Source: an uncultured Candidatus Saccharibacteria bacterium (lineage in GTDB: Bacteria > Patescibacteriota > UBA1384 > XYA2-FULL-43-10 > 1-14-0-10-43-13). Taken from it: a stretch of 64,000 nt of DNA. The stretch lies in NCBI GenBank assembly GCA_964364265.1, contig CAYILA010000001.1, positions 6,808 to 70,807 on the forward strand, written 5' to 3'. The first letter of the stretch is position 1. The number at the start of each line of letters is the position of its first letter. This document shows, one piece after another, positions 1 to 64,000 of this stretch. The notes beneath the pieces were generated by a model that saw only the letters and a program-made list of their open reading frames with translations, searched no databases and was not told the origin of the DNA. The translations under genes were made by a program, and so were the position numbers.

Positions 1-450
1 ACTCCTGAAAATATTCTAGGTCTGATCAATAAGGAGAGGGTAGCAAACGGGCTGAATGAATTGCAGGTAAATTACGAATTAAATCGCGCCGCCTCCATGA
101 AGTCAAGGGATATGGTTAAGAGAAATTATTTCGAACATTACGCCTTTGGAATTACGCCTTGGGATTTTATCCGCAATTCCGGGTATGATTATCAATTCGC
201 CGGTGAAAATCTGGCAATGAGCTTTAACACTTCCGAAGGAATGGTTAGGGCATGGATGAACTCGCCAACCCACCGCGACAATATCTTGGATACAAACTTT
301 TCTGACACCGGTATAGGTATTGTCAAAGGTGTTTATACGGAAGATGGAGTTACCCGCCAAACAACTGTGGTTACCAATATGTTTGGTAAGAAAAAGACCC
401 CGATAATCAATATTATTGAAAAAATCAAAGAGGTTTTTGTTTTATATTGA
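1..450 (+). CDS. CAP/SCP (YkwD-like) domain protein, 5'-partial (reading frame open to the window start)
   Basis: Frame 1 is open from nt 1. The motif string ...NKERVANGL..L..N..L...A...S.DM..RNYFEH... plus ...NSPTHRDNIL... is typical of CAP/SCP/PR1-like proteins. Confidence 0.6.
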   Translation, partial: TPENILGLINKERVANGLNELQVNYELNRAASMKSRDMVKRNYFEHYAFGITPWDFIRNSGYDYQFAGENLAMSFNTSEGMVRAWMNSPTHRDNILDTNFSDTGIGIVKGVYTEDGVTRQTTVVTNMFGKKKTPIINIIEKIKEVFVLY

Positions 451-853
451 AATAAATAATATATTTTGAAATTCATCAATCAATGGAAAAAGATAAAATG
501 GGATAACTGTGGATAACTAATAAAAGATAGGACTGACCTATCTAATTTTTTGTTATTGACATTAATTTTTATTAGATGATAATCTTGAACACGTAAATAG
601 AAAACTTCTTATGGTTGAATAAAAAGTATGAAAAAGTATGATAATCAACTATGGGAAGAGCTTTATCGCGCTTAGGGTCAAACGGCCCGGGTGAACTACC
701 GGATGGGTATTCTAGAATTTCTAGAAAGTTTTGTGTTATCTATTCTTGCCAAAGGGGCAGAAATCATTTTCTGCGAATTTTTAAATAAAAAGTGTCTGGC
801 CCTTTGGGAGGGAGCGGGGCAAGAGAAATAATTTACTAATTTAAGGAGAACAA

Positions 854-2836
854 ATGAATAAGTTTTTTCAAAAAATTTTAATTTATCTCATTATCGCTAT
901 GTTGCTAGTGCCGACCTGGGTTGCAACCGGCATGACAAAAATTGAGCGCGCCAAAGCAAACGGCGTGACAACTCTTATCGATGAAGGGTTTGTCGATGGC
1001 ACAGTGGCGCCATCGGGCTGGATATTTAATAGCATTGATGAAATCTATCCTTCATCAGGTAGTTCCGGCGAAGCCGTACCCGCGCTGAAATTTGATGCGT
1101 CGGATGATTCTGTTACGACCCCGTCTTTTAGCAATCCCAATCAATTAAGCTTTTGGATAAAAGGACAAGGCATCAGCGGAGATTCCGCCTTATTAGTTGA
1201 GCAATATGATGGATCGAATTGGACTGGACTTGATAATATAGTGCCCGTATCGAACTCGGCGACGACGAAAGATTACAGCTTATCGAGTAATATAACTCAA
1301 ATTAAATTTACCTATACTAAAGTAACCGGTAATCTGGCCTTTGACGATGTCGTCATAACCGGAGCGGTAATTCCCGACACGACCAAACCGGTAATTACGA
1401 TTAACCCGCTTGACTCGAATCCGACAAATCAGGACCCGGTCGAACTAACCGGCAGGGTGACCGATGCCGGTTCGGGCGTGAAAACGGCTGATTACGAGAT
1501 TAAATTGGTTAGCAGCGGCGAAATTATCTACTCCGGTTCGTTAGTATTAGATGAGTTGGGGAACTTCTCGATTTCAAAATATCTTAGTGATGGAACTTAT
1601 CGGCTAACGGTAAACGCTACGGATAATAGTGACATTAGTGATTCGGAAACCTATGTTTTTACGGTTGACCTGAATCAACTGAACTTGTCTGGTTTGCTTG
1701 AAACAGGCGATAAGGTTACAGTCCCGGCTGGGTCTGATCTGGTGATTAACATTGAAACGGTTAACGGAAATATTCAGTTAACGATTCCGGCCGTGACGGT
1801 GATAACCGGGCCGACTGGCTGGGACCGCAAAATTAATCTGGCCCAAGCAGCATCTGTCAGTGAGATAGAATTGCCGGCCGGTGCGGGAATGGAAGCGACA
1901 GGAGCCGTGGCGTTTGAGTTTGGCGCCGGATTGAGCAGTTTGAGTTTTGACAAACCGGTTAAATTGGTTTTTTACGGCACCGGCGGAAAAAGAATCGGAT
2001 ATATTAAAAACGGCGCTTTTGTTGAGATAACCGTGGTGTGTGACGACGCTAATCCTCCGACAAATATTCCGCCCAACGGCGAATGCAAGAAGACAACCGG
2101 GAGTGATTTAGTAGTGTGGACAACCCATTTTACAACATTCGCTAATTATTCGGAGCAAATTGCGGTTCTAACAATTAGCGTTGCGAAAAATATCGCGGCG
2201 GACGGGATGAGGACATTGACAGTAAGTTGGAAGGGCATCGGAAATACGACAAAGTATGAGATTTATGTGAATGGGGTTAGAAGCGACAGCAATAGTGTAA
2301 ATGTGGCGGGCGATGATACGGGCACGGATTACCAAAAAACGATAAATATCGCTTCCGCCGGAAAGTATGATGTTTATGTCAGAGCGATAAGGGGCGACGG
2401 TTCGCTTAACAGCAATACCGCCACGGTTGAATTTGCGGCGCCTTCGCCGGCTGCCACAACAGTAAAGACTCAAACGACGACTCCGACTGTTCCTTCGGCT
2501 TTTGTTGCGCCGGCCAAAGCCGAAGCGCAGGCGCCGACTCCAAGCGCAGTGGCAGAAAGTCCGACCGGCGACCAGAACGGGCAGATTAAGGGCGAGGAGG
2601 AATCAACCAGTCCGATCGACGAAAAGATTAACTGGACGCCATGGATCATATTGTTCGTTTTGATTCTTCTGACCGGCGCCGCCACCGGCGGTTATTTCTA
2701 TTGGTTTTCGGGCGAGGACGAAGTTGAAACAACGGTGAAGCAAGCGAAAAGCGAGATAAAAGAAGTTGTAAAACCAAAAACAAAGCCAAAAGTAAAAGCG
2801 GTTATCAAACCGGATAAAAGATCGAAGCGATGGTAA
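854..2836 (+). CDS. cell-surface protein with signal peptide, Ig-like repeats, Pro/Thr/Ala-rich linker and C-terminal TM anchor plus basic tail
   Basis: N-terminal hydrophobic segment, repeated beta-rich segments, a TPTVPSAFVAPAKAEAQAPTPS linker and the TM WIILFVLILLTGAATGGYFYWF. An AGGAG RBS precedes the ATG. Confidence 0.7.
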   Translation: MNKFFQKILIYLIIAMLLVPTWVATGMTKIERAKANGVTTLIDEGFVDGTVAPSGWIFNSIDEIYPSSGSSGEAVPALKFDASDDSVTTPSFSNPNQLSFWIKGQGISGDSALLVEQYDGSNWTGLDNIVPVSNSATTKDYSLSSNITQIKFTYTKVTGNLAFDDVVITGAVIPDTTKPVITINPLDSNPTNQDPVELTGRVTDAGSGVKTADYEIKLVSSGEIIYSGSLVLDELGNFSISKYLSDGTYRLTVNATDNSDISDSETYVFTVDLNQLNLSGLLETGDKVTVPAGSDLVINIETVNGNIQLTIPAVTVITGPTGWDRKINLAQAASVSEIELPAGAGMEATGAVAFEFGAGLSSLSFDKPVKLVFYGTGGKRIGYIKNGAFVEITVVCDDANPPTNIPPNGECKKTTGSDLVVWTTHFTTFANYSEQIAVLTISVAKNIAADGMRTLTVSWKGIGNTTKYEIYVNGVRSDSNSVNVAGDDTGTDYQKTINIASAGKYDVYVRAIRGDGSLNSNTATVEFAAPSPAATTVKTQTTTPTVPSAFVAPAKAEAQAPTPSAVAESPTGDQNGQIKGEEESTSPIDEKINWTPWIILFVLILLTGAATGGYFYWFSGEDEVETTVKQAKSEIKEVVKPKTKPKVKAVIKPDKRSKRW

Positions 2837-2854
2837 AATAAATATTCCGTTAAT

Positions 2855-2924
2855 AAAAAATCCCTCGGTCTCCGCCAACCACGAAGTGAACCCTTTGGGT
2901 CTGGCGGACGACAGGGGATTTTTG
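2855..2924. terminator. long imperfect hairpin (aaaaatccc...gggattttt) flanked by an A-run and a T-run; bidirectional intrinsic terminator candidate
   Basis: The outer arms aaaaatccct / aggggattttt are complementary. The inner arms tccgcca / tggcgga are also complementary. Confidence 0.5.
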
Positions 2925-2977
2925 ATTTAGCGAAGATTGATTTTGGTGTATAATCGGAGAAGTAAATAGAGAAAAAT

Positions 2978-3385
2978 ATGAAGATTAGGGATTTATTTTC
3001 AACCGCCAAAGAGAAAATTGAAAAAGTGATGCCGATGACATTCGGAAATTTTGTGGTTTTTTTCCTGATTCTCTATTTCATAACTCTGGTCACACGCATG
3101 ACATGGAACAATTATCAATCGAACAAATCGATTGACGCGGAGGGGCAGAAGATTGATGATCTGACCCAAGAATTGACTTTGCTTCGATATCAGATTTCTT
3201 ATTACAAAACTAATTCGTTCAAGGAAAAAGAGGCGAGGGAAAAACTGGCTTACAAAGCTCCCGGGGAACAGGTTCTGATGATGCCGCTCGATACCCCGGC
3301 CGAGTCGGTTGCGGATGAAGGTAACAGCGATCCTCGGATTAAAATTCCCAATCAACATCTCTGGCGGTCGTATTTTTTTAAATAG
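2978..3385 (+). CDS. septum formation initiator family protein (FtsB/DivIC-like)
   Basis: A single N-terminal TM, a coiled-coil segment and the motif KEKEAREKLAYKAPGEQVL, which resembles the FtsB/DivIC EEEAR..LG..KPGE signature. Confidence 0.6.
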   Translation: MKIRDLFSTAKEKIEKVMPMTFGNFVVFFLILYFITLVTRMTWNNYQSNKSIDAEGQKIDDLTQELTLLRYQISYYKTNSFKEKEAREKLAYKAPGEQVLMMPLDTPAESVADEGNSDPRIKIPNQHLWRSYFFK

Positions 3386-3426
3386 TGTTGATAATAAACA
3401 TCAAATCTGTTACTATTTTAATGTTT

Positions 3427-3503
<77 letters not shown>

Positions 3504-3520
3504 AATTTACAGCTTTTTTT

Positions 3521-3597
3521 GGCAGGGTAGCTCAGGTGGTTAGAGCATAGGATTCATAAACCTAAGGTCGTGGGTTCGAGCCCCACCCCTGCTACCA
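3521..3597 (+). tRNA. tRNA with anticodon CAT: elongator Met or tRNA-Ile2 (lysidine-modified)
   Basis: Acceptor ggcaggg/ccctgct, D-arm gctc..gagc, anticodon loop ttCATaa and T-arm gtggg/ttcgagc/cccac. It sits 50 nt upstream of tilS. Confidence 0.8.
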
Positions 3598-3653
3598 AAC
3601 TTTTACAAAAAATTAAGATAACGAACTCGGGGGTAGGGTCGGCAGGAACATAG

Positions 3654-4640
3654 ATGAAAAAAAGATTTCCGCAAAAATCGCTTGAAGCGAGGGTTTTGGG
3701 GAGTATTTTGTCGTACCAATTAATTCAATCTACGGATCATATCATTGTCGCCGTCAGCGGGGGAGCGGACTCGGTTTGTCTTCTGCATTTATTAAATAAT
3801 TTAAAAGACGAATTAAAGATCACTCTTTCGGCTTGTCATTTCAACCATAAACTGCGCGGAAAAGAAAGCGACAAGGATCAAAAATTCGTCGAGGATTTGT
3901 GTAAAGAGAAGGGGATTGCGTTAATTCTGGGAGAGGGCGAAAAAGGCGAAGATTTAAAAAGCGAAGAAAAAGCCAGAGATGCCCGTTACCGATTTTTTAA
4001 AAAATTGATAGGGGAGAAAAGGGGAGTAAAAATCGCACTGGGACATAATTCTAATGATTTATCGGAAACTCTCATCTTCCGCCTGGCTCGGGGAAGCGGA
4101 ATGCTCGGACTTTCGGGGATCCCTATCTCGCGGGAAAATTTTATCCGTCCCCTACTCTATATTCCACGCATGGAAATTGAAAAATTCCTTAAAAATCACG
4201 ATTTAGGATTTAAAACCGATAGAACCAATTTTGAGACCAAATATTCCAGAAATTTAATTCGGCTGAAAGTTTTGCCTGTGCTTGCAGAAATTAATCTTTC
4301 AGTTGTCTCCACTATCGCCCAAGAATCAAAGAATATCAGCCAGGATATTACTTACTTGAGGAAGATGGCGGAGGAGAGTTTTGAAAAAATCGCGATATTA
4401 GAAAATCAAAACAAGATTGTCCTGGATCAAAAAAAGTGGTTAAAACTTGATCCCTCGCTTCAGCGCAATACCATCATTCTGGCGATTGAAAAAATCAGCT
4501 CCAAAACCGATATTACCTCGGTTCAAATCGAGGAAGTCCTTTCCTTAATTTCGAGAAATATCGGAAAAAAATATAAATCTCTCCCCCACTCGTTGCGCGT
4601 CACGCTTCAAAATGGTAAAATTAGTTGTGCTAGAAATTAA
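3654..4640 (+). CDS. tilS: tRNA(Ile)-lysidine synthetase
   Basis: The PP-loop motif AVSGGADSVCLLHLL (SGGxDS) lies in an N-type ATP pyrophosphatase domain. The conserved tilS-ftsH linkage is present. Confidence 0.85.
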   Translation: MKKRFPQKSLEARVLGSILSYQLIQSTDHIIVAVSGGADSVCLLHLLNNLKDELKITLSACHFNHKLRGKESDKDQKFVEDLCKEKGIALILGEGEKGEDLKSEEKARDARYRFFKKLIGEKRGVKIALGHNSNDLSETLIFRLARGSGMLGLSGIPISRENFIRPLLYIPRMEIEKFLKNHDLGFKTDRTNFETKYSRNLIRLKVLPVLAEINLSVVSTIAQESKNISQDITYLRKMAEESFEKIAILENQNKIVLDQKKWLKLDPSLQRNTIILAIEKISSKTDITSVQIEEVLSLISRNIGKKYKSLPHSLRVTLQNGKISCARN

Positions 4641-4658
4641 ACAGGCAAGGATTTTCGT

Positions 4659-6467
4659 ATGAAGATAAATGTCACCAAATCGATTGTTTATACTATTATA
4701 TTAATTTTGGTCTTTTCTTACGCCTCCAGCTATTTTACGGCTAAGAAATCGCCTATCAAAGAGGTCCCGATCTCGGAGGTGGCTGCGGGCGTCGCCGACG
4801 GTTCGATTCAGGATGTTACCGTCAAAGACAATTCTGTAACTGCGGTCAAAAAAGACGGGATAAAACTGCTTGCCTTCAAAGAGCCGGGCATTAGTTTGGT
4901 TGAATATGGAATTACTCCCGATAAAACAAAAATTGAAGTCAAGGACACCTCCGGTGTTTCGACCTGGTATTCCGTCCTATCATTGCTCTTACCGATATTA
5001 TTAATCGGCGGGTTTATTTACTTTATGATGCGTTCGGCGCAGGGTTCAAACAACAAGGCCTTTGGATTCGGTAAATCTACTGCCAGATTGTCGATTGGCA
5101 ATACCAAGGTTGCATTCAAGGATATCGCCGGCCTCGAGGAACCGAAACAGGAGCTTGTCGAGGTGGTTGATTTTCTCAAAAGTCCGAAAAAGTTCCGCGA
5201 TCTTGGCGCCGAAATTCCAAAGGGAGTTTTACTTGTCGGACCTCCGGGAACCGGAAAAACTTTGTTGGCCAAAGCGGTAGCCGGCGAGGCGAATGTGCCT
5301 TTCTTTTCAATCTCCGCTTCTGAATTTGTGGAGATGTTTGTCGGTGTCGGCGCCTCGCGGGTCCGCGACTTGTTCTTGCGGGCGAAACGAAACGCTCCGG
5401 CGATTATCTTCATCGACGAGTTGGATGCCATTGGTCGTCAGCGCGGAGCCGGTCTCGGCGGTTCTCACGACGAAAGGGAGCAGACCCTAAACCAGATACT
5501 GGTTGAAATGGATGGTTTTGATACGAACGACAATGTGATTGTGGTGGCGGCCACCAACCGCCCCGATGTTTTGGATCCCGCCTTGCTGCGCCCCGGCCGT
5601 TTTGACCGGCAGGTGGTAATTGATCTGCCGGACCGACGCGAACGCGAAGAAATTCTTAAAATTCATACTAAAAATAAACCGCTTGATTCGAATATTGAAT
5701 TGCAAAAAATTGCGGCTCAAACACCCGGTTTTTCCGGCGCCGATCTTCGGAATTTGACCAATGAAGCGGCAATTTTGGCGGCCAGGTTAAATCGAAAAAC
5801 CATCACCCAGAAAGACATGGGCGATTCGGTTGAAAAAGTTATGATGGGCCCGGAGCGGAAATCCCGAATGCTTTCAGCTGAAGAGAAGAAAATAACCGCA
5901 ATTCACGAAGCGGGACACGCCGTTGTCAGCCATATCCTGCCCTTTGGGGATCCGGTTCAAAAGATTTCAATAATCTCTCGCGGCATGGCTTTGGGTTATA
6001 CTTGGAATATGCCGACGGAAGACCGGCGTTTGGAGAGCAAGGAGCGGTTTTTGGATGAAATCGCGTCTCTAATGGGTGGCCGGATGGCTGAAGAGGTCTT
6101 TTTCGGACCGAAGAAGATTACAACCGGAGCCCAGAACGACCTCAAACGAGCGACCGAACTGGCCAGAAAAATGGTCACCGAATACGGTATGAGCGACAGA
6201 TTGGGACCGCAGACATACGGGCGTAAAGAGGAGATGCCGTTTCTGGGCAAAGAATACGCCGAACATAGGAATTACAGCGAAAAAATCGCCAATCTGATTG
6301 ACGATGAGGTGTCCTCAATAATCAACGACGGCAGGGTCCGGGCGGATGAAGTTATCAGAAAAAATAAAAAAACTATTGATGAAATTGCCGAAACCTTGCT
6401 TCAAAAAGAGGTGATCGAATCGGATCAATTTGAAGAATTTTTTACTAAAAAAAATAAAAAGGATTAG
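4659..6467 (+). CDS. ftsH: ATP-dependent zinc metalloprotease FtsH
   Basis: An N-terminal TM pair, the Walker A motif GPPGTGKT, an AAA second region of homology and the zinc motif HEAGHA. Confidence 0.95.
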
Positions 6468-6499
6468 GATAAGGGCATAATATCTTTTGATAATATAAA

Positions 6500-8113
6500 A
6501 TGAAAAGAATTACAAAATATTTCAGTCAGGAGAATTCAGTCCGCGGCGCTTCTTTACTGTTGATTGTAACATTGGCAATCAGCAATATGTTGGGATTGCT
6601 TCGGGACAGATTTTTAGCAAAAAACCTCTCGTTCTCCGATCTTGATATTTATTTTGCCTCTTTTAGGGTCTCCGACACCCTGTTCAATTTTTTGATTTTA
6701 GGAGCTCTTGTTTCGGCCTTTCTGCCGATTTTTACCGATTTTACGACCTCAAGAAGAACTGAAGAGGGTTTTAAACTTGCCAGTATTATGATCAATAGCT
6801 CGGCAATTATCATGTCGCTGACGGCCGTCATCTTTTATTTTATTATGCCTTCGGTGGTCGGCATTATCGTCCCGAATTTCGAATCAGCAAGATTCAACGA
6901 AACGGTTGCTTATTCGCGTCTCCTAATGATTACTCCGATTTTCTTTTCTGTCGCCTATGTCATCGGCGGCATTTTAAATTCCTATAAAAGATTTTTCGCC
7001 TATTCACTCTCCCCTCTTCTTTACAATCTTTCAATCATTGTCGGAGCGGTCTTTTTAGCTCCGAGATACGGAATTACCGGAGTCGTTTACTCGGTGATTG
7101 CCGGTTCGTTTCTTTATTTTCTAATCCTAATTCCGGCTCTTATAAAAATTGATTTTAAGTACTATTTCATCTTAAGGCCGAAAGACGAAACCATTAAAAG
7201 AATTACCAGATTAATGATTCCAAGAAGCGTCAGTCTAGGCGCTAGCCAGATTCTTTTTACCGTTTTCACTTCGATCGGTTCAACCATTTCGGTCGGCGCA
7301 ATTGCCGCCCTCAACTTTGCCAATAATATCCAGACCGTGCCGGTTGTCATACTTGGAAATTCATTTGCTACAGCTGTATTCCCAGTGCTGGCAAAAAAGA
7401 TTTCCGAGGGCGACAATGAAGGATTCTCGTTCTATCTAAATAGAGCAATCCGTGCGATTGGTTTCCTGATGATTCCTTCTTCGATGGTGATGATATTGCT
7501 TCGGGCCCAAATTGTCCGTCTGATTATCGGAACCGGCAAAGTCGATTGGGACGATACCAAGATGACGGCGCTCGCTTTGGGATTCTTTGCCGTTTCCTTG
7601 ATCTCCCAAGGGTTAATTCCCCTGCTGGCGCGGGCTTTCTTTGCTCTGAAAAATACCAGATTGCCGATGTATTCGACCATTATTTCGGTTATTGTCAGTA
7701 TAATTTTTGCCTACCCCTTGGCGTCCAATTATTCAATCGTTGGTTTGGCGTTGGCATTTTCAATCGGAAGCTTTGTCCAGATGTTTATCCTGTTTTATTC
7801 CCTGCTTACCAAATACCCGAGTGTTTTCAATCCAAAATTAGTAGGCGCTTACTTAAAAATTCTGGTCATTTCCCTTCTAATGGCCTTAGCTACCTGGGGA
7901 ACGATGCACGGCATGGCTGGGATTGTAGATATGTCCCGATATTGGGGAGTCCTCACGCAGGTTTTGGTTTCTTGTGTTGCAGCGATAATAGTTTACCTTG
8001 GTATAAACTTTCTAATAGGCAGCGAAGAGATTAAGTGGGCTTTTAAAAGAAGGATAAACGGCGGTGATGAAGGTTCCGATAGAACAAAATCTGGAGCAGA
8101 AAAAAGAAAATAA
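6500..8113 (+). CDS. murJ: lipid II flippase MurJ (MviN family)
   Basis: A polytopic membrane protein of about 14 TMs whose N-terminus reads LLGLLRDRFLA, typical of MurJ/MviN. Confidence 0.8.
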   Translation: MKRITKYFSQENSVRGASLLLIVTLAISNMLGLLRDRFLAKNLSFSDLDIYFASFRVSDTLFNFLILGALVSAFLPIFTDFTTSRRTEEGFKLASIMINSSAIIMSLTAVIFYFIMPSVVGIIVPNFESARFNETVAYSRLLMITPIFFSVAYVIGGILNSYKRFFAYSLSPLLYNLSIIVGAVFLAPRYGITGVVYSVIAGSFLYFLILIPALIKIDFKYYFILRPKDETIKRITRLMIPRSVSLGASQILFTVFTSIGSTISVGAIAALNFANNIQTVPVVILGNSFATAVFPVLAKKISEGDNEGFSFYLNRAIRAIGFLMIPSSMVMILLRAQIVRLIIGTGKVDWDDTKMTALALGFFAVSLISQGLIPLLARAFFALKNTRLPMYSTIISVIVSIIFAYPLASNYSIVGLALAFSIGSFVQMFILFYSLLTKYPSVFNPKLVGAYLKILVISLLMALATWGTMHGMAGIVDMSRYWGVLTQVLVSCVAAIIVYLGINFLIGSEEIKWAFKRRINGGDEGSDRTKSGAEKRK

Positions 8114-8684
8114 AAGCGAGGCCTTTTATAAGGAGATGGATAGAGCCCGAATCGGGAGCTCCATCTCTCTTTCGGTGATTTTATTTCTCTTCTTTATCAT
8201 CTTGGCCGTTGGAATTTTATATGTCGTATACGCCCGCGGCGTTTTTGTGATTGATGGATCACCTTTGAATTTAAGTTCCATTTGGACCAAGACCAGCAAG
8301 AATACTCCGCCGGCAAGCGAGGGAAATGTTGTTCGGATTAACGAAGAGGATCTTGGGCGCGATCTGAAAATCAACGACCCTTCTTTTCCGGTCAAAAAAG
8401 CCAACCTGACGATATCGAATTCCGGGATTTTGTTGATTGGTAAGACGGGCGAAAGTTTCCTGTCTTTAAAAATTGAGATCAAGATATTACCTAAAGTTGA
8501 AAATGAAAAACTGATTCTATCAATCGCCGAGATTAAAAGTGCCGGAGTGGTTGCTCCGAAAAGCATCATCGATATTTTCACGCCGCAAATAAATACAATC
8601 TTGGAAAATACGAAGATTACCGACGGCAAGGTCAAAGATGTCCGGCTCTTCCCCAAATATATGGAAATAGAATTGGCGGAGTGA
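8064..8684 (+). CDS. hypothetical membrane-anchored protein (one N-terminal TM)
   Basis: An ORF carrying the TM ISLSVILFLFFIILAVGILYVVYA. It overlaps the end of murJ and its start codon is uncertain. Confidence 0.45.
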   Translation: MMKVPIEQNLEQKKENKSEAFYKEMDRARIGSSISLSVILFLFFIILAVGILYVVYARGVFVIDGSPLNLSSIWTKTSKNTPPASEGNVVRINEEDLGRDLKINDPSFPVKKANLTISNSGILLIGKTGESFLSLKIEIKILPKVENEKLILSIAEIKSAGVVAPKSIIDIFTPQINTILENTKITDGKVKDVRLFPKYMEIELAE

Positions 8685-9427
8685 TGAAAGCATTAATTTT
8701 CTCCGATGTTCATGCCAGTAATTCTACTCTAGCGTTTTTAAAAAAAGAAATTTCTAAATACGATCTTTTGATATTTTCCGGCGACCTTACCAATATGGGG
8801 GAGCCGGTCTCTTTTGCTGATGATTTTATTTTAATTATTAAAAATGCCGGAATACCGCTCTTTTGGGTGCCGGGCAACAACGATTTTGGCGCTACCTACG
8901 ATATTTTGAATCAGGAAATACCTTCGCTGGAGGGTAGAGTGGAGGAATTTAAGGTCTCTCGTCCCGATAAATCGGGATCTCGAGACGCCGCACCAACGGT
9001 GCGGCGGTTTACCGGTGTCGGGGGATCCCCCGCTTCTTGGGCTGGGGCGTACGGCGGGAATAAATCGGTGGCACAGGAAAAAATCGCCGGCACTATTTTT
9101 ATCTCTCATTATCCGCCGCCAAGAATTTTCAATTACCTGATGCCGGGAAAATCCGAAGGACTCTCCCCCATCTTTGAAAATTCGAATATCGAATATCGAA
9201 TATCAAAACAAATTCAAAATTCGAAATTAGAAATTCGAAATTCGTCATTGTCAATTACGAAGAAATTGACTTATTCGCCTATTGTCCATATTTGCGGGCA
9301 TATCCACTATCAACAAGGCATCGCCTATCTCGGCGAGACTAAAATAATTAAACTTGCCTCCGCAGAAACCGGGCATTATGGTATACTTGATCTAGATAAT
9401 TTAGAAATAGATTTCCGGAGATTCTAG
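8681..9427 (+). CDS. metallophosphoesterase (calcineurin-like) with two in-frame low-complexity/palindromic inserts
   Basis: The MPE motifs are ordered SDVHAS (DxH), SGDLTNMG (GDxx), VPGNNDFG (GNHD-like), ISHYPP (H) and ICGHIHYQQ (GHxH). The spacers between motifs III-IV and IV-V are about 30 aa longer than usual. Confidence 0.65.
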   Translation: MMKALIFSDVHASNSTLAFLKKEISKYDLLIFSGDLTNMGEPVSFADDFILIIKNAGIPLFWVPGNNDFGATYDILNQEIPSLEGRVEEFKVSRPDKSGSRDAAPTVRRFTGVGGSPASWAGAYGGNKSVAQEKIAGTIFISHYPPPRIFNYLMPGKSEGLSPIFENSNIEYRISKQIQNSKLEIRNSSLSITKKLTYSPIVHICGHIHYQQGIAYLGETKIIKLASAETGHYGILDLDNLEIDFRRF

Positions 9428-9771
9428 TTGTCATTCCGACCGAAGTGGAGGAATCTTTGAAATTGTATTATGTTTATATAATGACCAGTCCAAGTAGAGT
9501 TTTATACATTGGAATGACTGACAATTTGGAGCGTCGAGTTTCTGAACACAAACAAGGATTACTCAAAGGTTTTACCAGTAAGTATAAATGCAAGATTTTA
9601 GTGTATTTCGAAAGTTCAAACGATGTCAGTGCGGTTTTGGAAAGAGAAAAACAATTGAAACGATGGAACAGGCAAAAAAAGATTGATTTAATCGAGAAAA
9701 TGAATCCCGAATGGAAGGATCTTGGGGAAGAATTATCATAAGATCCCTCCGCGTTGGTCGGGATGACAGTG
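9427..9771 (+). mobile_element. GIY-YIG gene bounded by ~27-bp imperfect inverted repeats (TGTCATyCCGACC...GGAGGrATC)
   Basis: The left arm is ttgtcattccgaccgaagtggaggaatc (9428-9455). The right arm gatccctccgcgttggtcgggatgacag (9744-9771) is its imperfect reverse complement. A related cargo-less copy sits at 18688-18760. Confidence 0.6.
9445..9741 (+). CDS. GIY-YIG nuclease family protein (YhbQ/UPF0213-like)
   Basis: LYYVYIMTS...RVLYIGMTDNLERRVSEH and a KQLKRW segment match the GIY-YIG catalytic-domain pattern (GIY ... YIG ... R ... E ... N). Confidence 0.8.
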   Translation: MEESLKLYYVYIMTSPSRVLYIGMTDNLERRVSEHKQGLLKGFTSKYKCKILVYFESSNDVSAVLEREKQLKRWNRQKKIDLIEKMNPEWKDLGEELS

Positions 9772-9828
9772 GTAAATGTCGGGATAACAAAAAGAAAAGC
9801 CTGGGACGACAATTAGGAAAGGTTAATT

Positions 9829-10016
9829 ATGAGAACAATAATATTGGCTTCAACATCGCCGCGGAGAATTGCCGGGGACACTTCTTCAAAAAGCATCTTG
9901 ATTTCGCGATAAAGTATGCATTAAAATATTCCGGTATCGATCCGGTTTTGCAAGAGTTAGCCGAGGGATGTATTAAAGAGATAAAAGCAGATTATAAAGA
10001 ATTCATAAAGGAGTAA
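9829..10016 (+). pseudogene. maf: remnant of maf (nucleoside triphosphate pyrophosphatase/septum formation protein), frameshifted N-terminal fragment
   Basis: After an AGGAAAGG RBS, ATG encodes MRTIILASTSPRR, the canonical Maf N-terminus (xxILASxSPRR), then stops after 27 codons. The overlapping frame continues with a Maf-like ...DPVLQELAEG.IKEIKA... segment. The reported 101-aa ORF 9711..10016 lies in that second frame. Confidence 0.4.
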
Positions 10017-10017
10017 G

Positions 10018-10422
10018 ATGCGAGAAGGTGAACTGCCACCAGAAAATAGTGATTGGGAAAAGAATATTTTTCAAGAACTTGGTCGGGATATCGAGCAGGG
10101 TAATATTTATCTCAAAGAAACCAATATAAGATTAAGTGAAGCCTTGAAAGATTTGCAAGCAGCAGAAAACCAACTTGCTGTGTATCTTGATGGGAACTCT
10201 TTCGCTGCGGATAATCAATTGAAACCGATGGCGACCAAGGAGGAGATTGAAGAATTGGACCAGAATATTTCCGGAATGAGGAATGAAGTCAAAATATATA
10301 GCAAATTACAAGATGACTTGATTTCAACGATAGATCGAATCCAGGAAGCGGACAGAAAGCTTCTTGATTCTTTGTTGCATGCACCAGCTCCGGAAGACAA
10401 TCCGGATGATAATATCAAATAG
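10018..10422 (+). CDS. hypothetical coiled-coil protein
   Basis: An ORF whose start abuts the upstream stop. It is charged and Q/E/L-rich with heptad-like segments. Confidence 0.4.
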   Translation: MREGELPPENSDWEKNIFQELGRDIEQGNIYLKETNIRLSEALKDLQAAENQLAVYLDGNSFAADNQLKPMATKEEIEELDQNISGMRNEVKIYSKLQDDLISTIDRIQEADRKLLDSLLHAPAPEDNPDDNIK

Positions 10423-10440
10423 CAAGCTAATAATTAAACC

Positions 10441-10465
10441 AATGTACACTTCCAAGGTGTACATT
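10441..10465. promoter_or_regulatory. perfect 9-bp inverted repeat AATGTACAC-N7-GTGTACATT directly upstream of nfo (operator or terminator hairpin)
   Basis: Seen directly in sequence. No T-run follows it, and it lies 22 bp upstream of the nfo RBS. Confidence 0.4.
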
Positions 10466-10486
10466 GGGCAAATGAGAGAGGTTGGA

Positions 10487-11317
10487 ATGAAATTTGGGGC
10501 ACATATATCGAGTGCGGCGCCATTCAGTGAAACTATTAATAGGGCAGTCAAAGAAAAATGCGAATGCATGCAGATTTTTGTGAATCTGCCCCAACGTTGG
10601 AACCCGCTTGAGATTCCGGAAAAAGAGATTGAAAAATTTATTGAGAACAATAAGAAAGCAAAGATTGAACCGATTATTATCCACAGTATTTATCTGATCA
10701 ATTTGGCTTCCTCTAATCCATTTTTCTATCAGGCGTCCCAGAAATCATTGATCGATGATATGAAAAAGGCTAAAGCGATCGGAGCATTGGGTGTGAATAC
10801 CCATCTTGGTTCGACAAAAGAGCGGGACCTGAAGGATTGCATCGATCAAATTGTCCAAGCGATTGAAAATATCTTAACTGTGGTGCCGGAAGGTCCGGAT
10901 TTCATTATCGAAAACTCGGCCGGCGCCGGCAATATTATCGGTGACACGCTGGAAGAGATCGGCCAGATTGTCAAAGCGACCAATTCGGAGCGGGTAAAAG
11001 TCCTGATTGACACCGCCCATGCCTTCGCCTCCGGTTACGATATTCGGTCAAGGGTGGGGGTTGACGATTTTGTTAAAAAATTCGACAAAGAAATCGGACT
11101 GGAAAAATTGGTTGGACTTCACTTGAATGATTCGGCTTCGATTAAGAATTCCCATCGCGACCGCCACGCCGACATCGGCGAAGGCGGGTTGGGGATTGGA
11201 GCGTTCAAATTGATGATAAATCATCCGAAATTAAAAGATTTATTTGGAATTATCGAGACGCCGAGCATGAAGGGGAAAGGCGGAGTTGATAATTTGACGA
11301 TACTGCGTTCATTATAA
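10487..11317 (+). CDS. nfo: endonuclease IV (AP endonuclease family 2)
   Basis: A TIM-barrel AP-endonuclease pattern: MKFGAHIS..., IHSIYLINL, HLGS, ENSAG, IDTAHAFASGYD, HLNDS and RDRHADIGEGGLGIGAF. A GAGAGG RBS precedes the ATG at 10487. The longer ORF from 10364 is probably a 5' over-extension. Confidence 0.8.
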   Translation: MKFGAHISSAAPFSETINRAVKEKCECMQIFVNLPQRWNPLEIPEKEIEKFIENNKKAKIEPIIIHSIYLINLASSNPFFYQASQKSLIDDMKKAKAIGALGVNTHLGSTKERDLKDCIDQIVQAIENILTVVPEGPDFIIENSAGAGNIIGDTLEEIGQIVKATNSERVKVLIDTAHAFASGYDIRSRVGVDDFVKKFDKEIGLEKLVGLHLNDSASIKNSHRDRHADIGEGGLGIGAFKLMINHPKLKDLFGIIETPSMKGKGGVDNLTILRSL

Positions 11318-11437
11318 ACCACTTTTAGTTGACCGAAGTTAAAATTCTTGGGATAATTTAGTTGATACGACTCAATGGAGAGAAACCATTGGGGAAGATA
11401 AAATGGTGGATGATCTCTCCAGCCGTTTTTTCGCTGT

Positions 11438-12691
11438 TTGGGCATCGGATTTATAAAGAAGAGGGAAATTATGAAGAAGATTAAAATTTTGGTCTTTGCG
11501 GGGTTGATTTTTACAGCTTGTCTCGCATTTAATATCAGAGCTTACGCTCAATCCGCAAGTCGGCAGGTCACTATCTCGGTTGAAGTTGTGCCTCTTGAAG
11601 AAACCGTTCCGGCGCCGGGGGGGACCAGCGAAGAGAATGAGCCGACAATAGAAAAAATCATAAACGGTATTACCGATATTATTAATACAATTACCAATAA
11701 TCCCGAAGAAACCCCCAGCCTGCTCCGGACTGCTTTGACTTATATCGGTATTAAGAAAGAACAATCGAGTCCGACTTCATTAGCGATAACGACATTGGCG
11801 ACCGCGGCGATTTTGCCGGCCGCCTCCCTGATCAATGCTTCTACCCTGTTTTCTTTTTCGGAGTATCTGAAGATGATTTGGCTGCAACTGTTGTCGCTCT
11901 TCGGGGTGAAAAAGAAAAAAGGCAAGAGCTGGGGGAAGATTACCGAGTCGAACAGCGATATGCCGATTCCGCAAGCCAAAATCGATCTTTTCACTTTGGC
12001 TCCCGAGGGCGGTAAAAAGTTGTATGCCACTACCTATACCGACCGGACCGGATCGTATGGTTTTATCGCCGAACCGGGCAAGTATGTTATCGAAGTGACA
12101 AAGGGAGATTATAAACTCATGACTCCGGAATCAAACAGAACAATTGAGATTAAGACGGAAAAAGAGGGTTTTGTCAGTCCGCAAATTGTAATGGCGATGG
12201 GCGAAGACAAGCTAAAGAAGAAATTGAGGATAATAAATACCATCAACTATTTAGAGAAAGTCCTTCGAATGGTTTCAATCCTGTTTATCATTATCGGTAC
12301 GATTTTGGCGTTGGATGATTTATTTCAAGGAAAAGATTTCAAAGGATTTATTGTCGCCGGTACATACATTTTGATGTGGCTTCTCGTTTGGAATATTTCA
12401 ACAAGGAAATCGCCTTGGGGGAGCGTTTCGGAGCAGACCTCGGCTAAACCGATATCGCTCGCTTTGGTCAGAATTATGGATAAAAAAGACAGCAAAAAAC
12501 TTGTTCAAACGAGTATCTCAAACCAATCCGGAAAGTTTTCGGCGGTCGTGAAAAAAGGCGATTATAAAGTTGTGGTGGCTAAACCGGAGTATGAATTAAT
12601 CAGGCCGCATTTCTTCTCGACCAGAAAGAATGTCGGAGCTCTAAATCTTGATATTGTCTTAAAACACCATGCTTGGAGTAAAAGCTATTAA
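11438..12691 (+). CDS. hypothetical secreted/membrane protein with two carboxypeptidase-regulatory-like beta-sandwich segments
   Basis: A signal peptide, central TM segments and two KGDYK..V segments (GKYVIEVTKGDYKL and VVKKGDYKVVVAKPEY). Confidence 0.4.
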   Translation: MGIGFIKKREIMKKIKILVFAGLIFTACLAFNIRAYAQSASRQVTISVEVVPLEETVPAPGGTSEENEPTIEKIINGITDIINTITNNPEETPSLLRTALTYIGIKKEQSSPTSLAITTLATAAILPAASLINASTLFSFSEYLKMIWLQLLSLFGVKKKKGKSWGKITESNSDMPIPQAKIDLFTLAPEGGKKLYATTYTDRTGSYGFIAEPGKYVIEVTKGDYKLMTPESNRTIEIKTEKEGFVSPQIVMAMGEDKLKKKLRIINTINYLEKVLRMVSILFIIIGTILALDDLFQGKDFKGFIVAGTYILMWLLVWNISTRKSPWGSVSEQTSAKPISLALVRIMDKKDSKKLVQTSISNQSGKFSAVVKKGDYKVVVAKPEYELIRPHFFSTRKNVGALNLDIVLKHHAWSKSY

Positions 12692-12751
12692 AGTCATTAC
12701 TTGTTCTGGAATAAATGGATAAAAGGTGCTAGAATCGGCCGATAGAATCTA

Positions 12752-14542
12752 ATGAATTGTTTTATGAATAAAAACATAAGAAATTTTTGCATTATTGCGC
12801 ATATTAACCACGGAAAATCGACCCTAGCCGATAGAATGTTGGAGTTGACCAGTACGATTGAAAAACGGGATATGAAAGAGCAGCTTTTAGACCAGATGGA
12901 TATTGAGCGGGAGCGGGGCATCACCATCAAATTGGCGCCGGTTCGAATGAAGTGGAAAGAATATTTTCTGAACCTGATTGACACTCCGGGCCATGTTGAT
13001 TTCGCCTATGAGGTTTCAAGGTCTTTAGCCGCGGTTGAGGGGGCGATTTTATTAGTTGATGCGACACAGGGAATCGAAGCCCAGACATTATCGACACTGT
13101 ATGCCGCCATGGAGCATGATCTAAAAATAATTCCGGTTGTGAATAAAATCGATCTCCCGGCGGCCAGAACCGAGGATGTGGCGGCCGAAATCGTTTCGGT
13201 TTTAGGGTGTTCTCCGGAAGAAATTCTTTACGCCTCCGGCAAGACCGGAGAGGGTGTCGAAAAAATATTAAATCGGATTGTTGAGATTGTCACTCCCCCA
13301 GTAGGAGAAGAGGAAGATAAGTTAAAAGCACTAATTTTTGATTCGGTTTACGATCCATACAGGGGAGTGGTTTCCTTTGTCCGGATTTTTTCCGGCGCAA
13401 TTTCGAATCATGATAAATTTTCGCTGATGCAGACGGGGAGCGAGGGAGAAGTTTTGGAATCAGGATATTTTTCACCGAAATTTGTGCCCCACTCTCCCCT
13501 CTTGGCCGGAGAGATCGGCTATATCGTAACCGGATTTAAAAATGTGGCCGAGGCGCATGTCGGCGACACAATCACTTTAACCGAAAAAGCGGCTGATTCT
13601 CCCCTACCCGGTTACAAAAAAGTTTTGCCTTTGGTTTTTGCTTCAATTTTTTGTGCCGACGGAGCTGACTACCCCGAACTAAAAGAAGCGATTGAAAAAT
13701 TAAAATTAAATGACGCTTCCCTGTCCTACGATCCGGAGCACTCCGACGCTTTGGGTTTTGGATTCCGCTGCGGATTCCTTGGCCTTTTGCATATGGATAT
13801 TGTCAGGGAGCGGTTGGAGCGCGAGTATAATTTGTCGCTTGTCGTTTCGAGCCCGACTGTAAAGTATTTAATTATCAAAAATGATGGTACGAGGCAGGAA
13901 ATCAGTCGCCCCTCCGATTTTCCGGTTTCCGGAAGTTTCAAAGAGATTGAGGAACCCTTTGTTTCGTTGGAAATATTCTCGCCCAAGGATTATGTCGGAG
14001 ATCTAATGACTTTGGTCCAAGCCAAACGCTCAACATTTATCAATATGGAATATCTAGACGAGGAGAGAGTAATTTTGAAATATGAGATTCCTTTGGCGGA
14101 AGTAATTATTGATCTATATGATTCAATCAAGAGCGTTTCGAAGGGCTATGCCTCGATGAATTATGAGGTCCTAAATTACCGTCTGGCGGATTTAGAAAAA
14201 GTTGATATCTACATTTCGGAGGAGAAAGTTGATGCCCTCTCGTTCATCACTCACAAATCAAAAGCATATTCGGAGGGAAAAAGAATCGCCGAGAGACTAA
14301 AAGAGCTAATACCTAGACAAAATTTTGAGGTTAAAATTCAAGCTATGATTGGAGCTCAGATTATTGCATCCGAGCGAATCTCACCATTTCGAAAAGACGT
14401 CACAGCCAAACTCTACGGTGGTGATGTGACCAGGAAAAATAAGCTCTTGGAGAAGCAGAAGAAGGGTAAAAAGAAGATGAAATCAATCGGAAAAGTGGAA
14501 ATGCCCTCCGATGTCTTTGTAAAAGTGCTTAGAAATGAATAA
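12752..14542 (+). CDS. lepA: translation elongation factor 4 (LepA)
   Basis: The G1 motif AHINHGKST, DTPGHVDF, NKID and the LepA-specific C-terminal domain. The C-terminal K-rich tail is unusual. Confidence 0.95.
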   Translation: MNCFMNKNIRNFCIIAHINHGKSTLADRMLELTSTIEKRDMKEQLLDQMDIERERGITIKLAPVRMKWKEYFLNLIDTPGHVDFAYEVSRSLAAVEGAILLVDATQGIEAQTLSTLYAAMEHDLKIIPVVNKIDLPAARTEDVAAEIVSVLGCSPEEILYASGKTGEGVEKILNRIVEIVTPPVGEEEDKLKALIFDSVYDPYRGVVSFVRIFSGAISNHDKFSLMQTGSEGEVLESGYFSPKFVPHSPLLAGEIGYIVTGFKNVAEAHVGDTITLTEKAADSPLPGYKKVLPLVFASIFCADGADYPELKEAIEKLKLNDASLSYDPEHSDALGFGFRCGFLGLLHMDIVRERLEREYNLSLVVSSPTVKYLIIKNDGTRQEISRPSDFPVSGSFKEIEEPFVSLEIFSPKDYVGDLMTLVQAKRSTFINMEYLDEERVILKYEIPLAEVIIDLYDSIKSVSKGYASMNYEVLNYRLADLEKVDIYISEEKVDALSFITHKSKAYSEGKRIAERLKELIPRQNFEVKIQAMIGAQIIASERISPFRKDVTAKLYGGDVTRKNKLLEKQKKGKKKMKSIGKVEMPSDVFVKVLRNE

Positions 14543-14666
14543 AACAATAACCTTAAATCCAGCCTACGAGGTTGGATTTTGGGATGTTAGTTTTACTAAA
14601 CGCCGAAAATGGTTTAAATTAAATAGAGAATTTTGAAAATAGATCATAAAAATCAAAGGTAATTTT

Positions 14667-15584
14667 ATGTATAAATACCACAAACCAACCCCGATTGTTG
14701 TTAAGCTGAACGATGATTTTGGCTTTTCAGTCAGAGAGAGGGCTGCGATCCATTTAAAAAACAATATAAACAAAAAAGGAGCAGAGCGGGGAAAGGTCAA
14801 TCAACAGGGATTTGGGTTATTGGCAGAGATGGTCATTAGAAGTTTAATAAATATGCCAGAAATTAATAATGAGAACCATCCGTTAGCATATGATATCTTA
14901 CTGCCAACCGGTGTTAAACTTGACATAAAATGTCGAGGCGGGTCGTTGCCATTTAGGGAGGAGTATGAAAGCGATGACGGTATTAACCGAGAAGCCAAAC
15001 ACAACTTTTTTGCTCGACAAATTTATGATGATAGCCTGGACACAGATATTTATCTTATGTCTCATCTTGAAACCCCTAAAAAGGATGAATTGCCCGGCAC
15101 AAAACGACAAAAAAAGTGGATTTTATATATTTGTGGATGGGTGTCAAAAAAAAGGGTAATTCGCGAAGGGGTGTACTTGCCGAGGAAGTCCATTACGGAG
15201 AGAGGTAACGAGTGGTTTTGTTATCGTGGACAGGAAATAGAATACTATCATCGGAATCTTAATGGTTTACAGAATCTGAAAGACATATTGAAAATAGATA
15301 AAAATGATGTGCTTGATGATGGAAACAAGGTTGGAGACCTTAATATGACTTCTGTCGATGCAATTAGGGCTTGTTATGATTTGATGGGGCGTGGTGTTCT
15401 TGAGAAAGAGGCTCTTGATTATGTAAAATCTCGGGTGAAGATTGAGAAAAATGTTAAACCGATCTTGAGCATTAACCAGTATTATCATCTTCTTGGATGG
15501 CTTAAAGAAAATGGGAAAGCAACAGAAGTAGAAGTTAAGAAACTGCAAAAACTGTTCCCTGAGATCGATTATACGGGAATTTAA
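14667..15584 (+). CDS. hypothetical protein with a PD-(D/E)xK-like motif; candidate type II restriction endonuclease partnered with the adjacent MTase
   Basis: AYDILLPTGVKLDIKCRGG gives D...(D/E)xK spacing. It converges on the DNA methyltransferase with a 5-bp gap, and the local GC content is much lower than in flanking housekeeping genes. Confidence 0.4.
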   Translation: MYKYHKPTPIVVKLNDDFGFSVRERAAIHLKNNINKKGAERGKVNQQGFGLLAEMVIRSLINMPEINNENHPLAYDILLPTGVKLDIKCRGGSLPFREEYESDDGINREAKHNFFARQIYDDSLDTDIYLMSHLETPKKDELPGTKRQKKWILYICGWVSKKRVIREGVYLPRKSITERGNEWFCYRGQEIEYYHRNLNGLQNLKDILKIDKNDVLDDGNKVGDLNMTSVDAIRACYDLMGRGVLEKEALDYVKSRVKIEKNVKPILSINQYYHLLGWLKENGKATEVEVKKLQKLFPEIDYTGI

Positions 15585-15589
15585 AATAT

Positions 15590-16627
15590 CTAAAAAAGAA
15601 CCTGTTCTTCACTGCTCATTTTATTTAACACTTGTTCTATTCTTTGATTACAAACATCCAAATAGTCGACTTTTGTGTTTTTGTGTAAGTAAGTTTCCTT
15701 ATTCTTTTCAATACCTATAAACTTTCTATTTTCTAGAATCGCAGAGACCAAAAAACTACCACTTCCACATGCGTTATCTAAAACTATGTCGCCGGGTCGT
15801 GTATGTGTTTTTATTAAATACCTACCAAGCTCAACGGGTTTTTGTGTTGGGTGGTATATCTTTCCTTCACTTTCAGCTGTCTTAAAGTAAATAACATCGT
15901 TAGGATATCGGTCGCCATTGCTTTTAACTTCAACTGGGTTAAATGTACCGTAGCTTCCGGTTAATTGGTTTTTCCTAAAACCTTTATTGAAAGGTAACCC
16001 GGGGGACATTTGAGGATTGTATAAAGGCTGTTTCTTATAAAATATACAGATGTCTTCGTGCTTCCTCAATGGTTGCTTTTTGGCATTTAAAAAATTTGTA
16101 GATTTTGATTTAACCCAAACAAGTTTGTACTTAAATAAGTCTGGTTCAGATAAAATTAGAGCTGCTGTAAAAACGCCATGAGCGGTTAGAGCTATTACTC
16201 CTCTATCCTTAATTATCCTTTCGTATTGATTCCAGAGCTTGTTTAGGGGGATTACGCTGTCCCAACTGTTTTGGGTGGTTCCGTATGGCAAATCGCATAA
16301 TATCATATCAATCGATTTGTCAGGTAGACGTGGCATTACATCCAAACAGTCACCCTCAAGGACTTTATTAGTAAATTGAGTAATATCGGTATGGGTTCGT
16401 GTGACAACAGGAACTGTGCTCATTACTTCTGATTGGGAATTATTTAGTAAGTTAAGGATTGATTCTCCTTTAAATCTGCGCAAACCGTTTATTTTGATAG
16501 ATGCTATCTTATTCTCGGACACATATCTTTTTATGGTGATTTGCGAGACTTTTAGAAAATCTGCAATTTCTTCTGTCGTATAGATCTGATTATGAATGAT
16601 GTTCATTTCCTCTCCTAATTGTATCAA
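15590..16627 (-). CDS. DNA methyltransferase (beta-class N4-C/N6-A amino-MTase) with N-terminal HTH domain
   Basis: Motif IV DLPYG (DPPY-type) precedes motif I LDNACGSGS. The N-terminus TTEEIADFLKVSQITIKRYV resembles an excisionase/MerR-type HTH. Confidence 0.8.
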   Translation of the reverse strand: MIQLGEEMNIIHNQIYTTEEIADFLKVSQITIKRYVSENKIASIKINGLRRFKGESILNLLNNSQSEVMSTVPVVTRTHTDITQFTNKVLEGDCLDVMPRLPDKSIDMILCDLPYGTTQNSWDSVIPLNKLWNQYERIIKDRGVIALTAHGVFTAALILSEPDLFKYKLVWVKSKSTNFLNAKKQPLRKHEDICIFYKKQPLYNPQMSPGLPFNKGFRKNQLTGSYGTFNPVEVKSNGDRYPNDVIYFKTAESEGKIYHPTQKPVELGRYLIKTHTRPGDIVLDNACGSGSFLVSAILENRKFIGIEKNKETYLHKNTKVDYLDVCNQRIEQVLNKMSSEEQVLF

Positions 16628-16863
16628 TTGGTATCATAATATATCATTCAGTTTTATGTGTCATGTTGATAACTTCGTACAAAAAACGAACACCTAGTTA
16701 TTAACTCCCATAACTGAAAAGCACTAAATTATATAAGAAAATTAAATTTTAGTAAAAACAGTACGAGTTGCGAATTGTTTTTTAACAGTATAAGGAAGTA
16801 AAATAAATATGAATAACATGAATATAATAAGACATAATGAACTATTGACATAACTAAATTGGT

Positions 16864-17292
16864 GTGATAATTGTGGTATATAAGTTTAAAAAACGGAGAA
16901 AAATGTCGAACTACAATTTTGTAAAATTCGAGTCTAGAAATGTTAAGACGGAGGATCGTATTACTGTCACAAAGTCGCAGTCAATCGGTCTACCGACAAA
17001 ATTTTATACTGACAACAATATTGTAGGATATAAATATGCAGTGTTGTATTATGACAAAGAAACAAACGCAATAGGCATTAATTTCACAAACGATGAAAAT
17101 GAGAAGAATGGTTTTTCGATTGTCAAATCTGAAAAATATGGTGGCAATATTGTATCAAGAAGCTTTTTTAAGGCTCACAATATTGATACAGAGAAATACC
17201 ACAACAGATATAATTGGAGAATATACGAGCAGGAAAATGCGGGAAAGCTTTATGTGATTGAACTTGACAATCCAAAATTAATAAACAATTAA
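16864..17292 (+). CDS. hypothetical protein, possible AbrB/SpoVT-like swapped-hairpin DNA-binding domain
   Basis: RITVTKSQSIGLPTKFYTDNNIVG resembles the AbrB/MazE pattern vtvtkkgqitiPkei. The gene lies in an AT-rich island. The start may be at 16903 (MSNYNF). Confidence 0.35.
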   Translation: MIIVVYKFKKRRKMSNYNFVKFESRNVKTEDRITVTKSQSIGLPTKFYTDNNIVGYKYAVLYYDKETNAIGINFTNDENEKNGFSIVKSEKYGGNIVSRSFFKAHNIDTEKYHNRYNWRIYEQENAGKLYVIELDNPKLINN

Positions 17293-17325
17293 TTACAATC
17301 AGGAGGTGGATATGTATCCAACATA

Positions 17326-17382
17326 AAAAGCAGAGCGTAAACTCCGAGGCTTCCAACCCGGGTGGTTTCTTCTCTGCTTTTG
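17326..17382 (+). terminator. hairpin aaagcagag...ctctgcttt (9-bp stem, long loop) followed by a T-rich stretch
   Basis: Complementary arms seen directly. It lies downstream of the 16864 gene. Confidence 0.4.
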
Positions 17383-17475
17383 TAATTACATCTTATGATA
17401 GCGAAGATGTAGTGTCAATTGCAGAGTGCTTCAATTTCAACGATTTACTTGTGCTATCTTTAATAAAGGAAAAAT

Positions 17476-17784
17476 ATGTTCAGATCAACAACAAAAACCA
17501 AGCATGACCAAGCAGTATTAATCGAGGCAAATAAATATTATTCAGCGGGTTATACAGTTACGGCCGATCATAATGTTTTCTATCCTCAACCTTCCAAAAT
17601 CGGTGACTTTATTCCCGATGTTTACGCAAAACGTGTTGTCTTGGGCACTTTAGTTGAAATCGTACTTGAAGTGGAGACGTTTGATTCAGTTTTATCTGAT
17701 GAGGCCAACAAACAGGCGATTGCATTCAGATTTTGGGTAAATCAATATCCCGAGAGAAGGAACTTTAAACAAGTTGTTGTTTAG
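17476..17784 (+). CDS. hypothetical protein
   Basis: An ORF preceded by an AAAGGAAAAA RBS-like stretch. No motif recognised. Confidence 0.4.
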   Translation: MFRSTTKTKHDQAVLIEANKYYSAGYTVTADHNVFYPQPSKIGDFIPDVYAKRVVLGTLVEIVLEVETFDSVLSDEANKQAIAFRFWVNQYPERRNFKQVVV

Positions 17785-17834
17785 TGTGATCCTAGAACAA
17801 AAAAGTCCGGCTGGAAATAAGCTGGACTTTTTTC

Positions 17835-17909
17835 TGGTGGATCGCCTGGGACTCGAACCCAGAACCAATGGCTTAAAAGGCCACTGCTCTACCATTGAGC
17901 TAGCGATCC
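17835..17909 (-). tRNA. tRNA-Lys (anticodon TTT)
   Basis: The reverse complement ggatcgc ta gctc aatggta gagc a gtggc cTTTTaa gccat tggtt ctggg ttcgagt cccag gcgatcc a cca folds as a cloverleaf. Confidence 0.85.
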
Positions 17910-17983
17910 ATTATTTAATTATTAGTCTCGCTAGCGGTATTAAGTAACCATTGTCAGCCCGAGGCTGATCGGCCTAGGGCCGA

Positions 17984-18045
17984 AGCTAGCGATCCATATT
18001 TATATTTTAATGTTGTTAGCCCCCTAGGGGCTAGCGATCCAAAAA
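17984..18045 (-). repeat. two extra copies of the first 11-12 nt of tRNA-Lys (TGGATCGCTAGC), each fused to a GC-rich palindrome, upstream of the tRNA
   Basis: gctagcgatcca occurs at 17899-17910 (the real tRNA 5' end), 17986-17997 and 18031-18042. The adjacent palindromes are agccccctaggggct, ggccctaggcc and cagcctcgggctg. Confidence 0.6.
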
Positions 18046-18091
18046 GACAAAGCCAATTGTACTATTTTTTACCTCCAAAGTCAATCATCGA

Positions 18092-18667
18092 TTAGCGGCT
18101 TTTTTTGAGGTTAAGTACAACGAGAGAGATCGGAGGGATAATAATTAGAAGTGTTTTGTATTGGAATATAATCCGAACTACCTTTGAAACTTCCAGAATG
18201 TGCGTCCTCGTGGCTTCGGGCAGAAAGCCGACGATGGAAGCGATAATCAGAGCCATTGCCAATCCTGAATATATTATGACCTCGAAGGGAGAGATGTCAC
18301 CCTCGCGTCTGTTCGATGAGTTAATGGCGGCGGTAATGGCCAGAATTGAACCAACGAACAGTACGATTGTAATGGTTGAAACCGAGACATTCGAGCGAAT
18401 CCAGAGCTGGTTGGCGATAGTGGCATTGCCGTTGAAAAAATCGAAAACAGTTTTCGATAAACTTTCCGAGATAACGAGACCCATATATACCGAACAAAGA
18501 GTGGTGATTGTCTTATCCCGCCTAAGAATAAAACCATAGGCAATACCAACAAAAAAGGCAAGCCCAATAAAAACATCCCAAGTGGGAAGCGGCATCGTAA
18601 CCCTCCAACTAGAAAAGACATCTCCATTATCGTAGATTTGGGGTAGTTTGTAAAGTTTATAACACAA
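18092..18667 (-). CDS. polytopic membrane protein (hypothetical)
   Basis: It has 4-5 hydrophobic helices. It is preferred over the overlapping + strand ORF 18105..18539, which has no such features. The start may be at the internal MPLPTWDVF. Confidence 0.5.
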   Translation of the reverse strand: MCYKLYKLPQIYDNGDVFSSWRVTMPLPTWDVFIGLAFFVGIAYGFILRRDKTITTLCSVYMGLVISESLSKTVFDFFNGNATIANQLWIRSNVSVSTITIVLFVGSILAITAAINSSNRREGDISPFEVIIYSGLAMALIIASIVGFLPEATRTHILEVSKVVRIIFQYKTLLIIIPPISLVVLNLKKSR

Positions 18668-18687
18668 CGAGTTCGCAAATTTCTGAA

Positions 18688-18760
18688 TGTCATCCCGAGT
18701 GGTGAAGTTCTGGAATCGAGGGATCCCTCCACTTTCATAATCGCATCGGTCGGGATGACA
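18688..18760. mobile_element. cargo-less copy of the inverted-repeat pair that bounds the GIY-YIG gene at 9427-9771 (empty site or MITE-like element)
   Basis: tgtcatcccga...tcgggatgaca forms 11-bp perfect terminal inverted repeats. The interior carries ggaatcgagggatccctcc, matching the inner ends (ggaggaatc / gatccctcc) of the occupied element. Confidence 0.55.
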
Positions 18761-18806
18761 GATGTGTGGTTATTCAGAAATCTCTTGGCTTACTATATTA
18801 ACCTTG

Positions 18807-19427
18807 TTAGAACCAGCCCCGTTTTTTCTTGTTCTCGCTCTCTTTAATTTTCTGCCAGAGTTCTTTTTGCTCTTTGGAGATGTGATTTGGCATCTCGACT
18901 TTAATAGTAATAATCAGATCGCCCCGTTTTTGACCCTTGTAACTTTTGCCTTTGCCGGAGAACCGAAAGGAGGTTCCGGATTGGACGCCGGTCGGGATAT
19001 CAAATTGAATTTCCTGGCCGTCGAGAGATAACTTAATTTTATCTCCAAGAACGGCTTGGGCGGGGGAGATCCGGACTTCGGCTTGGACTTGGGAAAATGC
19101 CTGTCCGAAAAAATCTTCGAATATATCACCGAATCCGCCGAAACCGAAATTGCCAAAATCGAAGCCCTCGAACCCGCCGTATCCACCTGCGTTACCGGCG
19201 CCATTAGAAAAAGAAGCGCTTCCAAAACGGTCGTATTGAGCTCTTTTTTGCGGATCAGAGAGAATTTCGTAGGCGCGATTAATCTCTTTGAATTTTCTCT
19301 CTTCTTCTTTCCCTCCGCCGCGATCCGGGTGATATTCTAAGGCAAGCTTGCGATATGCTTTTTTAATTTCGTTTTGATCCGCATTTTTAGAGACGCCAAG
19401 AATTTCATATAAATCGTTGTCAGTCAT
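18807..19427 (-). CDS. dnaJ: J-domain protein (DnaJ-like, lacks the CxxCxGxG zinc-finger region)
   Basis: The N-terminal J domain reads DLYEILGV...YHPDR. It is followed by a G/F-rich region and a short C-terminal beta domain. No Cys repeats are present. Confidence 0.75.
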
Positions 19428-19428
19428 T

Positions 19429-20118
19429 TTAATTACTTTTAGTAACGCTGGTTTCCTCGATTATTTGTCCGGAATTTGCATCGATATCTTTTGAAAAGGC
19501 GGCTGTGTCGTTTTTATATTCTACTGTCCAGGTGAGCCAATTTTTTGGCGCTTTGTGTCTTAGCAATAAAGTTACGGAAGAGGGGGAGTTTGCTTCCCGC
19601 CAATCCTTGCCGCCGTTTTTTTCGGCGATCTGGAGGGCGGTCACATAGTTGAATTTCCAAAGGGTGATATTGATCGGGATTAAGGTGCCAAGATAGTCGT
19701 CTTTTGGAATCAATGCTCTGATGTAGTTGGACGAGATTTCCGAAATAGTGATGGTCCAGTTATTGGCCTTATCGGAATCTGTGGCATAGACGAAACGGTC
19801 ATTTCCGGAGTTTGGCAGGAGTGAGCCGGGCAGAGTGACCTCCATGGCCACCAATTGATATTTTGAATTGACCAAGCCGGCTTTGCCGGCGGCCAAAGTC
19901 AACTCGTCTTTTATCTTCGAATCATAGTCGGTGGCGTCAATATTGGTTAGATTGACAATCTGCGTTGCCTCGGTTTGTTGGGCGGCATCTTGAGCTTGTT
20001 TGGCCTTGTCCTGCTGTCGTTTATCGACATAAGACCAAATAATCGAAGCCAAAATGGCAACTAAGAAAATCCCAATTACAATTGGACGTTTAAGAAATTC
20101 GTTCATTATTCCCTCCAA
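19429..20118 (-). CDS. hypothetical membrane-anchored protein inserted between dnaK and the dnaJ-like gene
   Basis: An N-terminal [20 protein letters not shown], then a Q/A-rich linker and a beta-rich domain. The stop abuts the start of the dnaJ-like gene. Confidence 0.5.
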
Positions 20119-20178
20119 GAATCTTTAAGATTCTTACCGATATTTTATCTTAAACTGTCCATATTGTCCAACTGCCCG

Positions 20179-22038
20179 CTATTCAGATTTTTCAGCATCC
20201 TCTGTCTTTGGTTCCTCGGTTGGTTGATCTTTGGCAGATTGCTCGTACATTTTTGAGCCGAGCGCCTGCAGGGACTGGCTCAAGGCCTCGGTTTGGGTCT
20301 TAACCTCTTCGGTCTTGTCGCTACCGGTAATTTCCTTTAAGCTTTTAATCTTTTCCTCGACATCGCTTTTGAGGTTCGAATCGGCTTTATCGCCAAGGTC
20401 TCTTAGGGTTTTTTCGGCGGTATAAATTAATGTTTCGGCTTGGTTGTTTGCCTCAACCGATTCTTTTTTCTTCTTGTCCTCATCGGCATGTTCTTCGGCT
20501 TCCTTCTGCATTCTTTTTATTTCGTCGTCAGACAAACCGGAGGAACTGGTAATGGTGATTTTTTGCTCTTTGCCGGTGGCTTTGTCGGTCGCTTTTACAT
20601 GGACAATGCCGTTGGCATCGATATCAAATGAAACCTCGATTTGAGGAATACCGCGTGGTGCCGGAGGAATGCCGTCTAAGATAAACCGGCCCAGTGTTTT
20701 GTTGTCGGAAGCCATCTCCCGTTCGCCCTGCAAGACATGGATATCGACCTGGGTCTGATTGTCGGCGGCGGTGGAGAAAATCTGGGATTTATTAGTCGGA
20801 ATGGTGGTATTTTTCTCAATCAATTTTGTCGAAATACCGCCAAGGGTTTCGATACCCAAGGAAAGGGGGGTGACATCGAGTAAAAGAAGGTCTTTGACCT
20901 CGCCGCCCAGGATTCCGCCCTGAATGGCAGCGCCGATGGCGACCGCTTCATCCGGATTGATGGAATGGTTCGGTTCCTTATTAAAGAATTTCTTGACCGC
21001 TTCACGGACTGCCGGCATTCTGGTCTGCCCGCCGACCATGATCACTTCATTGATCTCGGAGGTTTTCAGTCCGGCATCTTTCAAAACGGTTTCACAGGGT
21101 TTCTTGGTTTTTTCAATCAGATCGGCGACAATCGATTCCAATTTTGCTCTAGTCAAAGTCATAGTCAAGTGCTTTGGTCCCGATGAGTCAGCCGTAATGA
21201 AAGGTAGATTAACCTCCGATTCATTGGCGGAAGAAAGTTCAATCTTTGCTTTCTCGGCCGCCTCCTTAACCCGCTGGAGGGCGGAATTGTCGTTGTGCAG
21301 GTCTACACCCTCATTTTTCTTAAACTCATCAATAATAAAGTCCATAATTTTTTGATCGAAGTCATCACCGCCAAGGTGGGTGTCGCCGTTGGTCGCCTTT
21401 ACCTCAAAGACGCCGTCGCCCAATTCTAAAATTGTGATATCAAAGGTCCCGCCGCCAAGGTCGTAGACGGCGATCTTTTCGTCTTTTTTCTTGTCCAAAC
21501 CGTAGGCCAAGGAAGCGGCGGTCGGTTCGTTGATGATTCTTTTGACATCCAGTCCGGCAATCTTGCCGGCGTCTTTGGTTGCCTGCCTCTGCGAGTCATT
21601 AAAATAGGCCGGGACGGTGATAACCGCTTCGGTAACTTTCTCTCCCAGATAAGTTTCGGCGTCAGTTTTTAATTTTTGAAGCACAAAAGCGGAAACTTCC
21701 TGCGGAGAATATTCCTTACCAGTCATCTCAACTCTTATCGAACCGTCAGAAGCCTTTCCGGTTTTGTAAGGAACCTTTTTGAAATCTTCTTTTACCTCTT
21801 TGTCCTCAAATTTTCGGCCGATAAATCTTTTAACCGAAGAAATAGTGTTTTCGGGATTAGTTACGGCTTGGCGCTTAGCCAAAAGACCGGTCAATCGCTC
21901 ACCTTTTTTTGTCTCGGTTACAATGGAGGGGGTAGTTCTGTTGCCCTCGGCGTTTGGAATAATTTTTGCTTCGCCGCCCTCCATAACGGCTACGGCTGAA
22001 AAGGTGGTCCCAAGATCGATACCAATTATTTTTCCCAT
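20179..22038 (-). CDS. dnaK: molecular chaperone DnaK (Hsp70)
   Basis: [18 protein letters not shown] and the other Hsp70 signatures, at full length. Confidence 0.97.
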
Positions 22039-22071
22039 ATAATCCTTTCTTAATTCTTGTGATACAAATTA

Positions 22072-22101
22072 AAATGTAAAGTTTTCTTTACATTTTGTCA
22101 A
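22072..22101 (-). promoter_or_regulatory. sigma70-like promoter (TTGACA) of dnaK overlapping a 10-bp perfect palindrome AAATGTAAAG-N5-CTTTACATTT (candidate heat-shock operator; not CIRCE)
   Basis: Read on the minus strand: ttgaca aaatgtaaagaaaacttTACATTttaat ... ATG dnaK. The palindrome spans the spacer and the -10 element. Confidence 0.45.
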
Positions 22102-22153
22102 TGGTTAGGACACTTAAATCTAAAATTACGGCTACTATATTAAAAATCTTGTT

Positions 22154-22639
22154 TTAATCGTTTTTCTTGTTTTTGGAGATTTTGACTTTAGCAGCTCGCA
22201 AGACGGAACCACCGAAAAGATATCCTGGGGCCACTTCTTCCAAAATCAATCCGTCAGGTTTTTTCGACTTAATTTCTTCAACTGATTCATGCAACGCCGG
22301 ATTAAAATGCTCCCCTTCGGTTTTAATAACCTCCAATCCCTCTTTTTTTAAAATCGATTCCAGCTGTTTCTCGATATGTTTGATACCGACCGCCCAATTG
22401 TTTCGGGAAAGGTCCCCCGGCATATGTTGGGTCGCCAGATGGAAATTATCTAAAACCGAAAGGATTTGGGAAATTAGATCGGTGTTGGCGAATTTAATCA
22501 GCTCGATCCGGTCGGATGCAGTTTTATTTTTGAAATTGATAAAATCGGCCTGTGTTCTCTGCCAGCCGGAAGTCAGCTCGGAAATTTTCTTTTCCAGCTC
22601 TTCAATATTTTGTTCAAGGTTTTGCTTTTCTTTTTTCAT
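22154..22639 (-). CDS. grpE: nucleotide exchange factor GrpE
   Basis: An N-terminal coiled coil and the GrpE C-terminal domain, upstream of dnaK on the same strand. Confidence 0.85.
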   Translation of the reverse strand: MKKEKQNLEQNIEELEKKISELTSGWQRTQADFINFKNKTASDRIELIKFANTDLISQILSVLDNFHLATQHMPGDLSRNNWAVGIKHIEKQLESILKKEGLEVIKTEGEHFNPALHESVEEIKSKKPDGLILEEVAPGYLFGGSVLRAAKVKISKNKKND

Positions 22640-22704
22640 AATTTGGTTTTAAATTATCAGCAGAACATATGATATGATATTTTTAATATTTTGACAAGGG
22701 TTTA

Positions 22705-24243
22705 ATGGATAAAAAAATTAAAAGTATAATTCTGCCGGACCAATTTAAATATTTGGCCATCTCTTTTTTGTTAGGGATCGCTTTTTCAACCGCCGTCTCC
22801 TCGATCAACCAAAACATCTTGCACGACCTTTTCTTGATAACCTGCCTATTTCTGTTTGTCCTCTTTATTAATCATGTTCAAAAAAACAGCAAGATCGCAT
22901 TTGTCGCAGCGGTGTTATTCTCCCTATTTTTAGGATACGGAACGAGCGAGTTGCACAAAAATAAAAATCAATATGAATGGCCGTATGATCGTTCGGGCCT
23001 AATTTCCGGACAGATCATAAATCGCCCGATTATTAAAGAGACAAGACAGGAAATGATATTGGAAACCGATAGCGTCAAGATCGATGATCAATCGATCCGG
23101 CAAACCGGCAACAAACCAAAGATTTTGGTTTATCTGCCGAAATATCCAATCTACAACTATGGCGATCAGGTCGAGGTCTCCGGCAAAATTATCAAACCTG
23201 AAAAATTTGAAGATTTTAATTTTGAAAATTATTTAAAGAAATATCCGGCTCGGGCTTATATCAAAGAAACAAGTTCGGTTGAAAAAACGGGAAGCAACAC
23301 AAGCATCGCCACTCTTTTGATTGGTTCGCTTTATTCCTTTTCCGGTCGGATTGAGAAATCATTATCCTCGATTTTGCCGGAACCGGAGGCCTCTTTTGCG
23401 GCCGGATTGGTGCTTGGCCAGAAAACCAATTTACCAAAATATCTTTTAGCAAACTTGCAAATTACCGGCACAACCCACCTGATTGCCCTCTCCGGTTACA
23501 ATGTAACAATTATTATCAACGCTTTGGTTTTATTGCTTTCACCGTTTTTAAATAAAAGATGGCTCTTGGTCATGGGTGGTTTTTTGGTTTTATTCTTTAT
23601 TATTATGACCGGATTATCGCCTTCGGTGGTGCGGGCGGCGATATTCTCTTTGCTATTGATATTCGGAAAGACAATCGGCCGGAAAGCGAATCAGGTCAAT
23701 CTTATGCTGTTGGCGGCGGTTGCGATGGTCATTTTTAATCCGAATTTGCTATTATACGACATCGGCTTTCAATTATCCTTCGCCGCTTTCTCTGGAATAA
23801 TTATCATTTCACCGCTAATAGATCGATTTGTTTTGAAAACCAAACTGGTTGATTGGCCGGCTTATATTACCAAAACTTTTTCCGAAACTCTTTCGGCTCA
23901 ACTGGCGGTGATGCCGATCATTGTTTTTTCATTTAAAATTGTTTCCCTGATTTCTCCAATTGCTAATTTAGCGGTTCTTTGGATAATCCCCTGGGCGATG
24001 TTTTTGGTATTTATCGGAATCGCTTTGTCATTAATCTGGCTTCCGCTTGGCAAGATTTCGATTATCGTAATCTGGCCGGTTTTGAAATCAATAATCTTTA
24101 TTATCAATTTGTTCTCGAGAATTCCTTTGGCTTCATTTTCTGTTCAAAACGAATCGGTTTATAAGGGATTGTCATATTTGATTCTGGCTTTCGTAATCAT
24201 CATAATTATCAGAGCAAAAAAGAAATATGAAAAAATTATATAG
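22705..24243 (+). CDS. comEC: ComEC/Rec2-like DNA internalization channel (membrane domain only)
   Basis: An N-terminal DUF4131-like region and the competence domain HLIALSGYNVTII, with many TMs. It lacks the MBL domain, which is encoded by the next ORF. Confidence 0.7.
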   Translation: MDKKIKSIILPDQFKYLAISFLLGIAFSTAVSSINQNILHDLFLITCLFLFVLFINHVQKNSKIAFVAAVLFSLFLGYGTSELHKNKNQYEWPYDRSGLISGQIINRPIIKETRQEMILETDSVKIDDQSIRQTGNKPKILVYLPKYPIYNYGDQVEVSGKIIKPEKFEDFNFENYLKKYPARAYIKETSSVEKTGSNTSIATLLIGSLYSFSGRIEKSLSSILPEPEASFAAGLVLGQKTNLPKYLLANLQITGTTHLIALSGYNVTIIINALVLLLSPFLNKRWLLVMGGFLVLFFIIMTGLSPSVVRAAIFSLLLIFGKTIGRKANQVNLMLLAAVAMVIFNPNLLLYDIGFQLSFAAFSGIIIISPLIDRFVLKTKLVDWPAYITKTFSETLSAQLAVMPIIVFSFKIVSLISPIANLAVLWIIPWAMFLVFIGIALSLIWLPLGKISIIVIWPVLKSIIFIINLFSRIPLASFSVQNESVYKGLSYLILAFVIIIIIRAKKKYEKII

Positions 24244-25096
24244 GATAATATTTCCCTTAATTATCATCATAACGATATTTGTTTGGACCGAGATAGCCAA
24301 AAGTCCGGAGGGGGATGCCCTAAGTGTCTATTTTCTTAATGTCGGACAGGGCGATGCGGTTTTAATCCAGAAAAACGATCAGGAGATTCTAATTGACGGG
24401 GGACCTAGCGGCGAAATCGCAAATATTTTAGGAGGTATCTTAAAATCAACCGATAGAAAGATTGAGACCGTAATTTTGACCCATCCCCACTCCGACCATT
24501 TGGCCGGCATCAATAAAATAATCGATCATTACGAGATCGGTCAGATTTACTTTACGGGCGCGATACATACCTCTAATCAATATCTTGAATTTTTGGAAAA
24601 AGTGAAAAATAAAAATATTAAATTGACTGTTCCGGCAATCAATGAACAAAAAAATTTCCTGCCAAATTCAAGCATCACATTCTTATGGCCGGGGGATCAA
24701 TTCAGCCAAAAAACGGTGGAGAATTTGAACGATACCTCTTTAATTTCTCAATTTTGTTATTTCAAACAATGCCTGTTTGCCCCGGGCGATGCCGAAGTCA
24801 GGGGGCAGAATGAAATGTTTTCCTATTATGAGAAAAATTTTCCCGATTTTAATTTTCACTCGATACTATTAAAAGTCTCTCATCACGGTTCAAGCAATGC
24901 CGCCAACCCAAAATTGTATGAAAAAGTATTACCAAAGTACTCGATTATTTCGGTCGGAGAGGGGAACACCTACGGACATCCCCATCCCTCCAGTTTAGAG
25001 CTTGCTAAGAATTTTAATAGCCAGATTCTTAGAACCGATACGGAGGGAACCGTAAGATTTATTTTGACACAAGAGGGAGTAGTGCAAAACCCCTGA
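24227..25096 (+). CDS. metallo-beta-lactamase fold protein (ComEC C-terminal-domain-like, encoded separately)
   Basis: LTHPHSDHLAG, the HxHxDH motif, plus a signal/TM N-terminus. It lies immediately downstream of the ComEC membrane-domain gene. Confidence 0.7.
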   Translation: MKKLYRIIFPLIIIITIFVWTEIAKSPEGDALSVYFLNVGQGDAVLIQKNDQEILIDGGPSGEIANILGGILKSTDRKIETVILTHPHSDHLAGINKIIDHYEIGQIYFTGAIHTSNQYLEFLEKVKNKNIKLTVPAINEQKNFLPNSSITFLWPGDQFSQKTVENLNDTSLISQFCYFKQCLFAPGDAEVRGQNEMFSYYEKNFPDFNFHSILLKVSHHGSSNAANPKLYEKVLPKYSIISVGEGNTYGHPHPSSLELAKNFNSQILRTDTEGTVRFILTQEGVVQNP

Positions 25097-25158
25097 TCGT
25101 ATTGAAAATGAAGCCGTTTTCGCCTAGACTAAGTTTTGGGTATTAACTGGAATTAATT

Positions 25159-25884
25159 ATGTCCGGACACAGCAAGTGGGCGACTACTAAACGGAAAAAG
25201 GCAGCTATTGATGCCAAAAGAGCGAAAATTTTTACAAAAATTGCTCATCTTATTACTATTGCGGCAAAAAACGGAAAAAGCGGAGATGTAAACTTTAATC
25301 CCTCCCTTCGAATGGCGGTTGATAATGCCAGGGCAATCAGCATGCCAAAAGAGAATATTGAAAAAGCGATCAAGCGGGGCTTGGGCGACGGCACAAGCAA
25401 CAATTTGGAGGAGATTAGTTACGAGGCCTACGGGCCTTATGGAATCGGAATGATTATCGAAGGTTTAACCGATAATAGAAACAGGACCGTCTCGGAGATT
25501 AAAAATGTCCTAAATAAATACGGGGGAACTCTGGCCGGAAGCGGCAATGTCGCTTATCAGTTTTCCAAAATCGGCGAAATCTCGATTGATACCAGTAAGA
25601 ATTCAGTTGATGAGGATACCATTGAATCGGCAATTTTAAATTCCGGGGCGGACGATTATGACGAGGAGGAAGGGTTTTTTGTGATAAGGACGAAATTTTC
25701 CGATCTGCATCAAGTTAAGGAGAAATTGGAATCGACCGGCCTGGTCATCGATTCTTCGGAGGCCGTCTTGATTCCGAATAATCCGGTTTCGCTTGAAAAA
25801 TCAGAGCATGAAAAAATCGAAGAACTGATTGAGAAAATTGAGGAACAGGAAGACATTACAAATGTTTATATTACTCTGGCATAA
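25159..25884 (+). CDS. yebC: YebC/PmpR family DNA-binding transcriptional regulator
   Basis: MSGHSKWATTKRKKAAIDAKRAKIFTKI is the canonical YebC N-terminus. Confidence 0.9.
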   Translation: MSGHSKWATTKRKKAAIDAKRAKIFTKIAHLITIAAKNGKSGDVNFNPSLRMAVDNARAISMPKENIEKAIKRGLGDGTSNNLEEISYEAYGPYGIGMIIEGLTDNRNRTVSEIKNVLNKYGGTLAGSGNVAYQFSKIGEISIDTSKNSVDEDTIESAILNSGADDYDEEEGFFVIRTKFSDLHQVKEKLESTGLVIDSSEAVLIPNNPVSLEKSEHEKIEELIEKIEEQEDITNVYITLA

Positions 25885-25892
25885 AGAATTAA

Positions 25893-26390
25893 ATGACAGA
25901 AATTGAGTCAAAAATAATTTTAGGTATTGACCCCGGGACCAATATTATCGGTTGGGGAGTAGTTAAAAAAGAGGGAAGTAAATTTATCGCTCTTAAATTT
26001 GGTTGCGTAAATGTAAAAAGCAAGACCGATCCGGGGGACGGTCTTTTGCTTATATACGAGGCGATTTCTGATATAATTAAGAAGGAAAAGCCTTCTGAAA
26101 TGGCTATTGAGCGGTTGTTTTTTTTTCGGAACCAAAAAACGGTAATGAGCGTGGCTGAAGCAAGGGGGGTGGTAATCCTATCCGCTAAAAAGAATAAAAT
26201 TCCGGTTTTTGAATACACACCGCTTCAGATTAAACAAGCGGTATCCGGTTATGGTCGGGCCGATAAGAAACAAATCCAGGAGATGATTAAATTAACCTTT
26301 GGCCTGAAAGAATCTCCCAAGCCGGATGATGTCGCCGATGCCTTGGCGGTGGCGGTCTGTCACGCCAGCACAAATCAGAAAATAAGATAA
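25893..26390 (+). CDS. ruvC: crossover junction endodeoxyribonuclease RuvC
   Basis: ILGIDPGTNIIGWGVV, the catalytic D7 region, an RNase H-like fold and the C-terminal DDVADALAVA. Confidence 0.9.
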   Translation: MTEIESKIILGIDPGTNIIGWGVVKKEGSKFIALKFGCVNVKSKTDPGDGLLLIYEAISDIIKKEKPSEMAIERLFFFRNQKTVMSVAEARGVVILSAKKNKIPVFEYTPLQIKQAVSGYGRADKKQIQEMIKLTFGLKESPKPDDVADALAVAVCHASTNQKIR

Positions 26391-26484
26391 GAGATAAGAG
26401 ATAAGAGATAAAAGTTGAAAAGATAAACGATGAGCGGATTTTCATCTTAAATCTCATATCTTCTATCTTCTATCTTCTATCTCT
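26381..26484. repeat. two blocks of tandem heptamer repeats, (GATAAGA)x3.5 and (ATCTTCT)x3.5, flanking the ruvC/galT-like intergenic region
   Basis: Seen directly. The blocks are near-inverse of each other but do not form a clean hairpin. Confidence 0.6.
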
Positions 26485-26500
26485 AAAAACGGAGGCAAGA

Positions 26501-27493
26501 GTGCCGCAACTTAGACAAAATATTATAACCGGGGACTGGGTGGTGATCGCGCCAGAACGATCCAAAAGACCGCAAGATTTTATTATCCCCAAGGGCGTAA
26601 AAGTTACCGAAAAAGATAAATGTCCCTTTTGTCTTGGATTGGCAGGAGCCAAAGAGAACCAAAAAGTCCATATGCACTCCACCCCGAATATTTATGTAAT
26701 TGAGAACCGGTATCCGGCCTTTATTCAAAAAGAATCGGAGGCCGGCGCCAGAAGTTTTTATCCGGAAGAGGGTTTTTACCGCGCTCGCGCCTCGATAGGC
26801 GATCATGAGGTAGTCATAATTAAAGATCACGACACCTCTTTACCGGAATTTTCCAAAGATCTGATGAGCGAGATGTTTGAGGTAATCAGGGAACGGTATC
26901 TTTGGATGCAAAAAAATGAAAAAGTGGTCTCGATTATGCCGATATATAACCACGGCGCCGAAGCGGGCGCCTCGATCGAGCACCCTCACGCCCAGATATT
27001 TGCTTCCGGAATCGTGGCTAACACGGTCGGCGAGGAGATGGATGGAGCTGACAAATATTACGGAATCAATGGGGCTTGTGTCTACTGTGATATTGTAAAA
27101 CACGAAATAAAACAAAAGGCCAGATTAGTCGATGAAAATGAAAACTTTATAGCCATCAATTTTTATGCTTCAAGATTTCCATTTGAAACTTGGATAATGC
27201 CTAAAAAACATGAGAGCCAATTCGAGTTGACCGGCAAAACCAGTATGGATGAGCTGGCTTCGATTTTGACGAATGTGCTCAAAAAAATCAACAAAACGAT
27301 TGACAATCCGCCCCTAAACTTCTATATTCATACATTACCCACCATATTGGAAGATTCCGCCTCTTACCACTGGCACTTGGAAATTGTGCCTCGGGTTTCT
27401 AATTACGGCGGGTTCGAACTTGGCAGCGAGGTAGTCATCAATGTGATGTCGCCGGAGGAGGCGACCAGGTATTTGGCCGGGTCTAACAATTAA
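26501..27493 (+). CDS. galactose-1-phosphate uridylyltransferase-like nucleotidyltransferase (GalT branch of the HIT superfamily)
   Basis: A CPFC zinc motif in the N-terminal half and the histidine-triad-like HPHAQIF, with a duplicated half-domain architecture. Confidence 0.65.
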   Translation: MPQLRQNIITGDWVVIAPERSKRPQDFIIPKGVKVTEKDKCPFCLGLAGAKENQKVHMHSTPNIYVIENRYPAFIQKESEAGARSFYPEEGFYRARASIGDHEVVIIKDHDTSLPEFSKDLMSEMFEVIRERYLWMQKNEKVVSIMPIYNHGAEAGASIEHPHAQIFASGIVANTVGEEMDGADKYYGINGACVYCDIVKHEIKQKARLVDENENFIAINFYASRFPFETWIMPKKHESQFELTGKTSMDELASILTNVLKKINKTIDNPPLNFYIHTLPTILEDSASYHWHLEIVPRVSNYGGFELGSEVVINVMSPEEATRYLAGSNN

Positions 27494-27505
27494 TTTAGAG
27501 TAATA

Positions 27506-28525
27506 ATGGCTTATCTCGACGGACTTGAAAAATATATTGGCGGCCTTTTGGAGAAAAACAATCTTAATTGCGAGGTATCGGTTGATAAGCTGGTAAGAGA
27601 AGCGCTCCGGAAAACGAAGAATTATTTTACCGAGCTTTGCAGGGATTCAAAGGGAAAAGAGTGTTTTTTGAAAGTGACAATGCGCGCCGAGGATGAGTTT
27701 AAAAAAACTCTTTTTGGTGAAATTGCTTCGATAAGGTTACTCTCTGAACGTAATTTTAGCTCGTTCTACGCGCCGAAAATCTTGAACGAGGGCGGAGAGG
27801 GAAACGGCTGGTATATCAGAGAAGTGTGTCAGGGGGAGATAATCGCCGATCCTTTTGTTATCGATAAACATTATTTTAAAGGCATCAACCGCTACGCGAA
27901 CGACACATTGCTTTTTTTAATTGAGCTTTCGGGAATTAATTTAAAAAACCAATATTTTAGTAAAATTAATTCTTTTTCAAGCAAACAGGGTTATTTAGAG
28001 GCGATCAGCGTGAATGCCGAGGTGATTAATCGGATTTTGCCTAATTTTGATAGCCGAGCTGCACAAATATTTTCCAATTATGATTTTCCGGAGCGCGAGA
28101 ATATGGTTTTATCCCATGGCGACTGTCATTTTGGAAATCTTATTTTTGGCCGAAAATTGGGCGTGGTTGATTGGGGAATCCACTGGGGCAATATTGCTGA
28201 AGATTTTGCCAAAGTCTGGACCTCTTTATGGCAATTTCCAGAAATACAAGCTCGATTATATGACCACTTTAGAGGCAGTTTGTCTGAAATCCACAAAAAA
28301 AGTTTCAAATCTTGCTTTTTGCCGATGGTAATATATCAGGGAGCCAATAAATTAAAGAGATTAATTTTAGCTTCAGAAAATGCCAAGCTTGACAGATATC
28401 CAGCCGGAGTCGCCAAAGACGGAGCGGATAATTTTATAAAGCTTTTTAGCGAAGTAATATCGGGACAAAGCAAGGATTGGGATAAGTATAGTACAGGAAG
28501 GATTAGAAAATACGACCGATATTGA
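27506..28525 (+). CDS. protein kinase-like fold phosphotransferase (APH/CotS/choline-kinase-like)
   Basis: SHGDCHFGNLIF matches the HGDxHxxN catalytic loop, and VDWG is the DxG-like metal-binding motif. Confidence 0.5.
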   Translation: MAYLDGLEKYIGGLLEKNNLNCEVSVDKLVREALRKTKNYFTELCRDSKGKECFLKVTMRAEDEFKKTLFGEIASIRLLSERNFSSFYAPKILNEGGEGNGWYIREVCQGEIIADPFVIDKHYFKGINRYANDTLLFLIELSGINLKNQYFSKINSFSSKQGYLEAISVNAEVINRILPNFDSRAAQIFSNYDFPERENMVLSHGDCHFGNLIFGRKLGVVDWGIHWGNIAEDFAKVWTSLWQFPEIQARLYDHFRGSLSEIHKKSFKSCFLPMVIYQGANKLKRLILASENAKLDRYPAGVAKDGADNFIKLFSEVISGQSKDWDKYSTGRIRKYDRY

Positions 28526-28599
28526 AAAAAAGAGCGGTTTCGGCTACAATAATGCCGCCATAAAGTATTAGTTTATTAAAAGGCGGGAAGAGATCTAGA

Positions 28600-29556
28600 A
28601 TGCATAAAAAGATAGGACTTATCGGTGCTGGAGAGTTTGGTAATTTTGCATCCGATGTAATAAATTTATTGCCGAATTTTAAGCTTGCAGCAATAGCCGA
28701 CACAAACGAGCAGGCCGCTTATAAATTGGCAAAAAATTACGGCTCTACGGTTTATAAAGATTATCACGAATTGCTGGAAGATCCGGAGATTAATCTTGTT
28801 ATGATTAACACACCGAACCATACCCATGCGCAGATTGTTATCGAGGCGCTCGATAAGGGGAAACGAGTGCTTTGTGAAAAACCACTTGGTATTAATCGGC
28901 AGGAAATTCAAGCGGTCGAAAAGAAGTTGAGAGAAGCCAAGGGAGTTTTGCTGGTAAATTACCTTCTTCCGCACAGCACTCTTTACAAAAAGCTTCAACA
29001 TATTATGCGGAAAGAAAAATACGGCAACCTGAAATATGTCCGGATTGAAAATTTGGCCACCGAATCAAAAATCAAAAATGGCTGGTATTGGGAAGATTCC
29101 TTAAGCGGGGGTTGGTTTTTAACGGCAGATATCCATTTTTACGACTTATTGATGTTTTTGAAAGACGAGAAGTGGAATGTGGTCAACTCGTATGAGTTCA
29201 AAAAAGATAATAAAACCGGCGCGCTATTTACCGGTTTGAAGTCGGAGAGCGGCGCGCTGGCGAATATTTTCCATGATTTTGGCGTAGATTACTCAAGAGC
29301 AGCTTTCAAGGCCCATTTTTGTTTTGAAAAAGCCAATGTTGAGGTTTTGGGCTGGGTGCCGATTTCAATGAAGATAAAAACAAAAAAAAGTGAAAAAGAG
29401 ATAAACGAGACGGGAGAGAGGGAACATATTTATCAAAAGATGGTGGCAAAAAACTTGAAGGATCTAGCGAAAATGGATCATGACAAATCGATTGACAAGT
29501 TGAGAAAAGTTATCGCCGGTTCCGAGATAGCGTTTATCGCTCAAGAATCCATATAA
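28600..29556 (+). CDS. Gfo/Idh/MocA family NAD(P)-dependent oxidoreductase
   Basis: The N-terminal Rossmann motif KIGLIGAGEFG and the EKPL segment typical of this family. Confidence 0.7.
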   Translation: MHKKIGLIGAGEFGNFASDVINLLPNFKLAAIADTNEQAAYKLAKNYGSTVYKDYHELLEDPEINLVMINTPNHTHAQIVIEALDKGKRVLCEKPLGINRQEIQAVEKKLREAKGVLLVNYLLPHSTLYKKLQHIMRKEKYGNLKYVRIENLATESKIKNGWYWEDSLSGGWFLTADIHFYDLLMFLKDEKWNVVNSYEFKKDNKTGALFTGLKSESGALANIFHDFGVDYSRAAFKAHFCFEKANVEVLGWVPISMKIKTKKSEKEINETGEREHIYQKMVAKNLKDLAKMDHDKSIDKLRKVIAGSEIAFIAQESI

Positions 29557-29578
29557 TTTAGGGTTTACGGGTAAGATT

Positions 29579-31771
29579 ATGAATAATAAGTCAAAAATCA
29601 AAATTGGTTTTTTATCGACCTACACTCCTCGACAATGCGGGATTGCTACATATACGAAATCTTTAGTTGAGATTATAAGCCAGCTTTATCTTAAAGATCC
29701 GGTTTCCGTTTTGGCGGTAAGCAATGAAAAAGGAATTTATAAGTATCCCAAAGAGGTGCTGTTTGAGATAGATCAATTTAATCCAGTCTCTTATATTAAG
29801 GCGGCGGAATATGTAAATGAAAGTCCAATCGAAGTCGTAAATATTCAGCACGAATACGGTATTTTCGGCGGTGAAGACGGAAACTATATAATAAAATTTT
29901 TGCAATGCGTCAATAAGCCGGTTATCACAACATTGCACTCGGTTTTGAAAATTCATAGTCCCCATCGCCAAGAACTGACACAAAAAATTTTAGATCTTTC
30001 GGACAAGGTTGTGGTAATGACCGAGAGCGCCAAAAAGGTATTAATTGACACTTTCAAAATCGTTCCAAATAAGATAGTAGTGATTCGCCACGGGGTTCCC
30101 AATGTCCGATATGACGACAAGGGAAAAGCCAAGAAAAAACTAAAGCTTGTCGGCAAAAAGGTTTTCTGCACTTTCGGACTAATTAATCGAGGCAAAGGCA
30201 TTGAATATGCCATCGAGGCGATGAGAGAAATAGCGAAAAAACACCCCGATTCGATTTATCTGATCATTGGCGCCACTCATCCGAATGTAAAAAGGATGGA
30301 GGGGGAAAATTATCGCCGGATGCTGGAAAACTTGGTTCGAAAATACGGGCTGGACAAGAATGTTTATTTTATTAACAAATTTTTAGACTATAGTCAACTG
30401 GTTGATTATCTGGTGGCGACCGATATTTATCTTTCGCCCCAGCAGGATTTTAATCAATCTTTCTCCGGCGCCATTTCTTATGCGATGGGTTGCGGTTGCG
30501 CAATTATATCGTCTCCGACAGCATATGCTCTTGAGGTACTCGCCAACAATCGCGGTATAATAATAAAACCCGAGCCCAAAATCATTAGCAAGGAAGTCAA
30601 AAAATTATTTGAAAACGGCGCTCTAGGGAAAATACAACTGCGTTGCTACAATTACGCTCGAGCCATGATTTGGCCCGAGGTCGGATTAAAAAAATTAGGG
30701 TTGATGGAGAGGCAGATTTATTTGCAGAATGAGAAATGGCGTCAGAGACTTCCAAAATTCACCGAAGCGCCCGAAAATGATCATTTAATCGATATGACAA
30801 CAAAAATAGGTATCGTCCAGCATGCTGTCAAATCAAAACCGGACTTTAGGTTTGGGTACAGTTTAGATGATCAGGCCAGAGCATTAATCGCCTGTCTCAA
30901 ACAAATAAAATTATTTGGAAAAAATGCCCGAATAGAAGAATTGACAAATTACTATCTGGACTATCTGAAAATCGCTATTGATGAAACGGGGATCATTCAT
31001 AATTTCATTAATAGCAAAGGAAAAATAATCGACCAATACGCTTCGGCTGATTCGGTTAGCCGCGCTTTCTGGTCGCTGGCATATTTGGTCAGTTCAAAAA
31101 GCGTTTCAAGGGCGAATCGGAATAAGGCAAAAAAACTGATCGCGGTCTATGAAGCGAGGATTTTCAATACCTACCTGCGCCCAATCGCCTTTAATTTAAT
31201 CGGGTATTCATTTCTTGGCGATAAAAATAGCGCTAAACGTTTGGCGGATAATTTGGTCGAACGTTTCTTGGATAATACCGAAAACAATTGGAGGTGGTTT
31301 GAAGAGGAGATGACTTGGGGCAACGGCATTATTCCTTACGCTCTGGTTAGGGCATACCGTTTAACAAAAGAAAAAAGATATTTGGATATTGCGATCGAAT
31401 CGACGAACTTCCTGGAGAAAGTAACCCGAAAGAAAAACGTTCCGGTTCCGGTCGGTCAGGAAGAATGGTATCGGAAAGATCATACCAAAGCCCTCTACGA
31501 TCAGCAGCCAATCGAGGCGGCCGATATGGTTTTGTTGTTTAATGAACTTTATTATGCCACAGATGAAGAGAAATATAGGCAAAAAGCGCTGGAGTGGATG
31601 GGTTGGTTTTTCGGAAATAATATCAACGAAACAATAATGTATGATAACATCACACACGGTATTTTGGATGGGCTGGGGCGGACAGGGCCGAACTTAAATC
31701 AGGGAGCCGAATCAATCGCAATATATTTGCTCGCTTACCTTTCTTTCTCCGGCGATGACCGGGTGTTATAA
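29579..31771 (+). CDS. GT4-type glycosyltransferase fused to a ~350-aa C-terminal domain of unknown function (possibly an alpha/alpha-barrel glycosidase-like domain)
   Basis: An N-terminal GT-B pattern (FLSTYTPRQCGIATYT ... EYAIEAM ... SPTAYALE). The C-terminal half is helix-rich and W/Y-rich. Confidence 0.55.
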   Translation: MNNKSKIKIGFLSTYTPRQCGIATYTKSLVEIISQLYLKDPVSVLAVSNEKGIYKYPKEVLFEIDQFNPVSYIKAAEYVNESPIEVVNIQHEYGIFGGEDGNYIIKFLQCVNKPVITTLHSVLKIHSPHRQELTQKILDLSDKVVVMTESAKKVLIDTFKIVPNKIVVIRHGVPNVRYDDKGKAKKKLKLVGKKVFCTFGLINRGKGIEYAIEAMREIAKKHPDSIYLIIGATHPNVKRMEGENYRRMLENLVRKYGLDKNVYFINKFLDYSQLVDYLVATDIYLSPQQDFNQSFSGAISYAMGCGCAIISSPTAYALEVLANNRGIIIKPEPKIISKEVKKLFENGALGKIQLRCYNYARAMIWPEVGLKKLGLMERQIYLQNEKWRQRLPKFTEAPENDHLIDMTTKIGIVQHAVKSKPDFRFGYSLDDQARALIACLKQIKLFGKNARIEELTNYYLDYLKIAIDETGIIHNFINSKGKIIDQYASADSVSRAFWSLAYLVSSKSVSRANRNKAKKLIAVYEARIFNTYLRPIAFNLIGYSFLGDKNSAKRLADNLVERFLDNTENNWRWFEEEMTWGNGIIPYALVRAYRLTKEKRYLDIAIESTNFLEKVTRKKNVPVPVGQEEWYRKDHTKALYDQQPIEAADMVLLFNELYYATDEEKYRQKALEWMGWFFGNNINETIMYDNITHGILDGLGRTGPNLNQGAESIAIYLLAYLSFSGDDRVL

Positions 31772-31782
31772 TTGGTCTAATC

Positions 31783-32349
31783 ATGATCTCATATATTGAG
31801 GGAAAAGTAATATACCGAAAAAACAGCAAGGTAATAATTAATACCGGATTTCTTGGCTATGGTGTTATTGTCTCTCCAAAATTAGAATTTAGAAAGAATG
31901 AAAATTGTAAATTATTCACATATCACAATGTGAGGGAAAATCTAGAAGAGTTGTATGGATTTTCTAGCACCGAAGAGCTTGAATTATTTGAGTTATTGCT
32001 TTTGGTAAACGGAGTCGGCCCCAAAGCGGCGATGCAAATAATATCTTCTTCTGAAATAGACAAAATAAAAAACTCGATATTTTCCGGCGACGCCGTTTTT
32101 TTCACGATGATTCCAGGTATCGGCAAAAAGGTTGCCGGTAAGATTATTCTGGAATTAAAATCAAAAATCGGGATACTCGAAAATAAGGATATGACCATGA
32201 CATTTTCGGAGGACGATGAGGTTTTTGACACATTATCCACCCTTGGTTACAAGAAACATGAGATAGAAAAAATCACGCATAAGATACCAAAAGATATAAA
32301 AACAACCGAAGCGAGAGTTAAATGGTATTTAAAAAACTTATCTAAATAA
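31783..32349 (+). CDS. ruvA: Holliday junction branch-migration complex subunit RuvA
   Basis: MISYIEGKV, the HhH motifs GVGPKAA and IPGIGKK, and the C-terminal domain III. Confidence 0.9.
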   Translation: MISYIEGKVIYRKNSKVIINTGFLGYGVIVSPKLEFRKNENCKLFTYHNVRENLEELYGFSSTEELELFELLLLVNGVGPKAAMQIISSSEIDKIKNSIFSGDAVFFTMIPGIGKKVAGKIILELKSKIGILENKDMTMTFSEDDEVFDTLSTLGYKKHEIEKITHKIPKDIKTTEARVKWYLKNLSK

Positions 32350-32358
32350 TGAGTAACA

Positions 32359-33390
32359 ATGGATATTGAAGACAAGAACATAACCGATCCTTTAGCCGAA
32401 GACGAAGTTTTTGAAAATAATTTAAGACCTAGGGTTATTGATGAATACATCGGCCAGAGCCATATTAAAGAAAATCTCTTAATATTGCTTCGGGCTGCTC
32501 AAAAACGGAAAGAACCGATCGAACACCTGATGCTTTATGGGCCTCCCGGACTTGGAAAAACAACATTGGCTCATGTCATTGCTAATGAGATGAATGCCCC
32601 GATCAGAGTTACCTCCGGACCGGCAATCGAGAGAGCCGGAGATTTGGCTTCGATATTAACCAATATGAATGAGGGAGAGATTCTTTTTATCGATGAAATC
32701 CATCGAATCAACCGCCATGTTGAAGAAGTATTGTATCCGGCGATGGAGGATTATGCGATTGATCTAATTATCGGCAAAGGACCGGCGGCGCGGACAATGA
32801 GAATCGATCTACCTAAATTCACAATCATCGGAGCCACCACTCGAGTCGGCTTGTTATCTTCGCCGCTTCGGGATCGGTTTGGAGCGGTTTATCGATTGGA
32901 TTTTTACAACAATGACGAATTGGCGAGAATTTTAGGGAGGTCTTCAAAAATATTGAATTTAAAAATCGATGACGCCGGAATTTTTGAAATTGCTCAACGG
33001 TCCCGCCGGACGCCCAGAATTGCCAACCGATTACTGCGCCGAGTCAGGGATTTTTCCGAAGTGATGCACAAAGGATCGATTGACAGAGAGATAGCCCATC
33101 AGGCATTATCAAAATTGGATATAGACGGTGTCGGTTTGGATAAAGTGGATAAGCTTTATCTTTCAATGTTGATTGAAAAATTCGGCGGCGGGCCGGTCGG
33201 GCTGGAAACAATTTCAGCGGCGATCGGAGAGGACAAGGATACGATCGAGGATGTTGTTGAGCCGTTCCTTCTTCAATTAGGTTTTATCAACCGAACCAAA
33301 AAGGGCAGGGTTGTCACTCCAATTTGTTATGAACATTTGAAAATAAATCTGCCGGCTGGCGGAAAAAAAGAGGACCAAAAATTATTTTAA
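32359..33390 (+). CDS. ruvB: Holliday junction branch-migration ATPase RuvB
   Basis: The Walker A motif [11 protein letters not shown], Walker B motif FIDEIHR and the winged-helix C-terminal domain. Confidence 0.95.
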
Positions 33391-33413
33391 GGCAAAATAA
33401 AAGGTAGAATAAA

Positions 33414-33977
33414 ATGACATCCGGCAAAAAGGATAATGTCTTACTTCATGTCTGTTGCGCCGCCTGCGCCAGTTTTGTCTCTTTAGAAATGGAAAAAAAC
33501 AATTATCATTCAGTATTATTTTATTTTAATCCTCACTTCAACCATTTAGAATACCACTATCGGTTCCAGGGATTGGAAAAAATGTCGGCAACAAAAGATC
33601 TGGAGCTAATCGTTCCAAATTACAATCAGGATGAATATTTTTCAATCATAAATCCATTTCAGGATAAAAAATCAATCAAATTCATCAGTGACGAGGAGCG
33701 ATTAAACCGAACAAAGAGGGAATTAGCAATGGATCTTGTTCTGACAAAGTTGGCGGAGAAAGCGAAAGAGTTTAAAATCAAAGTAGTCACGACTTCAATG
33801 CTTTGTTCGCCGTATCGTGATCACAACACAATTTGGGATATGGGATCAAAGATTTCAAAAGATCACAAATTAGAGTTTTATTATCAGGATTTTCGCAAAG
33901 GTTACTGGATGGGAAGAAACATTGCCAGAAATTCCAACTTGGCGATTCCTTCCTACTGTTCGGATTATTTGGAGTAA
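33414..33977 (+). CDS. queH: epoxyqueuosine reductase QueH (DUF208)
   Basis: LLHVCCAAC is the conserved Cys cluster of QueH, and the protein is about 190 aa. Confidence 0.6.
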   Translation: MTSGKKDNVLLHVCCAACASFVSLEMEKNNYHSVLFYFNPHFNHLEYHYRFQGLEKMSATKDLELIVPNYNQDEYFSIINPFQDKKSIKFISDEERLNRTKRELAMDLVLTKLAEKAKEFKIKVVTTSMLCSPYRDHNTIWDMGSKISKDHKLEFYYQDFRKGYWMGRNIARNSNLAIPSYCSDYLE

Positions 33978-33978
33978 T

Positions 33979-34170
33979 ATGACATACCTAATTCTTTTAT
34001 TCTTCGCGATCCTTCTGTTTTTCGCTCTTTATAGTTTTGTCGGAATTTACCATTTGTGGCGTTTTGGATATGTCGGCGATATGACAAAACCGTTCGTGGT
34101 AATTTATTTAATTGTGGCTGCTACCGTATCGATATTTTCATTTATTCTATTAATAATTCAGGTTTATTAA
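33979..34170 (+). CDS. small membrane protein (2 TM)
   Basis: MTYLILLFFAILLFFALYSFVGIY... An ATG lies immediately after the queH stop. Confidence 0.4.
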   Translation: MTYLILLFFAILLFFALYSFVGIYHLWRFGYVGDMTKPFVVIYLIVAATVSIFSFILLIIQVY

Positions 34171-34911
34171 ATGAGAAGAGAAAAGAGATTATTTCCAACC
34201 CAAGAACCAAGCGAAGAGGTCAGGCTACTTCTTCGCAAGCATTGGTTTCGCTATGTCCCGATAATGTTAATTGCGGCATTGATGCTTGCGCCGTTGATTA
34301 TTCTTGTCAACTACTATTATGTTGTTTATCAGCAGATTGATTCTTTATATGGAGCAATCATGATAATCGGAGGGACATCATACGCCCTGTTTATTCTGGC
34401 TCTGATGTTGTTTATTTTTGTCGATTATTATCTTGATATTAATATTGTTACTGACAGAAGAATCGTCGATATCAGACAGGACGGTTTTTTCCATCGGACA
34501 ATATCGGAATTGAGTTTGGATGAAGTTCAGGATGTTTCAGCGGCGGTCAACGGTCCCTTTGCAACCACGATGCACTACGGCGATGTTCTAATTCAAACAG
34601 CCGGAACTTTGCCGAACTTTACTTTCTTTTCCGTTCCTCATCCGTATCAGGTTTCAAAAGAGATTATGGATTTGCATGATCAAAGGGAAAGACGGTTGAG
34701 AAAAGCCGGCACCGGCAAATTGATTAATCCCTCCGGAGAGGATGTCGAAATTATTATCGCTCCGGATCAGGAAAAAGCCCGGGAAATATTAAGCGGCATT
34801 GAAAGAGATAAAAGCAGAGAAGGCAGAAGTAGAACCGTCAGCTATTTTGATTATTCAAAGATTGATAAGGGTACGGAAGTTAGGGAGGGTGAAAGCGTTG
34901 ATATTAAATGA
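34171..34911 (+). CDS. membrane protein with bacterial PH-like (YdbS/YdbT-type) domain
   Basis: LLLRKHWFRYVPIMLIAALML matches the N-terminal motif of DUF304/bPH_2 proteins. Two TMs and a C-terminal charged tail follow. Confidence 0.45.
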   Translation: MRREKRLFPTQEPSEEVRLLLRKHWFRYVPIMLIAALMLAPLIILVNYYYVVYQQIDSLYGAIMIIGGTSYALFILALMLFIFVDYYLDINIVTDRRIVDIRQDGFFHRTISELSLDEVQDVSAAVNGPFATTMHYGDVLIQTAGTLPNFTFFSVPHPYQVSKEIMDLHDQRERRLRKAGTGKLINPSGEDVEIIIAPDQEKAREILSGIERDKSREGRSRTVSYFDYSKIDKGTEVREGESVDIK

Positions 34912-34985
34912 AAAAAATTCGGTTCGATGAAATTGTCCACTGTTTTTATGCGGTCGCAAACAATGCGTTAAGGTTTCTCGAATAA

Positions 34986-35714
34986 TTATCGGTATTTCCC
35001 AGCGATGATGTTTTTGCGTACTTGCCAGGAGTCTTTGATCATTTGAAAACCGTCTTTGATCGGGTTGACGGTTGAATGGGGATTGTCGTACCAAATTATT
35101 CCGACCTCTTTGATTTTATAACCCAATTTTTTAGCGATCGCTAATACTTCGATGTCAAAGGAGAAACGATCGAATTTAGTTCTTTTGAATATTTCTATGG
35201 CGGCATCATGTTGAAAGAGTTTAAATCCGCACTGGGTGTCGTAAATACCCGGAACAGCTAAAATCCTGATTATCAAATTCAAAAAACGGCTTCCCCATAT
35301 TCGATAAAAAGGTTGAGGTCGAGCTAATTTCCCATCCCACGAGTATCTCGAACCGACAACCACTTCATGGCTCTCGGCCACGTCTAGAAGTTTTTTTACC
35401 TGTTCAATCGGGGTTGAGTTATCGGCGTCGGCAAATAATATATAATCGCCTTTTGCTTGCAAAATACCCTCCCTGACGGTATATCCCTTGCCCCGATTTT
35501 CTTCCCGACTGATTATTTTTAAATCGGAAATTCGGTCTGAAAATCGCTGAGCCGATTTGTCGGTTCGATCCGGAGAGCCGTCAATTAGAACTATCGTCTC
35601 GATAGAAAACTCGACATGTCTTTCGAAGCGTTCAACCGCCTCTAAAACAACATGGATTCTTTCCTCTTCTTTGTATGCTGGAATGACGATTGAAAGATGC
35701 GGTTTATTCTCCAT
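34986..35714 (-). CDS. GT2 glycosyltransferase, dolichol-phosphate-mannose synthase-like (polyprenol-phosphate sugar transferase)
   Basis: LSIVIPAYKEEERI, the DxD motif FADADNS and a DPM1-like layout. Confidence 0.7.
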   Translation of the reverse strand: MENKPHLSIVIPAYKEEERIHVVLEAVERFERHVEFSIETIVLIDGSPDRTDKSAQRFSDRISDLKIISREENRGKGYTVREGILQAKGDYILFADADNSTPIEQVKKLLDVAESHEVVVGSRYSWDGKLARPQPFYRIWGSRFLNLIIRILAVPGIYDTQCGFKLFQHDAAIEIFKRTKFDRFSFDIEVLAIAKKLGYKIKEVGIIWYDNPHSTVNPIKDGFQMIKDSWQVRKNIIAGKYR

Positions 35715-35723
35715 TATTCCCCT

Positions 35724-37541
35724 TTATTTTTGCTGATTAAAAAGAGGGTTTGCGGTATTCGATATCGCGGTGTCGATTTTGGTGATCGGATAAGGGCTGG
35801 TCGGCGGATTGTCACGCAGTTGTTCGTCGCTGATATTAAATACCAGAATCGATCCCCCTATTTCGGTTGTCGGTTTATATTGATCCAACCAGCCGTACGA
35901 CCACTTTCCCTCCTTTTCGCCATAAAGTTTTGAGGATTGGTAAAAGGTTGACGAAACCGCCAACCAACCGGCCGCCGGACCGTAAGAACTGTGCCACTCC
36001 CGAGCTTCCGGAATATAGTAACTTGGCACCGAACCTCCAAAATAGTCCACTTTAATATCGGAAATACCGTTATCGTCTATATATTTTTTTAACCTAAGCA
36101 TATCCTGACCCCAATCAAGAGAAGAATCGACCATATATTTGTAGCGTTGGTCTTTCGGTACGAAATTATTAAAATAAGCAATATATTGGGGATAGTATGA
36201 AATAGTGTGATACATTTGGAAAGCGACCAAAACTAAGACGATGCCAAATAAATATTTCTTATCTTTTATTTTACTTACCAACCAACCGATTAACAAAAGT
36301 ACGAATGGAACAGTTGGCATTAGGTGGCGGATTCCGATATTTAGCGATCCCTTCAGAGTAAACGCCCAGTAAATTATTATCGGTATCGAGACCAACCAAA
36401 TTTTCCAAGATTCTTCTTTGGTTTTTTTAATAAAGAATAGGGAGACAACCGAAGCGAGGGTCAGAACAATAATCGGAATCGGGGTTTTTATCAACCAGGC
36501 GACCGGGAAAAACCAAGGGATTGATTTCTCGGCGACCTGTCCCATCAAGAAAGTGGCGTTGCCGCCCCCGACACGACCAATTACCAAGAAAATACCAAGA
36601 AGGTAATGGCCGACAGCCCGGGTTATCGGATTACCCTCAAAAAGGTGCAGAAAATTACGCAAGATCAGGGTTCTGGAATCGTCGGTTAAGTTACTCTCAA
36701 TCACTTCGTGCTCAATCGAAACCGGAGTGTTCCAGACAAAAGGAATATAGACCAACCAGACTAGAATCAGGGAAATAAAACAAACCCAGAAATATATTTT
36801 TAAATATGACAATATATTATTCCGGTATTCCTTCCGACTATTAATCCAAGCCCGAACAAATATCAGAAGCAAAAGGACCCCGTATAACAGAAAGGCGGAA
36901 AATTTTAAGAGCTGGGCGACACCAAAGGATAAACCGGCAATAATGATATTTCTTAGACTCGGTTTTTCAATGGCGTTATTAAAACTCAAGATTGTTATCA
37001 GATAACCAAACGCCGCCGCAATGTCGGTCGTTACCAACCGGCCGTGAGCGATGACATCGGGATAAAAAGCATAAAAGGCGAGGACTATCAAACCGACTTT
37101 CTTACCATACCAGCGGCTGGCAACGAGATAGAGTATTAATCCTAAAATCAACATCAAAATCATAATTGGAATCCGACTCATCAGTAATACCTGTTTTGGA
37201 TTATTACCGGCTTCGTAAAGCATATACCAACCGGCTTCCCATTGGTTGATTCCGTTCCAACTCCAATCGTCCTTTATCCCTTTTATTTCGTTATTGAGAG
37301 TCAGAGGAATGCCGGCGAGCGCTTTGGCCAAAGGCGGATGTTCCGGATTGAGGCGAAAATCTTGATATTTATCATACGAGTAGCCGGAGGGAATATGGGC
37401 AATTTCGTCAACCGTTCCGGAGTCGCCCGGGTCGCCGAATGCCCCGCTGGAGGAAAAAAAAGCGATTAAAAACATCGACAATAAGATTATTCCGGCGATT
37501 ATCCAAGCAAGAATGGTATTTGAGATATTTTTATTGTTCAT
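35724..37541 (-). CDS. GT-C fold membrane glycosyltransferase (PMT/ArnT-like, GT39/GT83 family)
   Basis: About 12 TMs. The first extracytoplasmic loop carries the DE motif (DEIAHIPSGYSY), and there is a large C-terminal periplasmic domain. Confidence 0.55.
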   Translation of the reverse strand: MNNKNISNTILAWIIAGIILLSMFLIAFFSSSGAFGDPGDSGTVDEIAHIPSGYSYDKYQDFRLNPEHPPLAKALAGIPLTLNNEIKGIKDDWSWNGINQWEAGWYMLYEAGNNPKQVLLMSRIPIMILMLILGLILYLVASRWYGKKVGLIVLAFYAFYPDVIAHGRLVTTDIAAAFGYLITILSFNNAIEKPSLRNIIIAGLSFGVAQLLKFSAFLLYGVLLLLIFVRAWINSRKEYRNNILSYLKIYFWVCFISLILVWLVYIPFVWNTPVSIEHEVIESNLTDDSRTLILRNFLHLFEGNPITRAVGHYLLGIFLVIGRVGGGNATFLMGQVAEKSIPWFFPVAWLIKTPIPIIVLTLASVVSLFFIKKTKEESWKIWLVSIPIIIYWAFTLKGSLNIGIRHLMPTVPFVLLLIGWLVSKIKDKKYLFGIVLVLVAFQMYHTISYYPQYIAYFNNFVPKDQRYKYMVDSSLDWGQDMLRLKKYIDDNGISDIKVDYFGGSVPSYYIPEAREWHSSYGPAAGWLAVSSTFYQSSKLYGEKEGKWSYGWLDQYKPTTEIGGSILVFNISDEQLRDNPPTSPYPITKIDTAISNTANPLFNQQK

Positions 37542-37553
37542 TATCTTTCTTCA

Positions 37554-39068
37554 TTATTTCGTATTGCTCTCGGCAAAAGACCGTTTTGTTGATTTGACGG
37601 TTACTTTCCATTCCAGATATTTTCCAAGCATCAGTCGGGTCTGGGATTCGATGGCTGGGATTGAGGAAAAGACAATGTTGGTGATTGGGAGGACGATCGG
37701 CGTCAGAATCCAATCCAAGATAATACGGAGGATTGGTTTTTTGCCTTTATGCGGCGGCACCAGTAAGGTTGAAATAATCAAAGTCGTTACCATACCGATC
37801 CAAGCTACTCCCAGAAGACGGGAGTAGACAAGCGGAAAATTGTAGGCCAAGACGGTGTCGCGGAAATCGGGATTTAGAAGCAGCGGAAACCAGGCCGATG
37901 TTGCTAAAATTACCGAAGTGGTTGCCCAAGTAATGTGGGCCTCCCAAAGAATCAGGGCGTTTGCCCAGCGGTCGATGAAAGGAATTTTTTTGTTGCCAAA
38001 AGTGTGTTGCATAACATAGGGGATGTCGGAGACGCCCCAAGCCCAGCGTTTTTTCTGGATATACTGTTCGCGTAAGGTAGTTCGAAAATCTCCGGCCAAA
38101 ATCGCGTCTTGATAGATCGGAACATAGAGAGGCACGACATCATATTGGCCGTTAAATTTATAATATGACCGCCAGTACTGATGTCCGTCTTCGACTATAG
38201 TGTTTTTGGCCCAAAAATTTACCTGAACCAGGGCCTCCAGACTTTGGGCGTGGGCGGAGAAATTTTTTAACCGAGAAGGCCGCGTCGCCACAATCAACTG
38301 CCAGAAAGAAGAACCCATTGCAGTCAAGCGCATCGGCATCGGCACATCCCAAATATTGTTAAAATACATCGGCAGGGGTTGGAAACTCTTATGGACGGGG
38401 TCGTCGTCCATAAGATATTTAAAAGTCAAACAGGCGAGATATTTTTTGTCGACCAAATTGTCGGCGTCCATATTGGTGACAATTACATTTTCAAATGGGA
38501 TATTTTTATCTTTGAAATAGGGGACCATATGCTCGCCGGTGAAAGTGATATTGGGGCCTTTACCAATGATTTCGTTAGGAAGATCTTTCGGGTGCATGAA
38601 AGTTAGAACATCGCCAAGTTTATTTTTATATTTTTTGATTAAAAAATTGGCGTGTGCCCGGCCCTGTTCCCTGTCCCTTTCCTCGGTGGCCAAGACATAT
38701 ATTATTTTATCCTTAGGATAATCGGAATTAATCACCGATTGGATGGATGATTCCAGAATCGGCAACTCCTCTTTGTAGGTCGGAACAATCACCAAATGAT
38801 AAATATCATGCCAGGATTTTTTAGGCGCCAACTCATCCAACTGGGCAAACCAATCAATTTTCATATCTCTTTTGTAATTGCGGTAGCCGACAATCAACCG
38901 GAAGGACATAAAAAAGGCCTTAACGACCCAGTAGCTTAAAAAAAATATCATGTAGACGGCAAAGAATTTTGCGGCGACAATAGACAAAATAATCGGCATA
39001 ACTATAACCAGCCAAGATAGCGCTCCCGGGAGTACTTCAAATAATCTTTTATATCGCCACTGTTTCAT
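37554..39068 (-). CDS. membrane-embedded processive GT2 glycosyltransferase (cellulose/chitin-synthase-like)
   Basis: The DxD motif VTNMDADN and QKKRWAWG, the QxxRW processivity motif. TMs are present at both ends. Confidence 0.6.
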   Translation of the reverse strand: MKQWRYKRLFEVLPGALSWLVIVMPIILSIVAAKFFAVYMIFFLSYWVVKAFFMSFRLIVGYRNYKRDMKIDWFAQLDELAPKKSWHDIYHLVIVPTYKEELPILESSIQSVINSDYPKDKIIYVLATEERDREQGRAHANFLIKKYKNKLGDVLTFMHPKDLPNEIIGKGPNITFTGEHMVPYFKDKNIPFENVIVTNMDADNLVDKKYLACLTFKYLMDDDPVHKSFQPLPMYFNNIWDVPMPMRLTAMGSSFWQLIVATRPSRLKNFSAHAQSLEALVQVNFWAKNTIVEDGHQYWRSYYKFNGQYDVVPLYVPIYQDAILAGDFRTTLREQYIQKKRWAWGVSDIPYVMQHTFGNKKIPFIDRWANALILWEAHITWATTSVILATSAWFPLLLNPDFRDTVLAYNFPLVYSRLLGVAWIGMVTTLIISTLLVPPHKGKKPILRIILDWILTPIVLPITNIVFSSIPAIESQTRLMLGKYLEWKVTVKSTKRSFAESNTK

Positions 39069-39080
39069 AGTATGCCTCTA

Positions 39081-39404
39081 TTATAGCCGGGATATATACA
39101 TAATTTCCAGAATGAGGATCAGAAACGCCAAGAAAATGTTGGCCGAGAAAAAGAGGTAGCTGATTTTCTTCTCTTTGTCGAAAGAGGAAACACCGAGGAT
39201 AAAATTGACGACATAGACGATTAATAGGAATTTAATCGGTGAAACCGGAATAATCCAATTACTTTGGGTTTCCATCCATCTTATTTTCATAATCCAAATC
39301 AGATAATCAAGACCAAAAACCGCGATTGAGGCGACCAGCAAATAGAGATCGATATGATCGAAAACCAAGGCGTTTTTCAATAAATTTAATAATGATTTCA
39401 TATT
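39081..39404 (-). CDS. small membrane protein (3 TM)
   Basis: The ORF is trimmed to start at MKSLLNLL so that it does not overlap tRNA-Gln. Confidence 0.35.
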   Translation of the reverse strand, partial: NMKSLLNLLKNALVFDHIDLYLLVASIAVFGLDYLIWIMKIRWMETQSNWIIPVSPIKFLLIVYVVNFILGVSSFDKEKKISYLFFSANIFLAFLILILEIMYISRL

Positions 39405-39407
39405 TTG

Positions 39408-39482
39408 TGGTTCCGAGGCATGGACTCGAACCATGATTCACGGCTTCAAAGGCCGCTGTCCTGCCATTAGACGACCTCGGAA
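39408..39482 (-). tRNA. tRNA-Gln (anticodon TTG)
   Basis: The reverse complement tccgagg tc gtc taatggcagga cag c ggcct TTTGaag ccgtg aatca tggttcgagtccatg cctcgga a cca folds as a cloverleaf. The anticodon is TTG. Confidence 0.8.
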
Positions 39483-39581
39483 TACTTATATTACTCTACT
39501 ATATTTAAGCTCGTTTATCAATCGGAAGAGGGGAAAAATTGAATTATCGAGCTCAAAATGATATAGTATTTAAGGTCATAC

Positions 39582-39777
39582 GCAGGTGTGGTTTAGCGGT
39601 AAAATGCGTCCTTCTTTCACCCTCCGTAGCGGTTCCAAGGGCGAGTGTAGTTTAGTGGCAGAATGCGACCTTCCCAAGGTTGAGGCGGGAGTTCGATTCT
39701 CCTCACTCGCTCCAGAATTGCTACTGCGGAGGACGGGCAAGGATGAGTCGCGGGTTCGATTCCCGTTACCTGCTCCA
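39582..39777 (+). tRNA. split/interrupted Gly-family tRNA-like gene whose halves (39582-39611 and 39741-39777) bracket tRNA-Gly(CCC)
   Basis: The 5' half reads gcaggtg tg gttt agcggtaa aaat g cgtcc. The 3' half reads ggatg agtc gcggg ttcgatt cccgt tacctgc t cca, with ggacg as an alternative stem start. The acceptor stem pairs at 7/7, and cgtcc pairs with ggatg or ggacg. The T-loop is canonical, and CCA is encoded. Confidence 0.4.
39641..39714 (+). tRNA. tRNA-Gly (anticodon CCC)
   Basis: gcgagtg ta gttt agtggca gaat g cgacc ttCCCaa ggttg aggc gggag ttcgatt ctcct cactcgc t cca, with a 4-nt variable loop. Confidence 0.85.
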
Positions 39778-39778
39778 T

Positions 39779-39854
39779 GCCAATGTAGCTCAGTTGGTAG
39801 AGCGGCACTTTCGTAAAGTGAAGGTCGTGGGTTCGAATCCCGCCATTGGCTCCA
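39779..39854 (+). tRNA. tRNA-Thr (anticodon CGT)
   Basis: gccaatg ta gctc agttggta gagc g gcact ttCGTaa agtga aggtc gtggg ttcgaat cccgc cattggc t cca. Confidence 0.85.
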
Positions 39855-39873
39855 TATTTAAATAAATGACCGG

Positions 39874-40230
39874 TCAGCCGGTCTTTCTTGTTTTAATCCA
39901 GTTAATTAAATCGAAGGATATTATTAAAACAATCAAAGGGAAAACAACAATAATTAATTTATTATAATTGTAGGCGTCAACCATATTTCCGTGCATTACT
40001 GCCGAAACGGCGTGGGTGATGCCGCAGCCGGGACAGTTGTAGCGCTGGCCGAAAAGAAGGGGGAAAATAAAATTTTTAAAGATACAAATACCGCCAACCG
40101 GCCCCAATTTTTCAGTCGGCAATATCGTAAGAATAATTAGAAAGAAAGAAAAAACAACCACCCTGGCCCGGGATGAGCCCAGGGTGATCGCATCTCTCGT
40201 AAAAGAAAATAATTCTTTTCTTATTCCCAT
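39874..40230 (-). CDS. DUF2752-like membrane protein (CPGCG motif)
   Basis: CPGCGITHA matches the CPxCGxTR motif of DUF2752, flanked by TMs. Confidence 0.55.
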   Translation of the reverse strand: MGIRKELFSFTRDAITLGSSRARVVVFSFFLIILTILPTEKLGPVGGICIFKNFIFPLLFGQRYNCPGCGITHAVSAVMHGNMVDAYNYNKLIIVVFPLIVLIISFDLINWIKTRKTG

Positions 40231-40481
40231 TCAATGCCGGGGAACGGCTTTTTCATGGCGATTAAAATAACATCAACCAGCCACCAGATACCGCAGCCGC
40301 CGCCCGTTACTAACTTTAGTATTCCAAGTCCGACCTGACCCATCATAAATCTATCCACTCCCAATTGACCAAAGAAGATGGACAAGATCAAAGTCAATGT
40401 CCAGTTCAGTTTTCTGGTTCCCGAAGCCGGGGCCGCCGCTACTGCCGGAGCTTTTTCCGGCGTTGGTGTCTCTTCTGCCAT
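40221..40481 (-). CDS. TM2 domain-containing protein
   Basis: GQLGVDRFMMGQVGLGILKLVTGGGCGIWWLVDVI matches the TM2-domain pattern Gx3GxHRFYLGx..GxxQL.T.GG.GIWxLxD. Confidence 0.7.
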   Translation of the reverse strand: MAEETPTPEKAPAVAAAPASGTRKLNWTLTLILSIFFGQLGVDRFMMGQVGLGILKLVTGGGCGIWWLVDVILIAMKKPFPGIEWE

Positions 40482-40668
40482 AATTCCTCCCTATAAATTA
40501 TTAACTTCATTTTACACCCGAATAATACGAATGTAAAAGTCATTATTTGAAAAATATTAAACTTGTAAACATTGCGTATTTTTCTTTTGTTGATAGAATG
40601 GGGCTGATCAGTATCGCGATGCGATGGTTTTGGTTTGCGGTCTATTAAACGGTCGGGAAAGAGGTAGC

Positions 40669-41136
40669 ATGGCAAAAAAATGCAATTGCAAGGAATTGAA
40701 AAAATCCGATTGGGACGAGAAAGAATTTATTTGGAAGAACAAGGTCTTTTATAAGACCAAATATAAAGAGTTTATGCATATACCACTGAACTTCGGCAAA
40801 GTTATAACGAAAGCATTTAAAGAAATCGAAAAGAATAAAATCGAAACCGACGGTTTTACTCTTTCGGGCGAGGAAAATGTCTTTTCGTCATCTTTGATGA
40901 TTCCGTTAAAAACCAAAAGTGATAAACTGCCGACCGAGACTATGTCTGGAAGTTTTATGACCAAACTTTTCGAGGGTCAGTACAAAGATGCCGGGGATTG
41001 GGCTAAAGAGATGACCAACTATGTCCATGGCAAACAAAAAGAAGTGGCTAAGTTGTGGTTTTGGTACGCGATTTGCCCAAAATGCGCCAAAAAAATGGGC
41101 AAAGTCCAAACCGTCATATTTGCGGAAACAAAATGA
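40669..41136 (+). CDS. hypothetical protein with CxC ... CPKC zinc-ribbon-like cysteines
   Basis: MAKKCNCKEL...AICPKCAKKMG. No family recognised. The longer ORF from 40624 is probably a 5' over-extension. Confidence 0.4.
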   Translation: MAKKCNCKELKKSDWDEKEFIWKNKVFYKTKYKEFMHIPLNFGKVITKAFKEIEKNKIETDGFTLSGEENVFSSSLMIPLKTKSDKLPTETMSGSFMTKLFEGQYKDAGDWAKEMTNYVHGKQKEVAKLWFWYAICPKCAKKMGKVQTVIFAETK

Positions 41137-41300
41137 TGAAATATACAATTTAACGCAATCTTTTTTCAGCCAAAAATGTTGGCTTTTTTCGTTTTGTCAA
41201 AGTTATTCCGATGTCTTGATCAGAAATGATTTATCTCTAAATCACTTCGACTATGACATGTAGCGAACGATGGTGAGTGCTTGGTGAAAGGAGAGGTAAA

Positions 41301-41711
41301 ATGCGAATCAAGGCAGTAGTTGATTCGTATCAGACCGTAGTCGAGCTACGGCATGTGATTGCAAACTGCGCTTCTCCCGAAGTTTCCGGAGATATGAAAC
41401 TGGTGGCAGCCGAGCTGCTCAACGATGTCAAAGATTACAATCAAGGAACAAGCCGCGGAGTTGTAATCGAGGCGCAATTATATGAGCTGGTAATCGCGGG
41501 AGTGTGTTATCGGCGATACTACCAATGTATCAAGGATCACATCAAAAACGCGACACCTTTAGGCACCGTTGAGATCGCGGCTCGATCGGAGTTCGAATTC
41601 CTGCACCAGGGTATGCGAATTGTCGGGAAGCTGGGAGATGTTAAACTGTGCCCGGTCGGAATAATCCGGGTCACATTTCCAAAGACTGTTCCTTCGGGAG
41701 CAGTTGTATGA
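41301..41711 (+). CDS. hypothetical protein (GC-rich gene with strong AAAGGAGAGG SD)
   Basis: RBS AAAGGAGAGGTAAA then ATG. Its GC content is clearly above that of neighbours, and a GC-rich terminator follows. Confidence 0.5.
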   Translation: MRIKAVVDSYQTVVELRHVIANCASPEVSGDMKLVAAELLNDVKDYNQGTSRGVVIEAQLYELVIAGVCYRRYYQCIKDHIKNATPLGTVEIAARSEFEFLHQGMRIVGKLGDVKLCPVGIIRVTFPKTVPSGAVV

Positions 41712-41720
41712 AAGGGGGTG

Positions 41721-41764
41721 TACACCCGCGCGGCCGGACTATAAGTCGCGCGGGTACTCTTTTG
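41721..41764 (+). terminator. intrinsic terminator: stem acccgcgcg / cgcgcgggt with a 14-nt loop, then a T-rich stretch
   Basis: A perfect 9-bp inverted repeat followed by actcttttg. Confidence 0.55.
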
Positions 41765-41807
41765 CAGAGCATTATGATAAAATGAAACAAAAGATAAAAA
41801 AGGAGGA

Positions 41808-41960
41808 AAATGTTGATTGGAGTACTATTATTACTGATTGGAGCGCTTCTTCTGCTTCAGAATCTCGGCTACATTACCGGAGATATTTGGAGTTACTTCT
41901 GGCCGGTTCTATTGATTTTGATTGGCCTAAGCATGATGGTTAAAACATCTAGGAGAAAAT
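41808..41960 (+). CDS. small membrane protein (LiaF-N-terminal/DUF5668-like)
   Basis: MLIGVLLLLIGALLLLQNLGYITGDIWSYFWPVLLILIGLSMMVK. It is preferred over the overlapping 79-aa ORF 41704..41943. Confidence 0.45.
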
Positions 41961-42858
41961 GAGACAGTTCTTCGCGATAATCTTCATAATCGGTTTCCTG
42001 CTCGCCGCAGTGCCGCTGTTGATGTTGACCAATATGAGAATGACAATATTGTCGGCCGATAAAGTTAAAACATTGCTTTTTGACAGCAATGTTTATGAAT
42101 TTATGGGCGCCGGGCTTCGGGAAACGATTGTTTCGGAAGCGAACACCGGCGTGGAAAACGGCCAGTTCATGGAGATATTAAATGAATCGCTCGATACGGA
42201 AACACTGCGAAAAGTAACCGAAGATTCAGTCGATCAGATTTTTGCCTTGGCTAAAAATCCCAACGCAGAACCGAAAATTACCATAACAACGAGTCAGCTT
42301 GAGGAGAGAATCAGAGAGGTGATTAAAGAGAAGGACTACGGCTCCGATATTAAACTTCTCAATGAAAGCGGCGAGGTTACTTCGACCTTGGGAAGCACTC
42401 CTTTTGGCGGCGATCAGGTTTATTCAATCAATCAATTTCCGGTTGCCGGCGCGCTGGTCCGATTTACTCAAGGCCTCCTGATTTCCGGCATATCGACAAT
42501 CGTTCTGCTTTTAATCATCTTTCTTGTCTCGTCCGGTTCAATGGGAGCAAGATTTAAGTGGCTCGGCGGTACATTCCTCGTTTTAGGTATTGCAATGCTG
42601 GGTCTGGCATACGCGAATATTTACCTTCTGCCCGGCCAATTTGGGAATATTGTCAACCGGTTTGAGCTTCGCGATCCTCGTTTCATTGCCGGAGCGACCA
42701 AGTTTGTGACCAATTTAACCGCCACCCAAAAAATTCCGTTGATTGTTGAGACGATTGCCAGTCTGGTTTTAGGAATCTTACTTATCATAATCGGCTCAAC
42801 TTTTAAACAGGAAAAAATCGAAATTGCGCCGCCGAAAAAAGTTCAACAGACCGCTTAA
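41959..42858 (+). CDS. hypothetical membrane protein (N-terminal TM, 3-4 C-terminal TMs)
   Basis: Hydrophobic segments at both ends. The start overlaps the previous stop (ATGA). Confidence 0.5.
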   Translation: MRQFFAIIFIIGFLLAAVPLLMLTNMRMTILSADKVKTLLFDSNVYEFMGAGLRETIVSEANTGVENGQFMEILNESLDTETLRKVTEDSVDQIFALAKNPNAEPKITITTSQLEERIREVIKEKDYGSDIKLLNESGEVTSTLGSTPFGGDQVYSINQFPVAGALVRFTQGLLISGISTIVLLLIIFLVSSGSMGARFKWLGGTFLVLGIAMLGLAYANIYLLPGQFGNIVNRFELRDPRFIAGATKFVTNLTATQKIPLIVETIASLVLGILLIIIGSTFKQEKIEIAPPKKVQQTA

Positions 42859-42885
42859 TTGGAGAACGAAACCGACTGAATCAAA

Positions 42886-42918
42886 CCGTTCTTATAAATC
42901 CAGAAGAGCGGTTTTTTT
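42886..42918 (+). terminator. intrinsic terminator: stem ccgttctt / aagagcgg plus a T7 run
   Basis: Seen directly downstream of the 41959..42858 gene. Confidence 0.6.
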
Positions 42919-42992
42919 GGTGCAGTGCTGTACATTTATCAATTTTAGTTGTATGGTGCAGCCACGTATTTCATTGGAAGGGGGACATAGAG

Positions 42993-43400
42993 ATGGATGT
43001 TTATTGCATCCAGAACATACCGGGCGAATACTGGTATGTTCGGCTCAGGTTTATTACCTCGTCCGACACGCCGGGGTTTTGGCGGTGCGTCCGACCGCGT
43101 AATAATCCGAAGATTGTCGCTCCGAACTGGAGCGAGTTCTATCTTCGGGAGTTGAAACATGGAAGTAGGCCGGTTCGGATGGTGGAGCACCGTTCAAAAA
43201 GCGGCCTGGTCGTCTATCAAGTTGACAAGCCGCAGTGGAGCTTCCCGTTTATTTTCGTCAGCGACTTTAGTGCCGCTGAATGGATCACTTCCTCTTTGCG
43301 ACTTGGGTTTCAAGCCGGCCGCAGGCTGATGTACCACTCCATTAGTAACATCGTTTGCGAGGTCGTCGATAACGCCATCAAGGGTCTGAAGCCGGAATAG
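42993..43400 (+). CDS. hypothetical protein (GC-rich, strong GGAAGGGGG SD)
   Basis: RBS ggaagggggacatagag then ATG. A perfect hairpin terminator follows. Confidence 0.45.
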   Translation: MDVYCIQNIPGEYWYVRLRFITSSDTPGFWRCVRPRNNPKIVAPNWSEFYLRELKHGSRPVRMVEHRSKSGLVVYQVDKPQWSFPFIFVSDFSAAEWITSSLRLGFQAGRRLMYHSISNIVCEVVDNAIKGLKPE

Positions 43401-43425
43401 AGGGGATGATTGAAGCGCACAATTC

Positions 43426-43451
43426 GGGCGCCCCGATGTTTCGGGGCGCCC
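43426..43451 (+). terminator. perfect GC-rich hairpin gggcgccccga-tgtt-tcggggcgccc
   Basis: An 11-bp perfect stem. The T-run is weak. Confidence 0.45.
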
Positions 43452-43535
43452 CTTGCGACTTACATTGAAAGGTTTATGAGGTATTAATAATTTGTTATAA
43501 TGGCTATGACATTATAAAAATAGTAAGGGAAAGAG

Positions 43536-46500
43536 ATGAAAAAAATTGCTGCGGTTTTTTTGTTGCTATTTTCGTTGTTAATGTCTTCGATTTCGGTTTT
43601 AGCCAACGACTGGCCGGTTGAGCAAAGTAACACGACTCGCAACGCCTACCTCGGCGATTTTCCGGTTTCCTCTGACCTCTCGGTCCAATGGACAAAAAAC
43701 GCTGAACTAAATAATTTTCAACTGCCGGTCTATTCAAACGGCATTATTTATTTTTCTGAAGAAGGCCACTATATTTCCGGCCCGAAACTTTCTTATGTTT
43801 ATGCCGTGGAAAAATCCTCCGGCCGCGAAATTTGGCGAAAAACTTTTCCTGAATATCTAAAATCCGATATTTACGCTGGAGACGGAAAGGTTATCGTGCC
43901 CGGGGAAACTTTGAAATGTCTCGATGGCGCAACCGGCACCACAATCTGGGAGAAATCGGCATCAACCGCTGGCTATTATTTTGTCGAACCAATGATCGTC
44001 GGCGACAAATTAATAGCGATATATCGCGGGAAATATGGCGGCGGGTCAATCATTGGTTATAATCTGTCTAATGGTGTTGAACTCTGGAGAACAGTCCCAT
44101 TGATATTTTCAAATGGTAGAATTCTTTCAGTTTATAACGGAAACATCTTGGCCACTGTTTCGACTTCTTACAACGAAACAGAAGTTAGTAGCTTTAGTTC
44201 AGAAACTGGTGCGAAAAATTGGACGTATGTAAGGGGTTTCAATCCAAACGGGCCGGTGATTGTCGACGAAGTAAATGGGATCGGATTTTTATCTTCTATC
44301 GTAAATATCACCACGGCGATTGATCTAAATACCGGTCTGAAAAGGTATGAGTACCCGGCGATGGGGACGTATAACACGACCTCGGTTATTAAAAATAGAA
44401 CGGCCCATTGGCTGTCGATAATTTCAAGCCAAACATATTTTAATAGTTGCGGTTTGATTGATAAGGTTTGTAGTCAGAAACAAATCGATACCCGCCAAAA
44501 TTATTTGACCGGTATTGAACCGTTGATGATCGGGAACGATTATTATTATTTGACTAATACCGGCAAACTAAAGCGGTATAATGTGGCCGGCGGGATGGGG
44601 GATTCGTATTCGGTTGATCCGACCCGGACCAATTTGCAGTACCTCTTGTATTTTGAGGGAATGTTTGTGGCGATGGATTATTACAAAACCAAGATGTATG
44701 TCTTGGGGAGTGGCGCTGAGCCGATTGATGCCAGTTCGGTGGTGGAACTCGATTCTCCTTATAAAACAGATGGAGTGTATGGAAGTTATCTTGGTCAGCT
44801 GCATTCCCACTACATTCCCGATGTTGCGCTTTGGTCAAAAATATTCAACGGCGATCCGACCCCGGCCTTTACGGAACAGAAATACAAAGATGCCGGGTAC
44901 GATTTTGTCGCTCTGACGGAACACAATATGATTATACCGGATCCGGGGGTCGGCGGGATTTTGCATATTGTGAATAGTGAAGAAGATACCCAAGATCCTG
45001 GCGGAAACCATATTTTGGCGATTGGGGTTAATTCACCGATCGATGAGGCCATGAGCGAACAGGATAGAATTAATGCGGTGGCGAATCAAGGCGGTGTGCC
45101 GATTCTAGCCCATCCGAACTCAGCGATATATCCGTGGTCACAAAAAACATTATTTTCCTTAAATAATTACAATATACTAGAAATAAAAAACGGGGTCACT
45201 CAAAGATTAGATTATTTGCATTATCTGGGATCTAGCCTATCAACTGATAAATGGGATAATTTACTTGGTAGTTCAAGAAAAATTTTGGGGACAGCCGGAG
45301 ACGATTATACTCCTGGCGATGCAGGTTTTGACAATGCGTCTGTTGTTGTCTTTTCAAAAACCAATTCCCAGAGTGATATTTTGCAAAATTTAAAAGACGG
45401 TAATTTTTATGCCCTTCAGGGTTCAAGCGCCCCTAAAATTAATATTCAAACATCCGGTAACAAAATTACTATAAGTTCTGACCGACAAAGCAACATTCGC
45501 TTTATTAGCCGGGGAAAAACAATTCAAGAAAACAGGAACACCGCCTCGGCAACATATACGGCGAACGGGAGTGAAATTTATATTCGCGCCGAGGTGGAAA
45601 GCGGCGGCAAAAGATCTTGGAGTCAGCCGATCTTTGTCAACTTAAAACAGGTAGCCAAAACGCCGTTCCCCGGCGGTTACAAAATTTCATTCGCCGGAGG
45701 AACTTTGACCAGTAAAAATACCAGTCCCGTTGAAATTTCGACTTTATCCCAAAACCAATATCCGAGCAATTCTCCTCAACTTGGGTACTTGAGCCAAATT
45801 TATTCGCTCCTTTCGCAAAGCCAGCCAAGTGATGGGACCAAATTGACATTGAGCTACGACGGTAGAACGATACTGACGAATGAGAACAACTTATCTATCT
45901 ATAATTACAATTCCGGAAATTCGGCATGGGAAAAAGTCCCAAGTATCATTGATAAGACGAAAAAAACGGTCTCGGCATTTCTCTCCCATTTCTCACTCTA
46001 CACTTTGAGCGCCGAAGAACCGGAGGATTTGGAAAAACCGACAATCAATTTGACATCACCAATAGATATGAATGATTTATCCGGAAGCATTACTCTTGAA
46101 GCAAGCGCGGCCGACAACAACGCCGTCATAAAAACCGGTTTTTACGCCGATGACAGATTGATCGGCGAAGACACGGATCCGACTGACGGTTGGAGTGGAG
46201 CGTTGGATGTCAACAGCTTAAAAAACGGCGAGCACAAGATCATTGTTACAGCCGAGGATTTAAGCGGCAATGTCGGCGAGGCGGAGTATCTGTTCACCGT
46301 CACTTCTTCCACTTTTTTGCAACCTACTATTCTACTGTTCGAGCCACTCGAGAACTCCGAGCTTTGGGAACTATCCGATGTGTCTGGCGGTTTTAACTCG
46401 AATTTACCGGTTTCCGATATTTCGATTTTACTTGACGGATATGTTGTTGCCGAGGCGGAGATTTCCGGCGGTAATTTCTCCAAGGAGATAAATTGGCAGG

Positions 46501-47075
46501 ATTACAGGGAAGGGGAACATGAATTAAAAGTGGTTTTGGTTGATGAAGAAGGAAATATAGCCGAAACTGCGAGGACTGTAAATATTAGCGATGTTCCAAG
46601 AGTCGAAATAATCTCGCCGGATAAAGAGCAATATTTAGAATCTGATCAAATTGAGTTTTCGTACAACTCGAACAATGAAAATGTTGTGGCTGAATTGGAC
46701 GGGAATATTATTGAGAATGGTATTCATAAATTTGGTTATGAAATAGGACTTGGCAAACACACCTACATTTTGGAGTATAAAGCTAGAATATTGGCGCAAA
46801 AAGAATTTGAAGTTTATACTAATTTTTTCGATGTTCGAAATCTGATCACGATGTTTTACCAGGAAGGTGATTTTTCAAACAATGGGATTTACATTGCTAC
46901 CCTTTCTCAACTAAAAACCGCAGAGTCTGCGGACGCATCGGGCAAAGAAAGCTTGAGCGATTCACTGCTACAGCTATTGATTAAATTCATCGCAATTCAA
47001 AACAGTGTTGGCCATCTGAGTGATTTTGCAGAAGAGATATTAATTAATTCTTTAAATTATTTAACTAACATTTAA
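43536..47075 (+). CDS. 1179-aa secreted multidomain protein: PQQ-like beta-propeller repeats, PHP-like phosphoesterase segment and Ig-like/cadherin-like domains
   Basis: A signal peptide. Repeated WEKS/WRKT/ELWRT...G motifs are typical of PQQ propellers. LHSHYIPD ... ALTEHNMI ... ILAHPN resemble PHP-domain metal-binding motifs. C-terminal beta-sandwich repeats follow. A TGTTATAAT promoter-like element lies upstream. Confidence 0.55.
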   Translation: MKKIAAVFLLLFSLLMSSISVLANDWPVEQSNTTRNAYLGDFPVSSDLSVQWTKNAELNNFQLPVYSNGIIYFSEEGHYISGPKLSYVYAVEKSSGREIWRKTFPEYLKSDIYAGDGKVIVPGETLKCLDGATGTTIWEKSASTAGYYFVEPMIVGDKLIAIYRGKYGGGSIIGYNLSNGVELWRTVPLIFSNGRILSVYNGNILATVSTSYNETEVSSFSSETGAKNWTYVRGFNPNGPVIVDEVNGIGFLSSIVNITTAIDLNTGLKRYEYPAMGTYNTTSVIKNRTAHWLSIISSQTYFNSCGLIDKVCSQKQIDTRQNYLTGIEPLMIGNDYYYLTNTGKLKRYNVAGGMGDSYSVDPTRTNLQYLLYFEGMFVAMDYYKTKMYVLGSGAEPIDASSVVELDSPYKTDGVYGSYLGQLHSHYIPDVALWSKIFNGDPTPAFTEQKYKDAGYDFVALTEHNMIIPDPGVGGILHIVNSEEDTQDPGGNHILAIGVNSPIDEAMSEQDRINAVANQGGVPILAHPNSAIYPWSQKTLFSLNNYNILEIKNGVTQRLDYLHYLGSSLSTDKWDNLLGSSRKILGTAGDDYTPGDAGFDNASVVVFSKTNSQSDILQNLKDGNFYALQGSSAPKINIQTSGNKITISSDRQSNIRFISRGKTIQENRNTASATYTANGSEIYIRAEVESGGKRSWSQPIFVNLKQVAKTPFPGGYKISFAGGTLTSKNTSPVEISTLSQNQYPSNSPQLGYLSQIYSLLSQSQPSDGTKLTLSYDGRTILTNENNLSIYNYNSGNSAWEKVPSIIDKTKKTVSAFLSHFSLYTLSAEEPEDLEKPTINLTSPIDMNDLSGSITLEASAADNNAVIKTGFYADDRLIGEDTDPTDGWSGALDVNSLKNGEHKIIVTAEDLSGNVGEAEYLFTVTSSTFLQPTILLFEPLENSELWELSDVSGGFNSNLPVSDISILLDGYVVAEAEISGGNFSKEINWQDYREGEHELKVVLVDEEGNIAETARTVNISDVPRVEIISPDKEQYLESDQIEFSYNSNNENVVAELDGNIIENGIHKFGYEIGLGKHTYILEYKARILAQKEFEVYTNFFDVRNLITMFYQEGDFSNNGIYIATLSQLKTAESADASGKESLSDSLLQLLIKFIAIQNSVGHLSDFAEEILINSLNYLTNI

Positions 47076-47359
47076 AACAAAACAAGACCGAATATTAAAT
47101 CAGTAGCTAATTTCAGAAAAATTAGCAAAGATAATAGTAGCAAAATAATGTTGGCAGGTGTTTTTCTCTCTTTAATAGCCGCCAGCGAACAGATCAGCGT
47201 AACAAATGGTAAGATAGTTAAAATTATACCAATTAAGTTTACGCTAGAACTATTGGTTACTATGAAGTAAAATACTGCCCACAAAATCAAAAACACCCAA
47301 GCTACGATGCCGTAGATGTTGCCCTTGGAACCATCAGAACTCTTTTGAATATTTGCCAT
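47072..47359 (-). CDS. small membrane protein (3 TM)
   Basis: The ORF is hydrophobic throughout. Confidence 0.4.
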   Translation of the reverse strand: MANIQKSSDGSKGNIYGIVAWVFLILWAVFYFIVTNSSSVNLIGIILTILPFVTLICSLAAIKERKTPANIILLLLSLLIFLKLATDLIFGLVLF

Positions 47360-47442
47360 TTCCCTCCTTTAATTCCACTTTGATTGTTTAAATTTTACCA
47401 CATCTTTTTGAATTAACCCACTCAATTTAAAATTAAAAAATA

Positions 47443-47484
47443 CCTTGCACAAATATGAGACGGCCGTTTCATATTTGTGCAAGG
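47443..47484. promoter_or_regulatory. 16-bp perfect inverted repeat CCTTGCACAAATATGA-N10-TCATATTTGTGCAAGG in a divergent promoter region
   Basis: Seen directly. The loop gacggccgtt is itself palindromic. Confidence 0.45.
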
Positions 47485-47605
47485 TAGGAATGGATGAGTT
47501 CTTTATTATTTGGTATAACTAAATGGTGGGGGATAATGGATATAAGACAAGAGATAAAAGTTATTGGCTAAGAAACGAAAAGATTATTATCTATAAATAA
47601 CATGA

Positions 47606-48346
47606 TTGGAAAATATGAGAAGGAATTATCTGTACGATCCGGCGTCGCAGGGAGCGCACAAGATTAGCCGGAGTAAAATTGATCTGTTTGTAAAATGCCC
47701 CCGCTGTTTTTACTTGGATCAGCGACTGGGTGTGAAAATCCCGCCCGGATATCCCTTCAACATCAACTCTGCGGTCGATTTTCTTTTGAAAAAGGAATTC
47801 GATATCCATCGCGCCAAGGGCACGGCCCATCCCTTGATGCAGGAATACAAGGTTAACGCGATTCCCTTCGCCCATGAAAACATTGATAAATGGCGGGAGA
47901 ATTTTGTCGGTGTCCAATACTTGCACGAGCCCTCTAATTTACTGATAACCGGCGCGGTTGATGATCTTTGGGCGCGTCCGAACGGCGAGGTGATCGTTGT
48001 CGATTACAAAGCGACGGCCAAAGATTCGGAAGTGAATATTGATGCCGAATGGCAAGACGGTTATAAAAGACAGATGGAAATTTACCAATGGCTGATGCGA
48101 AGAAACGGATTTAATGTTTCTGAAACAGGATATTTCGTCTATTGTAACGGCAGACGGGACAAAGCAGCTTTTGACGGCAGAATCGAATTTGACATCAAAC
48201 TAATCCCCTACGAAGGCGATGATTCTTGGGTCGAGCCGAAAATATTAGAAATTAAAAAAACTCTTGATGAAGAGAGTATTCCGGAGCAAAGTCCGGATTG
48301 CGAGTACTGCAATTACACCAAGGCGCGCGAAAATATTGAGTGCTAA
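47606..48346 (+). CDS. PD-(D/E)xK nuclease superfamily protein with four cysteines (Cas4/AddB-nuclease-like Fe-S arrangement)
   Basis: N-terminal CPRCFY and C-terminal CEYCNY bracket VDDLW ... VVDYKATAKD, a D ... (D/E)xK core. Confidence 0.5.
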   Translation: MENMRRNYLYDPASQGAHKISRSKIDLFVKCPRCFYLDQRLGVKIPPGYPFNINSAVDFLLKKEFDIHRAKGTAHPLMQEYKVNAIPFAHENIDKWRENFVGVQYLHEPSNLLITGAVDDLWARPNGEVIVVDYKATAKDSEVNIDAEWQDGYKRQMEIYQWLMRRNGFNVSETGYFVYCNGRRDKAAFDGRIEFDIKLIPYEGDDSWVEPKILEIKKTLDEESIPEQSPDCEYCNYTKARENIEC

Positions 48347-48413
48347 GCTGAACTAAAAAGAAAAGGCCATCCGTGAAGTACGGGTGACCTTTGGGGAGCC
48401 GGCGGTGAGCCGG

Positions 48414-48977
48414 CTAAGGGGAAGAGACGACAACTATGTGGAAACGACGCTGGCGGCCAAAATCGCGAGCGATTTTGTGATTGGGAACCCGTATATCAAC
48501 CCGGTTTCCCTTAATCGCGCCACCACGGTCATCGACTCTCAAAGTGCGGATATGACCCAAGTACTCTAGAGTGACGAGTGTGCCGGGAGTCAGGACCCGA
48601 GGGTCAGCTGCAATTCCCGGCAGGTGAGCGTTAACACCTTGCGATGTCCGGCCGCCTGTGTCACAGACTGAACAATTGGGATCGTATGCGGTAGCATCGA
48701 CGGTCATTCGCCGGAGAACCCGGTGATAACCGCCTCTTGAGGCAAGGAGATCTCCCCGCCGGAGGCGGGAAAATTCCTTGAGGGTTTTGACGGACAGCTT
48801 TTGCGGTTTGGGTCGAAAAGCCGCCTGCCTTCTTGTCGTCGGACTCGTCTGCTTAATCCTTACGGACTTGGCCGGCCTTTGAATCGATTGACTCTTTCGA
48901 GTGCTTTCGGCTCTTTGGCCTGCGGTATGCCAGCAGACAAGGAGTAGCCCAACGGCTGCAAGGGTGAAAATTCGCAA
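48414..48977 (-). CDS. 3D-domain protein (MltA/YuiC/Rpf-associated cell-wall-binding domain), secreted
   Basis: A signal peptide, then a C-terminal DATAYDP ... GRTSQGVNAHLPGIAADPRVLTPGTLV ... DDRGGAIKGNRVDI, which is the 3D-domain pattern. The start is TTG. The gene is GC-rich. Confidence 0.65.
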   Translation of the reverse strand: MRIFTLAAVGLLLVCWHTAGQRAESTRKSQSIQRPAKSVRIKQTSPTTRRQAAFRPKPQKLSVKTLKEFSRLRRGDLLASRGGYHRVLRRMTVDATAYDPNCSVCDTGGRTSQGVNAHLPGIAADPRVLTPGTLVTLEYLGHIRTLRVDDRGGAIKGNRVDIRVPNHKIARDFGRQRRFHIVVVSSP

Positions 48978-49012
48978 GACTTTCTCCGTTCCGCCCTTCT
49001 TAAGGCCTTGAA

Positions 49013-49041
49013 ATTCTATAATAAAAAGCTCAATTTGTCAA
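49013..49041 (-). promoter_or_regulatory. sigma70-like promoter for the 3D-domain gene (TTGACA-N17-TAGAAT)
   Basis: Read on the minus strand: ttgacaaattgagctttttattaTAGAAT, about 30 nt upstream of the start codon. Confidence 0.5.
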
Positions 49042-49058
49042 TCCCAGAAAAGTGGGTA

Positions 49059-49087
49059 TTGATATTGGATAATTTATCTGCTAAAAT
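49059..49087 (+). promoter_or_regulatory. sigma70-like promoter (TTGATA-N17-TAAAAT) driving the structured leader/sRNA
   Basis: ttgata ttggataatttatctgc taaaat. It is divergent from the 3D-gene promoter. Confidence 0.5.
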
Positions 49088-49093
49088 GCTTTC

Positions 49094-49266
49094 ATTCTGT
49101 CTCTAGCGGCAGTAGTGCGAAAACCGTGAGTGTGAAAGGGCGAGTGTCCCATCTTGGCAGGTCCTAGCCGATTGGCTGGTCGTCCTTTACCTCATGGGTA
49201 CAAATCAAGCTAGCCGCCGTGAGGCAGAAAAACTGGAGCGCCCCCGCGGGCGCTCCTTATCTTTTT
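49094..49266 (+). ncRNA. unidentified structured RNA (~175 nt) ending in a strong intrinsic terminator, immediately upstream of the beta-lactamase-like gene; candidate riboswitch, attenuator or sRNA
   Basis: The region is GC-rich with nested complementary segments: ccgtgag/ctcatgg, gggc..gtccc and agcc-gatt-ggct. The terminator ggagcgccc-ccgc-gggcgctcc plus ttatcttttt sits at 49235-49266. No ORF is present. The downstream gene has its own AAGGGGG RBS at 49288. Confidence 0.4.
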
Positions 49267-49302
49267 AGTAGTATAATGGTACCAAGGGGGAATCTCTATA
49301 AG

Positions 49303-50193
49303 ATGATAAATGGAATTATCTTCACCATTGTGGTTAAACGATATCTAAAATTAATAATTATCATCGCGGTTGTTCTGATTCTGATTCTTTCCGCTTCTTT
49401 TATATATTTTAAAAAAAATAATGCCAATAATTCTTCGAGCAACACCAAACAATCGGATCAAAGTGATAAAGATGCCGAGGCAAAAAGAAAATCAGAAGCC
49501 AGAGAAGAAAATATTAATTTGGCAATCAAAAAGGTAATCGTAAAATACGACAACATCGACATCGCAGTCAGTTTTGAAGATATCGACAACGGCGATAGCA
49601 CCAATATTCTTGGCGATAAATTATTCATTGCCGCCAGCACGGTGAAAATTATTGTGGCAACTGATTTTCTGGAACAGATGCAGGATGGGAAATATGGTAT
49701 GAATATGAAAATGGGTAACCATGACGCCAATTATCATCTGGAGCAGATGGTGTCGCAGAGCAACAACGATTCGTGGGCGCTGTTTAATAATTTGCTTTCT
49801 TTCGCCGGCGAGGAGCAATACGCCAAAAAGATTGGTATCACATATGTCAGTTCCAATAATTCGATCAAACCGAATGACATTAACGCATTTTTGGGAAAAC
49901 TTTATCGCGGGGAGTTATTAAATAAAGAAAATACCGATCTTCTATTATCGCTGATGCGTGTTACCCACGACGACCGCTACCTCCCCGGTTCGGCAGTAAA
50001 GGCGAATTACTACCACAAGACCGGAAAATATGAGGCCTATGTCCATGATGTCGGAATCATTGACGATGGGACACACAAATACGCTATTTCAATATTTACA
50101 GATGCGCAGTACAAGGATTACACGATTGACGGCCGGATCCCGATTTTCCACGAGATAGTTGAAGCGGCCTACGCCGCCGCCAATATTAATTAA
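49303..50193 (+). CDS. class A beta-lactamase-like serine hydrolase (PBP/beta-lactamase fold), N-terminally anchored
   Basis: AASTVK (SxxK), SQSNND (SxN-like) and HKTGKY (KTG), preceded by an N-terminal TM and a Ser/Asn-rich linker. The start is set at MINGII (49303), not 49219, because the ORF track start overlaps the terminator. Confidence 0.6.
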   Translation: MINGIIFTIVVKRYLKLIIIIAVVLILILSASFIYFKKNNANNSSSNTKQSDQSDKDAEAKRKSEAREENINLAIKKVIVKYDNIDIAVSFEDIDNGDSTNILGDKLFIAASTVKIIVATDFLEQMQDGKYGMNMKMGNHDANYHLEQMVSQSNNDSWALFNNLLSFAGEEQYAKKIGITYVSSNNSIKPNDINAFLGKLYRGELLNKENTDLLLSLMRVTHDDRYLPGSAVKANYYHKTGKYEAYVHDVGIIDDGTHKYAISIFTDAQYKDYTIDGRIPIFHEIVEAAYAAANIN

Positions 50194-50239
50194 TATATAT
50201 AAAACCAAAAAGGACTGTACTGAAAGGTAAAGTCCTTTT

Positions 50240-50314
50240 TGGTAGCCTCAAAGGGAGTCGAACCCTTCTTACCACATTGAAAGCGTGGTGTCCTAACCGA
50301 TAGACGATGAGGCC
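50240..50314 (-). tRNA. tRNA-Glu (anticodon TTC)
   Basis: The reverse complement ggcctca tc gtc tatcggttagga cac c acgct TTTCaat gtggt ... ttcgact ... tgaggc t acca folds as a cloverleaf. The anticodon loop is cTTTCaa. Confidence 0.75.
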
Positions 50315-50406
50315 ATAACTAAACTAATTGAAGGGATTGGCCCTTCGACTTGCTCAGGGTCATTCGACTCGCTTCACAAACCATGGTTTACCATGAGCGA
50401 GCGAAG

Positions 50407-50481
50407 CGAGTCGAATGGTGGACTGCCTGGGACTCGAACCCAGAACCAATGGCTTAAGAGGCCACTGCTCTACCATTGAGC
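50407..50481 (-). tRNA. tRNA-Lys (anticodon CTT)
   Basis: A near-identical paralogue of the tRNA-Lys(TTT) at 17835, with the anticodon loop cCTCTTaa (34-36 = CTT). Confidence 0.85.
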
Positions 50482-50570
50482 TAGCAATCCCTACCTCGAT
50501 AAAATAGCATAAACTGCCCGTTTAGACAAGGTTACAGGCACAATAATATCGATTAACCTATAAATCAAAA

Positions 50571-50650
50571 CGCATCACTTAGGTGGTGCTTTTTTCATTC
50601 CTAAATGCAAAAATAGCAAAACACGAGCCTAAAATAGAACCGTCCCCTCA
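50571..50650. repeat. 80-bp direct repeat copy 1 (contains the bidirectional terminator hairpin gcatcac-ttag-gtggtgc flanked by A-run and T-run)
   Basis: About 88 % identical to 51519-51598. Confidence 0.7.
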
Positions 50651-50665
50651 TTACGAACTAGTAAT

Positions 50666-50992
50666 TTATCGTCTGTTGGCAAAATGGGTAAATGTATTAA
50701 AATAGCGCATCCAGTGATTATCGGAACGAGTGTCGCGATCCAAATACCATTTAGCTAATAATTCCCGGCTGCGCAGTAATTCTTTGAGGCGTTTGCGATT
50801 TTTAGGATCAGTTACGGTAAGATCAAGTAATTCAAGTGCCCTCTCAAAAGAAACTTCCATATAGTCGAATCGGCCTTTATTGCGCCAGTTAATAGTACGA
50901 GAAATTTCACTGCCAATATTTGCCATTTGATAAGACACAGTTTGAGCAAACCAATGGTCTAATCTCAAATTTTTGTGGTAATACAAGTTCAT
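50666..50992 (-). CDS. hypothetical protein, possible HEPN-like C-terminal R-x6-H motif
   Basis: RDTRSDNH lies near the C-terminus. No other motif recognised. Confidence 0.4.
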   Translation of the reverse strand: MNLYYHKNLRLDHWFAQTVSYQMANIGSEISRTINWRNKGRFDYMEVSFERALELLDLTVTDPKNRKRLKELLRSRELLAKWYLDRDTRSDNHWMRYFNTFTHFANRR

Positions 50993-51339
50993 ATTGTTAT
51001 CAGTTTCGCGACGATTGAACGGATTTTTTCTTGCAGTTTCTCGTCATCAACACTTCGAGAGCGATTATTTTGCGAAGGTCGAAGATTAATCATTGAATCA
51101 AACTCGATAAAGTCATCGGTACCAAAAAGCTCGGGATAAAGATTAATACCCCAAAGATTTTGTTGAGCTGATTCGGATTCGATCATGGCTGCTTCCTCGT
51201 CCGCATGCATTTCAGCATCAACAACCAATATTTCTTTTTCGACATCGACTACCGCCTTGACCAGATTACCAAACATCTTTTCTGCCATTTCGGCCAGTTC
51301 ATGATTGGAGATTGGATTGTTTGCCGTAATCGTTTTCAT
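50989..51339 (-). CDS. hypothetical acidic protein (ELAE..FG.LVKAVVDVE ... HADEE ... LWGINLYPE; DUF-type conserved small protein)
   Basis: The ORF overlaps the downstream gene by 4 nt (ATGA), implying an operon. Confidence 0.4.
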   Translation of the reverse strand: MKTITANNPISNHELAEMAEKMFGNLVKAVVDVEKEILVVDAEMHADEEAAMIESESAQQNLWGINLYPELFGTDDFIEFDSMINLRPSQNNRSRSVDDEKLQEKIRSIVAKLITI

Positions 51340-51518
51340 GCTTTGACAATACCATAAGCGCTAGCAGTTTTCCAGCAGCCATTCAATACCCCGTGCCTCT
51401 TTGCCAGATTCATTAAAGGTAAGCATCGATTGTTACGACCAAGCTAAAAGATGTTCAAAACGAAGTTCATTGATGCTACCAACCTTCATCAAGATTGCGG
51501 CCGGCAGGCCATGAAAAA

Positions 51519-51598
51519 CGCATCACTTCGGTGGTGCTTTTTTCATTCCCAAATAAAGAAATAGCAAAATACGAGCCTAAAAGAGAACCGTCCCCTAA
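51519..51598. repeat. 80-bp direct repeat copy 2 (terminator hairpin gcatcac-ttcg-gtggtgc)
   Basis: It lies immediately 3' of the HD-domain gene on the minus strand. Confidence 0.7.
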
Positions 51599-51630
51599 TC
51601 CCGCCATGGAGAATAAATTTAATCATATTA

Positions 51631-52182
51631 TTATAGTCCCAACCGGTCGGAGATGCCCTGCATCGCTTTTAAAACGGTGGCAATATGCTCATCGAGATCG
51701 ATGCCCAGTTCTTCGGCTCCTTTGATTATATCCTCACGGCTAATAGCGGCCGAAAAACCTTTTTGTTTCATTCTTTTTCTGACGGATTTCACCTCAACTT
51801 CAGATATTTTCTTAGTTGGTCTAATCAGGGCGGTGGCAGTAATCAAACCGGTTAATTCATCGACGGCAAATAGAGTTTTGGCCATTTTGGTTTCTCTTTT
51901 TACTCCGGTGTAATCACCATGCCCCATTATTGCATCAACCCATTCGCTTGGGACATTCTTTTCTTTTAATATCTCGCAACCCTTGTAGGGATGACCATCT
52001 TCTTGGGGATATTTTTCATAATCAAAATCATGTAATAGCCCAACAATACCCCAGCTCTCCTCATCTTCACCGAATATTTTTGCGTATGCCCGCATTGCCG
52101 CTTCAACTGCCAAGCTATGCTTAATCAAACCTTCTTTGCTCGTATATTCCGTCAATAGTTTGTAAGCTTCATCTCTATTCAT
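51631..52182 (-). CDS. HD-domain phosphohydrolase (YfbR/HDIG-like)
   Basis: H ... HD ... D spacing: IKHSLAVEAAM, LLHDFDYEKY and GHGDY. Confidence 0.65.
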   Translation of the reverse strand: MNRDEAYKLLTEYTSKEGLIKHSLAVEAAMRAYAKIFGEDEESWGIVGLLHDFDYEKYPQEDGHPYKGCEILKEKNVPSEWVDAIMGHGDYTGVKRETKMAKTLFAVDELTGLITATALIRPTKKISEVEVKSVRKRMKQKGFSAAISREDIIKGAEELGIDLDEHIATVLKAMQGISDRLGL

Positions 52183-52451
52183 ATCATTTCAGCTATCATT
52201 ATTAATGAGATCGCATCAGAAATAATTTAGCACAGCTGGAGCAAGAATAAAACAGCTGACTATGTTGAAAAATATCTAAATAAAGAGTATAGTTCCAATT
52301 AGTTCGTATTAAAATAATTAACAAATTTCCCCAGTTAAAGCTAATGAAATACAAAAATTTTAAGTTCGATACTAATAAATCTTATAGTATGATTGCAGAG
52401 ACCGGAATTTCCGTCTAGTTTTTCATTGGTTTTGGGAATTGAAAGGATTCC

Positions 52452-53975
52452 ATGCTAAATATTGTTCTTACAGCCATCGCCGGCGTGCTTGTCGGCGGAA
52501 TTTTGGGATTTGTCCTATTTAAAATTTTATCTTCCAAGAAAGTTTCAAAGGCAAAGTTGGAGGCGGATAAAATTATCGAGAGAGCGAAGACAGAGGAGAA
52601 AGAAATTCTTCTCGTAGCTAAGGATGAGGCCTTGAAAGAGAAGGAAGAAGCCAAAAAGACTTATCAGGAGAAAGAAAAATATCTCGAAAAAACAGAGATG
52701 GATCTTCGAAAGAGAGAGCTCTCGATTGACACCCGTTTTGATGAACTTGATAAATCACAAAAAGAGTTGACCGGAAAAGAAAAGCAGATTGAAGATATCA
52801 AACAGGCGCTTCGCGATTTGCGAAAAAAACAGGAAGAGAGTTTGGAGCGGATCGCCAAAATGAATAAAGATGATGCCAAGAAAGTTCTTTTGGAATTGGC
52901 AGAACGCGAGGGTAAGGAGGATTTGGTTAAGAAGTTAAAAGAAGTCGATACTTATGTCAAAGACAATGTTGACGATAAGGTAAAAAGAATTATGGTCACA
53001 GCCATGCAAAGGTTGGCATCAGAGACAGCTTCGGAGACAACAATTGCCACAATTCAACTTCCAAACGAAGAAATGAAGGGACGAATTATCGGCAAGGAAG
53101 GCCGCAATATTCAGGCCTTTGAAAAGACGACAGGAGTCGATGTAATCATTGACGACACGCCGGAGGCGGTTGTTCTCTCGACCTTTGACCCGATCCGCCG
53201 ACAGGTGGCGCGGGTAACATTAGCTGAATTAATCTCCGACGGCAGAATCCATCCGACATCGATTGAAGCCGCTTTTGAAAAGGCCAAAAAAATCGTTTCT
53301 GCCGATATTAAAAAGTCAGGCGAAGAGGCCTGTTACGAAGTCGGTGTCACCGGTTTGCCGCAGGAAATTATGCAAATATTAGGCCGTCTAAAATTTCGGA
53401 CTTCCTTCGGCCAAAATCAACTTGACCACTCCATTGAAGTTGCCAGAATCGGCGGACTTTTGGCCGATGAATTGGGCGCCGATGTTTTTCTGACCAAAAA
53501 AGCTTGTCTGCTTCACGATTTGGGCAAGGCGATTGACCATGAGGTTCCGGGATCACATGCCATAATCTCGGCTGATATCGCCAGAAAGTTCAAACTTTCG
53601 GCTGATCTCATCCACGCCATTGAAGCCCATCACACCGATGTTGAGCCGGAAACAGTTGAAGCGATTTTAGTTCAAGTGGCCGACGCCATTTCGGCTTCGC
53701 GCCCCGGTTCTCGCCGAGAATCATTTGAACTATATATCAAAAGATTAGAAGAGTTGGAACGGGTTGCCAATTCATTCTCGGGCGTAGAAAAATCTTACGC
53801 CGTTCAAGCCGGTCGAGAAGTTCGTGTCATTGTTATCCCGACGGAGATTGACGATTTGGTAGCGGCCAAGATGGCCAAAGATATCGCTAAGAAAATTGAA
53901 GAGGAAGTGCAATACCCGGGTCAGGTCAAGGTAACAGTTATCCGAGAAACCCGGGCAGTCGAAGTGGCACGGTAA
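52452..53975 (+). CDS. rny: ribonuclease Y
   Basis: An N-terminal TM, a long coiled coil, a KH domain (GRIIGKEGRNIQ) and an HD domain (LLHDLGKA ... H). Confidence 0.95.
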   Translation: MLNIVLTAIAGVLVGGILGFVLFKILSSKKVSKAKLEADKIIERAKTEEKEILLVAKDEALKEKEEAKKTYQEKEKYLEKTEMDLRKRELSIDTRFDELDKSQKELTGKEKQIEDIKQALRDLRKKQEESLERIAKMNKDDAKKVLLELAEREGKEDLVKKLKEVDTYVKDNVDDKVKRIMVTAMQRLASETASETTIATIQLPNEEMKGRIIGKEGRNIQAFEKTTGVDVIIDDTPEAVVLSTFDPIRRQVARVTLAELISDGRIHPTSIEAAFEKAKKIVSADIKKSGEEACYEVGVTGLPQEIMQILGRLKFRTSFGQNQLDHSIEVARIGGLLADELGADVFLTKKACLLHDLGKAIDHEVPGSHAIISADIARKFKLSADLIHAIEAHHTDVEPETVEAILVQVADAISASRPGSRRESFELYIKRLEELERVANSFSGVEKSYAVQAGREVRVIVIPTEIDDLVAAKMAKDIAKKIEEEVQYPGQVKVTVIRETRAVEVAR

Positions 53976-53984
53976 TCGCCCAAT

Positions 53985-54125
53985 AATTTCTAAATCCTAA
54001 TATCTAAATCCGAAACAATATAAAAATTCAAATAGGAAATCTAAAAATATTTTGTATTTGGATATTTTGAAAATTAAAATTTGTTTAGGATTTAGGATTT
54101 AGATATTCGTATTTACTCACTTTAT
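53985..54125. repeat. AT-rich ~140-bp imperfect palindrome (ctaaatcctaa...tatctaaatcc / ggatttaggatttagata) between rny and ymdB
   Basis: The arms aatttctaaatcctaatatctaaatccgaaacaa and ttgtttaggatttaggatttagatatt are reverse-complementary with a few mismatches. Confidence 0.5.
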
Positions 54126-54153
54126 AACAAATAAAATTTAATAAGATTATTTA

Positions 54154-54951
54154 ATGACTAAGAACATAATCAAGATATTATTCCTGGGGGATATTGTCGG
54201 GAAGCCGGGACGGGGGGCGGTCAAGCATTTCCTGCCTATTTTAAAAGATCAAGAAAAGATTGATCTTTGTTTTGCCAATGGCGAAAACTTAACACACGGC
54301 TCCGGAATGTCGTACGAAAAGTATGACGAGGTCATACAAGCCGGTGTCGATTATTTTACCTCCGGTAACCATATTTGGGCGAGAGAGGAATTTGCCCTCC
54401 GGCTTGATGACAAGAATATAAAAGTTTTACGACCAGCCAACTATCCTCCTTCTTCGAACGGCCGAGGCAGTGTCGAGATTGAATATCAAGATCAAAAAAT
54501 ACTGCTTATAAATCTTGCCGGTCAGGTCTTTATGGCCGATGAGGTCAAAAACCCCTTTTTAGCAGCCGATGAGATTATCAAAAAAAACAAAAACAGCATT
54601 ATTATAATTGATTTTCATGCCGAAGCCACAAGCGAAAAAGTGGCATTGGGACTATATTTAGACGGTAGAGTCGGGGCAGTTATCGGTACCCACACACATA
54701 TTCAGACAGCCGATGATAAAATTTTATCGGCTGGTACTGCGTATATAACTGATACGGGGATGTGCGGACCGACAGATTCGGTGCTCGGTGTTGAGAAGGA
54801 GATAATAATTGAAAAATTCTTGACAGGCCTGCCTAAAGCGCATAAAGTGGCAAGTGGAGATAGTATTTTCCAAGGCGTCATTATTGAGATTGATGCCGAG
54901 ACAAAAAAAGCGACCTGCATAAAACGAATTTCAGAAATTTATAAACAATAA
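54154..54951 (+). CDS. ymdB: YmdB-like metallophosphoesterase (TIGR00282 family, 2',3'-cNMP phosphodiesterase)
   Basis: ILFLGDIVGKPGR, GENLTHG and a GNH motif. The rny-ymdB linkage is conserved, as in Bacillus. Confidence 0.8.
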   Translation: MTKNIIKILFLGDIVGKPGRGAVKHFLPILKDQEKIDLCFANGENLTHGSGMSYEKYDEVIQAGVDYFTSGNHIWAREEFALRLDDKNIKVLRPANYPPSSNGRGSVEIEYQDQKILLINLAGQVFMADEVKNPFLAADEIIKKNKNSIIIIDFHAEATSEKVALGLYLDGRVGAVIGTHTHIQTADDKILSAGTAYITDTGMCGPTDSVLGVEKEIIIEKFLTGLPKAHKVASGDSIFQGVIIEIDAETKKATCIKRISEIYKQ

Positions 54952-54974
54952 TCCACCCGAAGGAGGTGAATACT

Positions 54975-55247
54975 ATGAACAAGAGCGAATTAATCAACGA
55001 AGTGGCCAGAAAGACAGGACTTTCTAGAAGAGAATCGGAAGTCGGAGTCCAAACAGCCCTCGATGTGATTTCAAATGAGCTGGCAAAAGACAAGAAAGTC
55101 ACGCTAACCGGATTTGGGACATTTGATGTCGGACGGAGAAAAGCCAGGACCGGCGTCAATCCAAGGACAGGTTCTCCGATCAAGATCTCGGCGACAAAGA
55201 TGCCTAGGTTCAAACCAAGCCGTGGCTTGCGTTCGGATGTTAAATAA
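54975..55247 (+). CDS. hup: DNA-binding protein HU
   Basis: MNKSELINEVA ... GFGTF ... R.ARTGRNP.TG ... PRFKPS. A GGAGG RBS lies 8 nt upstream of this ATG. Confidence 0.9.
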   Translation: MNKSELINEVARKTGLSRRESEVGVQTALDVISNELAKDKKVTLTGFGTFDVGRRKARTGVNPRTGSPIKISATKMPRFKPSRGLRSDVK

Positions 55248-55258
55248 TGGTTATACGA

Positions 55259-55307
55259 AAAAGCCCCTACGCCAGTTGGCGGACGAGGGCTTTTTCTTGA
55301 GGGTTGT
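55259..55307 (+). terminator. intrinsic terminator aaagccc...gggcttttt downstream of hup
   Basis: An outer stem aaagccc/gggcttt with an inner hairpin cgccagttggcg, followed by a T-run. Confidence 0.65.
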
Positions 55308-55440
55308 TTTAATTTTCTAATTTTGTTCTAAATACGATTGGTCGTCGTTTTTTTGTTTCTCCTGCATTGACTTTAAGCCCATTTTCTATTACAATATTAA
55401 ACTGTACACGATTTGCTGATATGATTGTTTTGTGGGTACA

Positions 55441-55517
55441 TCGGGGTGTGGCTCAGTTGGCTAGAGCGCCGCGTTTGGGACGCGGAGGTCCCCAGTTCGA
55501 GTCTGGGCACCCCGACC
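55441..55517 (+). tRNA. tRNA-Pro (anticodon TGG)
   Basis: cggggtg tg gctc agttggcta gagc g ccgcg ttTGGga cgcgg aggtc cccag ttcgagt ctggg caccccg a cca. Confidence 0.85.
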
Positions 55518-55576
55518 ATCTCGCTTTGCTCGATGTAAACTTAATAGAAATGAGTTTACACTGAACGAAGTGAAGT

Positions 55577-55651
55577 GCGGGTATAACACAACGGTTCGTG
55601 TGCCTGCCTTCCAAGCAGGATATGCGGGTTCGACTCCCGCTACCCGCTCCA
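55577..55651 (+). tRNA. tRNA-Gly (anticodon TCC)
   Basis: gcgggta ta acac aacggttc gtgt g cctgc ctTCCaa gcagg atat gcggg ttcgact cccgc tacccgc t cca. Confidence 0.85.
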
Positions 55652-55659
55652 AAATTTAT

Positions 55660-55735
55660 GGCGGCCATGGTGAAGTGGTTATCACGGCAGTCTGTGGCAC
55701 TGCAATGATGGGTTCAATTCCCATTGGCCGCCCCA
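55660..55735 (+). tRNA. tRNA-His (anticodon GTG) with the encoded G-1
   Basis: g gcggcca tg gtga agtggtta tcac g gcagt ctGTGgc actgc aatg atggg ttcaatt cccat tggccgc c cca. The extra 5' G opposite C73 is the tRNA-His hallmark. Confidence 0.85.
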
Positions 55736-55749
55736 TTGGAATTATATGT

Positions 55750-55826
55750 GCGCCCTTAGCTCAGTTGGATAGAGCGCCACGCTTCGGACGTGGAGGTCGG
55801 GGGTTCGAATCCCTCAGGGCGTACCA
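55750..55826 (+). tRNA. tRNA-Arg (anticodon TCG)
   Basis: gcgccct ta gctc agttggata gagc g ccacg ctTCGga cgtgg aggtc ggggg ttcgaat ccctc agggcgt a cca. Confidence 0.8.
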
Positions 55827-55861
55827 TAATTCCTGTGTAATATTGATGCTATTTAAAATAT

Positions 55862-55937
<76 letters not shown>

Positions 55938-56010
55938 TTGAGCCGGATGGCTCTTTTTTGTTTGCCATAAAAGGTATTTTGATTTATGATGAAATAAAAC
56001 AAGGAGGGGA

Positions 56011-57732
56011 TTGAAGAATATATTTAAGCTCATTACATTAGCGTTTCTTGGATTTCTAATCTCGCTCATATTACGACCTCATACTGCATTCGCTAAGAGC
56101 GAAAGTATTGTCATTAACGAGATTTATTACAATGTGGCAACCGAGATGGGTGACGACCCGGCGGCCGAGTGGGTTGAGCTTTATAATAGTGGCGATGATG
56201 AGATTAATATCAGAAATTGGACTTTAGCTGACAACTCTGGAAACGATAAAATATTATCAACAACGGATTTAACTATCGCGGCCAAGTCATTCGTCCTAAT
56301 TTCGAGAAGCAATACTATCTGGGCAAAGTGGGGAATTAATCCTCTAACATCGTCGGAAATTACCTTTATTGAACTAACCGGAACTAATATTTACAATCTG
56401 GCCAAAGGCGGGGATCGCCTGCTTTTGAAAAACGACAGCGGGGAAGCGGTCGACGAGGTAAGCTTCGGAACGGATGAAACTTATTATGATATTGCGGCGG
56501 CGGAAGAGGGCAGTTCGCTCGACCGAAAAAATTTGGGAATAGATAATGATTTAGGAAGCGATTTTACAAATCGCCCCTCCCCCACTCCCGGAGAGGAATT
56601 TATTCCGTTAATTTATTCGGATGAAATTGTTTTGAATGAAATTGCGCCCGAGCCGAGCGAGGGAGTCGGTTTTGAATTTATCGAACTATATAATTCAAGC
56701 GATTTAGTCCTCGATATTTCCGGTTGGCAATTAGCCGATATGAAGGGGGCGACGAAAACTTTTACTATACCGGCATCAACAATAATCCCAGCGAAAAGTT
56801 ATCTTGTTTTCTATCGAACCGAGACAGGGATTTCTTTGAATGATGACGGCGACGGTGTGTTTTTGATCGATCCGAACGGCGATTACAGGGATGAAATTTC
56901 TTATGACAGCGCAATCAGAGGGGAGAGCTTTTCAAAATTTGGGAGTAGCTGGCAATGGAGTGAAAAGCAGACACCCGGTTCGGAAAACCGACTGGTTCAG
57001 TCGGTTGTTTCGAGGGAAGAGGAGACGGGCGGCGGGATTTTGGGGAGCATAAACGAGGCAAAACAATATCAGAATGGCGACGAGGTCGCATTAGTCGGTA
57101 TTGTAACTACACTACCGGGCGAAATTTCAAGCCAGTATTTCTTTATCCAAGACGAGACCGGCGGAATTGAGGTTTATTCATATTACAAAACTTTTCCGAA
57201 CCTGAATCGCGGCGATAAGATAAAAGTAACCGGCCAGTTGTCCGACTACTATGGAACAAGAAGGATTAAAATAAATTCCATTTCCGATATCGAAATAATA
57301 AGTCCTAACGCCATGCCGCCGCCAATCGTAGCGAAAATTCCTGAAATAGGCGAACAGTATGAGAGCCAATATATAAAAACCAAAGGCAAAATCAGTTATA
57401 CTTCCGGTTCGGTCTTTAGGATGACAGAGGGAAGTAGGGAGATTCAGGTTGAAATTAAATCCGGAACAGGTATAAAAAAACCGAAAATGCGTAAAGGCGA
57501 TCTTTTTGAGGTTGCCGGCATATTAATCCAGTATAAAAACGGTTATAAACTCTTGCCGTTTTTGCAAGATGATGTTAAAATTATCCAGTCAAATTCCGGT
57601 TCACTTCCGAAATCCGGATTGGACCAGATGATTTATTTAATTATTACAGCGCTTATTTATTCCTTATGGAATTTATTTCAAACAGTTCGCTCGAAACTGA
57701 AGAATTTGCCTCAAAACTTGTCGCCAGATTAG
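56011..57732 (+). CDS. secreted protein with two lamin-tail-domain (LTD) repeats, an OB-fold-like segment and a C-terminal TM anchor
   Basis: A signal peptide. IVINEIYYN ... AEWVELYN ... INIRNWTLAD and IVLNEIAPEPS ... FEFIELYN ... DISGWQLAD match the LTD signature. The C-terminal TM is MIYLIITALIYSLWNLF. Confidence 0.6.
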   Translation: MKNIFKLITLAFLGFLISLILRPHTAFAKSESIVINEIYYNVATEMGDDPAAEWVELYNSGDDEINIRNWTLADNSGNDKILSTTDLTIAAKSFVLISRSNTIWAKWGINPLTSSEITFIELTGTNIYNLAKGGDRLLLKNDSGEAVDEVSFGTDETYYDIAAAEEGSSLDRKNLGIDNDLGSDFTNRPSPTPGEEFIPLIYSDEIVLNEIAPEPSEGVGFEFIELYNSSDLVLDISGWQLADMKGATKTFTIPASTIIPAKSYLVFYRTETGISLNDDGDGVFLIDPNGDYRDEISYDSAIRGESFSKFGSSWQWSEKQTPGSENRLVQSVVSREEETGGGILGSINEAKQYQNGDEVALVGIVTTLPGEISSQYFFIQDETGGIEVYSYYKTFPNLNRGDKIKVTGQLSDYYGTRRIKINSISDIEIISPNAMPPPIVAKIPEIGEQYESQYIKTKGKISYTSGSVFRMTEGSREIQVEIKSGTGIKKPKMRKGDLFEVAGILIQYKNGYKLLPFLQDDVKIIQSNSGSLPKSGLDQMIYLIITALIYSLWNLFQTVRSKLKNLPQNLSPD

Positions 57733-58091
57733 AAGGCGGGATTTTGGCGTTGTCCGGGGATTTGGGGGCAGGCAAGACAACATTTGTAAAAGGATTGGCC
57801 AAAGGGCTTGGGATTACGAAAAACATTACCAGCCCGACTTTTGTGATTTTAAAAAGTTACAAAACTAACGGTAGAGGCGGCATCAGGCATTTGGTACATC
57901 TGGATTGTTACCGCATGGAAGACAAAAGCGATGCCGAGGGTATCGGTTTACCTGAATATTTCAAGCAAAAAGGGACATTGGTTCTGATTGAATGGCCTGA
58001 AAAAATCGAAAGTATTCTCCCTCGGACGACAAAATATATTAATTTTGAGTATTTGGAGGAAAATTCCAGAAAAATAAGGGCGGATTTCTAA
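57666..58091 (+). CDS. tsaE: tRNA threonylcarbamoyladenosine biosynthesis protein TsaE (YjeE ATPase)
   Basis: LSGDLGAGKTTFVKGL (the P-loop) plus the TsaE C-terminal region. The 5' end overlaps the previous gene, so the start is uncertain. Confidence 0.8.
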   Translation: MEFISNSSLETEEFASKLVARLEGGILALSGDLGAGKTTFVKGLAKGLGITKNITSPTFVILKSYKTNGRGGIRHLVHLDCYRMEDKSDAEGIGLPEYFKQKGTLVLIEWPEKIESILPRTTKYINFEYLEENSRKIRADF

Positions 58092-58495
58092 TGATTTTAT
58101 TTATCGATACAACCTCACTCGAGACAAAAATCGGTCTGTTGAATGAAACCGGAAATTTTATTGATCAGATTGAGTGGACCAGTCGATTTAATCAATCGGA
58201 AGAACTTATCTCTAAAATTGAGGACTTATTACAAAAGAACAGAATCAAAAAAGATGATCTTGGAAAAATTGTCGTTATAACCGGTCCCGGTTCCTATACC
58301 GGTGTCAGGATAGGAGTGACGACTGCGAATTTTATCGGATTGGGTCTGAATATTCCGGTATTGGGTTTGAAAAAGAGCTCTATTGTGGATATCGGAAAGA
58401 TAATTTCCGGGGACAATTCTGATTGTTTTTTAGATCCGGTAATGCCCTATTACGAAAGATTGCCAAATATTACCAAACCCAAAAAAAAGTTATGA
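58091..58495 (+). CDS. tsaB: TsaB (YeaZ)-like protein, short (N-terminal ASKHA half only)
   Basis: MILFIDTTSLETKIGLL ... ITGPGSYTGVRIGVTTA. At about 134 aa it is shorter than the usual ~220 aa. Confidence 0.7.
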   Translation: MILFIDTTSLETKIGLLNETGNFIDQIEWTSRFNQSEELISKIEDLLQKNRIKKDDLGKIVVITGPGSYTGVRIGVTTANFIGLGLNIPVLGLKKSSIVDIGKIISGDNSDCFLDPVMPYYERLPNITKPKKKL

Positions 58496-58546
58496 TTATG
58501 GACGGATCAAACATTTATTTGATATAATAAAAATGCAAAAACAAAA

Positions 58547-59851
58547 ATGAATCTAATCTACAATCCTACAAAACGAGATAAGTTTTCCTTTTTTAAGAAA
58601 AGGCCTGTCAAAATCGCCTTTTCACTTTTATTTTTTATTCTGATAGTGGTAATTTCCTTCATCGCCTATATCTACGCTCAAGGGGTAAGGGTATTTGACG
58701 GTAATTTTCTTTTTAATTCGACCGCCACTCTTAAAGGTCAGGAGAATGATCGGATAAATATAGCCCTGATGGGAATCGGCGGAACCAACCATCCCGGCGG
58801 TCAATTGACCGATTCGATGATGGTTTTAAGCATCCGACCGAGCGACGGGTCATTGGCAATGATTTCGATTCCTCGGGATTTATATGTTTTTGTACCAGAT
58901 CACAAAACGAAAACCAAGATCAACGAGGTTTATTCGATCGGGGAAAAAGATAAAAAGGGCGGGGGACCCGAATTGGTAAAAAAGACGCTCAAAGAAGTAC
59001 TTGGTTTAGATATTAATTATTATGTAACCCTTGATTTTGCCGGATTCGAAAAATTTATCGATCAGATCGGGGGAGTCGATGTGGTTGTTGAAAAAGCAAT
59101 CAATGATTCTTCATATCCGGATGTGAATATGCAGGGGTACGATCCATTTTCTATCAAGGCCGGAAACCAACGCTTAGACGGGAAGACGGCTTTGAAATAT
59201 GCAAGGTCAAGACATGGGTCGGCTGGCGGAGATTTTGACCGCGCAGCCAGGCAACAACAGATAGTTGTGGCTGTCAGAGACAAATTATTAAAAAATGGAT
59301 TATGGGCAAACCCGATTAAAATTGCGGAACTAGCAACAACGATAGGTGATCATTTGCGTACCGATGTTTCGCCAGTCGAGATAAAAGTATTTGCCGGTTT
59401 ATTTAAAAACATTGACAGAGCCAAGATTCATTCAAAGGTTTTATCTGATGAAGCCGGCGGAGTTTTGTATTCTGATTCAAGCTCCGGAACCTACCATTTA
59501 GTGCCAAAAGGCGGGAATTACAATGCAATTCAATCGATCGCAAAAAATATTTTTGAAGCAAATAGTGAAATAGAAAATGTAAAAATTGAGATTCAAAATG
59601 CCAGTGGCAAATCATCTAAATTGACAGAAGTATCTTCTTCGTTGAAATCTTTGGGATATAATGTTGTTGCCGCGTCCAATCTAAAAACAGTCCAGAAAGC
59701 AAGTGCGATTTATGACTATTCAAGCAATAAATATCCCCAAACTCTTGAATATTTGAAAAAGGAATTTAGCTCTAGTGTCGCTGATAAAAAGTCCACAGAA
59801 TTTCAAAATTCTGATATTGTAGTAGTGATCGGCCAGAATTACTCAAATTAA
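58547..59851 (+). CDS. LytR-CpsA-Psr (LCP) family cell-envelope phosphotransferase
   Basis: An N-terminal TM, INIALMGIGGTN ... QLTDSMMVLSI ... ISIPRDLYV and a C-terminal LytR_C-like domain. Confidence 0.85.
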   Translation: MNLIYNPTKRDKFSFFKKRPVKIAFSLLFFILIVVISFIAYIYAQGVRVFDGNFLFNSTATLKGQENDRINIALMGIGGTNHPGGQLTDSMMVLSIRPSDGSLAMISIPRDLYVFVPDHKTKTKINEVYSIGEKDKKGGGPELVKKTLKEVLGLDINYYVTLDFAGFEKFIDQIGGVDVVVEKAINDSSYPDVNMQGYDPFSIKAGNQRLDGKTALKYARSRHGSAGGDFDRAARQQQIVVAVRDKLLKNGLWANPIKIAELATTIGDHLRTDVSPVEIKVFAGLFKNIDRAKIHSKVLSDEAGGVLYSDSSSGTYHLVPKGGNYNAIQSIAKNIFEANSEIENVKIEIQNASGKSSKLTEVSSSLKSLGYNVVAASNLKTVQKASAIYDYSSNKYPQTLEYLKKEFSSSVADKKSTEFQNSDIVVVIGQNYSN

Positions 59852-59865
59852 TATTTTGAAATTAT

Positions 59866-60429
59866 ATGGCATTTTTATACCATAAGTTTACCCGCAAAGC
59901 GCTGCTCTCTCTTATCCTTGCTTTAGGCGTTGTTTCATTTTGGCTTTTAACTCCATATTTAATTTCTTGTCTTATGGTTACTATTGCAGGCGTTCTTGGT
60001 ATTTTTTTTATCTGGTATGAAATCGCCCCAATTTATCTTTTGATTTTTTTGTCCTTCACTTCAGCTTACGCATTTTATGGCTTATTTTTCCAGTACAATT
60101 TACCGACGATTCTGATAATGATTTCAATTCTGGTAATTTTCGGTTATATTTTTACCTATATGGAGCAGAGAACCGGGATTTTAGGAAATCGGCGCCTTAT
60201 TTATCTTCTGCTATTTTCAATAATTGTTCTGGAAGTTTTCTTGGCCTTGAGCTATTTTCTAATCAATCCCCTTAACCAGAGTTTAGTCATAGCCGCAGTC
60301 TGCTATATATTTTCCGGTTTTTGTTTCTCCGTTTTGGCAAAACAAGATGATTCGGATATTCGGACATATCTCGGTATCGGTTTTTCGACGATCTTTGTAA
60401 TCTTGCTTTCTTCCAGTTGGAGTGTATAG
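59866..60429 (+). CDS. hypothetical polytopic membrane protein
   Basis: 5-6 TMs. No motif recognised. Confidence 0.45.
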   Translation: MAFLYHKFTRKALLSLILALGVVSFWLLTPYLISCLMVTIAGVLGIFFIWYEIAPIYLLIFLSFTSAYAFYGLFFQYNLPTILIMISILVIFGYIFTYMEQRTGILGNRRLIYLLLFSIIVLEVFLALSYFLINPLNQSLVIAAVCYIFSGFCFSVLAKQDDSDIRTYLGIGFSTIFVILLSSSWSV

Positions 60430-60470
60430 TAATATATAATTGGCAATCAATAACTTATTAAGGAATTAAA

Positions 60471-61490
60471 ATGAAGGAAAAGGTCAGGGCGAGCATAAAA
60501 ACAGTCGGCGATTTCTTGAGCAGAATATTTTTTCATATCAGGGTAAGGATTTTGAAAAAAAGAGGCGGGGAGATCGATATTATAATCGATCCGAATAAAG
60601 TACCGATATCGAAAAGAATCTTTACCGGTCTTTTTTATCTCATATTGCTGGTCGGTTTGATTGAGACCGTCATCGCAGTAATGATCTATGGATTCCAGCG
60701 AGAAGACAAGGCGACAAAGGCGGTTGCAGATGTGGTTCCTTATCCGACCGCCGTCACTTCCTTCGGTTTTGTCTCTTACGGCGATTATTTATCGGAAAAG
60801 GCCTACATCCATCATTTCTACGATTCAACCCAGCAGAAAGATGTTGCATACGAAGAAATCGATAAGCAAATCCTGGATCAATTGATCGAAAACCGCCTTA
60901 TCTCTTACGAAGCGTTCCGATATGGAGTAAAGGTTAAAAAAGACGAGGTCAATCAAACCTTTTCTGCGATTTCGGATCAAAATGGCGGCGACGAAAAGGT
61001 CGGGAAAGTACTTGAAGACCTATACGGTCTCAATATCAAATCATTCAAAAAGTTAGTCAAGGAGCAACTCCTTCGGGATAAGATTAACAACGAATTGATT
61101 GCCAGAGTTACGGCAAAACACATCTTGGCAAGAGTCGACAAAAGCGCTCCTCAAGATCAAGTCGATGCGGCTAAAACAAAAATTGATGCCATTTTGGCCG
61201 AGGTTAGGGGAGGCGCCGATTTTACCGAGACGGCAAAATCAAAATCCGAAGATATCGGCAGTGCCGAACAGGGCGGGGAACTGGAACCGTTTGCCAAGGG
61301 CGAGATGGTTGAACCTTTCTCTGAAGTCGCTTTTTCGACATCGGCCGGACAAATTTCCGACCCTGTTAGAACTGATTTCGGTTGGCATATCATTAAAGTC
61401 GAATCAAGAACCGGTAAGATTGAGATGACATTTACGGACTGGCTGGATAGTTTAAAGAAAAACGGATTGATTTGGAAATTAATAAAATGA
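60471..61490 (+). CDS. peptidyl-prolyl cis-trans isomerase, parvulin type (PrsA/SurA-like), membrane-anchored
   Basis: An N-terminal TM, a chaperone-like helical region and the parvulin core HILARV ... FGWHIIKVE. Confidence 0.8.
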   Translation: MKEKVRASIKTVGDFLSRIFFHIRVRILKKRGGEIDIIIDPNKVPISKRIFTGLFYLILLVGLIETVIAVMIYGFQREDKATKAVADVVPYPTAVTSFGFVSYGDYLSEKAYIHHFYDSTQQKDVAYEEIDKQILDQLIENRLISYEAFRYGVKVKKDEVNQTFSAISDQNGGDEKVGKVLEDLYGLNIKSFKKLVKEQLLRDKINNELIARVTAKHILARVDKSAPQDQVDAAKTKIDAILAEVRGGADFTETAKSKSEDIGSAEQGGELEPFAKGEMVEPFSEVAFSTSAGQISDPVRTDFGWHIIKVESRTGKIEMTFTDWLDSLKKNGLIWKLIK

Positions 61491-61619
61491 TCCAAAACAA
61501 AAAGTTAATTATTACCTTAGCGGCATTAGTTTCGATCGGTTTTGCCATTTACGGTATCTGGCTGGCTCAAAAATCAAATAATTCAATTCCTAATCGCCAG
61601 ACAGAAGAAATCAGGTAGA

Positions 61620-62555
61620 ATGAACTATCAAAATATATTAAAGAAATCTTTCAGTATCATTTGGAAAAACCGCTTTATGTGGCTGCTGGGTTTTTTGGCC
61701 GGAGGATCATTTTATCAGGGCGGCAATTATTCATTTAATGACTCTGATTTTGAAAAATTAAAAGATTGGAAAAATTTGCCCGATTCCAACAATGTGGCGG
61801 AGGCGTCGGTCAAAAGCGCCGAGAAAGTGTTGGGCGATTCGGTTTCGTCGGCGATGAGCAGTACCGCCTTTTGGGTGATTTTGTTTTTCCTTATTATCAT
61901 AATAATAATTTTCATTTATCTTCACTTTACGGCTAGGGGCGCGATTATCAAATCAGCCGAACAGTTAGATGCTGGAAAAAGCCTGGGTCTGAAAAATGCT
62001 TGGGCTTTCGGGCGACAGTATTTCTGGCGGGTATTTATTTTTTCGTTGGTTATGGCCGGAATCATACTCTTGGGATTATTAATTGCGGCCACCCCAATTG
62101 TTCTTCTGGCCATATTCGAACAAACTCTCGCGGCGATTATTTTTGGAATTATATTTTTCTTGGTCTTCCTGGTCTATCTTATTTACCTTTCGCTTGTTTC
62201 GACCTATGCCGAGAGGATATTGATTTTGGAAAATAAGAGAGCGATTGAATCGATAAAATTGGGAATCAAATTTTTCAACAAGAGTTGGAAGACTATTGCG
62301 GTCGTCTATTTGATTGTGATGGCAATATCATTAATCGCGGCCATGGTTGTAATCATCGCCATTATCGTTCCAATTCTGTTTCTAACCGGAATCGGCGCCT
62401 TATTCTACCTAATCAGCTCTGGTCTGACTTTCATATACGCCACAATCGCCATTTTGGCGCTTGTGGTATTATTTTGCACTCTGATGGGCATGCTCAATGC
62501 TTATATTTCAACGGTTTACACGCTTACTTACAATGAACTAAAAAGCTCGGACTGA
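61620..62555 (+). CDS. hypothetical polytopic membrane protein
   Basis: The start is set at MNYQNILKK (61620). The upstream part of the ORF 61542.. has no RBS support. Multiple TMs. Confidence 0.45.
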   Translation: MNYQNILKKSFSIIWKNRFMWLLGFLAGGSFYQGGNYSFNDSDFEKLKDWKNLPDSNNVAEASVKSAEKVLGDSVSSAMSSTAFWVILFFLIIIIIIFIYLHFTARGAIIKSAEQLDAGKSLGLKNAWAFGRQYFWRVFIFSLVMAGIILLGLLIAATPIVLLAIFEQTLAAIIFGIIFFLVFLVYLIYLSLVSTYAERILILENKRAIESIKLGIKFFNKSWKTIAVVYLIVMAISLIAAMVVIIAIIVPILFLTGIGALFYLISSGLTFIYATIAILALVVLFCTLMGMLNAYISTVYTLTYNELKSSD

Positions 62556-62671
62556 TTAAGAAAAAAATAAAGACAATAATACCGGAATTACAATATTGCC
62601 GTAAAATATCCAATTCAAAAAACCGTCTGTCCATATTTAACGGACAAACGGTTTTTTATAGCGGAAGCGAT

Positions 62672-62696
62672 TCGCCGTGGCGACCGTTCTAACCAA
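62672..62696 (-). repeat. fragment of the tRNA-Asp D-arm (positions ~16-25) fused to the palindrome TCGCCACGGCGA
   Basis: ggcgaccgttctaaccaa is shared with 63078-63095, and tcgccgtggcga is a perfect 12-nt palindrome. Confidence 0.5.
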
Positions 62697-62733
62697 ACAT
62701 AAAAACAGGCAAGGACAAACAATCCGACTGACT

Positions 62734-62809
62734 GGCGGGAGCGACCGGACTCGAACCGGCGACCTCCACAGTGACAGTGTGGCGTTCTAACCAACTGAAC
62801 TACGCCCCC
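62734..62809 (-). tRNA. tRNA-Asp (anticodon GTC)
   Basis: The reverse complement gggggcg ta gttc agttggtta gaac g ccaca ctGTCac tgtgg aggtc gccgg ttcgagt ccggt cgctccc g cca folds as a cloverleaf. It is flanked by an 11-bp inverted repeat, aatccgactga (62721-62731) and tcagtcggatt (62818-62828). Confidence 0.85.
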
Positions 62810-63065
62810 GTTCTGAATCAGTCGGATTGCCGAGGATTCGTTTCAATTCCTCTCTTCCCTTACCTGTTTTGAAATACATTTCTCGCCGTACGGCCTCCGG
62901 TCGAGTTTCAAATCTCTCTGAATATACTAACTTGAATGGTTTTGTAAGTCGTGTGTATTTACTTTGACCGAAATTATGTTCACAGATACGCTTGTCAAGA
63001 TTACCGGTTGAGCCAGTGTAAAACCTTTGATTGACCTCGCTTTGTAAGACATATACATAATGCAT
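62787..63065 (-). CDS. GIY-YIG nuclease family protein (YhbQ-like) whose 3' end reads into tRNA-Asp
   Basis: MHYVYVLQSEVNQRFYTGSTGNLDKRICEHN matches the GIY-YIG core. The last 8 codons (...ERGRSSVG) are encoded by tRNA-Asp positions 1-23. Confidence 0.75.
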   Translation of the reverse strand: MHYVYVLQSEVNQRFYTGSTGNLDKRICEHNFGQSKYTRLTKPFKLVYSERFETRPEAVRREMYFKTGKGREELKRILGNPTDSERGRSSVG

Positions 63066-63067
63066 GG

Positions 63068-63114
63068 CGACCTGTCGCCGCGGCGACCGTTCTAACCAAC
63101 TGAACTACGCCCCC
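63068..63114 (-). pseudogene. truncated copy of tRNA-Asp positions 1-25 fused to the 14-nt perfect palindrome GTCGCCGCGGCGAC, immediately upstream of the GIY-YIG start codon
   Basis: 63089-63114 is identical to the first 26 nt of the intact tRNA-Asp (62784-62809). The palindrome lies at 63074-63087. Confidence 0.6.
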
Positions 63115-63149
63115 GCGCTTTGTTATAGTAACATTTTTTGAATCTTAAA

Positions 63150-64000
63150 TCAAGCTATGTACGATTGCAGGGTTAATGTTACCTTTTTTGTCTGGGTGTT
63201 GCCAAGCTGTTGAAACATGATCTTAATGATTTTCTCTCTCGGTGTTAATTTGTTCATGCCGTATCCGGTATGCCTTCTCTTGTTGTTGTAGTATTGAAGC
63301 CAAAGCTGTAGTTTGTACTCTAATGTCTCCATATCATCTTGGAAGGAGCACTGGCCGTAGAAGAACCTGGTCTTGAGTGTCCGGTGATACCGCTCGATCT
63401 TGCCGTTCTGGGTCGGAGCATACGGATCATTCTCAATTAGTTCTAACCCACGGTTCTCACAATACCACTTGAGTAACTTTCCGTATCTGTTGTCTACTCT
63501 GATCCGTCTGATTGGGAAGGGCGATCGTTCCAAGATGTAGTTAATTAGTTTGATGGCATTCTTGGCATTGTCTTTGTCGCACATCATACCGAATACATAT
63601 CTGGAACAGTCATCGATAGCGGAGAAACAGACAATGTCTCTGCTTCGGCCAAAGGGGTAAGAAGCATCAAGCTGAAGCTCCTGGCCGGGGTAGTCAAGAC
63701 AGTAGAGTGTCGGTTCTTTCTTTGGGATCGGGGTGTAATCCAGGTTGTATCTGATATGTTTCCGTTTCAGGATGCGCCAGATGGTAGTCGGATCAAGGGC
63801 GATGGAATGATCATCGAAGAGTTTGTCGGCCAGCTCGATTGGTCCCATGAAGGGATTAAACATGGCCGTATCGCAGACGATCTCCTCGATCCACTCCGGT
63901 GTTCGGTTCCTTGGCGGTGAACCTACTTTGGAACCTGGCTTAACCGGAATCAGGGCTTGGATGCCGGACTCTTTGTACCGGCTACGCAACCGGCTGAAGG
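63150..64000 (-). CDS. DDE-type transposase (rve integrase core, IS481-family-like), N-terminus beyond the window
   Basis: LQLDASYPFGRSRDIVCFSAIDD ... RRIRVDNRYGKL ... PYAPTQNGKIERYHRTLK gives D...D...E with the PQ.NG.IER signature. The frame is still open at the window edge. Confidence 0.75.
   Translation of the reverse strand, partial: FSRLRSRYKESGIQALIPVKPGSKVGSPPRNRTPEWIEEIVCDTAMFNPFMGPIELADKLFDDHSIALDPTTIWRILKRKHIRYNLDYTPIPKKEPTLYCLDYPGQELQLDASYPFGRSRDIVCFSAIDDCSRYVFGMMCDKDNAKNAIKLINYILERSPFPIRRIRVDNRYGKLLKWYCENRGLELIENDPYAPTQNGKIERYHRTLKTRFFYGQCSFQDDMETLEYKLQLWLQYYNNKRRHTGYGMNKLTPREKIIKIMFQQLGNTQTKKVTLTLQSYIA

Follow-up and report, generated by a model that had tools for sequence, protein, structure and literature searches.

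RESULTS AND DISCUSSION

Layout of the GIY-YIG gene and its flanking arms

The DNA analyzed here, a stretch of 64 kb referred to as the window, harbors a small gene for a GIY-YIG nuclease bracketed by two inverted arms, together with a second pair of arms that encloses no gene. The arms were scored with a covariance model, R1, for which 48 arms from homologous loci of other organisms were used, the window being excluded. The features of the two sites are as follows.

9429-9457, plus strand: left arm TGTCATTCCGACCGAAGTGGAGGAATCTT, a TGTC-tagged REP hairpin (R1, 25.2 bits; whole-window E = 5.6e-4)
9457-9741, plus strand: GIY-YIG nuclease gene (94 aa from TTG at 9457; 98 aa if translated from GTG at 9445)
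9740-9768, minus strand: right arm TGTCATCCCGACCAACGCGGAGGGATCTT (minus-strand reading), an inverted REP hairpin (R1, 23.2 bits, E = 1.8e-3)
9777-9789, minus strand: orphan copy GTCGGGATAACA of the outer 12 nt of a right arm (direct repeat D4, 92% identity; pattern match with 2 mismatches)
18688-18727, plus strand: left arm of a cargo-less head-to-head REP dimer (R1, 23.3 bits, E = 1.6e-3)
18720-18760, minus strand: right arm of the cargo-less dimer (R1, 22.0 bits, E = 3.5e-3)

The inverted repeats that an earlier note on this DNA had described around the gene are real. The arms at 9429-9457 (plus) and 9740-9768 (minus) agree in register at 24 of 29 positions, and the best complementarity between 28-mers of the two flanks (23) exceeded that of all 300 shuffles (mean, 14.8; maximum, 19). 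The left arm consists of a TGTC tag (9429-9432), a stem in which 9433-9440 pairs with 9447-9454, the loop CGAAGT, and the tail CTT; its stem has five Watson-Crick pairs followed by a tandem G.A/A.G mismatch and one C-G pair. In the right arm, a compensatory change turns one T-A stem pair into C-G, and three bases of the loop differ; the tag of this arm faces outward, with the minus-strand TGTC at 9768-9765. Folded individually, both arms are weak hairpins, with energies (-3.4 and -4.0 kcal/mol) that do not surpass those of shuffles.

The arrangement is compact. The TAG stop codon of the upstream gene (9425-9427) lies just before the left arm, which ends on the likely TTG start codon at 9457, the start called in near-identical contigs; the alternative GTG start at 9445 falls within the arm. 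The right arm starts within, and overlaps, the TAA stop codon of the GIY-YIG gene (9739-9741). From GTC to GAC the unit spans 338 nt, the shortest among 52 measured units. A GGAGG at 9447-9451, which lies 5 nt before the TTG and forms part of the left stem on its 3' side, is likely the Shine-Dalgarno sequence of the gene. Scans for promoters and terminators near the unit did not rise above chance, and no T-run follows the right arm. The Rfam search at gathering thresholds found only tRNAs in the whole window, an E-value search of 9350-9850 gave no match, and no described RNA family covers the arms.

The orphan 12-nt copy, located 21 nt downstream of the real right arm, is probably the remnant of an older arm. 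Further downstream, the degraded maf gene reported earlier is not apparent: in a 27-codon open reading frame (ATG at 9829), the likeness to the Maf N-terminal motif is confined to the first 13 residues, and Pfam gives no match to the frame even at E <= 10. With no statistical match, and with related genomes lacking maf in this slot, the proposal that the insertion disrupted a maf gene falls away.

The protein is a stand-alone relative of Slx1 and UPF0213 proteins

The predicted protein matches Pfam PF01541 with 57.3 bits (cutoff, 22.6; E = 2e-15; residues 8 to 80), and only GIY-YIG and related families were matched in the Pfam search. We found 292 homologues, including 94-aa versions that are 98 to 99% identical. 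Across 30 diverse homologues, Y17, G19, R27, H31, and E64 are invariant and Y4 and Y7 nearly so; by analogy with the GIY-YIG superfamily, these residues would form the catalytic core. Also invariant among the 30 is N83, in an NP.W.DL motif; this residue may or may not correspond to the C-terminal catalytic Asn that typifies the UvrC/homing-endonuclease lineage (UvrC and I-TevI) and is absent from the Slx1/UPF0213 lineage.

An AlphaFold2 model of the protein (mean pLDDT, 93) displays the GIY-YIG fold, a three-stranded sheet flanked by helices. Foldseek matched the model to 1zg2, to Slx1 (6seh, 4xlg, and 7cq3), and to the UvrC N-terminal domain (1yd6), with UPF0213 and Slx1 ranked above UvrC. 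A profile search of the PDB returned 1zg2 (E = 3e-7) and 1ywl (E = 1e-5). The nearest structures are UPF0213 proteins and the Slx1 nuclease domain (32 to 34% identity; rmsd, 2.5 A), and the protein, a stand-alone minimal domain, groups with the Slx1/UPF0213 lineage (the non-eukaryotic Slx1 family of Dunin-Horkawicz, 2006). It shares the fold and catalytic core of this group (Escherichia coli YhbQ; Bacillus subtilis YazA; PDB 1zg2 and 1ywl), but identity to it is only 23 to 34%, and the subfamily has C-terminal helices of its own (REKQLK.W.R.KK..LI...NP.W.DL) and, unlike Slx1, neither a RING/PHD domain nor an Slx4 partner. The substrates of Slx1, branched and stem-loop DNA, are cut according to their structure and not their sequence. 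To our knowledge, UPF0213 proteins have not been linked to repeats.

Comparison with the homologous locus L082 gave a dN/dS of 0.04 at a dS of 1.2. This corresponds to strong purifying selection and indicates that the gene is functional. No match was found among 50,697 phage records, and the PADLOC defense-system and PHROGs phage-protein profiles gave only weak, subsignificant matches. Readings of the protein as an anti-phage factor or a phage homing endonuclease were set aside on these grounds.

The arms as divergent CGTC/TGTC-tagged REPs

A class of CGTC-tagged REPs has been described by Di Nocera, De Gregorio and Rocco (2013, BMC Genomics 14:522; PMC3733652). Its members have an unpaired terminal CGTC/TGTC (or CCTC) tag, a stem of 8 to 9 bp in which pair 1 is A-T and pair 2 is T-A, a loop of 4 to 5 nt, and a 3-nt tail near CCA, and they occur mostly in head-to-head dimers with the tags outside and recur many times in a genome (PMC3733652). 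The class takes in Neisseria dRS3 and Rickettsia RPE-4 and RPE-6, and was reported without a dedicated enzyme (PMC3733652).

All four arms in the window carry a TGTC tag, and in all four the first two stem pairs are A-T and T-A; both pairs of arms lie head to head with the tags outside. Their stems span 8 positions, two of which form the tandem G.A/A.G mismatch, a feature present in about half of 110 distinct aligned arms. Among these 110 arms the first two pairs are invariant, two-sided changes occur in six of the eight pairs, and G-U pairs are nearly absent, a pattern of covariation that keeps each hairpin intact. The gene-flanking arms depart from the published loop and tail in having a 6-nt loop and a CTT tail, and the cargo-less dimer has loops of 15 to 17 nt and a CCC tail. 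Many arms of homologous loci do have the published loop and tail (e.g., TGTCATTCCCGCGAAAGCGGGAATCCA), and homologous loci often have far longer arms (40 to 70 nt) than the published 8- to 9-bp stems. As judged from their sequence, the window arms are divergent variants of the CGTC/TGTC-tagged REPs, and thus members of a widespread, named class and not private terminal inverted repeats, as they had at first seemed.

Each arm is a hairpin in itself. The two arms of one unit can differ in stem and loop, as in the heterodimers at L020, L047, and L063. Because the arms of one unit may carry different stems, the conserved feature is the tag, hairpin, and tail in inverted orientation.

The existence of the cargo-less pair at 18688-18760 was also borne out, as both of its arms are recognized by a model built from other organisms. 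Its neighbors, judged from open reading frames, are a DnaJ-like gene on one side and a gene for a membrane protein on the other. Its two arms overlap in a central GGGATCCC, and, a 12-nt insertion in the loop aside, its right arm is very similar to the left arm beside the GIY-YIG gene. Folded as single-stranded DNA, the whole dimer reaches -15.6 kcal/mol (z = -2.6). Over the entire 64-kb window, R1 gave exactly four matches with E < 0.01, the two gene arms and the two cargo-less arms; the next-best match scored 14.7 bits (E = 0.21). A hairpin at 50359-50416, considered as a third REP copy, was not recognized by R1. The covariance model was used in place of two hairpin finders written ad hoc to detect a stem after GTCA, which were too unspecific (65 matches versus 44 expected, and 44 versus 28 expected).

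Association of the gene with REPs across phyla

The association was analyzed in 79 loci, comprising 78 homologous loci from many phyla and the window. Since loose Smith-Waterman comparison of flanks overextended the alignments, a tag-anchored test was used instead. In 52 of the 79 loci, the gene is flanked by inverted arms with the tags outside that score above every shuffle. Arm-flanked genes are found in Chloroflexota, Acidobacteriota, Proteobacteria, Bacteroidota, the candidate phyla radiation (CPR), Cyanobacteria, Firmicutes, Planctomycetota, and others. The remaining loci have no significant arm pair (19 of 79) or have the tags inward (8 of 79), and some genes lie between two complete dimers, not inside one. 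In the unit of the window, the gene forms the spacer of a head-to-head REP dimer.

Up to 150 nt from the gene, REP matches number 5.5 per kb, versus 0.1 to 0.2 per kb at 0.6 to 3 kb, making them approximately 40-fold denser beside the gene (80 loci). A left arm is 83% identical to the right arm of its own unit versus 67% to arms of other loci. Similarity among arms correlates with similarity among proteins (Mantel r = 0.30; 0 of 2,000 permutations as high), a modest correlation, with protein identity of 0.592 within an arm class versus 0.566 between classes. Two paralogues in one metagenome-assembled genome (L010 and L023) each have their own matched arm pair.

Known hosts of CGTC-REPs harbor the gene among their REPs, namely, Azospirillum lipoferum 4B, Sinorhizobium meliloti, and Neisseria gonorrhoeae. 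The order in A. lipoferum 4B is sufB-dimer-gene-dimer-sufC, and the dRS3 cluster that contains the gene in N. gonorrhoeae has 16 REP matches in 2.6 kb. The gene product in A. lipoferum 4B is WP_014249537, and the S. meliloti copy lies on pSymB. Caulobacter crescentus, listed as CGTC positive (PMC3733652), has three small COG2827 endonuclease genes (PMC1839093). A full-text search found no literature linking GIY-YIG proteins with REPs.

One could suppose that a generic intergenic palindrome happens to lie beside an unrelated small gene, as REPs are common in intergenic DNA and the window contains just two dimers. The roughly 40-fold enrichment, the arm pairs above every shuffle in 52 loci, and the recognition of the window arms by a model built without them effectively refute such a coincidence, to which we assign a negligible probability. 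The concern raised earlier that they might be generic REP-like elements proved half right: the arms are REPs, but REPs specifically concentrated around this GIY-YIG gene family.

Presence, absence, and movement of the module

Orthologous loci were reached by protein search; scanning metagenome data for the upstream metallophosphoesterase, with a back-translated motif, had returned nothing. The earlier note had proposed a search for repeat pairs with and without cargo, and both kinds were found: at CPR locus L085, an empty heterodimer consists of the same pair of arms that flank the gene at L020. The module that lies between sufB and sufC in A. lipoferum 4B is absent from this spacer in Azospirillum ramasamyi, Azospirillum oryzae, and Azospirillum sp. 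strain B510, the flanks of which are 95 to 97% identical. R1 found no REP match in the empty spacers of A. ramasamyi and B510; therefore, the arms and the gene arrived or left together. In Shinella, a separate left-gene-right unit occupies the same sufB-sufC spacer, and the contexts of the module differ between taxa. These observations support the conclusion that, on an evolutionary time scale, the gene and its arms behave as a single mobile unit.

There is no sign of recent movement of the gene. A search for identical proteins in several contexts, as recent transposition would give, found none, the context being always the same across samples, and the gene has been kept at its present locus over a dS of ~1.2. 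No excess of 2- to 6-nt direct repeats was seen at three offsets in 52 units relative to permuted flanks.

These data bear on two ways in which such a unit might move. If it were a miniature cut-and-paste transposon, the arms would be its terminal inverted repeats and the GIY-YIG protein its transposase. The inverted ends precisely bracketing a single gene, the cargo-less copies that resemble miniature inverted-repeat elements (MITEs), and the presence/absence polymorphism would fit this scheme. However, the 2- to 6-nt target-site duplications that flank terminal-inverted-repeat transposons and MITEs are lacking in the 52 units, the arms of a unit may differ from each other, some genes lie outside dimers, and no GIY-YIG enzyme is known to carry out strand transfer (PMC1564403). 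What survives of the tiny transposon suggested earlier is a mobile unit with cargo-less copies. A classical transposon is very unlikely, because target-site duplications are missing and a hydrolytic 94-aa nuclease is incapable of strand transfer.

Alternatively, the protein could be a classical homing endonuclease that cuts an empty REP dimer by sequence, with double-strand-break repair copying the gene in from an occupied dimer by using the arms as homology, while the REPs themselves spread by unrelated means. That empty dimers share arms with occupied ones (18688-18760 in the window; L085 and L020) and that the gene mostly lies exactly in the spacer of a head-to-head dimer would be expected on this account. 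Like the I-TevI, Seg, and Mob homing endonucleases, the protein has a GIY-YIG catalytic domain and is encoded by a small, selfish-looking gene in variable slots. Unlike them, it is a bare 94-aa catalytic domain with no NUMOD-type or other DNA-binding module and no phage or intron context; it scores 18.7 bits against TIGR01453, the group I intron endonuclease family, below the cutoff of 56, and phage homologues were not found. Homing endonuclease genes are not flanked by hairpin repeats, whereas this gene is. Arms of ~28 nt are also very short homology for recombination, and dimer-gene-dimer and tag-inward layouts do not fit. Insertion into a preexisting palindrome, one of the two options in the earlier note, is at odds with the Azospirillum sites, since the two scanned empty spacers contain no REP at all. 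We consider homing an unlikely explanation.

A proposed REPtron-like module

A REPtron is a gene for a RAYT (REP-associated tyrosine transposase) flanked by inverted GTAG-type REPs or REPINs. As in REPtrons, one small nuclease gene lies here between inverted hairpin repeats, cargo-less doublets are scattered in the genome, target-site duplications are lacking, and the gene is usually single copy, stably placed, and under purifying selection. The two differ in that the enzyme here is a hydrolytic GIY-YIG nuclease as opposed to an HUH/Y1 transposase with a covalent intermediate, and in that the tag is CGTC/TGTC as opposed to GTAG. As the enzyme is unrelated to RAYTs, the chemistry of any mobilization must differ. 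Despite its REPtron-like workings, the module falls outside that group, its enzyme not being an IS200/IS605-type HUH Y1 transposase. We favor, as a reasonably probable explanation, a REPtron-like module in which a gene for an Slx1/UPF0213-type GIY-YIG nuclease is nested between inverted CGTC/TGTC-tagged REP hairpins. Counting in its favor are the match of the arms to the repeat class, the association of gene and repeats, the matched arms within units, the REP hosts that harbor the gene, the presence and absence of whole modules, the type of nuclease, and the purifying selection. Counting against it are the weak hairpins of the window arms with their departing loop and tail, the loci that lack an arm pair, have inward tags, or place the gene between two dimers, the modest correlation of arm type and protein, and the long stay of the gene at its locus.

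In such a module, the nuclease would recognize the REP hairpin or cruciform via its invariant foot, (C/T)GTC|AT...AT|C, and, if it acts as Slx1 does on branched DNA, would nick at or near the junction of tag and stem. Host repair, recombination, or replication might then copy or maintain the repeats and the gene, and cargo-less dimers such as that at 18688-18760 would be nonautonomous partners. Because GIY-YIG enzymes hydrolyze DNA and cannot rejoin it, a complete copying mechanism cannot be written. In the compact copy of the window, the left hairpin would occlude the ribosome-binding site in the mRNA and may keep expression low.

A further possibility, which we also regard as improbable, is that the protein is a domesticated host nuclease that processes hairpins or cruciforms formed by REP dimers and so protects replication, the flanking REPs mainly controlling expression of its gene via mRNA stability or occlusion of the ribosome-binding site. 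The low dN/dS with long residence at one locus, the recurrence of the same context across samples, the relationship to Slx1, and the GGAGG within the left stem are in keeping with this idea, as is the SOS box reported on one Caulobacter paralogue (PMC1839093). However, it leaves unexplained the consistent nesting of the gene between repeats in unrelated phyla, the insertion of whole modules into conserved operons such as sufBCD, and the covariation of arms and proteins; in addition, the ribosome-binding site lies outside the hairpin in most homologues.

A candidate enzyme for CGTC/TGTC-tagged REPs

A broader proposal is that this small GIY-YIG family is the missing dedicated enzyme of the CGTC/TGTC-tagged REPs, including dRS3 and the REPs of rhizobia, Azospirillum, and sphingomonads; we judge the case for it to be evenly balanced. 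The arms around the gene share with the published class the terminal (C/T)GTC tag, a stem starting A-T/T-A, the short loop and tail, and the head-to-head dimers, and the hosts overlap (Azospirillum, Sinorhizobium, sphingomonads, Neisseria, and Bacteroidetes). They differ from it in that a GIY-YIG gene sits among the repeats and in that the window arms are a looser variant. If the proposal is correct, the family would represent a second, independently evolved partnership of repeat and nuclease, built on a hydrolytic Slx1-like, structure-specific nuclease rather than an HUH transposase, with over 10,000 protein clusters in a dozen or more phyla.

Few noncoding repeats in bacteria are as abundant as REPs, and the discovery of RAYTs turned those of the GTAG class into a tractable replicator-host system. 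Among elements of the CGTC class, Neisseria dRS3 sites are used by filamentous prophages, and Rickettsia palindromic elements insert into genes. Should the association reflect function, it would provide a candidate enzyme open to experiment in the culturable genera Azospirillum, Sinorhizobium, and Neisseria, a role for thousands of unannotated "GIY-YIG nuclease family protein" genes, a minimal hairpin-specific DNA nuclease of about 95 aa, and perhaps a hint at the role of the UPF0213 lineage. The arrangement of REPs and gene also explains a common annotation artifact, in which REP-encoded peptide tails are fused to GIY-YIG open reading frames.

The GIY-YIG gene lies between two inverted arms

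The host of the window is a metagenome-assembled genome of the Patescibacteria (candidate phyla radiation, CPR). A single T separates the TAG stop codon (9425-9427) of its metallophosphoesterase gene from the left of two inverted arms that bound a GIY-YIG gene, each arm made up of a tag, a hairpin and a tail:

9429-9457, plus strand, left arm, TGTCATTCCGACCGAAGTGGAGGAATCTT
9457-9741, GIY-YIG gene, stop codon TAA at 9739-9741
9740-9768, minus strand, right arm, at the end of the GIY-YIG ORF; the plus strand reads AAGATCCCTCCGCGTTGGTCGGGATGACA

The ORF was assigned a GIY-YIG domain (PF01541, E = 2e-15). The TTG start at 9457, which is called in near-identical contigs (P0002 and P0003) and is consistent with the N-termini of 30 homologues, gives a protein of 94 aa; the GTG at 9445, chosen in the earlier note, gives 98 aa. 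Whichever start is used, both ends of the gene run into the arms, the start region into the left and the stop codon into the right. The inverted repeats described in that note are real: when reverse-complemented, the right arm agrees with the left at 24 of 29 positions, and the 80-nt flanks share a best 28-mer complementarity of 23, compared with a mean of 14.8 and a maximum of 19 in 300 shuffles. Of the five mismatched positions, two form a compensatory change at stem position 3 (T-A to C-G) and the other three fall in the loop. Folding of these arms as DNA is weak (-3.4 and -4.0 kcal/mol), no better than that of shuffles. The gene-free copy of the repeat pair was also found, at 18688-18760; the folding energy of this dimer is -15.6 kcal/mol (z = -2.6).

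An orphan of a right arm's outer 12 nt (GTCGGGATAACA) is present at 9777-9789, 21 nt 3' of the real right arm, and a comparable orphan (agtcggaatgtta) directly follows the metallophosphoesterase stop codon in the related locus L082. Both may be relics of earlier arms.

A degraded maf gene, disrupted by the insertion, had been proposed downstream. The ORF from 9829 is 27 codons long and opens with MRTIILASTSPRR, which is similar to the N-terminus of Maf. It had no Pfam match even at E <= 10, no other Maf-like motif was found in the window, and the slot in relatives holds other genes, not maf; the proposal is thus not supported. This ORF overlaps a putative 101-aa ORF (9711-10016) that begins inside the GIY-YIG gene, has no family match and is called as a gene in near-identical contigs.

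The arms are CGTC-tagged REPs

We fetched 80 loci encoding homologues 50 to 64% identical to the protein, from Chloroflexota, Acidobacteriota, several proteobacterial classes, Bacteroidota, Ignavibacteriota, CPR, Cyanobacteria, Firmicutes, Planctomycetota, Omnitrophota and others. At nearly all of them, the gene is flanked upstream by (T/C)GTCAT...hairpin...GGAATC(CA) and downstream by the reverse complement of the same. A covariance model with the layout tag, 8-bp stem, loop and tail was built from 48 short arms, exclusively from homologue loci, and searched against the whole window with filters off. Four hits had E < 0.01, at 9429-9457(+), 9740-9768(-), 18688-18727(+) and 18720-18760(-); the fifth-ranked had E = 0.21. 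Because a model from other loci recovers just these four arms, it provides independent evidence that the window arms are not a chance palindrome, and the chance match with no other copies that the earlier note had allowed for is set aside.

The hairpin is conserved. Among 110 distinct arms aligned to, and hence fitted to, the model, pairing holds in 87% of cells (shuffles, 70%; partner column slid, 16 to 54%); both-sided changes occur at six of eight stem pairs, G-U pairs are nearly absent (4/856 cells), pairs 1 and 2 are invariant (A-T, T-A), and about half of the arms carry a tandem G.A/A.G mismatch at stem positions 6-7. In the heterodimer units L020, L047 and L063, the two arms differ in stems and loops, and each is a perfect hairpin. 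Therefore, what is conserved is a "tag + hairpin + tail" in inverted orientation, not left-right complementarity of the arms.

This anatomy matches that of the CGTC-tagged REPs of Di Nocera, De Gregorio and Rocco, which have a terminal CGTC, often TGTC, and a tail near CCA, occur mostly as head-to-head dimers (tags outside), and take in Neisseria dRS3 and Rickettsia RPE-4 and RPE-6 (PMC3733652). Textbook types CGTC-1 to CGTC-4 are found among many homologue arms (e.g., TGTCATTCCCGCGAAAGCGGGAATCCA and CGTCATCCTCGGGCTTGACCCGAGGATCCA); the window arms conform less strictly, their loop being 6 nt long and their tail CTT.

Plasmid and chromid records were searched with tblastn. The protein turned up in, among others, Rhizobium, Sinorhizobium meliloti, Shinella, Sphingobium, Novosphingobium, Azospirillum lipoferum 4B and Neisseria gonorrhoeae; this set shares members with the CGTC-REP hosts that Di Nocera et al. 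list (PMC3733652). The phage collection searched gave no match. In A. lipoferum 4B the GIY-YIG gene has a head-to-head dimer on either side, and the whole lies between sufB and sufC; in S. meliloti, left arm, gene and right arm lie between gltA and lpxB; in N. gonorrhoeae, the gene is inside a dRS3 cluster where 2.6 kb contain 16 model hits. Caulobacter crescentus, listed as CGTC-positive (PMC3733652), encodes three small COG2827 endonucleases (PMC1839093). The N. gonorrhoeae homologue in the dRS3 cluster (L090; NZ_CP119140.1, 1882287-1882541) has no feature in the gene table of its record, a 2.17-Mb replicon labelled as a plasmid and presumably the chromosome.

Two further resemblances were observed. 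REP dimers or arms of the CPR locus L085 (1796-1884 and 171-280) match Rfam RF02748, FtrB (Francisella sRNA B), below threshold (34 and 32 bits; gathering score, 66). Because of these weak matches and a GIY-YIG unit with CGTC-type arms in a Francisella genome (L031), FtrB may be a transcript of a CGTC-type repeat. In the window, a strong hairpin at 50335-50416 (14-bp stem, -25.3 kcal/mol as DNA, z = -6.9), between minus-strand tRNA genes at 50243-50314 and 50419-50490, includes GAGCGAGCGAAGCGAGTCGAA, a sequence similar to the interior of long-type REP arms; in the window search the hairpin went unrecognized by the arm model.

Gene and repeats are associated across loci

Arm pairs were called as tag-anchored inverted repeats scoring above the top score of any shuffle, at 78 homologue loci plus the window. 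Tags were outside (left arm, gene, right arm) at 52 of the 79 loci and inside at 8; the 19 unpaired loci include several borderline heterodimers. At L057, L061 and L041, the gene lies between two complete dimers instead of inside one. At least one model hit lies within 150 nt of the gene at 57/80 loci. The earlier note had considered that the repeats might be generic REP-like elements. REPs they are, but hits are concentrated at the gene: 5.5 per kb within 150 nt, 1.5 per kb at 150 to 300 nt, and 0.1 to 0.2 per kb at 0.6 to 3 kb.

Arms and protein also co-vary. Left arms share 83% identity with the right arm of their own unit, as against 67% with arms from other loci. Arm similarity tracks protein similarity (Mantel r = 0.30; 0/2000 permutations as high), and protein identity is marginally higher within arm classes (0.592 versus 0.566; p about 2e-4). 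One Chloroflexota genome encodes two paralogues (L010 and L023, 67% identical), each with its own matched arm pair, and the pairs differ by compensatory stem changes.

Many database homologues carry N-terminal extensions of 40 to 75 aa, or C-terminal tails such as SLEMT, that are translated flanking REP arms; these are probably gene-calling artefacts from stop-free repeats.

The protein and a proposed mechanism

A profile search recovered 10,271 cluster representatives (50% identity clusters) at E <= 1e-10. The nearest solved structures by sequence are the UPF0213 proteins BH0048 and EF2693. The AlphaFold2 model (pLDDT 93) matches 1zg2 and the Slx1 nuclease domain (6seh; 32 to 34% identity, rmsd 2.5 A), then the UvrC N-terminal domain. 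Libraries of defence-system and phage proteins gave only weak, sub-significant matches. An I-TevI-type homing endonuclease was rejected, as there is neither a DNA-binding domain nor a phage context. GIY-YIG enzymes act by hydrolysis and, to our knowledge, are unable to rejoin DNA.

Under the scheme of Dunin-Horkawicz et al., the protein falls in the Slx1 family, in its stand-alone prokaryotic branch (PMC1564403). Because Slx1 is described as cutting branched and stem-loop DNA by structure (PMC6902002), hairpin or cruciform recognition by the GIY-YIG protein would be a natural hypothesis. The nuclease may recognize and nick the foot of the REP hairpin (tag, A-T/T-A pairs and tail) in DNA that is transiently single-stranded or cruciform-extruded. 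Because the arms are inverted, each strand would present one tag-first hairpin, at that strand's 5' side of the unit. The nicks could lead to copying or maintenance of dimers and gene via host recombination, repair or replication. In the compact window copy, GGAGG (9447-9451) sits within the 3' half of the left-arm stem, so an mRNA hairpin would mask the ribosome-binding site.

The unit is functionally like a REPtron, a RAYT transposase gene flanked by inverted GTAG-type REPs, but it lacks the HUH transposase. The full-text literature searched, which covers few subscription journals, contained no paper tying GIY-YIG proteins to REPs.

The module is gained or lost as a whole and resides for long periods

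The sufB-sufC regions of A. ramasamyi, A. oryzae and Azospirillum sp. B510 are 95 to 97% identical to that of A. lipoferum 4B and lack the insert of ~530 nt; the REP model had no hit in this region of A. ramasamyi or B510. Therefore, arms and gene are gained or lost together. Shinella sp. PSBB067 carries an independent left-gene-right unit in the same spacer. Small genes seem to land in this spacer repeatedly: besides the GIY-YIG modules of A. lipoferum and Shinella, it is occupied in Sphingomonas parapaucimobilis by a DUF559 (Vsr-like endonuclease) gene and in Paracoccus ferrooxidans by a gene for a heavy-metal-binding domain (L087, L108 and hits H72-H80 for the whole set).

CPR relatives keep the order FtsH, MurJ, DUF, metallophosphoesterase, slot, Nfo, and the content of the slot varies. 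In L085 the slot holds an empty heterodimer, both arms of which match the occupied unit of the Parcubacteria locus L020; a GIY-YIG gene with a right arm lies across the metallophosphoesterase gene from the slot.

Target-site duplications were sought around 52 units and none were found; in several of them, the inverted repeat runs a few bases past the tag. The "tiny transposon" of the earlier note is accordingly not borne out, and a terminal-inverted-repeat transposon was rejected. The gene is also stable and under purifying selection (dN/dS = 0.04 at dS = 1.2 against L082, whose copy is downstream of the same upstream gene), and identical proteins from several samples always have the same neighbours. 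In rare movement, long residence and purifying selection, RAYTs are a closer likeness than insertion sequences.

Near the metallophosphoesterase and nfo genes, L083 has a 23S_rRNA_IVP family gene between the two (4164-4517) and L085 a LAGLIDADG_3 gene directly downstream of nfo (3422-4174), both of kinds frequent in mobile elements. This suggests a local insertion hotspot in CPR relatives.

At 435-546 of L082, a 900-nt contig whose GIY-YIG protein is 92% identical, the metallophosphoesterase gene retains its own 3' end, and a second, window-like copy of its last ~45 nt abuts the left arm. Acquisition of the module along with flanking DNA could have left such a footprint; an assembly chimera could also account for it. 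The window's metallophosphoesterase gene contains an in-frame low-complexity insert (9170-9255) of short tandem units (ttcgaatatcgaatatcgaatatc...aaattcgaaattagaaattcgaaattcg), which makes the protein ~40 aa longer than its relatives (~205 aa); the insert in L082 differs in sequence and length.

Follow-up and report, generated by a model that had tools for sequence, protein, structure and literature searches.

A 73-bp palindrome in a Patescibacteria genome as a probable cargo-less counterpart of an Ssn-type nuclease element

The 73-bp palindrome at 18688-18760 of the window (the whole 64-kb stretch of DNA that was analysed, which comes from a Patescibacteria MAG from Hainich groundwater) is very probably a fused doublet of SRM-class hairpin repeats. 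It is best explained as the cargo-less, non-autonomous counterpart of an ssn element that is located about 9 kb away, at 9429-9768. The SRM class includes the NTS/dRS3 repeat of Neisseria, and the window doublet is assigned to it on the basis of sequence. The window holds one such doublet and one ssn element.

Ssn proteins were described in 2025 by Chenal et al. (Nat Commun, PMC11893778), in cultivated Proteobacteria only, as a family of single-domain GIY-YIG proteins of about 94 aa. They bind an oriented hairpin repeat as ssDNA only, cut a few nucleotides upstream of the motif in a strand-specific manner, and act on neither dsDNA nor RNA (PMC11893778). The repeat is known as NTS in Neisseria (CGTCATTCCCGCGMAVGCGGGAATCYRG) and as SRM generally; GTC(A/T) is conserved ahead of its palindrome and a C directly behind. 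The ssn genes are typically arranged as SRM-ssn-SRM, an architecture that the same authors liken to insertion sequences and to REP/RAYT (PMC11893778). The pairing of an Ssn nuclease with SRM repeats is, as a kind of system, already known.

Anatomy of the doublet and of the ssn element

The palindrome consists of tgtcatcccga, gtggtgaagttctggaatcgagggatccctccactttcataatcgcatcgg and tcgggatgaca. Its length and perfect 11-bp terminal inverted repeats are as the first-pass annotation had described them, and so is its place between a dnaJ-like gene and a membrane-protein gene. Both genes lie on the minus strand, with a 211-nt spacer between them, and the element is flanked there by ...ttctgaa on the left and gatgtgt... 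on the right. Complementarity between the two halves, although imperfect, reaches 28 nt from the ends. About one 11-bp inverted repeat within 100 bp is expected by chance per 64 kb, and such a repeat is not rare in itself. The exact string GTCATYCCGA has an estimated expectation of about 0.25 occurrences in the 64-kb window; it occurs four times, and all four are termini of the two elements. The features of both copies are listed in Table 1.

Table 1. Features of the doublet locus and of the ssn element, in window coordinates
Feature	Position	Strand	Remarks
Fused convergent doublet of two Ssn-related hairpin motifs (TGTCAT...ATGACA)	18688..18760	.	Intergenic; fits the pattern GTCATCCCGA-N-GAGGGATCCCTC-N-TCGGGATGAC
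Type A unit, GTCATCCCGA-C-loop-G-GAGGGATC	18722..18759	-	Long-loop; same architecture as both ssn-flanking units
Type B unit, GTCATCCCGA-G-loop-C-GAGGGATC	18689..18725	+	Long-loop; shares 4 nt, GATC (18722-18725), with the type A unit
Central GGGATCCC	18720..18727	.	Overlap of the 3' arms of both units; includes GATC and GGATCC
Outer inverted-repeat arm ATTTCTGAAT	18679..18688	.	Partner 18772-18781; 10 nt, 100% complementary
Outer inverted-repeat arm ATTCAGAAAT	18772..18781	.	11 nt past the right end of the 73-bp element
dnaJ-like gene	18807-19427	-	Pfam DnaJ and DnaJ_C; upstream of the element
Membrane-protein gene, 167 aa	start ATG at 18597	-	Downstream of the element; homologues 166-167 aa
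Promoter-like TTTACA-17-GATAAT of the membrane-protein gene	18626..18654	-	Just past the element
Left type A unit GTCATTCCGACCGAAGTGGAGGAATC	9430..9455	+	3' arm GGAGGA is the ribosome-binding site of ssn
ssn gene, 94-aa single-domain GIY-YIG nuclease	9457..9741	+	TTG start; Pfam GIY-YIG E 1.8e-15
Right type A unit GTCATCCCGACCAACGCGGAGGGATC (reverse-complemented)	9742..9767	-	Abuts the ssn stop codon
Degenerate terminal half-site duplicate tcgggataaca	9779..9789	.	10 nt beyond the right end of the ssn element

The two units of the doublet are convergent, one on each strand, with their GTCAT ends facing outward. Both have 17-nt loops, and the loop sequences are related to each other. This is the geometry of the occupied copy minus the gene and the spacer. 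In the occupied copy, the ssn gene has a hairpin unit on both sides, as is typical of ssn genes; both are type A units with 5-nt loops. A change from T to C between the stems of these two units is compensated by a change from A to G in the opposite arm. The outer arms ATTTCTGAAT and ATTCAGAAAT around the doublet are locus-specific and stand outside the repeat family. They are absent at the occupied copy and at two loci that carry near-copies of the doublet (L195 and L244).

Some details given in the first-pass annotation have to be modified. The bounds of the occupied element were placed at 9427-9771 and are in fact 9429-9768. The ends of the two copies were called identical, which is true of the right end (tcgggatgaca, 9758-9768); the left end (tgtcattccga, 9429-9439) agrees in 10 of 11 positions, with T for C. 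The centre of the palindrome was said to match both inner junctions of the ssn element. The sequence gatccctcc does fit the right inner junction, but ggaatc sits in the loop of a unit, and its pairing with ggaggaatc was therefore dismissed as a coincidence. What really corresponds to ggaggaatc is cgagggatc (18717-18725), or ggagggatc on the other strand.

In a search of the whole window with Rfam covariance models, only tRNAs were found at the gathering threshold. A permissive search of 18550-18850, with E values of up to 10, gave no credible match.

The nuclease and the repeat unit

In the window ORF, the Pfam GIY-YIG domain covers residues 4-76 of 94, and the only other match is a weak, overlapping one to T5orf172. 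A tblastn search led to a single locus of the N. gonorrhoeae chromosome, where a 94-aa ORF lies amid canonical CGTCATTCCCGC..GCGGGAATC NTS repeats. The two proteins share 44% identity over 85 aa (BLASTP, E 5e-26). The catalytic residues Y7, Y17, and E64 of the window protein are aligned with those mutated in Nm SsnA (Nm Y6, Y17, and E64). From its length, its residue numbering, and its NTS flanks, we infer that the N. gonorrhoeae ORF is the orthologue of Nm SsnA. Homologues of the window ORF are 85-144 aa long, most of them 93-113 aa, and those at 55-73% identity come from Berkelbacteria, cyanobacteria, Alphaproteobacteria, Planctomycetota, and others. Searches of the PDB and NCBIfam gave only weak matches, to UPF0213 and intron endonucleases. 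Since the best PDB matches reach just E 0.004, the window protein is considered distinct from the structurally solved UPF0213 proteins. No specific NCBIfam model was matched. By sequence, the window GIY-YIG ORF belongs to the Ssn family and encodes an enzyme of predicted activity.

All four units in the window have the form GTCAT-ATYCC...GGRAT-C and are oriented, with GTCAT before the palindrome and C directly after it. They can be described by the model GTC-AT-xyz-GA-N-loop-N'-GA-z'y'x'-AT-C. Accordingly built units have a 5-bp stem (ATYCC/GGRAT), a tandem GA/AG step, one covarying closing pair, and a loop. Tandem G.A mismatches are stabilising. Public genomes were scanned for this unit with the pattern GTCATYCCGACC-N4-20-GGAGGRATC, in which Y and R were left free, and at least 120 stretches were found. 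The matches listed span Acidobacteriota, Chloroflexota, Bacteroidota, Patescibacteria, Planctomycetota, Clostridia, and more. Among the public-genome and viral-contig matches listed, the Y/R stem pair is a Watson-Crick pair in 157 of 159 cases and a wobble pair in the remaining 2/159. The closing pair N/N' is likewise Watson-Crick in 187 of the 200 units among the metagenome-scan matches listed, where it splits evenly into C:G (called type A here) and G:C (type B). This covariation of stem and closing pair supports a hairpin fold of the unit. Loops come in two size classes, 4-5 nt and about 13-20 nt.

The published degenerate SRM expression, HGTCWYN(0-2)YYVSBRHN(0-5)WNVSBRGN(0-2)RNCYNB, finds 9 of the 16 units of the Neisseria locus and none of the window units. 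The latter have the GA/AG step where the SRM consensus wants stem pairs. Because the published expression is too strict for this subtype, the unit was defined instead as GTCAT plus 3 nt, followed by the reverse complement plus ATC. As judged by their sequences, the window units are an SRM-like subtype beyond the published consensus; since they fail it, they are also outside the set tested by Chenal et al. (PMC11893778). In nearest-neighbour DNA folding, the single units of the doublet are weak (-1.4 and -2.7 kcal/mol) and do not exceed shuffled sequences in stability. As ssDNA, the doublet preferentially folds into a long hairpin via the 11-bp ends, at -13 to -15.6 kcal/mol. The form that Ssn would need may therefore be a minority.

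Insertion, dispersal, and rival origins

Comparison with relatives supports the view that the 73-bp element behaves like an insertion, since it is missing from their spacer and near-copies of it occur at unrelated loci. The relatives keep the synteny grpE-dnaK-hyp-dnaJ-membrane, and their dnaJ-membrane spacer, at 140-178 nt, is shorter than the 211 nt of the window spacer. Nothing of the element was found in this orthologous spacer of the relatives, and the sole conserved part of the spacer is the promoter TTGACA-17-GATAAT of the membrane-protein gene. In the nearest relative, DnaJ is 77% identical and the membrane protein 84% identical to the window proteins. GTCATYCCGA does not occur in about 73 kb of the relatives' loci. 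Two other assemblies of the window population share the identical spacer. One near-copy, 85% identical over 73 nt, closely follows rpsJ on a second contig recovered from the same aquifer well (L195); these 73 nt are the only sequence that this contig shares with the window. Another near-copy of the same long-loop variant is located in-frame within tgt and adjoins an ssn gene that is held in a convergent pair (L244). Both have the same loop sequences as the window doublet.

The position of the palindrome would also suit a plain host hairpin, i.e., a dnaJ terminator or an mRNA-stabilising stem-loop whose likeness to the GIY-YIG flanks is incidental. Its distance from the dnaJ stop is 46 nt, and the promoter of the membrane-protein gene follows closely. 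The RNA of the transcribed strand folds at -35.5 kcal/mol (z -3.4), and in one relative (L007) the same slot is occupied by a canonical terminator. The first-pass annotation had named a conserved terminator as the alternative to be checked. The check found the spacer conserved in none of the relatives examined, and a canonical terminator scan at the element gave no call; moreover, a U-run is missing. The motif matches the ssn flanks and hundreds of loci far better than chance would allow, and the element is also present at unrelated loci and within coding sequences. For these reasons, a regulatory role is at most secondary to the repeat origin, and a hairpin of purely regulatory origin appears very unlikely. 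In the dnaJ transcript, the repeat-derived element and the local 10-nt inverted repeat would fold together into a long hairpin. As this hairpin would occupy the slot of the L007 terminator, it is plausible from the predicted fold that it may end or stabilise the dnaJ mRNA as a side effect.

The first-pass annotation had raised the possibility that the palindrome is an empty homing site. It would then be the recognition target of a GIY-YIG homing endonuclease gene that inserts at the central GGATCC, and the copy at 9429-9768 would be such a site once invaded. The occupied copy minus its ORF does resemble the centre of the 73-bp element. In addition, ssn lies inside a convergent pair at three Patescibacteria loci, namely in the window, in Berkelbacteria L027 (and the near-identical L028), and in L244. 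The allelic sites speak against this proposal. In the nearest relative (L149, from the same sample as L003, Nfo 75% identical), only 19 nt separate the metallophosphoesterase stop from the nfo start. In a further relative (L150), a small ORF intervenes after the metallophosphoesterase. Neither an SRM nor a palindrome was found at the allelic site of the occupied copy in L149 and L150. The window holds 1,059 extra nucleotides between metallophosphoesterase and nfo; the first 340 of them are the ssn element. The 134-aa ORF that follows ssn has no similarity to the ORF at the same position in L150.

I-TevI-type GIY-YIG homing endonucleases carry a DNA-binding domain. The window ORF shares their catalytic fold, but it is a 94-aa catalytic domain without such a DNA-binding module. 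Furthermore, the characterised Ssn relatives leave dsDNA uncut (PMC11893778), and no target palindrome stands at the allelic empty site. Elsewhere, ssn is found outside doublets and beside them, as in Neisseria, Planktothrix, L026, and L250, and among the matches listed it is present within the fetched stretch at just 5 of 118 doublet loci. With allelic sites that lack the palindrome and ssn genes outside doublets, the homing model is without support, and we consider it extremely improbable.

Pairs of neighbouring units separated by up to 120 nt were counted across 1.18 Mb of fetched loci. Of these pairs, 94 are convergent, as against 32, 21, and 15 in the other orientations. Among those convergent pairs, a negative spacer is seen only in the window and in its identical copies L001 and L002. 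Metagenome contigs were then scanned for the fused form with GTCATCCCGA-N8-30-GAGGGATCCCTC-N8-30-TCGGGATGAC. At least 118 loci carry fused doublets, and the matches listed include 100 distinct sequences of 48-92 nt, the minimal fused doublet being 48 nt. Heterotypic A+B pairs, as in the window, make up 83 of the 123 fused doublets listed. The pattern had no matches in viral contigs. In the Berkelbacteria locus L027, an ssn gene within a convergent pair and a cargo-less doublet are only 4 kb apart and use the same two unit types. Of the 119 doublets listed, 46 are spanned by a reading frame that runs for 200 codons or more without a stop, and sister doublets were confirmed by Pfam to lie in-frame in CysRS, UvrA, a GatA-type amidase, and TGT.

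The first-pass annotation had also suggested a deletion-derived MITE. The palindrome is indeed small, has no ORF, and has terminal inverted repeats. The same ends bracket ssn, as would be the case for the autonomous partner of a MITE, with Ssn being no demonstrated transposase. Thus, the part of the suggestion that stands is a cargo-less non-autonomous partner with shared termini and convergent geometry, while neither the deletion origin nor the classical MITE does. Direct repeats abutting the element were looked for at 120 fused doublets and are no commoner there than in shuffled pairings. Because there is no target-site duplication, the 73-bp element is not a classical MITE.

Origin by deletion would mean that an ssn element at this site lost its ORF through recombination at the inner GATCs, with the ends fused at GGGATCCC. 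The termini and the convergent orientation agree with those of the occupied copy, and the junction is an exact 4-nt GATC overlap, such as a microhomology deletion would leave. The ORF of the occupied copy likewise has GATC at its border (...ggaatc / gatccctcc), and the cargo found in convergent pairs at other loci ranges from 2 to about 450 nt and includes remnants that do not code. However, the doublet pairs B with A and has 17-nt loops, whereas the ssn copy resident in the window is A + A and has loops of 5 nt; the former was therefore not derived from the latter. The same fused form recurs with the same loop sequences at L195 and L244. It is also very common in general, with a minimal version of 48 nt, which indicates that doublets propagate in the fused state and do not arise locally each time. 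Local deletion is for these reasons regarded as unlikely.

Known systems and a possible mechanism

REP/BIME repeats with RAYT genes, and REPINs, are short hairpins that occur mainly as inverted doublets, without target-site duplication and often at the 3' ends of genes. RAYT, an ssDNA enzyme that recognises the hairpins, is encoded by a single-copy gene with the same repeats on either side. The window system resembles them in the doublet form, in the gene for a hairpin-recognising enzyme with repeats on both sides, and in the absence of target-site duplication. It differs in its enzyme, which is of the GIY-YIG type and not a Y1 HUH (IS200/IS605-like) transposase, and the resemblance is one of function and not of membership. 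In the Rickettsia palindromic elements (RPE), palindromic repeats are tolerated in-frame within conserved protein genes. The sister doublets in CysRS, UvrA, the GatA-type amidase, and Tgt are comparable in habit; the window copy itself is intergenic, unlike an RPE. In the dRS3/NIME arrangement of Neisseria, convergent pairs of this motif class were seen at the N. gonorrhoeae locus, 54-59 nt apart. There, the pairs enclose RS segments of 50-150 bp and are arrayed, whereas the window units are fused without a spacer and solitary.

The closest known system is Ssn/SRM itself (PMC11893778). The window shares with it a 94-aa single-domain SsnA homologue of the GIY-YIG type, a gene bracketed by oriented GTCAT repeats with C after the palindrome, and further copies of the repeat elsewhere without the gene. 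Nevertheless, the window stem is composed of 5 bp, a tandem G.A, and 1 bp, in contrast to a perfect 9-bp stem. The GTCAT ends of the repeats around the window ssn point outward, while those in Neisseria point inward. The window repeat is a fused heterotypic doublet outside the published consensus, and its host belongs to the Patescibacteria (CPR), a group unmentioned in PMC11893778.

The searchable literature was consulted for these features. Nothing specific came up there on the motif strings, on RPEs in combination with GIY-YIG, or on palindromes inside genes of Patescibacteria. No description was found there of the stem architecture with the GA step, of the fused heterotypic doublet, or of the occurrence in CPR. 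The same is true of an ssn gene inside a doublet whose left arm GGAGGRATC serves as the Shine-Dalgarno sequence, and of frequent in-frame sister copies in conserved genes.

By analogy with SsnA of Neisseria and Wolbachia, the window Ssn would bind only the sense strand of the motif, and would do so whenever the DNA is single-stranded, i.e., during replication or repair or in incoming transforming DNA. It would then cut a few nucleotides 5' of GTCAT. The convergent geometry thus predicts one cut per strand, just outside each end of the doublet. If the parallel with REP/RAYT and REPINs holds, such a nuclease-repeat pair would account for the spread and maintenance of doublets. The nuclease alone does not explain how doublets are copied, and we know of no demonstrated strand-transfer or copying activity of Ssn.

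A broader proposal can be made, which we hold to be possible but rather doubtful. Fused heterotypic SRM doublets (48-92 bp, TGTCAT...GGGATCCC...ATGACA) would form a distinct class of dispersed mobile elements, mobilised by Ssn-type nucleases via ssDNA. Their autonomous form would be the ssn gene inside a doublet whose left arm provides its ribosome-binding site. The cargo-less form would settle in-frame in essential genes (aminoacyl-tRNA synthetases, UvrA, GatA-type amidase, Tgt, and ComEC) of Patescibacteria and other phyla. If this is true, the class is a GIY-YIG analogue of REPIN/RAYT with the gene-invading habit of the Rickettsia palindromic elements, and the 73-bp element of the window is one recent insertion of it.

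How the repeats multiply and whether ssn together with its repeats is mobile were left open in PMC11893778, and the window and its relatives provide a compact comparative case. An occupied and a cargo-less copy are present in one small CPR genome, and both are missing from the allelic sites of its nearest relative. It can be asked, in a testable form, whether the 94-aa nuclease drives a REPIN-like repeat system and whether some unexplained insertions in CPR proteins are elements of this kind. New nuclease-motif pairs are also offered for the ssDNA tools that the authors of the Ssn work proposed (PMC11893778).

Some smaller features of the doublet surroundings can be added. Among the 120 fused doublets listed, T stands at -1 and A at +1 in 86-88% of cases, and the 5' side is G-poor. 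No longer palindromic extension of the flanks was detected in them past this T/A. At the ssn element, half-site duplicates analogous to that at 9779-9789 are found in Berkelbacteria L027 and in Planktothrix L025.

Fused doublets within coding sequences

The fused form of the Ssn-related hairpin motif (SRM) is not confined to intergenic DNA, and doublets were found in-frame within genes for several conserved proteins (see the table). In the metagenome scan, a frame that stays free of stops for 200 codons or more runs across 46 of 119 doublets among the matches listed, low-GC loci included. The peptides encoded by intragenic doublets read, for example, VIPxExEGSL..RDD or SSRxxxRDPS..GMT. The presence of in-frame doublets within conserved genes resembles the behavior of Rickettsia palindromic elements. 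In N. meningitidis, just 2% of NTS, the Neisseria form of the motif, are intragenic (PMC11893778).

Coordinates of SRM-related features in the window and in fetched loci
Feature	Locus	Coordinates	Detail
Doublet in CysRS gene	L240	6759-6806	in-frame
Doublet in gene for IleRS-like synthetase	L267	3648-3706	in-frame
Doublet in UvrA gene	L197	3617-3664	in-frame
Doublet in GatA-type amidase gene	L262	2292-2339	in-frame
Doublet in ComEC gene	L202	8429-8498	in-frame; two inserts
Doublet in Tgt gene	L244	8274-8345	in-frame
Doublet in AlaRS gene	L027	14242-14315	in-frame
GGAGGRATC arm before ssn start	window	9447-9459	
GGAGGRATC arm before ssn start	L027	9990-10003	
GGAGGRATC arm before ssn start	L244	9065-9083	minus strand
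Half-site duplication	window	9758-9789	TCGGGATGACA-N10-TCGGGATAACA
Half-site duplication	L027	10277-10319	CTCGAGATGACA-N15-CTCGAGATGACA
Half-site triplication	L025	1840-1895	tandem; three TGTCATTCTGAG
Convergent pair around 257-nt cargo	L018	83-409	identical in L018 and L022
Convergent pair around 257-nt cargo	L022	131-457	identical in L018 and L022
Convergent pair around 194-nt cargo	L073	4556-4821	inverted repeats reach well past the units

The ssn gene and its locus

In all three cases of ssn inside a doublet (the window, the Berkelbacteria locus L027, and the metagenome contig L244), the left unit is of type A (GGAGG). With its 3' arm, GGAGGRATC, positioned 2-7 nt 5' of the start codon, this unit seems to provide the Shine-Dalgarno sequence of ssn. 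The terminal half-site adjacent to ssn is repeated a few nucleotides farther outward in the window, in L027, and in the Planktothrix locus L025, and these duplications may be a footprint of cutting or repair. In an ssn homologue from another fetched locus (L250, 8705-8971), the position of the conserved glycine in the G-T-L-Y motif is occupied by an in-frame TGA. This suggests a host in which TGA encodes Gly, under genetic code 25 (Gracilibacteria or Absconditabacteria).

The metallophosphoesterase and nfo genes are separated by 19 nt in the relative L149, whereas an additional 1,059 nt (9428-10486) lie there in the window, comprising, in this order, the ssn element, a short ORF from 9830 with a Maf-like N-terminus (MRTIILASTSPRR), and a 134-aa ORF. 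The latter matched nothing in Pfam and did not resemble the ORF in the equivalent position of another relative, L150. The allelic junction reads GGAGATTGTCATGA in L150 (840-855) and GGAGATTCTAGT followed by TGTCATTCC in the window (9419-9434). Judging by these two junctions, TGTCAT is already present in L150 where the ssn element begins in the window; this may be a coincidence or else a hint of target preference.

The metallophosphoesterase gene (window 8681-9427) itself contains two inserts, at 8950-9040 and 9170-9250. One is palindromic and GC-rich (gtctctcgtcccgataaatcgggatctcgagac ... gggggatccccc), and the second is a low-complexity, ttcgaaat-type sequence. Its orthologues vary in length between 187 and 306 aa, so this gene seems to gather in-frame insertions from other repeat classes.

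Non-coding cargo and the surroundings of the 73-bp doublet

Convergent SRM pairs were also found to enclose non-coding cargo, both in the viral contigs L018 and L022 and in the locus L073. Such arrangements are MITE-like composites that share these ends.

In the window, the 73-bp doublet is flanked by a 10-nt perfect inverted repeat, ATTTCTGAAT / ATTCAGAAAT (18679-18688 and 18772-18781), which falls outside the repeat family. It is placed asymmetrically, touching one end of the doublet and lying 11 nt off the other, and might be a dnaJ terminator hairpin that was present before the doublet inserted into it. The grpE-dnaK-dnaJ cluster is adjoined in two relatives by comEC (DUF4131 and Competence domains; L004, 2676-4190; L007, 3841-5367). 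A channel for DNA uptake encoded in these CPR genomes would provide incoming ssDNA, the substrate of Ssn in Neisseria.

Follow-up and report, generated by a model that had tools for sequence, protein, structure and literature searches.

In bacteria, the only interruptions of tRNA genes known to us are self-splicing introns and large integrating elements that split the gene. Group I introns have a conserved P1-P9 ribozyme core, recognizable with RF00028 or a similar model, and span at least about 200 nt; their 5' exon ends in U and the intron itself in G. Genomic islands that integrate into tRNA genes duplicate no more than the stretch 3' of the crossover, a hybrid gene being restored at attL. 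The disrupted tRNA genes of archaea include those with bulge-helix-bulge introns, split tRNAs, and a tRNA-Trp intron that holds a C/D box RNA; the bulge-helix-bulge motif, composed of a 3-nt bulge, 4 bp and a second 3-nt bulge, presents both splice sites. In permuted tRNA genes the 3' half is encoded upstream of the 5' half. Short, non-coding, multi-copy hairpins that are tolerated in frame in protein genes are also familiar, as Rickettsia palindromic elements, REP/REPIN and MITEs, and these form lineage-specific families.

Two published systems are of particular relevance here. In the tRNA-dependent lysogeny of actinobacteriophages, what integrates is an entire prophage, which has attP/attB sites and encodes a tyrosine integrase (Guerrero-Bustamante and Hatfull, 2024; PMC10865867). 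In Patescibacteria, group I introns occur at 35/36 of tRNA genes (Nakagawa et al., 2026; PMC13011429). Our literature searches found no description of tRNA genes nested inside tRNA genes, and such nesting appears to be previously undescribed. Here we analyze one case, found in a 64-kb stretch of DNA from an uncultured member of the Patescibacteria (hereafter the window; GC content about 42%), and compare it with counterparts in related genomes and in metagenomes.

A complete tRNA-Gly lies in the anticodon loop of a second tRNA-Gly

The locus had been singled out in a sequence-only reading, which described an intact 74-nt tRNA-Gly(CCC) between two segments that together hold every element of another tRNA. 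Every element that it described was found in place (Table 1), and both ARAGORN and Rfam call the inner gene. The outer 5' half runs from the acceptor strand GCAGGTG (39582-39588) through the D arm and the anticodon-stem strand CGTCC (39607-39611) to the loop bases TTCT. The 3' half continues with CAA, GGATG (39741-39745), the variable loop AGTC, the T arm GCGGG/TTCGATT/CCCGT and the acceptor strand TACCTGC (39768-39774), and ends with a discriminator T and CCA (39775-39777). The D arm, CGTCC strand, T arm, discriminator and encoded CCA thus lie where they had been placed, the acceptor strands pair at 7/7 positions (one pair being G-U), and tRNA-Thr does start 1 nt beyond the outer CCA. CCA is encoded by 14/14 tRNAs in the window. 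RuvAB and QueH are encoded near the locus, as is a GT2 protein whose annotation agrees with a Patescibacteria genome.

Table 1. Features of the nested locus, in window coordinates
Feature	Coordinates	Strand	Remarks
tRNA-Gln	39408-39481	-	ARAGORN and Rfam
Promoter-like site, TTGAAT-17-TATAGT, TG before the -10 hexamer	39539-39567	+	15 nt upstream of outer tRNA; consensus match only
Outer tRNA-Gly 5' half, positions 1-35	39582-39615	+	Orthologous to solo tRNA-Gly(CCC) of L002, L132 and L133
Hairpin-element 5' arm TTCACCCTCCGTAG	39616-39629	+	Family consensus TCCAYCCTCCGTAG; pairs with 39719-39737
5' linker CGGTTCCAAGG, arm to inner tRNA	39630-39640	+	Differs from locus to locus
Inner intact tRNA-Gly(CCC), CCA encoded	39641-39714	+	ARAGORN; Rfam 62.3 bits
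3' linker GAAT	39715-39718	+	
Hairpin-element 3' arm TGCTACTGCGGAGGACGGG	39719-39737	+	Identical in L006 and L010
Outer tRNA-Gly 3' half, positions 36-76	39738-39777	+	
tRNA-Thr(CGT)	39779-39854	+	1 nt past outer CCA; ARAGORN and Rfam
Terminator-like hairpin GACCGGTCAGCCGGTC (39868-39883) and T-rich tail	39868-39893	+	

The break falls exactly between anticodon positions 35 and 36 of the outer gene (35|36), and the insert is therefore 39616-39737. At 122 nt it agrees with the separation of about 120 nt first estimated; 74 nt are tRNA and 48 nt are other sequence, and no ORF was found within it. As it stands, no outer tRNA is called by Rfam or by ARAGORN with or without -i, the intron mode having been among the checks proposed beforehand. 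When the insert is deleted in silico, ARAGORN calls a 74-nt outer tRNA, whose anticodon is CTC because position 35, a C in relatives, is T in the window genome. The minimum-free-energy fold of 39582-39777 gives an outer cloverleaf with acceptor, D and T arms, whose anticodon arm extends as a long helix with the inner tRNA at its tip; part of the 5' linker pairs with the 3' linker and with the opening bases of the 3' arm. Within the window the 3' arm occurs once, and a search for further copies of the hairpin element found none.

Between the minus-strand tRNA-Gln and the terminator, the promoter-like site in Table 1 is the sole plus-strand match. With a single promoter-like site and a single terminator, transcription has to pass the outer 5' half to reach the inner tRNA and tRNA-Thr, and these sequence matches agree with the earlier suggestion that the region is one transcript.

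The interrupted gene corresponds to a resident tRNA-Gly

Orthologous loci were fetched through homologues of the neighboring GT2 gene, a comparison that the earlier reading had itself recommended. L002/L003, L132 and L133 carry an uninterrupted outer-type tRNA-Gly(CCC) upstream of tRNA-Thr and beside the same GT2 gene cluster. Their anticodon arms read CGTCC or TGTCC, TTCCCAA, GGATG or GGATA, and AGTC, and the solo genes of L002, L132 and L133 are 82-92% identical to the spliced outer sequence of the window. Since uninterrupted orthologues stand at the same place in relatives, these comparisons show that the outer gene, previously assigned only to the Gly family, is the native tRNA-Gly(CCC). 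L005 and L134 have instead a solo inner-type tRNA-Gly(CCC), 1-2 nt before tRNA-Thr, and L006/L011 have the same nest as the window, the L006 organism being from Hainich H43 groundwater. Adjacency of Gly and Thr genes is also seen in L002, L005, L006 and L134.

The orthologues also settle two points that had been left as alternatives. For the 3' anticodon-stem strand, given as ggacg or ggatg, GGATG stands and ggacg (39731-39735) belongs to the 3' arm of the hairpin; for the variable region, the 4-nt loop stands and the longer arm does not. We rejected the pairing of CGTCC with GGACG and a long variable arm on the grounds that the orthologues read GGATG and AGTC and that L010 is unable to form it.

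Several outer copies bear marks of decay. The L006 junction reads TTCC|...|CAA and that of the window TTCT, a C35-to-T change; L006 has lost G19 and T54/T55; and the outer copies of L075, L092, L096 and L110 contain truncations and insertions. An uninterrupted orthologue at the same genomic position and relaxed constraint on the interrupted copy, the two features looked for in a pseudogene formed by insertion, are thus both present. Of the three readings offered at the outset, the one supported, and now in more specific form, is a tRNA gene disrupted by a segment carrying tRNA-Gly; splicing and a permuted or split tRNA are not supported. The 64 kb seen here leave room for a second tRNA-Gly(CCC) gene elsewhere in the genome.

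Nested tRNA-Gly genes recur in distant lineages

A genome scan with the 3' flank led to L010, a Saccharimonas MAG. Its two tRNAs are unlike those of the window and have A73 in place of U73, yet its flanks match and 35|36 is once more the site. Scanning metagenomes with the exact 19-mer TGCTACTGCGGAGGACGGG returned at least 120 contigs, with chance matches roughly estimated at fewer than 10. Among the matches listed are 14 independent nested loci: the window, L006, L010, L028, L049, L074, L075, L082, L092, L096, L110, L118, L120 and L122. The architecture is not due to chance, because the spliced outer sequence is 92% identical to the functional solo gene of L132 and 84% to that of L002, and because the architecture recurs in L006/L011, in L010 and in 11 further metagenome loci among the matches listed.

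The association is exclusive. The cargo is tRNA-Gly in 14/14 loci, and in 14/14 the host is a tRNA-Gly split at 35|36 with the cargo in sense orientation. Isoacceptors match, with CCC cargo in CCC hosts and UCC in UCC, L096 being the lone unclear case. After in-silico splicing, ARAGORN recognizes 7/12 outer genes; the five that it does not (L006, L075, L092, L096 and L110) are missed because of loop changes, truncations or further insertions. L028 holds a four-layer tRNA-Gly(UCC) stack in which only the innermost copy is intact and the arm family of the window alternates with a second family, GTGAGCCTGCCATGGCCTGA ... GCGATGGCGGGCAGG. L074 has three layers and a third arm family. L122 has identical units, two on the 5' side versus three on the 3' side, possibly an assembly loop, and its tRNA is also the inner tRNA of L110, where it sits in a different, degenerate host.

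Such repeats raise the question of whether repeated tRNA-Gly sequences were mis-joined during metagenome assembly. The unequal number of repeat units in L122 would fit this, as would one Logan contig from the same organism (L001) that breaks inside the inner tRNA. However, the architecture appears with lineage-specific substitutions in independent NCBI, ENA, JGI and GTDB assemblies and is the same in distant lineages, including the Saccharimonas MAG, and we regard the chance of an artefact as negligible.

The arms of the insert form a compact hairpin that occurs without a tRNA

In most of the matches listed, the 5' flank TCCAYCCTCCGTAG lies just 3-12 nt upstream of the 19-mer, so that the pair of 'flanks' amounts to the two arms of one compact hairpin. 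Among the matches listed we counted 124 unique copies. Compact hairpins of 36-45 nt make up 96 of these (55/96 are exactly 36 nt), about nine copies have 76-80 nt of AT-rich non-tRNA cargo, and a few are nested in other hairpins. The compact form folds at -20.7 kcal/mol with z = -4.6 (to -4.8). Its 5' arm is near-invariant among the matches listed, unpaired bases included; the conservation of the 3' arm partly reflects the exact 19-mer search that found the loci. Host contigs span 30-67% GC. The hairpin accordingly has the features by which palindromic elements are recognized, being a short, non-coding, hairpin-forming inverted repeat in many copies.

Compact copies among the matches listed lie between genes or in frame within real protein genes. 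The latter encode LarC (Ni_insertion), a squalene/phytoene synthase (SQS_PSY), a GT4/GT1 glycosyltransferase and a class-III aminotransferase; the hairpin occurs in both orientations, and a single Pfam domain spans each insertion. From these in-frame copies it follows that the hairpin behaves as inserted DNA that stays in transcripts. The number of compact hairpins that interrupt a tRNA is 0/96 among the matches listed.

Target preference is weak, with C at +1 in 95/113 copies, a purine at +2 and depletion of G upstream, which leaves unexplained why cargo-bearing copies keep to tRNA-Gly. Pairing between the two flanks of hairpin copies was considered as a general property and proved not to be general. 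The tRNA junctions are without target duplication. In 25% of compact copies, versus 6% of controls, the hairpin is flanked by direct repeats 7 nt or longer, at variable offsets that amount to 9-17 nt in the clearest single-copy contexts.

In search of an enzyme linked to the hairpin, we clustered every ORF of 90 aa or longer in the 120 listed loci. No protein family, whether transposase, integrase or other, was enriched within about 5 kb of these loci, and the largest cluster consisted of generic histidine kinases or pseudo-ORFs reading through the hairpin. Because no associated protein family was found near the loci, the case for mobility is a comparative one. Rfam searches of the window region and of 10 compact-hairpin loci gave, for the arms, only tRNA and sub-threshold chance matches. 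Plasmid, phage and IMG/VR collections contained no match to the hairpin, and searching the literature by DNA/RNA sequence and by encoded peptides returned nothing relevant on it.

The insert is unlike known introns

The sequence-only reading had raised the possibility of a spliced intervening sequence that itself encodes a tRNA. The precursor would be cut at 35|36 and religated, yielding an outer and an inner tRNA-Gly; the activity could be a bacterial endonuclease of unknown type with an RtcB-type ligase, or self-cleavage. Several observations speak for this: the insert lies always exactly at 35|36 and in sense orientation, its arm sequences are highly conserved, the in-silico spliced outer genes of L010, L082, L118 and L120 are perfect tRNA-Gly, and Patescibacteria have self-splicing group I introns at 35/36 of other tRNAs (PMC13011429). 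The insert itself, however, has no recognizable intron or ribozyme signature. Running cmscan with E up to 10 over 39380-39900 gave no intron match, in line with the earlier remark that the insert is far too short for a group I intron, and searches of the insert and compact hairpins against group I and II introns and Rfam ribozymes (self-cleaving families included) and small RNAs gave no matches; the part of the insert that is not tRNA is just 48 nt. The insert does end in G. Its 5' exon, however, has C35 as the final base in L006, L010 and most other loci, where group I introns need U, and the T of the window is derived and alters the anticodon.

Archaeal-type processing fares no better. In one predicted fold the junction is a 4x3 internal loop that leads through a helix of 2-3 bp and a mismatch into a 10-bp stem; in another, a 6-7 bp stem precedes a single 3-nt bulge. 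Neither contains paired bulges 4 bp apart, and hence no bulge-helix-bulge geometry was found at the junctions. The interrupted gene is not conserved as a spliced tRNA would be, 5/12 outer genes being degenerate beyond recognition and the window product having the anticodon CTC on a Gly body. Furthermore, a spliceable hairpin would be expected in tRNA genes without cargo, where 0/96 are found among the matches listed, and the same hairpin is translated in frame within protein genes in both orientations. We regard a true intervening sequence as highly improbable and infer that the outer RNA is not spliced.

The remaining types of interruption were also set aside. A permuted or split tRNA, the second reading offered, does not agree with halves in normal order (39582-39615 before 39738-39777) on a single promoter-to-terminator unit. 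An integrative element with a replacement tRNA, which would be multi-kb with an integrase gene and flanking attL/attR sites, was rejected for an insert of 122 nt without an ORF and without matches in phage, plasmid or IMG/VR collections.

Identity between genomes fits an incoming inner gene

Between the window and L006, the parts of the nest differ in their degree of identity. The inner tRNAs are identical (74/74) and the arms nearly so (32/33, 97%), with about 70% identity for the linkers, 82-90% for the outer halves and 80% for tRNA-Thr; the flanking intergenic DNA is unalignable. Across seven related genomes, inner-type Gly genes are 93-100% identical, outer-type Gly genes 81-92%, tRNA-Thr 75-96% and the GT2 protein 64-74%. 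The pattern fits an incoming allele that recently took the place of resident ones; local duplication fits it less well.

Local origin would have a compact hairpin land in the anticodon loop and the host gene then be duplicated into its tip, repair of a cleaved hairpin being one example of a route. Each nest would be made in place and the cargo would therefore never have been mobile. This would account for a cargo isoacceptor that is always that of the host, and it draws on a hairpin tip that takes other inserts (76-80-nt AT-rich cargo and other hairpins) and on the variable direct repeats flanking some compact copies. The inner and outer genes of L122, at 99-100% identity, also fit local duplication and to that extent speak against a replacement cassette. 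In the window, by contrast, the identity of the inner gene with its own outer gene is only 77%, yet with its inner counterpart in L006 it is 100% and with the solos in L005 and L134 it is 93-95%, even though the neighboring GT2 protein is only 64-74% identical between these genomes. In the window, L006 and L110, the cargo groups with tRNAs of other genomes and apart from its host. The L122 cargo also sits in the unrelated, degenerate host of L110, and the intermediate that local origin requires, a cargo-less hairpin in a tRNA, is found in 0/96 cases among the matches listed. We consider local origin unlikely.

A different account of the same identities is that the outer halves and arms, though no longer a tRNA, serve as a structural scaffold: functional RNA that would guide the folding and the RNase P or 3' processing of the inner tRNA and of the abutting tRNA-Thr. 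An inverted tRNA-Gln, common to the window and L006, hints at a single ancestral insertion; if so, outer halves at 82-90% and arms at 97% would mean selection on the outer structure and not a recent insertion, which weighs against the replacement reading. From window to L006, 14/14 acceptor-stem bases, the discriminator and the CCA are unchanged, changes in stems preserve pairing (C27-G43 to T-A, G49-U to A-U), and the D and T loops hold most of the changes; arm identity is 32/33 despite unalignable flanking DNA. The tRNAs of these operons are spaced 1-3 nt apart, which suggests that RNase P, in cleaving the tRNA that follows, defines each 3' end.

Against such a scaffold, the T-A anticodon-stem variant is also present in the functional solo gene of L133 and thus may predate the insertion. 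At 86%, the outer gene has diverged no less than functional orthologues have (80% for tRNA-Thr, 81-92% for outer-type solos), so that recent inactivation explains its divergence; on these sequences the outer gene would have been inactivated not long ago. The outer halves of other loci contain deletions and insertions, and a search for pairing between the arms and the inner tRNA found that in most loci the linkers pair no better than shuffled linkers. The comparison of the window with L006 leaves room for a structural role of the outer halves, but none is required, and the degeneracy of outer genes in other loci speaks against one. We hold a scaffold to be decidedly unlikely.

A model of disruption and replacement

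We think it probable that a hairpin-armed tRNA-Gly cassette inserted at 35|36 disrupts and replaces the resident tRNA-Gly, using its promoter. The ancestral state would have been an ordinary tRNA-Gly(CCC)-tRNA-Thr(CGT) operon. Into it a 122-nt cassette would have entered, exactly between anticodon nucleotides 35 and 36 of the resident tRNA-Gly, bringing palindromic arms (5' TCCAYCCTCCGTAG and 3' TGCTACTGCGGAGGACGGG), short linkers and, in the apical loop, a complete tRNA-Gly(CCC). The resident outer gene would thereby be destroyed and the inner gene would take over its role. From the outer promoter a single precursor would be made, comprising the outer 5' half, one arm, the inner tRNA, the other arm, the outer 3' half and tRNA-Thr, and RNase P and 3' trimming would presumably free the inner tRNA, which we presume to be a functional, processed gene. 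The strongly pairing arms could hold the outer halves, similar in sequence, apart from the inner tRNA, and the halves themselves would be a relic that decays or is lost.

Repeated invasion of the innermost tRNA would build nested stacks, because after an insertion only the innermost tRNA keeps an intact 35|36 site. Nested direct repeats could also recombine, which would resolve a nest to a solo gene with the native downstream junction. Resolution of this kind would fit the solo inner-type genes seen in L005 and L134 and the absence of the A5 unit from L074. We infer from the comparisons above that the cassette is probably mobile as a unit. The broader proposal is that these cassettes are a new class of mobile 'selfish tRNA genes', about 120 nt long and protein-less, which home to tRNA-Gly 35|36, replace the resident, spread between diverged Patescibacteria and stack, with arms taken from a 36-nt palindrome; we judge it about evenly balanced.

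What the nested genes imply

One tRNA gene is here interrupted by another of the same kind, repeatedly, in many lineages and up to four deep. For annotation, the interrupted copies and the hairpin escape standard tools, and the hairpin adds 12 codons to real proteins. For minimal genomes, the nests suggest that the allele of an essential single-copy tRNA can be replaced horizontally by way of a nested intermediate. For the study of mobile elements, a 36-nt hairpin conserved over hosts of 30-67% GC calls for a mechanism.

Comparison with known systems

Disrupted tRNA genes of archaea resemble the nests in being interrupted in the anticodon region, with paired flanks and an intervening sequence that encodes a functional RNA. 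Here, however, the organism is a bacterium, neither a bulge-helix-bulge nor evidence of splicing was found, and the interrupted gene is pseudogene-like. tRNA-integrating genomic islands share with the nests a tRNA gene as target and a carried tRNA sequence that preserves function; here a complete, independent tRNA is delivered, the junction is without duplication and the host gene is left split.

Compared by description only, the closest element type for the hairpin is that of Rickettsia palindromic elements, REP/REPIN and MITEs. In contrast to these, the hairpin is near-identical in hosts that span 30-67% GC, can measure as little as 36 nt, and has a subset with a tRNA in its tip that is confined to one site of one tRNA family. 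MITEs mobilized by DDE transposases make target-site duplications of fixed length, and none of fixed length was seen at the tRNA junctions or around the compact copies.

For position, the nearest parallel is provided by the group I introns of Patescibacteria (PMC13011429), which coincide with the nests in phylum and in their unusual site within the anticodon loop; in both cases the interrupted genes are missed by standard tRNA finders. The nests differ from them in lacking a ribozyme core, in a host tRNA-Gly with C35, in the tRNA inside the insert and in the decay of the interrupted gene. Closest in logic is tRNA-dependent lysogeny, with which the nests share the pattern of disrupting and replacing a gene (PMC10865867); here that logic is carried by 122 nt without a protein, placed exactly at 35|36, relying on the promoter of the host gene and stacking recursively.

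The nest locus and its relatives

Short-read assemblies probably break at the near-repeat that the 5' halves of the inner and outer genes form; the Logan contig L001, an independent assembly of the window's organism, stops inside the inner tRNA-Gly. Upstream, tRNA-Gln(TTG) lies on the strand opposite tRNA-Gly and tRNA-Thr both in the window and in L006, the relative sharing its nest, and on the same strand as these genes in L002 and L005, two relatives with a solo tRNA-Gly. A small inversion of tRNA-Gln is common to the window and L006. The neighbouring open reading frame, called mechanically at 117 amino acids, overlaps tRNA-Gln by 27 nt, while the gene called there on the public contig encodes 106 amino acids, and its true start therefore probably lies further downstream. 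The T loops of tRNAs in L002 and L005 read TCCGATT or TCCGAAT, with C at position 55 where T is usual, and these tRNAs are apparently functional.

Multi-layer nests and a second cargo

A tRNA-Gly(UCC) nest in L028 has four layers with alternating arm families. In the outermost layer a further small palindrome, GGCAGGCCCGCCTGCC, appears to have taken the place of the 3' half. The nested units in L122 are identical, with two 5' units to three 3' units, and only the outermost 3' half bears a CCA end; the nest is either genuinely asymmetric or the product of a loop in the assembly. A second class of cargo in the hairpin tip is AT-rich and does not encode a tRNA. At 76-80 nt it approximates the size of a tRNA with linkers, and its sequence is poorly conserved except for the extended arms, GTAGCAGTAG...CTACTGCTAC.

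Locations of features at the nest locus and in comparison loci (L handles: fetched contigs or loci, most of them metagenome contigs carrying the hairpin's 3' arm)
Feature	Location	Strand
End of L001	window ~39679	
tRNA-Gln(TTG)	window 39408-39481	opposite Gly-Thr
Open reading frame	window 39081-39434	-
tRNAs with C55	L002:3391-3464; L005:3427-3577	
Four-layer nest	L028:602-985	reverse
Unequal nest	L122:495-860	
AT-rich cargo between hairpin arms	L042, L047/L130, L048/L126, L069, L091/L072, L094	
In-frame hairpins in protein genes	L015:~400-470; L079:~7180-7230; L081:~3764-3810; L095:~340-390	
Hairpin subfamily in low-complexity repeat	L021, L062, L070, L097, L098, L105 and others	
Hairpin within hairpin	L038, L029, L106, L119, L083	
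GTAG-containing hairpins beside element	L049:10434; L063:1300; L089:73; L113:6177	

Hairpins in protein genes and in other repeats

The 36-nt hairpin, open in four of its six frames, is inserted in frame in genes for LarC, a squalene/phytoene synthase, a GT4/GT1 glycosyltransferase and a class-III aminotransferase, where, according to its strand and reading frame, it encodes STLRSSATAEDG, PVLRSSTATEGG or PSSAVALLRR. One hairpin subfamily is set within a larger low-complexity repeat (…CAAATCCAAAATCC…), immediately flanked on both sides by an 11-nt direct repeat, CAAATCCAAAA; L098 holds two copies 150 nt apart.

Hairpins also occur within hairpins. At these loci a swapped-termini variant, CCCGTCCTC|...|CGTAGCAGTACTGCGGAGGGTGGA, is interrupted by the element, and in L083 the arrangement is reversed, with the variant in the element's tip. 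A distinct yet similar-looking family of GTAG-containing hairpins, CGTAGCC-RTAG-GCTACTAYGGCGGAG, adjoins the element, and in L049, a locus with tRNA-Gly cargo, one lies within the element's 5' arm, suggesting a broader superfamily of mutually inserting palindromes.
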